20,000 bases of DNA, taken from IMG/VR virus record IMGVR_UViG_3300029953_000019, one strand, 5' to 3'. The translations under genes and the position numbers were made by a program. The DNA is from an uncultured virus (IMG/VR IMGVR_UViG_3300029953_000019). Taxonomy: Duplodnaviria > Heunggongvirae > Uroviricota > Caudoviricetes. The notes below the pieces were generated by a model, which saw only the letters and a list, made by a program, of their open reading frames with translations, did not search any database and was not told where the DNA came from. Below are positions 1-20,000 of this stretch, piece after piece; within the stretch, counting starts at the first letter, position 1, and every line of letters starts with the position of its first letter.

Positions 1-2120
1 AATGTCTTCAATACAGTACCTGGATCTAGTTTACGTAATGAATCTATGCTATTACTATCTATATTAGGAGTATGCTTAAGTTTATGTCCATGTTCCTTAA
101 TAAACTTATCCTTACTAGTAACTGGATTACCTTTAGTTACAGCATCCACATACTTTTCTAATTCTGCTAATTTCGTTAGTAATTCCCTTTTATCCGAAGC
201 TTTCTTACTAATCATTAATTCATCAGGTATATAAATATCACTGTATAGATTAAGGAAGTGAGAGGGAGGAAGTGGTTTATAAGTTAAATCTGACGCTAGT
301 TTGGATAAGCTCATACCAATCCTGTCAGCAGGTCTACGTACATAACTAATCTCAAACCATCTAGGGTCCGGAGTATTAATCATTCGGCACATTTCACCCT
401 CTTTATTAATTTCTCCTAAATGATTCTTAACGCAATCACATCTATCATTCTCTGTTTTAGCTCTATGACCACACCAAGAGCATAGGTCAGAGGCCATTTT
501 TGCAGCCATACTCCAATTCGTATTACCTGTTCGTTCTTGCTCATCTAGAATATCTGCACATTTATCTCTATCCAATCCTACTACTAATTCTATTCTACGC
601 ATCTTGTCATTATAAGCTGAAGCTTTTATAGTTCCATACTTAGGATCATTTGGTTTATTTTGATGATGCCTATGCACAGCTCTTTTACTATCAGAGAAAT
701 AATGATGATTTTTGATACAATCCTTCTCTAAAAAGCAATCGCCGTTGCGATTGCTATTATGTACTTGGATGTCCACTACATATGTATTATCTTCTTCAAC
801 TTCTAGATTATACTTTATTGTATCTTCTATTTCAGATAGTTCAACCAGTCCAACTTGTAATACTAAATGATTACTACTAATCCAAGATCTACCTGCAAGA
901 TATTTTGGTTGTTTACTTGATGGAGCTAGTCGAAGAGTATATTGTAGTATTTTATTCGAATGACAACTCCCAACCCCTACAGTATAAATAACATGGTCAG
1001 TTTTTCCAAAGCATCCATTAGAGTGTTTATTCATTCCTTTATAAACATTCGAAGTTATACCACAAGAAGCCAATAACCGATGTAAATCATAAGCTAGATT
1101 TCTAGAAGCTGTGGAGGCTGACATTGAACCTATATATCTGGCTGCTCCATTTGAATCAGGTCCTATAACATGTCCATCACCATCAAAATAAGCAGCTAAG
1201 AACTTAAGTTTCCACTCAATAGATTGCTGGAATATTATAGGTGATAAGAATTTTATAGTGGAATGACAACCAAATAGTTTTAGGCATTGTTGGGCTTTTT
1301 CATAATTTTGGAACGAAAATCTTCTGCCATATTCACTAGTAAATGATTTTTGAATACTAGTTTCGGCCCCATTCAGTTTCTTTATAATAGATTGGATCTT
1401 ATCAATACAAGGCTGATCCCCAACCGCCATAGTAAACAGGATTTTTGTATACTCACCACAATGACTTCTATCTTCTCTATATTCTTTCGCCAAACATCCT
1501 TCAGCTAAGTAATAACCAAACAAATAAGCATCATCTTCAGAAAATACTTCTTTTTTATCTTCATTATCTATATTAATAGGAGTTAATACATAATCTCCAG
1601 GTTTAATCTCACTAGCTGGAATATAGGGGGCTTTGCTTATAATATCATCCAATACATCTTTGGGATTCACACCATCATCTAATAATGAAGGACAGCGATG
1701 TTTAGTTCTAAAATCTACAGCTTTAATTACTTGTATAGGATGATTATCAGTGCATTCTATTCTATCACACAGACTAACAATATCTAATGATACTTTAACT
1801 CCACTAAAATCATTTTCGTAGGTTTTTAGCACTTTTCTATATCTGCCTTTATGTGTAAGTACTAAATCTCCAACTTTTATATCTTCTATAGGTTTTATAC
1901 CATTGATAGTTTGTACTGGTGCTCCTTTAAAGAAACATCCTGTACCTTCATATGATCCTACAGCAATTATATGCAAATCCTCTTGATTTGGAGTCTTTTC
2001 GTACTTCAATAATGATTTAGCAGAAGCCCTCTTCTTTAACTCTTTGCCTGAGTCTTTTAAAAGCACCACACTTTCACAATCAAAATCAAAGTCATTATTA
2101 CCAGTAAATTTAAGAATCAT
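1..2120 (-). CDS. Putative prohead (capsid maturation) protease with LAGLIDADG intein; 3' end outside window
   Basis: Not in ORF track (no stop in window). Manual translation from ATG 2120: MILKFTGNNDFDFDCE...HIIAVGSYEGTG|intein|SNRNGDCF...VHRHHQN...WSMAAKMASDLCSWCG...CDC...WFEISYVRRPADRIG. Order of His, Ser and the E-x-S-x-V-x-x-P-A motif resembles HK97/S78-type (herpes-like fold) prohead proteases. Confidence 0.7.
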   Translation of the reverse strand, partial: MILKFTGNNDFDFDCESVVLLKDSGKELKKRASAKSLLKYEKTPNQEDLHIIAVGSYEGTGCFFKGAPVQTINGIKPIEDIKVGDLVLTHKGRYRKVLKTYENDFSGVKVSLDIVSLCDRIECTDNHPIQVIKAVDFRTKHRCPSLLDDGVNPKDVLDDIISKAPYIPASEIKPGDYVLTPINIDNEDKKEVFSEDDAYLFGYYLAEGCLAKEYREDRSHCGEYTKILFTMAVGDQPCIDKIQSIIKKLNGAETSIQKSFTSEYGRRFSFQNYEKAQQCLKLFGCHSTIKFLSPIIFQQSIEWKLKFLAAYFDGDGHVIGPDSNGAARYIGSMSASTASRNLAYDLHRLLASCGITSNVYKGMNKHSNGCFGKTDHVIYTVGVGSCHSNKILQYTLRLAPSSKQPKYLAGRSWISSNHLVLQVGLVELSEIEDTIKYNLEVEEDNTYVVDIQVHNSNRNGDCFLEKDCIKNHHYFSDSKRAVHRHHQNKPNDPKYGTIKASAYNDKMRRIELVVGLDRDKCADILDEQERTGNTNWSMAAKMASDLCSWCGHRAKTENDRCDCVKNHLGEINKEGEMCRMINTPDPRWFEISYVRRPADRIGMSLSKLASDLTYKPLPPSHFLNLYSDIYIPDELMISKKASDKRELLTKLAELEKYVDAVTKGNPVTSKDKFIKEHGHKLKHTPNIDSNSIDSLRKLDPGTVLKT
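756..1937 (-). mobile_element. Intein (394 aa) with LAGLIDADG homing endonuclease, in the putative prohead protease
   Basis: Block A CFFKGAPVQTINGIKPIEDIKVGDLVLTH, block B CTDNHP, LAGLIDADG motifs LFGYYLAEG and FLAAYFDGDG, blocks F/G YNLEVEEDNTYVVDIQVHN followed by Ser(+1). Confidence 0.95.
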
Positions 2121-2124
2121 GATA

Positions 2125-2748
2125 TTACTTTAAATTAGCTGCATTCTCTCTTACCGCATTAAGATTGTTAACATCGTTATATCTTTCATCTTGCAGCCCA
2201 TATTCATGTAGCCCACTAGATAATCCATAACCTAAACCTGCACCTAACAAACCTTTAAATGATAACGTCTTTGTAGGATACTTGCCAAATTTGAGTTCTG
2301 GAGGAGCACCTTTATATTTGGCATACCAATGATCTGGATATTTTTCTGTATCTATTTGTTTTCTAGCATATTGTGATAGTCCAGGTAACACTGCCCCTCC
2401 ACCCAATGAACTTAGTCCTGGATGTCCTGCCACCCAATCTAAACCACTATGTATCATGCCTTTCTGTTCTGTAGGTTTAGGAGTAGAAGCAGGGTTAAGC
2501 AAATCACCTAACCCAGCAGAAGGATCATGTGATGCTTCTGGATCTAAATAATCTTTGGCAGCGCGCATACCTCCACCAGTAACACCACCTAAAGCACCAC
2601 CTAATAGCATACTCTTTAACAAACTTCTTTTCTTGTGTTCTTCTGGAGATAGTAGATTAGCAGCACCCATACCAACTGCTCCAATTCCAGCACCTACACC
2701 TGCACTACTACCCAAACCTTTAAGTAAATCGATTGTTTGTTGGTCCAT
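2125..2748 (-). CDS. Hypothetical glycine-zipper protein, possibly virion/membrane associated
   Basis: 207 aa; several GxxxG hydrophobic helices (GVGAGIGAVGMGAANLL, LLGGALGGVTGGG, LLGAGLGYGLSSG); 4-nt gaps to both neighbours. Confidence 0.75.
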   Translation of the reverse strand: MDQQTIDLLKGLGSSAGVGAGIGAVGMGAANLLSPEEHKKRSLLKSMLLGGALGGVTGGGMRAAKDYLDPEASHDPSAGLGDLLNPASTPKPTEQKGMIHSGLDWVAGHPGLSSLGGGAVLPGLSQYARKQIDTEKYPDHWYAKYKGAPPELKFGKYPTKTLSFKGLLGAGLGYGLSSGLHEYGLQDERYNDVNNLNAVRENAANLK

Positions 2749-2752
2749 AAAA

Positions 2753-3118
2753 TTAAATTACAGTAATAAATTCATTGCTGAAGTTATCTGTGGTAGATCT
2801 CAATGTAGTTATAGCACTAGTAATTCTAGTAACCATTGTAGTTCTATATAAGTCTAGATTAGCCTCTACAGTAACATCAAATGGTACAGTTCCTGAGAAT
2901 GAAATACAGACTGGGAAATCGTTAGGGAAGTCATAGTAATTACTAGGCATAGTATACATTTGAGTTCCATTAGTAAAAGAGCCACCAAAATCTATACTAG
3001 GTTGCCCAAATTTCCTGACTAACAAATAATCTGTATCACTAATGCTTTCAGGATCAATAGTGAATAGAAACTTAAAGTTATCATTTACTATTTGTTGTTG
3101 TACTCTTAGTTTAGCCAT
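2753..3118 (-). CDS. Hypothetical protein
   Basis: 121 aa ORF, co-oriented and tightly packed; no recognised motif. Confidence 0.75.
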   Translation of the reverse strand: MAKLRVQQQIVNDNFKFLFTIDPESISDTDYLLVRKFGQPSIDFGGSFTNGTQMYTMPSNYYDFPNDFPVCISFSGTVPFDVTVEANLDLYRTTMVTRITSAITTLRSTTDNFSNEFITVI

Positions 3119-3135
3119 AAATTTGTTATATAGTT

Positions 3136-3151
3136 AAGAAGCACTCTTCTT
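3136..3151. repeat. Intergenic inverted repeat AAGAAG-N4-CTTCTT (copy 1)
   Basis: aagaag cact cttctt between the 3155 and 3118 genes; same arms at 8233-8248. Confidence 0.6.
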
Positions 3152-3154
3152 TCA

Positions 3155-4546
3155 TTATTCCCCTGCTACTGGATTAGGAGGCGGTTGTAGTCCTCTTTGT
3201 AGTTGATGTTGCTTAAATAAACCTGTATTCGCCTTAATTAAGTCAGCTGCCTCAAATGGTGAAATGGCCTGACTCGCACCAGCTTGTCTAAGGAATGCTC
3301 TAGTAATTTCCTTCTCACTACTTAATTCTGGAGCAATTCTAAGCATTTGTTGGTAAGCATCTACTACATGATGAGTAGGAAACTTACTTATAATAGGATC
3401 AGTAGCTACAAGTTCTTGTAGTAATAATGCTCTATCCCTGTTCGCTTCAGGAGTATTAGTACTGGCACTCAATTCTGGTTTACCTTGTTTATCCTTATAA
3501 CCTGAAAAGCTTTTAGTTATATTCATGAGGTCAATTGCAGACTTAATTCTACTATCAAACTCCTCCTCTACCGCAGCTTTCTTTTCAGCAATACAAGTCA
3601 TAACCGGATCTTCAGGGTCAGCCTTGGCAATCTTACTTCTTTCTGCCTTGATAGATGCATCGACCTGGGCTAACAAAGAATCAGTATCTGCTATCTTTTC
3701 TATATCTTGTTTAAACAATCCTTTAAAATAACTCTGTTCAAAATTAAGGTTATAGGCTGCATCTTCTGACTTTACGGTAGCTTCTTTAAGATATGTTACA
3801 CTATTAATAAACTTATCATATAGTTCAGTTTCATTACATAGTGCAGCTAATTTAATGTTGGAATCATGAACACCTCTTTCTTCTTTTAGATTAGAGGTTT
3901 TATATAACAAATCCAAATATCCATTACTAGCATTACCATACTTACTAAATACGCTAGTTTCAAATTCATGCCAGGCAGATCTACAATCATTACTCTCAGC
4001 GAATTTTCTAAGTATATTGCAGAAGTTTTTATTTACTTCAAATTCAGCATCTAATCTATCTGCTTCAGCATCATAGGCTTGTTTTTGTAATTTACTAATA
4101 TATTTTACACTCTTATCATAAGCACCAGATTTACTTAATTCATTTTTACCTACATCTTCAGTAAGTATTAGTTTAGCATAAGCTTCTTTATAAGGTCCTG
4201 GCTCCAAATATCTTGCAAATTTAGGAGCAGTTTCTTGGATTTGAAAAGAAGAGAATAGTTCTGATTCCAATTCTGAGGCAGTCTTTTCTTTTCCGCTATA
4301 TATATCTTCAGCAACTTTGGCTGCATCAACTATGGGAAAATCATCAGCTTTTGAGTCTGGATGCTTCTTAAAGTGATCATAGTGCAAAGCTACATTAATA
4401 GCTTCACAACTACGCTTAATAAAGTTATGATTAAGTTCCAGTGATTTAGCAACCTTAGTAGCTGCTTCTTGAGGTGGAGTACCAGTATTTATCTCAGTAA
4501 CTATCTCATGGACTGCAAATTTTACCAATTCTTCAGGTGTGCGCAT
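3155..4546 (-). CDS. Hypothetical helical protein rich in K-x-A motifs; possible scaffold/head-core protein
   Basis: 463 aa, E/K/A-rich; 14 K-x-A sites counted by eye (KFA, KVA, KVA, KTAS, KFA, KEA, KQA, KFA, KLAA, KEA, KIA, KIA, KKAA, KSA). Function is inference. Confidence 0.75.
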   Translation of the reverse strand: MRTPEELVKFAVHEIVTEINTGTPPQEAATKVAKSLELNHNFIKRSCEAINVALHYDHFKKHPDSKADDFPIVDAAKVAEDIYSGKEKTASELESELFSSFQIQETAPKFARYLEPGPYKEAYAKLILTEDVGKNELSKSGAYDKSVKYISKLQKQAYDAEADRLDAEFEVNKNFCNILRKFAESNDCRSAWHEFETSVFSKYGNASNGYLDLLYKTSNLKEERGVHDSNIKLAALCNETELYDKFINSVTYLKEATVKSEDAAYNLNFEQSYFKGLFKQDIEKIADTDSLLAQVDASIKAERSKIAKADPEDPVMTCIAEKKAAVEEEFDSRIKSAIDLMNITKSFSGYKDKQGKPELSASTNTPEANRDRALLLQELVATDPIISKFPTHHVVDAYQQMLRIAPELSSEKEITRAFLRQAGASQAISPFEAADLIKANTGLFKQHQLQRGLQPPPNPVAGE

Positions 4547-4565
4547 AAAAGTGTTTGTTATATCT

Positions 4566-4594
4566 ATATTAATATGTTATATAATTCTAGTCAA
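4566..4594 (-). promoter_or_regulatory. Candidate sigma70-type promoter for the 4546 gene
   Basis: TTGACT-N17-TAATAT in a 52-nt intergenic gap; AT-rich background lowers specificity. Confidence 0.45.
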
Positions 4595-4598
4595 TTCA

Positions 4599-5669
4599 TT
4601 AAGGCTTTACCTCCAACACATCTACATATGAAGGATATTTGCCTGGATTCTCTAATAACATCATTTCTCTTAAGTTTTCCATTAAAGTATTATCTTCTAC
4701 GGTAAGACTTACAGTTTCATTGATACCCAACTCTTTTTCTATTCTTTGAGCATTCAACCTCATTACTGCAGCCCTTTGTTCAAGTTCAAGTCTGTGTAGA
4801 TTAGCATTAACATAACCTACTACAGAATTATTAAAGATAACTGATTCTTTAAGACTAGTTATGGCAAATCTCTGATCCATTAAGTTATCCACACCTGCTC
4901 CAGCTAAATAAGACTTAACCTCATCCCTTTCATCTTCAGTTAATACTTGATGTCCCAATATACTTCTTAAACCCAGTTCTCCTAAATCATAAATACGCTT
5001 AAATGCATGATAATCAGCATCATCTATCTCTTTATTATTGGCTAATTGTCTTAAGCAACTATATTGAACTAACTTATCTTTAGGCCAGCCAGAATAGTCA
5101 AAGAATATTAATCTTAAAGCTTCTATGAATTTAACTGGCTTATACCATTGTTTAGCTAGTTCTATATCTGTTTTATTACCATATATACTATAATTTAACC
5201 ATTTACAATTAGTCTCATTAGTCTTGGTTTTATAGAACTTTATAGCTTCTGAAATATACTCATTAGCTTCATAGTTATAGCAATGAAAGATAAGTTTTTG
5301 AACATAATCGTCATTAATCTTTTTAACCTTATTAATGTTCCAGTTAATCATCCCTGCCCGGTTATTATTGAAAGTAACTTTTCTAACCCTATTATTAAAG
5401 TATCTTTTATCCCAAACTTTTATAAGTTGTTGATAAAGTAAGGCTGGAAGCTTGTTATATAATTGTTTAATATATATAGGTAGATCATAAGAATCTACAG
5501 GAACGATACCATTAGAAATTAAACGCTTTAAATTGCCTGAGTTAACACCGGGCTGGGAACAGAACTTTTCAAATCCAAATCGTTCAGGGTAAAAAGCTAA
5601 TTGATATCTCCAGGAAGGGGATTGAAACTGAGTCCCCATCTTGCTGATTGGAACTATAGGTAAAAGCAT
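4599..5669 (-). CDS. Hypothetical protein
   Basis: 356 aa ORF, basic N-half, helical C-half; no family recognised. Confidence 0.75.
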   Translation of the reverse strand: MLLPIVPISKMGTQFQSPSWRYQLAFYPERFGFEKFCSQPGVNSGNLKRLISNGIVPVDSYDLPIYIKQLYNKLPALLYQQLIKVWDKRYFNNRVRKVTFNNNRAGMINWNINKVKKINDDYVQKLIFHCYNYEANEYISEAIKFYKTKTNETNCKWLNYSIYGNKTDIELAKQWYKPVKFIEALRLIFFDYSGWPKDKLVQYSCLRQLANNKEIDDADYHAFKRIYDLGELGLRSILGHQVLTEDERDEVKSYLAGAGVDNLMDQRFAITSLKESVIFNNSVVGYVNANLHRLELEQRAAVMRLNAQRIEKELGINETVSLTVEDNTLMENLREMMLLENPGKYPSYVDVLEVKP

Positions 5670-5692
5670 GATTACTATCTGATTCCATCTAA

Positions 5693-5980
5693 TTAAATAC
5701 TAAATGGTTTATTATTTAGATTTGGAACTACTCCCGGTACTTGAGATATTGGATTTTGTTGTCTGAACTGGGAGAGTAATTGGTAGAAAGGGAGTTGTTG
5801 TGCTCCTGATTGATTTTGTGGTTGTGAAGGTTGAGCTGGTCTAGTAGCTTGAGGTCCTGGTTGATTCATTGCAGGGTTAGGTTGTGACATATTACTCATT
5901 GCACCTAAAGCCGGAATTTGACCACCTTCTCCTAACGCTGCTTTTATAAAACCATTAATATATGCATCTTCTATTGTCAT
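5693..5980 (-). CDS. Small Gln/Pro-rich protein with N-terminal AYINGFIKAA leader
   Basis: Start reassigned from 6007 to ATG 5980 (TAA-T-ATG after upstream gene), giving MTIEDAYINGFIKAALG..., matching leaders of the 13312 and 19205 genes. Confidence 0.75.
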   Translation of the reverse strand: MTIEDAYINGFIKAALGEGGQIPALGAMSNMSQPNPAMNQPGPQATRPAQPSQPQNQSGAQQLPFYQLLSQFRQQNPISQVPGVVPNLNNKPFSI

Positions 5981-5981
5981 A

Positions 5982-8225
5982 TTATATATCATTTTTAGAT
6001 TGGTCATTAGAATTGATATCCATATTTGGCATCTGTTTTTTTAGGAAGATTACCAGATCTCCTAAATTATTAAATACATTTTTAACTAATTCAATTAGTT
6101 CTGGAAGTTGATCTTTGCCGAACAATTCATCAAATTCATCAGTATTCCAATAAGTTAAAAACAACATTTTACCAAGTTTATCTAGAGCCGATACAAAGTT
6201 AGGCACGTATTCCTGTATTTTATCTCCAGAATTAGTATATTTAGCCAATGCACCAATAGTCTGGGTATCGAATATTTCTTTTTGTCCTTGTTGAGCTAAT
6301 TGAACTGCATGATTGATTGTACCGTCTAATTGTGCTTCATCAGGCTTAACCCCCAAACCTTGCTGTGTAGGATCTTTGGTATACCCATCACTACAATCAT
6401 GCTGGTCTACCCAAGGAATGCCATAATAAGTAGGTTGCCCAGCTTCATTACTTTCCGGAGTTTCATCTTGTAGAGTTAAAGTATGGTCACCTAACACAGA
6501 TATTTTAACCATTCCTTCTCTTTTCTTATTAGGAATTAGGTCAGCCAAAACTGCCTCTGCATCCTTTTCTCTCAATCCAATATCAGTAACCATTGCAATT
6601 TTAGCTTCAAGTGGATTTGCATAAGTTACTTTTGCGCCAGCTACATTAAGGAAGAAGTCACTACCATTTGTGTGTAAAGTTAACGGGAAAGTATTGTTCT
6701 CTCTAAGGAAACTAGTTAGATAACATAGACCACCAGGTTTGCCAGACTTGATTTCAGACTGCTGTTTCTGACCCTCCATTCTCTGTTTATCTTGTTGTGT
6801 CTTGGAAGCAGAATAATCTATGTCAGGACGATAATAAGAACTTAAATGTATTTTAAGCAATTTGAATCCTTTAGGAACATAGACAGCCTTATTACGATGT
6901 TCTAGTTTATCCCCTGGTTTTTTAGTAAGTACCAATATTGTTTCGCCATTGTCTTTCTTCCTAGGTTCACCACAGTTATAAGCTTTTTTAGCTTCATTAT
7001 ACCAGGTAGGTTCAATTTTAAGCCTTCTAATACCAGAACCATCTTTATAGTTCTCAATGATTCTAAAAGGTTCAGTAGCTTTAAGATTCTCATTCAATAA
7101 TACATAGTCATCATAGCTAGGCAAGGCTTCAGCTAATTCCTCCAAATTCTTCATAGCCTCACTTATATCTTTAACTACTATTTGGTCCTTAATAAATATA
7201 TCCTTTACATTGCAATCATAGGCCTGTCCCGGTCTAGCTGCTTGTAAATCTATAACCAAGGCTTTATCATGACCATAACCAGGTATTAATGATTCAACAC
7301 TAGTTAATACTAACCCATATCTAATAGTACCTAACTCAGTTATATATGGATAAAAACCAGTTTGTACAGGGTTGCTAAACTGCTCAGTAAACTTAAAGAT
7401 ACCAACTTCAGATATCTCTTCCTTCATTCTATTATCTACAATAGAAATTCCTTTAGTAACCAGTTCTTTCTTAGTATGTTCAGACAAATCTTTAAAGTTA
7501 GTTTCGGTATCAAAGTCTATTACCTTTAATTTCTTAGGTTTAGCTTCTTTTACAATAGCTGGAACAGTCAAAGCTTCAGCAATTGCATTATCAGAATAGA
7601 ATGTCCTGACAGCATCAGTAAATTCAGCATTCTTATTCATAACGTCCCAAAATGCTTCTTTAACTGAATTATCCGAGTTTTTTATATAATCTAATAAAGA
7701 AGGGATAGGGAGAAAATCTTTTTTATCTAACAAGCTCTCAGCAACCTTATCAAATACTTCTGAATTCTTTTCTTCCAAATCTTTAGCTTCAGCATAACTA
7801 ATACGTCCAGTACGAGGAGGCCAGATCACATTACGCATACTAGGAGCAACAATATCTTTTTGCACATCCTCTTTACGTTGATTGCTTACACTTCCCATCC
7901 CAGTTACATCATCTTTTAAGAATAGTTCTGCAAAATCTTCAGTAAGTGGGTACATTTGTTGATTGTTCTTACTATATAGTATGTCCAAGTCTTTAATTTT
8001 TCCATCAACAAAGAAAGCAGGGACAAACATGATTTGTCCATTATTACTCTTAAATCCAAAAACACCCACAGCTTTGGTATCGTTATCACTCTTTTTAATT
8101 AGCTGGAAGCCTACTAAGAATGGTACTAGGTTACTTAGTTTGCCTTGTAACTTATCATATGCAAGAGTAAAGAACGCTTTCTCAAAATCATCCTCAGAAC
8201 TCGCTAATTTAGTTGAACTATTCAT
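5982..8225 (-). CDS. Large hypothetical protein, probably virion structural/head associated
   Basis: 747 aa; begins MNSSTKLASS (K-x-A-S); lies in cluster with the putative prohead protease. No family recognised. Confidence 0.75.
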   Translation of the reverse strand: MNSSTKLASSEDDFEKAFFTLAYDKLQGKLSNLVPFLVGFQLIKKSDNDTKAVGVFGFKSNNGQIMFVPAFFVDGKIKDLDILYSKNNQQMYPLTEDFAELFLKDDVTGMGSVSNQRKEDVQKDIVAPSMRNVIWPPRTGRISYAEAKDLEEKNSEVFDKVAESLLDKKDFLPIPSLLDYIKNSDNSVKEAFWDVMNKNAEFTDAVRTFYSDNAIAEALTVPAIVKEAKPKKLKVIDFDTETNFKDLSEHTKKELVTKGISIVDNRMKEEISEVGIFKFTEQFSNPVQTGFYPYITELGTIRYGLVLTSVESLIPGYGHDKALVIDLQAARPGQAYDCNVKDIFIKDQIVVKDISEAMKNLEELAEALPSYDDYVLLNENLKATEPFRIIENYKDGSGIRRLKIEPTWYNEAKKAYNCGEPRKKDNGETILVLTKKPGDKLEHRNKAVYVPKGFKLLKIHLSSYYRPDIDYSASKTQQDKQRMEGQKQQSEIKSGKPGGLCYLTSFLRENNTFPLTLHTNGSDFFLNVAGAKVTYANPLEAKIAMVTDIGLREKDAEAVLADLIPNKKREGMVKISVLGDHTLTLQDETPESNEAGQPTYYGIPWVDQHDCSDGYTKDPTQQGLGVKPDEAQLDGTINHAVQLAQQGQKEIFDTQTIGALAKYTNSGDKIQEYVPNFVSALDKLGKMLFLTYWNTDEFDELFGKDQLPELIELVKNVFNNLGDLVIFLKKQMPNMDINSNDQSKNDI

Positions 8226-8232
8226 AAATTGA

Positions 8233-8248
8233 AAGAAGAAGGCTTCTT
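8233..8248. repeat. Intergenic inverted repeat AAGAAG-N4-CTTCTT (copy 2)
   Basis: aagaag aagg cttctt, 7 nt upstream of ATG 8225 and downstream of the candidate promoter. Confidence 0.6.
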
Positions 8249-8274
8249 ATATATACTCATCTTCACTTATTATT

Positions 8275-8303
8275 ATCATATTAGGAAAGTTATAGTTAAG
8301 CAA
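8275..8303 (-). promoter_or_regulatory. Candidate sigma70-type promoter for the 8225 gene
   Basis: TTGCTT-N17-TATGAT in an 84-nt intergenic gap. Confidence 0.55.
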
Positions 8304-8309
8304 TGTCTA

Positions 8310-9593
8310 TTATACATTAGCTAATTCACTCCTAACTTTATTTTGCATCATTTTATTCTCATTATTCAAGTTGTCTATGTCTTTATTATGATAATGATTA
8401 TAAGCACCTATAGCAGCTGTAGGGGCTCCAATAATACCACCAGCTACTAGATATGGTTTTAAAGCTTCCCATCCCGTAGCAGGCTTAGAAGGTGCTACGG
8501 GTAAGCCAGGTTTAAAACTATCATTAATATTCTGTCCTATCTGCTTAATCTTTTGAACTGAGTTGGATTTGTCAAAGTTAATATTCTCAGCACCAGCACC
8601 TTCAATACCTTCAATAAGATTAGCTGGAGTCTTAAATACATTACTGCCTAATCGTGTTAATGCTTTTGGAAGAGTATCAAAGTTACCACTATTATCATTT
8701 TGTCTTTCAGCTATAGTCTCTGCACTACCTAATATAGCTGAAGGAATCATTAAACTCTTGACTGGATTCCTAGTAATAAAATTGTTTAACAGAGTATTAG
8801 GATGATTTACATTCTTTTGTAATATGTTTAGAGGAACTGCATTATCTTTAGCATTACTTATCAGTTCTTGTAATTTATCAACTCCAATATTAGATGGTCG
8901 GTTTATATATTTTTTAAACAGAGGGTTGTCTACTATTCTATCCAATACTGATGCTTGTTTATGAGTAAGCATCTGTAATAAAGCATTTGTTCTTTCAGCT
9001 TCTTCTTTTCTATGCTTCCTAGTAATGGCATCATAAGCCATAACCGGGCCAGCAGAAAGAGCGGTAGCCCCTAATATGCTTTTAACTGGATGATTCGCCA
9101 TATCTTGCATAGTACTAGAGAATATGCCTTTACCAAATTCCTTGCCTGCCTCATTATAAAGAGGACCCATTTTCTCATTAGCCTTGTCTATTAATGCTTC
9201 AGCAAATTCATTTCTAGTAGTAGGATTAGTTATATTAGATAGTGAATCCAATACTTTCTGAGCATTAGGATTTTTATCTACACTATTTAATACACTATCA
9301 GAAGCAGAACCAAGAGCAGGACCAGCACCAGTAGCATTAAGTATTGCACTAGTTAGATGGCCTACTTGTCTACCAGTCCAAGGAGCACCACCCATTTCTA
9401 GATGACCGTGTAAAGCATTATTAATAGTCCTTCCACCTGATTCTAGAGTTGCTGAGGCTAACCCTGCTCCCAAACCTAGACCGGCAGCACCTTTCAAACC
9501 AGCTCTACTATAATCAAATATACGTCCTAATTGAGATAATACGTTAGCTTTCTTATCAATGAAATTAGTCAAAGCTTTAGTATTGGCATTCAT
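8310..9593 (-). CDS. Hypothetical glycine-zipper/membrane-helix protein with K-x-A-delimited modules
   Basis: Start reassigned from 9665 to ATG 9593 (TAA-T-ATG). MNANTKALTNFIDKKANVL...; internal MLTHKQASVL opens a second module; hydrophobic Gly/Ala segments GAAGLGLGAGLA, ILGATALSAGPVMAY, YLVAGGIIGAPTAAIGAY. Confidence 0.75.
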   Translation of the reverse strand: MNANTKALTNFIDKKANVLSQLGRIFDYSRAGLKGAAGLGLGAGLASATLESGGRTINNALHGHLEMGGAPWTGRQVGHLTSAILNATGAGPALGSASDSVLNSVDKNPNAQKVLDSLSNITNPTTRNEFAEALIDKANEKMGPLYNEAGKEFGKGIFSSTMQDMANHPVKSILGATALSAGPVMAYDAITRKHRKEEAERTNALLQMLTHKQASVLDRIVDNPLFKKYINRPSNIGVDKLQELISNAKDNAVPLNILQKNVNHPNTLLNNFITRNPVKSLMIPSAILGSAETIAERQNDNSGNFDTLPKALTRLGSNVFKTPANLIEGIEGAGAENINFDKSNSVQKIKQIGQNINDSFKPGLPVAPSKPATGWEALKPYLVAGGIIGAPTAAIGAYNHYHNKDIDNLNNENKMMQNKVRSELANV

Positions 9594-9594
9594 A

Positions 9595-11934
9595 TTACTC
9601 AAATGATAACTGCTCTTCCAGTTCTTCTGCAAATTTATGGGTCCCAAATCCTTTGGCATATGCAAGCCCTGGTATTGGAGATGGTCCCTCCAAACTACTA
9701 GAAGCTCCAGTATTGACAGCCTTTATTAATCTACGTTCCAGATTAGTACTATATAAGGTATGCATCCAGTCATGTTCATGTGCTGGGACATCTAATAATC
9801 TTTGCATTTCTGGTTCAAATTCAGGTTTTGTCTCATTTACCGTAACATAATCGATATTATGTTTCTTCAACTCATTAATTACAGTACTGGTGATTCTAGT
9901 TCCTATTGTATAGTGTAATTCAGGTATTTCCAAGTATAAACCTTGAGCCATATCAGTTCTGACCTTCTTACTATTAGTTCTAGGAGAATAGGCTTTCTCC
10001 AGTGTATGATAATTTACTATACTGTCTGGCAAGTTATTCCCTAAGCCTTTAGGATTGGTTATTTTAACATGAGTAATTAAACCTTTACTTATAATATCAA
10101 AATTACGTTTATTTATTCCACCTAATTGACTAGTTTCAAATGTATCTTTAATAGCTTTGGAGAAATACCTTCTACCTTCTCCAATACCTTTATGCTTTGT
10201 TATTTTAGCTGGATTAGGTATACCATCACTTAACACATCACCTTCTTCAACTAGCTGGCCTGATTTAACCAATACTTTCAAATCTGGGTGTACATAATAT
10301 TCTTCAAGTTTTCCATTATCATGCTTAATAACTATATAATGACCTCCTTGTGGTGCTACTCTTACTTCTTCTATCTTACCATCAGAGTCAGCTATTGGGG
10401 CTTCATGGACAAATGAATCCGGGATATTAAATAATTGATTGATGTATTTAAAGCCACCAAATTGATTAGAACCAGTTGCACTACCTCCCTTGTGCTTACT
10501 ATTATGTACTATTAAGCCATTCGCTAATACAAATAAAGCATCTTTACTATCTACTTCAATATCCCAACATTGTATTAATCCTAGATACTCTGGTTTATTG
10601 TATAGTACTACCCAATAATCATTTGTAGTAACTACATCTATAGTTTCATCAATATCTTTTAGAGGCATTTCTGTTAATACATTACTACATTCCAGGGTTT
10701 CACAAAGTATCTTATGATTCTCTGTAGCATATAGTTCAATTACTTTATCTTTATTATCTATAAATATATATTTATTAACAGGTTGTAATCCTTGATTGAA
10801 TAACCTTAGAACTTTGACTGGAGAGGTTTGACCAGCGTTATCAGAGCCAAGCACCATATCTCCGACCTTTATATCTTGAATAGCTTTAATAGAATAATCT
10901 GCCATTCTTACTAGTGTTCCTTCAGCTAAACAGTTTAACGCCCCTTGTGCTACTGGTTCTGCTGCTGAAGTACCGGCAACAACTCCAATAAAAGAATTAA
11001 GTTCAGACAAGCCTTTACCTCTGATACCCACACATAATTGACAAAGAGCACTAGAAGTTCCATCATGACTAGCTTCACAAGTTATAGGATTTCTAACTAC
11101 AATCTCTTCTATGCCTTTGCTTTTTAGAATACCCAGCATACTAGAGGTAACTTCATTATTATAGTGATATTTGTCTATAGGATGAGCTAAGAACGAACCG
11201 ATGTAATCATTATCATTTGTTTTTACAGGTATTCCATTATGAGTACCACAATCATGTTCTTCTATCACCATTGTCATGTTTGCTCTAGCTAATTGCTTGC
11301 CTAAAAACCCACCTTCTGCCACTGATAATTTTGTGGCCGCGCTGGCTTGTCTCGCACCAAAAGTATGTGCCAAATATTGGGGCAAGGTTAATCCTTCAGC
11401 AAAAGATCTATCAATAATAAAATCAGTTAGAATACCGCCTTTATTATCGTTAACGGCTACTGGGGAGAAAATAGTTTGACGATATTGTTCGGGACTCCCT
11501 CTCGCTCCGGCTTTAACTACCTTGGCTAGAGTCTTATTATCTTTAAGGCCTTCTTCTATTATTTCCTTATTTGCAGTGTCAGAAAACTTGTTGAGCAAAT
11601 TTGTTAGTTCATCATCTTCTTTCTTTTTAGGTAACTTTTTATCCTTTATGCTCTTAATCTCTTTATTGAGTTCTTTAAATCTCTCATCTTTAAAGGAGGG
11701 TGGAAGCAAGTCACCTAGTCTGACAGTACTACCCAACCTAGTAGCTGATTCAAACCCAAGTCTAGTTAAATCTGATACTACTTTCTTATAACTATCTTCA
11801 TTATGCTCTGCTAAATTAGAGAAGAAAGCACCTATATTCTTCTTATCCAAATCTTTGCTTTCTATAAATGAATGAGAGTTAGCAGGAGAGTAATGCTTAA
11901 GCAGGATTTTGCCTACTGTTGTTACCTCAGACAT
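9595..11934 (-). CDS. DNA-directed RNA polymerase beta-prime C-terminal part (funnel, bridge helix, trigger loop) with mini-intein
   Basis: RpoC-like motifs: AGARGSPEQYRQ, SFAEGLTLPQY...GARQ, EGGFLGKQL (bridge helix), EEHDCGT, VRNPITC...LCQLCVG (Zn site), IGVVAGTSAAEPVAQGALN|SKHKGG (trigger loop; E. coli SIGEPGTQLTMRTFH). Confidence 0.92.
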   Translation of the reverse strand: MSEVTTVGKILLKHYSPANSHSFIESKDLDKKNIGAFFSNLAEHNEDSYKKVVSDLTRLGFESATRLGSTVRLGDLLPPSFKDERFKELNKEIKSIKDKKLPKKKEDDELTNLLNKFSDTANKEIIEEGLKDNKTLAKVVKAGARGSPEQYRQTIFSPVAVNDNKGGILTDFIIDRSFAEGLTLPQYLAHTFGARQASAATKLSVAEGGFLGKQLARANMTMVIEEHDCGTHNGIPVKTNDNDYIGSFLAHPIDKYHYNNEVTSSMLGILKSKGIEEIVVRNPITCEASHDGTSSALCQLCVGIRGKGLSELNSFIGVVAGTSAAEPVAQGALNCLAEGTLVRMADYSIKAIQDIKVGDMVLGSDNAGQTSPVKVLRLFNQGLQPVNKYIFIDNKDKVIELYATENHKILCETLECSNVLTEMPLKDIDETIDVVTTNDYWVVLYNKPEYLGLIQCWDIEVDSKDALFVLANGLIVHNSKHKGGSATGSNQFGGFKYINQLFNIPDSFVHEAPIADSDGKIEEVRVAPQGGHYIVIKHDNGKLEEYYVHPDLKVLVKSGQLVEEGDVLSDGIPNPAKITKHKGIGEGRRYFSKAIKDTFETSQLGGINKRNFDIISKGLITHVKITNPKGLGNNLPDSIVNYHTLEKAYSPRTNSKKVRTDMAQGLYLEIPELHYTIGTRITSTVINELKKHNIDYVTVNETKPEFEPEMQRLLDVPAHEHDWMHTLYSTNLERRLIKAVNTGASSSLEGPSPIPGLAYAKGFGTHKFAEELEEQLSFE
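10501..10932 (-). mobile_element. Mini-intein (144 aa, no endonuclease) in the RNAP trigger loop
   Basis: CLAEGTLVRMAD...ATENHKIL...CWDIEVDSKDALFVLANGLIVHN then Ser(+1). Confidence 0.95.
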
Positions 11935-11936
11935 AA

Positions 11937-12608
11937 TTAGTGATTGCTATATAGTTCAAATAGAGAAGATTTCTTTACTATTTGAAATCTAGCAGGTGTA
12001 AGATCTAATACTTTAAGACTGCAAGAAATACCTAATATATCCGCCATAGCTAAGTGATGATGTCCGTCAAGGATACTATCATTGAGTAACAATATATACT
12101 TATTATTATTCTTGGCTTGAAATTTATCGGCTAAAGCTTTCTTACCTAGTTTAGTCATTTCTTTCTTTATATGAGATTTAGCAGATTCGTAGTTATGTAT
12201 ATCTACTTTAGGTAATAGCTCACTAGTTGTCATACCATAAAGTACGAGTTTGGTATCTTTATCAGCTCCAGGAGCAAATTTTAATACATCTGCTTGAGTA
12301 TCTTTGGGTAGGCTATTTACTGTAATATCAGCTACATAAGCAGAAGCAACCTTGCCAAATTCAGACTTATTCGGTTCAGGTTTAGCTATATCAGGCATCC
12401 ATTTATCAATTTTTTGGTCAACCTCATCTTTAGTACGATTTGTTAGTGGCTGATTCTGTTCCTGGGCATGTAAAGCTGGTTGTTCGATTTCTTCTGTTTC
12501 TTCAGCATTAACTAGCTGGTCTAGTAAGGATGAAGCAGCCTTCTTTACTTTTACATCCTTGGACTCTGCTGACTTTTCAAGAAATGATTGGATAACATTA
12601 AAGTTCAT
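11937..12608 (-). CDS. Protein with C-terminal ParB/sulfiredoxin-like motif
   Basis: YILLLNDSILDGHHHLAMADILG resembles ParB-N IIDGHHR; N-terminal region has KSA, KAAS, KVAS. Confidence 0.6.
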   Translation of the reverse strand: MNFNVIQSFLEKSAESKDVKVKKAASSLLDQLVNAEETEEIEQPALHAQEQNQPLTNRTKDEVDQKIDKWMPDIAKPEPNKSEFGKVASAYVADITVNSLPKDTQADVLKFAPGADKDTKLVLYGMTTSELLPKVDIHNYESAKSHIKKEMTKLGKKALADKFQAKNNNKYILLLNDSILDGHHHLAMADILGISCSLKVLDLTPARFQIVKKSSLFELYSNH

Positions 12609-12610
12609 TG

Positions 12611-13312
12611 TTAGATTTCTGGATTTCCGCCTGGTTCATCTTCACCATTATCATATTCACTATCTTCTGATTTTCTATGCTTGCTATATAGATAAGCCCC
12701 TAAACCACCTAAACCTGCAGCGCCCAAACCTAATTCATAAGGAACTTTGTTGTTACTAATATGATTGGATAATACTTCAAATAAAGATTGGGGAGAAATA
12801 TCATTCTTATGTAAAGCTTGTTCTGCTCCAGTTATAGCTCCATGTATACTAGGTTTAATAGTAGTATTAGCATTTACATTATTAAATACATTACCTAATC
12901 CTTGACCAGCATAATGAGCACCTATGCCTCCACCTACTCCAAGTCCGGCAGCAGTACCTAGTCCCATGTCACCAACTGATTTACTTTTGAATAGTTTACT
13001 CAATACGGATTTGGCATCAATATTAGCTGGTTCTGGTTTACTATTTAATTTAAGTTGATTTCCTCCAAAGCCATCTAATTTAATCTTATTACTTATAGAA
13101 CCTAGATTAAGTTTACTAGATGGAAAGTCAGAACTAGAAGGAGCTTTAGGTATAGCTAAATTAGAAACAGCTGCCTCTGGTATAGAAGCACCAGTAGCCT
13201 CAGTAGCACCAGTAACTTCAGGTTTAAGTACATTAGCCAATTCTTCAAATGACTTAATAGGATTTGCAGAAGCTTTAATAAATCCGTTAATAAATGCGTT
13301 ATTTAGATTCAT
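12611..13312 (-). CDS. Glycine-zipper protein with N-terminal AFINGFIKAS leader
   Basis: 233 aa; GLGTAAGLGVGGGIGA and LGLGAAGLGGLGAYLYSKHRK hydrophobic helices; ATGA overlap with upstream gene. Confidence 0.8.
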   Translation of the reverse strand: MNLNNAFINGFIKASANPIKSFEELANVLKPEVTGATEATGASIPEAAVSNLAIPKAPSSSDFPSSKLNLGSISNKIKLDGFGGNQLKLNSKPEPANIDAKSVLSKLFKSKSVGDMGLGTAAGLGVGGGIGAHYAGQGLGNVFNNVNANTTIKPSIHGAITGAEQALHKNDISPQSLFEVLSNHISNNKVPYELGLGAAGLGGLGAYLYSKHRKSEDSEYDNGEDEPGGNPEI

Positions 13313-13962
13313 ATACCTAGACCTTGTTGGGGTTGGGCTGATTGTGCTGGTTGGGTTGGTTGTGCAGGATTACTACCATCCATCGGCCCACTACCATAAA
13401 TACCTCCACCCATCATACCTTGTTGTTGCTGTTGTTGCATCATTTGTTCTTGTTGTTGCTTCTGCTGTTCTTCTCTCTGCTTCTGTTGCTCTTCCCTATG
13501 CATCTTAGCACGTTCATATTGATGCTTTTCTTTTAATTGTTCAGTCTTCAAATGACTCTGTGTTGCCTTCCCGCCACTATGTAAATCTAATAGATCAGCT
13601 ACACTTAATGTAACTGTAGTATCTTTTAACCCTCTAGACTGTTGTTTTGGGGCTAAATCATCACTTTGTCCTGGTTGTGGCTGACCTCCCTGACTCAGAT
13701 CTTGCTGAGGTTGACCCTGGCCTTCTTGTTGCATTCCTTGGCCTTGACCCATTTGTTGAGCTAATTGAGCCATCTGTTGTGGGTCTGGTTGTTGACCTGA
13801 TCCACCTTGACTTGGTTGTGGAGATTGTGAAGATTGTGGAGGTTGAGGTTGTTGCCCAGGTAAACCTCCTTGTTGTTGAGCAGCAGTACTATTAGGTGAT
13901 GGTATAAATGCTTGTTTATGCATCATACTACCTATTTCTTCTAAGATTTGTCTGTAAGTCAT
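13309..13962 (-). CDS. Gln/Gly/Pro-rich low-complexity protein
   Basis: 217 aa; leader MTYRQILEEIGSMMHKQAF then Q-rich disordered tracts flanking a short ordered core (TVTLSVADLLDL). Confidence 0.8.
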   Translation of the reverse strand: MTYRQILEEIGSMMHKQAFIPSPNSTAAQQQGGLPGQQPQPPQSSQSPQPSQGGSGQQPDPQQMAQLAQQMGQGQGMQQEGQGQPQQDLSQGGQPQPGQSDDLAPKQQSRGLKDTTVTLSVADLLDLHSGGKATQSHLKTEQLKEKHQYERAKMHREEQQKQREEQQKQQQEQMMQQQQQQGMMGGGIYGSGPMDGSNPAQPTQPAQSAQPQQGLGI

Positions 13963-14025
13963 ATTAAAATTGGTATTATCTCTATTTCAAAGTTCTATCT
14001 ATTATGGAGATTGATGGTAGTTATA

Positions 14026-14247
14026 TTAATGATACTTTTGTAATAGTTTCTCACTTTCCCAGGCCACAGCTTCATCAATAATAAATTCTTCCAAGGATTT
14101 TTTAACATTAGCTAATCTACCTTGGTCTATTCTACCCTTTAATTTACTTTTAGGCAAATCAATATCTCTTAGTTGAGTTAGAGCTTCTATCAACTTATCT
14201 AATTTCTGTTGTTCGTTCAATACTAACCATACATCTCTAGTTATCAT
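14026..14247 (-). CDS. Small hypothetical protein
   Basis: 73 aa, helical-looking, co-oriented, fills the gap after the RNAP fragment. Confidence 0.7.
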   Translation of the reverse strand: MITRDVWLVLNEQQKLDKLIEALTQLRDIDLPKSKLKGRIDQGRLANVKKSLEEFIIDEAVAWESEKLLQKYH

Positions 14248-14263
14248 ATAAGGTCTTCTTCTT

Positions 14264-15985
14264 TCATTTCTCTATTTCTATGTTGTCTCCTGGCTCTAAA
14301 TCACCTCTGTTATATGCAGCAACTACTTCTTGTTCAGTTTTATATTTTTTAGGAGTGTTATGTTTGTTTTCTGTACTTAGTCCATAAAGGCCCAAAGCTG
14401 CTTCATTACTAGGGATTAATACAGGTTGAAAAGATTTAACAGATAATAAATTTTTGCTAGGCATCATTTTAGCTATAACTTCTTTACGTGCTTCTTCAGT
14501 GCCTGGAATATGGACATTAAGTTGGTCTCCGTCGGAATTTTTTGTATATCCTCCTATAGTTAAGAAACTTCCGTAGTTTGGTATTTCCAAATCGTAAGCA
14601 GTATTAGATTGTAACTTAGTTACTCTTTTAACTTTCTTCCATTTTAAACTACCATTATACACCTTACCTAAATATGATATCCATTGTTCATTATTCTTTA
14701 ACTCAACTAGAAGTATTTCAATTATTTCTTTTAAAGTGCTTTTACGAAATCTATCTGTTTTAAATTCCTGGCTTAATCTATATTTTAAATTATAAAGTTC
14801 CTTATTCTTTTGTAATTTATATTTATTATTAATAGCTGTAATTATATTTTTTTTAACAGTTTCTGAAGGAAGTGGTACTAAGTCATTAAAGTTATCACCT
14901 ATACCTGTTATATCTTTTAAGCTATTCTCTAATTTTTCCTTCTTCAACTCATGACTTATTCTAAATTTTGTTCTTTCAACTAACTTTTTAAATGTCCCAG
15001 TATGAAATCTGAAGGAGAAATTATCTTTACTACTCAGCCTAGATGCCCCTTTATATACTCCATAATTTAAATTTAACCGTTTACTCATATATCTTAAACC
15101 GTTAATTAAATGAATTGATGATGTGCAGATACTTATATTTATAACTGTTTTATTAGAAGAACTGACACTTACTGTTCCATCAGTTGAGATTAACCCATCT
15201 AATATACCTAGTAGATGTTCTTCAGGACCGTTTAAACTAAAAGTAGGTATTTTCTTATTAAAAGCTCCACTCCCTATCTGCTCTTTTAACCACTTATTAA
15301 ACCAGGCACAAGAAGCTCTAGTTTTACCTCTAGAAGTAAATTGCCCCATCATATTCTCACTAACTCTATCTATTTCTTTAACTCCATTTTCATAAGGAAG
15401 ATATTCACTATTACATAAATCAGCAAATACTTTTCTATTCATTAATTTTTCTTTGGTAGAACCGGCTAAGAAAAGTTGATTAGCATTATCTACCCAACCA
15501 TCACCTAAAACCATTCCTATAAAAAGTCCGGTTTTATAATTAAGTTGCAAGTTAAATGAATTTTTAACAAATCCTTTTCCTCGTATTCCTTTCATTCCTC
15601 TAGTACCCATCATACCTTCAGCTAATACACTTGATTGAATATTGGGTGCTATAGTTGTAACATCACTAGGACAATACCTACCTACTGCCTCTTCGGTATC
15701 AACTTCTTCAATACCACTATCAGTATAAGCTAATAAACTATGATCTTTGGCTGCAAATATAAAATCCCCATCTATAAATTGTACCAAATATAAAGGTACA
15801 TTAGGATGAATCGAGAATGTCTTTGGATTTACCCAATCTACTTCACCAGTTATAAGGTTTAATGATTTTACTTCTACATTACTAGGTACATCATAAAGGA
15901 TATTACCATTTATAGTAGTAGTGGCTGAATTTTCTATTCTAGGGAAATCTGAAATAGGTACTAGTGTATATTTATAATTAATCAT
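14264..15985 (-). CDS. C-fragment of split intein (483 aa, LAGLIDADG) fused to 90-aa RNAP beta-prime segment beginning SDGD
   Basis: YTLVPISDF (continuation of intein N-terminal strands), AAKDHSLL (block B variant), FIGMVLGDGW and LDGLISTDGT (LAGLIDADG), AYDLEIPNYGSFLTIGGYTKN|SDGDQLNVHIP...EARKEVIAKMMPSKNLLS...PSNEAALGLY (E. coli FDGDQMAVHVP...PSQDVVLGLY). Confidence 0.92.
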   Translation of the reverse strand: MINYKYTLVPISDFPRIENSATTTINGNILYDVPSNVEVKSLNLITGEVDWVNPKTFSIHPNVPLYLVQFIDGDFIFAAKDHSLLAYTDSGIEEVDTEEAVGRYCPSDVTTIAPNIQSSVLAEGMMGTRGMKGIRGKGFVKNSFNLQLNYKTGLFIGMVLGDGWVDNANQLFLAGSTKEKLMNRKVFADLCNSEYLPYENGVKEIDRVSENMMGQFTSRGKTRASCAWFNKWLKEQIGSGAFNKKIPTFSLNGPEEHLLGILDGLISTDGTVSVSSSNKTVINISICTSSIHLINGLRYMSKRLNLNYGVYKGASRLSSKDNFSFRFHTGTFKKLVERTKFRISHELKKEKLENSLKDITGIGDNFNDLVPLPSETVKKNIITAINNKYKLQKNKELYNLKYRLSQEFKTDRFRKSTLKEIIEILLVELKNNEQWISYLGKVYNGSLKWKKVKRVTKLQSNTAYDLEIPNYGSFLTIGGYTKNSDGDQLNVHIPGTEEARKEVIAKMMPSKNLLSVKSFQPVLIPSNEAALGLYGLSTENKHNTPKKYKTEQEVVAAYNRGDLEPGDNIEIEK

Positions 15986-16058
15986 ATAGACACAATACGG
16001 TGACTAGTTGAACTTGTCAATTAATTTTCTCTCTATAAATAATATAATCTACAATACT
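14537..16058 (-). mobile_element. Split intein in RNAP catalytic motif: IntN 16058-16020 (13 aa), IntC 15985-14537
   Basis: Removing SIVDYIIYREKIN and MINYK...YTKN joins NPLVFKGYGAD to SDGDQLNVHIP, restoring the DxDxD motif exactly. Ser1, terminal Asn, Ser(+1). Confidence 0.85.
15992..16020 (-). promoter_or_regulatory. Sigma70-type promoter within the intein split, predicted leaderless transcript
   Basis: TTGACA (16020-16015, contains the TGA stop of the upstream ORF)-N17-TATTGT (15997-15992)-N6-ATG 15985. Confidence 0.75.
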
Positions 16059-18770
16059 ATCCGCACCATACCCCTTAAATACTAATGGATTCATTTTAAT
16101 AGTTTTATCTTTAGAATTTGGATTAGCAATTAAATTAAACCCTAATAGATTATATTTATGCCAGGCTGGATCTCGCGTTATAATACCAGGTCTTACTGCC
16201 ATCTCTTCCTTTAATGCCATAACTGCTAATGGACTATGTTTTTTAACATAATCAACCGCACTAATAGCTGGTACACCCTTCATAACCAACCTTCTAATAA
16301 CAAAAGGTTTATATATCTGCCACAGCATATCTTGAGGTACACTAGCCTGGTCTACATCCAATCTAGTATCTGGAGTTAACACAGCTCTTCCCACCAAATC
16401 CAGACTCTTATTAACCACCTTACTCTGAAACATTGTACTTTTAGCCGTTCCACCCTTTAATCCAAACATAGTAGCTAATATACCTTTAACATTCTTATCC
16501 TGGTGTTTCTTATTAATTGGATCACCCAAACCAAAGGCAGCTTTTACTCCATCATATTCATTTTGTTTTAATTTCCTAACTACTTCGTCCGGCACATTCT
16601 CAGTATTTTTAAGTGCATTGTTATTTAGTATGAGGTCTTTATATAGATTATTAACATCACTAGTTAATACTACATCACCCATCTTACTAGCAGGTCTGTA
16701 TTGGGCTGGTAGAATAGGTACTTTATGCAACATCAAATCTTTAGGATGTAACTTATGTTCTTTTAGTGTAGTGAGAAATTCTAACAATTTAACGGCATCA
16801 TCTCTTCTAGTCTTCTTCTCACTACCTATATACTTCTTCATTTCTTCTATCTTCTTATCCAGATCTATATTATTAAGGGCTTTTTCCATTTCCCCATCCA
16901 CTACCATATCATTAAACTTAAACTTGGTAACTCCTAACAACTTTCTGAGATAATCCTCACTAATAGGATTAGGTATGGGATGATTAAGATTTATGTGATT
17001 AAACTTGTCACCTAATATGCCTATTATATTAGGATCAAATAGTCCGCCAGGTTCATGTATTAGTTCTTCTTGATGTGGCTTGAATAATGAAGGTTTCTTA
17101 ATTTCACCATTACTCAAAGCAGTAGTATCCTTATCTGTTAAAGGTAGGATATTAAAGGTATTACCAACTCTATCTACATTAATACCGGCAGCTTTTAAAC
17201 TATCTATGAACTTGTTAAAGATGAATGGAACTTTAGGGCTGGGTGGGGTTTGGCCCAATTTAATAGCACGCCAGAATTCATCATTCTGAGTACCTTTAAC
17301 AGTACCTATATCCTCCAATACATGTCTGACATCATGACTTAGCAAAGCTGTAGTACCTAAATTTCCTATTCTCTTTGATGAACCACCTTCCACTGCTGAC
17401 TTACTTGGTTGCCGGTCGAAACTGTATCCGGACCCCTGACTTCTAGTACTTAGTTTATCTTCACTAATATGAGTTAACCTACTATAGAATAATGGACCTA
17501 CAACTGCTTCAATATTTCTACCAGTAATTGGATCATATAGTTGTTCAGTATCATTTATATTATTCTTCTTTAATACATTAATTACATTCTTAATAGATGA
17601 ATCCTTTCTAAACTGATCCATTTTAATAGTCTTACCAGTCTTCTCAGCTAATTTACCAAGGCCTAGAGTTATGGCTAAGGCTGGTGCAACTCTTGACGTG
17701 ATGGACATGGAGTTAAGCATGATATCAACTGGCTTCCCATTAGGTAGTAGTGGAGCTTGTGAGTCTGATACAATCTTCGTTACACCCTTAGCTCCAAAGT
17801 AATTAGAAATCTTATCACCAGGTAATAGACTTCTTACCGTCTTGATATGTACTGTAATAAGTGGGCCATGTTTGGTTACATCCACTACTTCTCCATCATG
17901 TTCGTAGTCCCAGGCTTCTGAATTATCTTTGAATGCATGTTTTAATACTTTACTCAGCTTACCTAATGCCAAATCTGTACTCTTTAATGCTCTGGGTGAG
18001 TAAGCCAGGATTACCGGGTCTCCAGCTTTCAATCTAGACCCTACTATAACCACTCCATCTGAATCTATATTTTTAATTTGATTATTCGTATATTTATTAG
18101 GAAATAGTGCTACAAATTTATCCTTGCCTGCCTCTACTCCAAATTTCTCTTCAATACTAAAATTGATCATTTGTTCTGCTGCCAACTTTTTAGCACCACT
18201 TTCAGTCACTGCAAAAGCATCCTCAAAGTTGTCTGAGCGGTACGGGATTATAGCAGTAGTAAGGTTAGTTCCCATCGCCATATTACCTTCTTTATCATTA
18301 TAATTACTGTAAGCTATTACTTCATTAGTTTTAACTTTATCACCAACCTTCACTTTAGGGGTATGAGTAATAAAGCTTTTCCTGCCTAAATGAAAGTTAT
18401 TATATAGTTGATAGGTAGACTTGGTTTTATCTGTATTATCTACTTTAATATGATTTTCAGTAACTTCAGTAACAGTACCAGGTTTAGTTGCAGTTACAGA
18501 TAAATAATGTTTACCATATAGTTCTTGAGTACTTTCTTTGTTAGTGTCATCTGAACTTTCTACTAACGGACGTTCAGGATTTACTAAAGGTATAGCTTGG
18601 AGAGAAGCCTTGGCTCCTAGTAACACACGCCCGCCGGAAACTGAATTTAGCCCAGTAATCATGTTAGTAGGTAAAGCAAATAAATCCCTACTCGAAGGCA
18701 TGGATATATGATCTTCATTTAGTTTGTCCACCTTCTCAAAATTTCCCTTATTAAGTACAGTATAACTCAT
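16017..18770 (-). CDS. RNA polymerase beta (C-terminal half)/beta-prime (N-terminal part) fusion ending in 13-aa IntN
   Basis: RpoB-like: RVLLGAKASLQAIPL, SDNFEDAFAV, GDKISNYFGAKGV, PVDIMLNSMSITSR, RLTHISEDKLSTRS, VPFIFNKFIDSLKAAGINV. RpoC-like: LSNGEIKKP, GGLFDPNIIG, VPILPAQYRP, SDVNNLY, KSLDLVGRAVL, RDPAWHK, NPLVFKGYGAD. Start ATG 18770 preferred to TTG 18812. Confidence 0.93.
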   Translation of the reverse strand: MSYTVLNKGNFEKVDKLNEDHISMPSSRDLFALPTNMITGLNSVSGGRVLLGAKASLQAIPLVNPERPLVESSDDTNKESTQELYGKHYLSVTATKPGTVTEVTENHIKVDNTDKTKSTYQLYNNFHLGRKSFITHTPKVKVGDKVKTNEVIAYSNYNDKEGNMAMGTNLTTAIIPYRSDNFEDAFAVTESGAKKLAAEQMINFSIEEKFGVEAGKDKFVALFPNKYTNNQIKNIDSDGVVIVGSRLKAGDPVILAYSPRALKSTDLALGKLSKVLKHAFKDNSEAWDYEHDGEVVDVTKHGPLITVHIKTVRSLLPGDKISNYFGAKGVTKIVSDSQAPLLPNGKPVDIMLNSMSITSRVAPALAITLGLGKLAEKTGKTIKMDQFRKDSSIKNVINVLKKNNINDTEQLYDPITGRNIEAVVGPLFYSRLTHISEDKLSTRSQGSGYSFDRQPSKSAVEGGSSKRIGNLGTTALLSHDVRHVLEDIGTVKGTQNDEFWRAIKLGQTPPSPKVPFIFNKFIDSLKAAGINVDRVGNTFNILPLTDKDTTALSNGEIKKPSLFKPHQEELIHEPGGLFDPNIIGILGDKFNHINLNHPIPNPISEDYLRKLLGVTKFKFNDMVVDGEMEKALNNIDLDKKIEEMKKYIGSEKKTRRDDAVKLLEFLTTLKEHKLHPKDLMLHKVPILPAQYRPASKMGDVVLTSDVNNLYKDLILNNNALKNTENVPDEVVRKLKQNEYDGVKAAFGLGDPINKKHQDKNVKGILATMFGLKGGTAKSTMFQSKVVNKSLDLVGRAVLTPDTRLDVDQASVPQDMLWQIYKPFVIRRLVMKGVPAISAVDYVKKHSPLAVMALKEEMAVRPGIITRDPAWHKYNLLGFNLIANPNSKDKTIKMNPLVFKGYGADSIVDYIIYREKIN

Positions 18771-18776
18771 ATTTTG

Positions 18777-18806
18777 ATTATATACTCTTATTATTGATTT
18801 CCACAA
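18777..18806 (-). promoter_or_regulatory. Candidate promoter for RNAP fusion gene, predicted leaderless
   Basis: TTGTGG-N18-TATAAT-N6-ATG 18770; same 6-nt spacing from -10 box to ATG as the intein-internal promoter. Confidence 0.6.
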
Positions 18807-18861
18807 CCTCAAACTTTAGTCTTTAATTAACCTGGAATATACATTAAACTAGGTTAGATTT

Positions 18862-19212
18862 ATGAAGAGTTGGATTATTATTGTATTTAGCTTGATTAGT
18901 ATTAGTATTGAAGCACAACAATTAAATAAAGTCTATCTAAATCACTTATTAGACGCTATTTATCTAGCTGAGGGTGGGGCTAATACTAAATATCCTTATG
19001 GAGTGATTGGAGATTTTAAAAAGAGTCCAAGAATTATAGCTGCCAATACTATAAAACATAATTACAATAACTGGTTAAATAGTAGTTCTAAAACAGATTT
19101 CTTAAGATATCTACAACAACACTATTGTCCTATAAATGCTAAAAATGACCCTAATCATTTAAATGATAACTGGTATAAGAATGTATCTTTAATAATGAAA
19201 CAGTATGAATAA
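18862..19212 (+). CDS. Putative secreted lysozyme-like peptidoglycan hydrolase
   Basis: Signal-peptide-like N-terminus MKSWIIIVFSLISISIEA; helix-terminal Glu in AIYLAEGG followed by YG; C-terminal YCP...NWYKNV pattern seen in lysozyme-fold proteins. Confidence 0.6.
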   Translation: MKSWIIIVFSLISISIEAQQLNKVYLNHLLDAIYLAEGGANTKYPYGVIGDFKKSPRIIAANTIKHNYNNWLNSSSKTDFLRYLQQHYCPINAKNDPNHLNDNWYKNVSLIMKQYE

Positions 19213-19882
19213 GTTAGATGCATTTATTAATGGTTTTATCAAGGCTGCTGGCCCACTCCCTCCACCTCCTCCACCTCCTACACCTCCTACACCTCCAAAA
19301 ATTCCGATGATTTCATTACCACACAATGCTTATACTGTTGGTGGTCTCCCTCCAAATATGCATAATTTTGTTAATAAAGGTGGTAATACCCTTAATATAA
19401 ATGCTCACGGTGGTCCTGATAGTGCTATTAATGGAGAATATGCATTTCAAAGTGATTCTAATAATTCTAAAAACTTGCTTTATAACAATGAACCACTAAC
19501 TTATACTCCTCAAACATTGGCTAAACTTATTGGTCCAGCTACTAACAATATCAATAATATTTATACTACTGCTTGTAATGGTGGGGATTGCTCCAATACT
19601 AATGTGAGTCCAAACGAAGTGCTTAAAGGGTTTGCTACTCCAGCTATGTACCGTAAATTATTCCCTAATCTTACTAACGTTGTTCAAATCCCTCCCAGGC
19701 ATTATGGTCCATTAATTCCAAGTCAATTTAAGACTAATGAATACCCAGACGTAGTGAATATAATAAATAGAATTATTAAAGATAGGAATCCTAATGATCC
19801 AATAACTACAAGCTTGCCTCATCAATATAATCTACAAGGTGGTACTAATTGGGTGGATAAAGGGACTTACTATAATTACTGA
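19205..19882 (+). CDS. AFINGFIKAA-leader protein with poly-Pro linker and putative clan CD (caspase-fold) cysteine protease domain
   Basis: MNKLDAFINGFIKAA, PLPPPPPPPTPPTPP, then strand-HG (TLNINAHGG) and strand-AC (IYTTACNGG) about 55 residues apart. Confidence 0.6.
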   Translation: MNKLDAFINGFIKAAGPLPPPPPPPTPPTPPKIPMISLPHNAYTVGGLPPNMHNFVNKGGNTLNINAHGGPDSAINGEYAFQSDSNNSKNLLYNNEPLTYTPQTLAKLIGPATNNINNIYTTACNGGDCSNTNVSPNEVLKGFATPAMYRKLFPNLTNVVQIPPRHYGPLIPSQFKTNEYPDVVNIINRIIKDRNPNDPITTSLPHQYNLQGGTNWVDKGTYYNY

Positions 19883-19883
19883 T

Positions 19884-20000
19884 ATGACAGACCGACACAA
19901 TGTATATGTAGTTGAATTGGATAAGGAGGTCTTAGCTAAAAAAAAGTTTTTAAAGTTGAATCCTAACTACAATCCAGAACTACCTCCACTTTATGTAGGA
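19884..20000 (+). CDS. Partial GIY-YIG-like nuclease
   Basis: Manual translation MTDRHNVYVVELDKEVLAKKKFLKLNPNYNPELPPLYVG; VYV...LYVG matches the GIY-YIG signature; truncated by window edge. Confidence 0.6.
   Translation, partial: MTDRHNVYVVELDKEVLAKKKFLKLNPNYNPELPPLYVG

Follow-up and report, generated by a model that had tools for sequence, protein, structure and literature searches.

How can a working RNA polymerase be made when the codons of its catalytic loop are distributed over two genes? In the window analysed here, a stretch of 20,000 nt from an uncultured jumbo phage of peat soil (IMG/VR IMGVR_UViG_3300029953_000019), this loop is divided between two neighbouring ORFs, 18812-16017(-) and 15985-14264(-). 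The original prediction for this locus was that a natural intein with Ser1/Ser+1 junctions, split atypically and keeping a LAGLIDADG domain in frame, would restore the loop by trans-splicing. The presence of such an intein is supported by the present analysis, in which the split proved to be kept in three lineages and a contiguous allele was identified.

The catalytic loop is divided between two ORFs

The upstream ORF ends with G-Y-G-A-D, the 13 residues SIVDYIIYREKIN and TGA 16019-16017, and the downstream ORF, which lies in a different frame, contains an intein part that ends with Y-T-K-N and is followed by S-D-G-D-Q (Table 1). When the coordinates of the ORFs, the gap and the stops were recomputed from the sequence, all those given originally were correct. 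The partition of the catalytic Asp residues was also borne out, with the first on the upstream polypeptide and the second and third on the downstream one. No single indel or read-through joins the ORFs, as had been stated, because the downstream frame is closed by TAG 16006-16004 and the remaining frame by TAA 16023-16021. The N-extein matched Pfam Rpb2_6, Rpb1_1 and Rpb1_2 as well as NCBIfam rpoC up to residue 918. In the downstream ORF, Pfam detected LAGLIDADG_3 (E 8e-8), Rpb1_2 at 480-507 and, with a score short of the gathering cutoff, Intein_splicing (E 3e-6); TIGR02386 matched at 480-572, covering the C-extein.

Table 1. Features of the split RNA polymerase locus (window coordinates)
Feature	Position	Strand	Description
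N-extein	16059..18812	-	RNA polymerase chain in which the C-terminal part of beta is fused to the N-terminal part of beta-prime; last residues G-A-D; annotated start in the database Met 18770 (917-aa record P0003)
First catalytic Asp codon	16061-16059	-	from the sequence
IntN, 13 aa	16020..16058	-	Ser1, block A only; similar 14-aa tails in P0005 and P0009
IntN stop TGA	16017..16019	-	formed by the -35 hexamer
Promoter-like element, sigma70 type	15992..16020	-	TTGACA-17-TATTGT, 10/12; -10 box ends 6 nt before ATG
Non-coding gap, 31 nt	15986..16016	-	no Shine-Dalgarno
ATTAAT repeats flanking the gap	16025-16020 and 15982-15977	-	from the sequence
IntC, 483 aa	14537..15985	-	Met1, His60 (NX candidate), His82 (block B), Asp465 (block F:4), Lys482-Asn483
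Two-motif LAGLIDADG homing endonuclease within IntC	14936..15550	-	Asp162, Asp269; Pfam LAGLIDADG_3
C-extein, 90 aa	14264..14536	-	Ser+1, then D-G-D (second and third catalytic Asp)

The split was seen unchanged, with no continuous ORF, in three other assemblies (L001-L003; 0 differences over 4012-4549 nt). All sampled words were present in 14 DNA runs, which are not independent evidence because any of them could be where this DNA came from, and the same tail was kept in strain-level protein variants. The identity of the assemblies and the DNA runs, together with an RNA-library contig spanning the gap, rule out an assembly error. A frameshift combined with TAG suppression was likewise ruled out: no slippery site of the X-XXY-YYZ type occurs from 16058 to the start codon, and the part of the genome examined encodes a single tRNA-Cys and no suppressor tRNA. 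TAG is a rare stop in this phage and no sense codon; it terminates 0/49 ORFs of at least 250 aa and 13/157 ORFs of at least 100 aa.

Intein residues, fold and predicted association of the halves

Ser1, the terminal Asn and Ser+1 are present in all three split alleles, and block B His82 and block F:4 Asp465 are in place, as in class 1 inteins. The usual class 1 helpers are missing, with Ala79 at the position of Thr B:7, no F:13 His (Phe474 region) and Lys482 as the penultimate residue; Thr B:7, the F:13 His and a penultimate His are common in class 1 and not obligatory. The penultimate Lys highlighted in the original prediction is thus present, but it is nothing special, since the contiguous family has no penultimate His either (0/105). 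Class 3 was rejected because it needs Cys at F:4, where Asp465 is found. Both His60 and Asp465 are invariant across 65 family sequences. His60 sits at the expected place of the NX histidine before block B, and the residue preceding it is Ile or Val, not Arg or Lys; the available part of PMC10189870 describes the NX His as invariably following Arg or Lys. The intein also contains four non-junction cysteines.

The AlphaFold2 model of IntC had a pLDDT of 91.5, and its best Foldseek match was the TliVMA intein 7qss (E 2.7e-18), which indicates a HINT fold. Fold matches of the endonuclease domain were PI-PfuI, PI-SceI and I-DmoI. The two LAGLIDADG aspartates, Asp162 and Asp269, are conserved and the distribution is patchy; cleavage activity is putative. 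A model of the IntN/IntC complex, which had been proposed as a check, scored 0.82, whereas the best of three controls scored 0.00; the pass mark was reached by 51/78 solved complexes and 2/108 mismatches. At least 78% of the contacts were shared between runs, with a partner pLDDT of at least 51. In the model, IntN pairs with IntC residues 6-10 and 37-39, and contacts also include IntC 458-481. The passing score may stem from the likeness of these split-gene halves to solved inteins.

Split, contiguous and intein-free relatives

The same split was found in two phages that are 72-75% identical, with 14-aa IntN tails (P0005, P0009) and IntC proteins starting at Met (P0124, P0125); P0005/P0124 and P0009/P0125 are presumed pairs, matched by the equal lengths of their contigs and known as proteins. 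The Met start of IntC lies at the same place in all three split alleles. Intein identity among the three lineages is about 54%, with 59-65% in the N-terminal HINT part and 67-68% in the LAGLIDADG domain. The exteins are intact and 66-76% conserved, the C-extein being 66-76% identical in P0124 and P0125. About 16 more stand-alone IntC-like proteins share the Met offset; they are known as proteins, are possibly fragments and were not counted. When the DNA of the gap in the two other split alleles was sought, scans returned this phage and one chance match (L014) among viral sequences, this phage alone among metagenomes and no match among genomes. No cultured phage was found to carry this intein.

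The search for contiguous or intein-free alleles in relatives, also proposed originally, yielded both. A contiguous allele, P0103, occupies the same insertion site and is sister (support 1.0) to the split intein clade (0.999); no closer contiguous allele was found. The intein-free motif G-A-D-S-D-G-D, exactly that expected from splicing, occurs in 17/70 parsed relatives. A single clade of the three split hosts was rejected (p-AU 0.0027), a new finding from which it follows that the split intein may still home; such movement by homing seems probable, and the host tree fits repeated loss equally.

Among 127 loci, 75 distinct alleles were parsed, the remainder being duplicates, other inteins or unparsed. 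Another new observation is that splits occur at the same position outside this clade, in 3/63 dereplicated alleles. L136 is present in two identical contigs. L138 differs by one base near a T-run from a contiguous allele and L080 by one TAA; either may be an error because each rests on a single contig. L083 and L089 were taken out of the split count: TAG occurs 11 times in frame within their upstream polymerase part, which identifies them as TAG-recoded and contiguous.

A promoter-like gap and putative internal expression cassettes

The gap resembles a leaderless promoter of the sigma70 type, with the TGA that ends IntN formed by its -35 box, a feature that is new here. Neither this element nor the ATTAAT repeat at the gap was mentioned in the original prediction. 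Matches of 10/12 are not above chance in this AT-rich region (16 observed, 26 expected). The genome is largely SD-less, and two of its three EndoVII genes have the same promoter geometry upstream. If the gap acts as a promoter, IntC and its endonuclease could be expressed independently of the polymerase gene.

It was also newly revealed that contiguous relatives carry an in-frame promoter, a Shine-Dalgarno sequence and a start codon at the split position. Among 55 dereplicated contiguous linkers, 15 have a promoter of at least 10/12 there, whereas control stretches gave 0, 1 and 1 and shuffled sequences 1.6. A start codon with an SD of at least 5 nt was found in 29/55, against 1-5 in controls. 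A Met lies 14-27 aa upstream of the anchor in 84/100 long-linker contiguous proteins, against 23% expected, in a window picked after viewing the data. The hidden promoter and start codon in unsplit relatives suggest a route by which splits arise: contiguous members often contain such a cassette for internal expression, so that a single stop or frameshift downstream of block A would suffice to split the gene. The pattern is observed in the family; that it caused the splits we infer. The nearest contiguous allele, P0103, has neither a long linker nor an internal Met, and the cassette route therefore rests on the wider family, not on this lineage. The earlier idea that the locus is a snapshot of how split inteins originate is thus favoured by the cassette pattern at the family level, but not by the nearest allele.

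Probable trans-splicing and its alternatives

We explain the locus by predicted trans-splicing of two precursors, to which we assign a probability of roughly 80%. Precursor 1 would be the N-part of the RNA polymerase with the 13-aa IntN at its end, and precursor 2 would start at its own Met and comprise the remainder of the intein with the endonuclease, followed by a 90-aa polymerase tail. The gap may serve as a host-type leaderless promoter and also as the source of the IntN stop. In the modelled complex, IntN fills the place of the missing first HINT strands. Splicing would follow the class 1 oxyester route: an N-O shift at Ser1, aided by His60, His82 and Asp465, then attack by Ser+1 and cyclisation of Asn483, which would restore the D-x-D-x-D loop. 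Nothing pointed to regulation, and the suggestion that the intein gates RNA polymerase activity found no backing.

It is unlikely that splicing has been lost, with a polymerase that is non-functional or encoded elsewhere, and with the downstream ORF maintained as a selfish endonuclease gene. The absence of the penultimate His, of the F:13 His and of the block-B Thr would fit such a loss, and so would the incompleteness of the two genomes examined (58% and 69%), where an intact second copy may exist. However, each of these two records showed one copy of the gene and no second one, the exteins are conserved, IntN and HINT are kept across three lineages, the penultimate His is missing from contiguous relatives too, and the phage occurs in many runs. 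Programmed ribosomal bypass, with take-off at the AAU before UGA, a 43-nt hop and landing at a matched AAU to give a cis-splicing precursor, is quite unlikely. ATTAAT stands on both sides of the gap (K-I-N-stop, then M-I-N), the joined product would be as long as in the short contiguous alleles, which have 22-26 aa before the anchor, and, as in T4 gene 60, the take-off codon is followed by a stop, as far as described in the available part of bioRxiv 10.1101/2024.12.09.627546. The matched codons are confined to this allele, whereas the two related alleles end with K-L-T-S and begin with M-N-N or M-N-T, with no matched residue at the protein level. In addition, all three split alleles retain the Met, the gap has no significant fold and hence no stable take-off hairpin (z -0.56), and it contains a promoter-like element typical of the family.

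Association of the halves without ligation, or with cleavage only, so that the catalytic loop forms non-covalently, has a precedent in the mobE-split NrdA of phage Aeh1, a ribonucleotide reductase (described in the accessible portion of PMC3045599), and the model predicts that IntN and IntC bind. We consider it very unlikely here, because the break falls between adjacent Mg-binding loop residues, where a retained 483-aa domain would fill the active centre, and because Ser1, Asn and Ser+1 are all conserved. Removal of the gap at the RNA level is hardly credible, and nothing in our data was found to support it. Self-splicing introns are far larger than 31-43 nt. No Rfam family was found at the gap, the sole match being a chance snoRNA (E 0.34), and no joints were seen in 4/4 runs. 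The RNA-library contig (X16 record 11) crosses the gap unspliced, at low depth and with possible DNA carry-over. RNA contigs ending at 16000-16001 are uninformative on the start site.

A broader reading built on predicted trans-splicing is tentative, at slightly less than even odds. According to it, a large intein family in the catalytic loop of jumbo-phage RNA polymerases, with an in-frame promoter, RBS and start just after block A that serve to express the endonuclease independently, is pre-adapted to be split by one stop or frameshift into a viable trans-splicing pair; it has split at least twice independently, the allele described here has the shortest natural IntN (13 aa), and the element homes between phages as a two-gene unit.

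Significance and comparison with known systems

Gene breaking needs a new promoter, and its viable intermediates are unexplained according to the part of PMC2677866 at hand. The present family, which offers contiguous, cassette-bearing and split alleles side by side, provides a testable answer to the question raised there of how a gene can be broken into a split-intein pair without a dead intermediate. The intein described here would be a split one that has retained an in-frame endonuclease and is perhaps still homing. With 13 aa, its Ser/Ser IntN is below the 15-aa record reported in the available text of PMC13014065 and is easily synthesised; it could be used in protein semisynthesis, provided that an endonuclease-free version splices. 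The openly licensed PMC and bioRxiv literature yielded no description of this intein, nor any account of a promoter inside an intein or of an atypically split intein that carries an endonuclease.

The closest known system is the PolB16 OarG split intein (Pasch et al. 2023, PMC10189870). As far as the accessible part of that paper goes, both are natural inteins of metagenomic origin that are atypically split behind block A, have Ser1/Ser+1 and belong to class 1 (block F Asp); the NX-type histidine of PolB16 OarG has a candidate counterpart here in His60. They differ in IntN (13 aa here, 15 aa in PolB16 OarG), in IntC (483 aa with LAGLIDADG against a 168-aa mini-intein), in the host site (RNA polymerase catalytic loop against PolB) and in the penultimate residue (Lys against His182); splicing is demonstrated for PolB16 OarG and predicted here. 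GOS TerL, VidaL and other natural atypically split inteins are also split near the N-terminus, with an IntN of 15-37 aa in the portions of PMC13014065 and PMC10189870 available to us. The fractured genes of Dassa et al. 2009 (PMC2677866), in what is accessible of that study, are likewise split inteins of phages whose halves are neighbours and come with a homing endonuclease. In those cases the endonuclease is a gene of its own, of the GIY-YIG or Vsr-like kind, placed between the two halves and mostly at the endonuclease insertion site, whereas here it is part of the IntC reading frame and the halves are parted by a promoter-like gap of 31 nt. As no free-standing endonuclease gene lies between the intein halves, the locus is not a fractured gene in that sense. 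The LAGLIDADG maxi-inteins TliVMA (7qss), PI-PfuI (1dq3) and PI-SceI share the HINT and two-motif LAGLIDADG fold with the intein described here, but they are contiguous and cis-splicing, unlike the split form in this phage.

The polymerase gene is split within the intein

The virus record containing the window (127 kb, 35.5% GC) comes from peat metagenomes. The upstream ORF ends with G-Y-G-A-D, SIVDYIIYREKIN and TGA, and the downstream ORF begins after a spacing of 31 nt in a different reading frame. The positions of the stop codons listed in all three frames by the original prediction were borne out on the sequence, and the split-site DNA showed no difference in the three other assemblies compared. 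The split is real. The polymerase itself is re-partitioned, with the beta C-terminus and the beta-prime N-terminus fused in one chain, which is about 990 aa in intein-free relatives. One copy of the polymerase gene was present in each of two partial records.

Features of the window and, where marked G000, of the genome in its own numbering
Feature	Coordinates	Strand	Description
Upstream ORF	18812-16017	-	Fused beta C-terminal / beta-prime N-terminal RNA polymerase chain; Pfam Rpb2_6, Rpb1_1, Rpb1_2
Promoter-like element	16020-15992	-	TTGACA-17-TATTGT; -10 end 6 nt before ATG
Downstream ORF	15985-14264	-	483 intein residues (last Y-T-K-N), S-D-G-D-Q, 90-aa polymerase tail
Beta-prime C-terminal gene	9595-11934	-	Second intein, contiguous Cys1 mini-intein; Hint match 329-420; terminal H-N, then Ser
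Intein-bearing ORF	3-2120	-	Contiguous Cys1 LAGLIDADG intein; Hint_2 62-106, LAGLIDADG_3 302-368; no Pfam name for host protein
ORFs sharing an N-terminal motif	5693-6007, 12611-13312, 19205-19882; G000 26222-27016		F/Y-I-N-G-F-I-K-A-A
Free-standing endonuclease genes	G000 57327, 57790, 60062, 53216, 8706		Amid structural genes; three EndoVII-type, one DUF559/Vsr-like, one LAGLIDADG-like
Short paralogous genes	G000 99216-126211		>10 genes; start M-K/T-I/L-T-K-R/I; Cys-rich repeats

Splicing residues and modelled fold

Ser1, His82 (block B), Asp465 (F:4), Asn483 and Ser+1 form the class 1 pattern, as defined in PMC4031507. His60, which does not vary across 65 family members, occupies the place expected for the NX histidine of Ser1 inteins (PMC10189870) but is preceded by Ile, not Arg/Lys. 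The intein lacks Thr B:7, His F:13 and a penultimate His; the last is also absent from 105/105 parsed contiguous relatives. The AlphaFold2 model of IntC, the 483-aa part, had a pLDDT of 91.5 with residues 1-10 lacking structure, and its top fold match was the LAGLIDADG maxi-intein 7qss (E 2.7e-18). The IntN/IntC complex suggested for modelling by the original prediction, built from IntC and the C-terminal 37 residues of the upstream chain, scored 0.82 (best control 0.00; the score mark is reached by 51/78 solved complexes and 2/108 mismatches). The runs had at least 78% of contacts in common, with partner pLDDT of at least 51. In the model, pairing joins IntN residues 923-927 to IntC 6-10 and 37-39; contacts extend to 458-481. 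Since halves of split genes can pass through resemblance to solved structures, the model indicates fit, not activity. The sequence places this intein among the natural, atypically split members of class 1; activity is predicted.

Relatives at the same site and mobility

Short intein tails, 14 aa each and ending R-E-K-L-T-S, were also found on P0005 and P0009, two others among the 120 upstream-protein homologues listed. Their putative partners P0124 and P0125, matched to them by contigs of equal length, start with M-N-N-Y-K-Y-T and M-N-T-Y-K-Y-T, respectively; both inteins have a terminal Asn with S-D-G-D directly after it, and they share 53-54% identity with the window phage's IntC. The split is old and maintained across relatives. 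The search for contiguous and intein-free alleles advised by the original prediction succeeded on both counts. P0103 is a contiguous allele with the identical insertion site. It branches as the sister of the split trio (support 1.0), and the search found no nearer contiguous allele. G-A-D-S-D-G-D, the product motif expected from splicing, occurs without an intein in 17/70 parsed homologues.

When the 14 closest polymerases were placed on a tree, with the junction region omitted, the window phage's polymerase clustered with three intein-free alleles (97/95), and a single clade of the three split hosts was rejected (p-AU 0.0027). The +1 residue in 11 intein-free neighbours was Asn (8), Ala (2) or Cys (1), and in none Ser. 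Both endonuclease aspartates are retained and the LAGLIDADG domain is 67-68% identical among split alleles, which makes it plausible that the split unit homes; the tree would be explained equally well if intein-free alleles had repeatedly replaced it.

An internal cassette in the intein family

Among 1.84 billion representatives searched, 462 relatives were found, 150 of them listed. Most members are inserted three residues downstream, after D-F-D-G-D. The final intein residue is Asp instead of Asn in 72/105 parsed alleles (P0137-P0284), and most Asn-ending ones have a non-nucleophile first residue (Gln, Leu, Phe, Glu, Asp, others), Thr+1 and the block-F Asp. Unusual splicing chemistry is possible in these alleles.

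Across 105 anchored contiguous proteins, residue 1 and the conserved D-F-P strand are separated by a median 57 aa (range 22-91); the window phage has 27. A Met lies 14-27 aa ahead of this anchor, an interval set after inspection, in 84/100 long-linker proteins versus 23% expected, with Glu at -3 in 26/84. DNA loci confirmed this pattern: 127 viral loci yielded 75 distinct parsed alleles, reduced to 63 below 60% identity. The linker of long-linker contiguous alleles contained a promoter match of at least 10/12 in 15/55 (controls: upstream 0, downstream 1, other strand 1, shuffles 1.6, maximum 7), and a start codon with a Shine-Dalgarno motif of at least 5 nt in 29/55 (1-5 in seven control windows). 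The linker promoter was present in 7/11 low-GC loci. The internal cassette is family-wide.

Three of the 63 alleles, L080, L136 and L138, are split at the linker (IntN 25, 21 and 24 aa; promoter scores 9, 11 and 10). They lie outside the focal clade, and only L136 was found in two contigs. Two further apparent splits, L083 and L089, were dropped because their phages are TAG-recoded, the polymerase frame containing 11 in-frame TAG codons; their intein bears a promoter and Shine-Dalgarno cassette. A stand-alone IntC-like clade (P0161, P0182, P0159, P0283) neighbouring two contiguous proteins, P0158 and P0226, could represent a further natural split. L139-L146 are stand-alone ORFs with an intein-like N-terminus and no polymerase gene ahead.

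The gap as a promoter-like element

The TGA stop of IntN is part of the -35 box of the promoter-like element. The promoter match by itself is within chance (16 sites found versus 26 expected); this reading gains from the genome context. Shine-Dalgarno motifs are uncommon (109/164 ORFs have none of at least 3 nt), and an ATG follows the -10 box by 6-8 nt in 4/23 strict promoter matches. The same geometry occurs at 2/3 free-standing EndoVII genes, one of the two under the strict threshold. Judging from the proteins, the L-T-S endings of the related IntN could be the same -35 hexamer in another frame.

Proposed mechanism and alternatives

We propose that IntN completes the HINT fold of IntC, as modelled, and that class 1 oxyester trans-splicing would restore the Mg-binding loop of the polymerase (probability about 0.8). 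The gap would promote leaderless expression of IntC with its endonuclease, and homing of the split intein would continue. A cassette-bearing intein may have become split via a stop or frameshift; since P0103 has neither a long linker nor an internal Met, this route applies to the family and is only presumed for the window phage's lineage. Gating of polymerase activity by splicing, part of the original prediction, found no evidence.

Among the alternatives, a dead intein is unlikely, and ribosomal bypass of the gap slightly more so: an ATTAAT repeat would fit it in the window phage's allele, but this fit fails in the related split alleles. Assembly of the halves without ligation is improbable. 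Processing of the gap at the RNA level is the least credible: no joint across the gap was found in 4/4 runs examined, and a contig of RNA library X16 (record 11, 15951-16290) crosses it unaltered, at low depth and with possible DNA carry-over.

Comparison with known inteins

PMC2677866 proposes gene breaking through an invading free-standing endonuclease and terms viable intermediates unexplained; the internal cassette would be a different path to splitting. No report of such a cassette was found in the literature searched (main texts of CC-licensed PMC and bioRxiv papers), and the family findings, the cassette and the linker splits, are new here. According to PMC13014065, natural atypical IntN are 15-37 aa long, with PolB16 the sole cysteine-less case. 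The window phage's intein may work like PolB16 OarG, from which it differs in its shorter IntN, in-frame endonuclease, other host protein and promoter-like gap.
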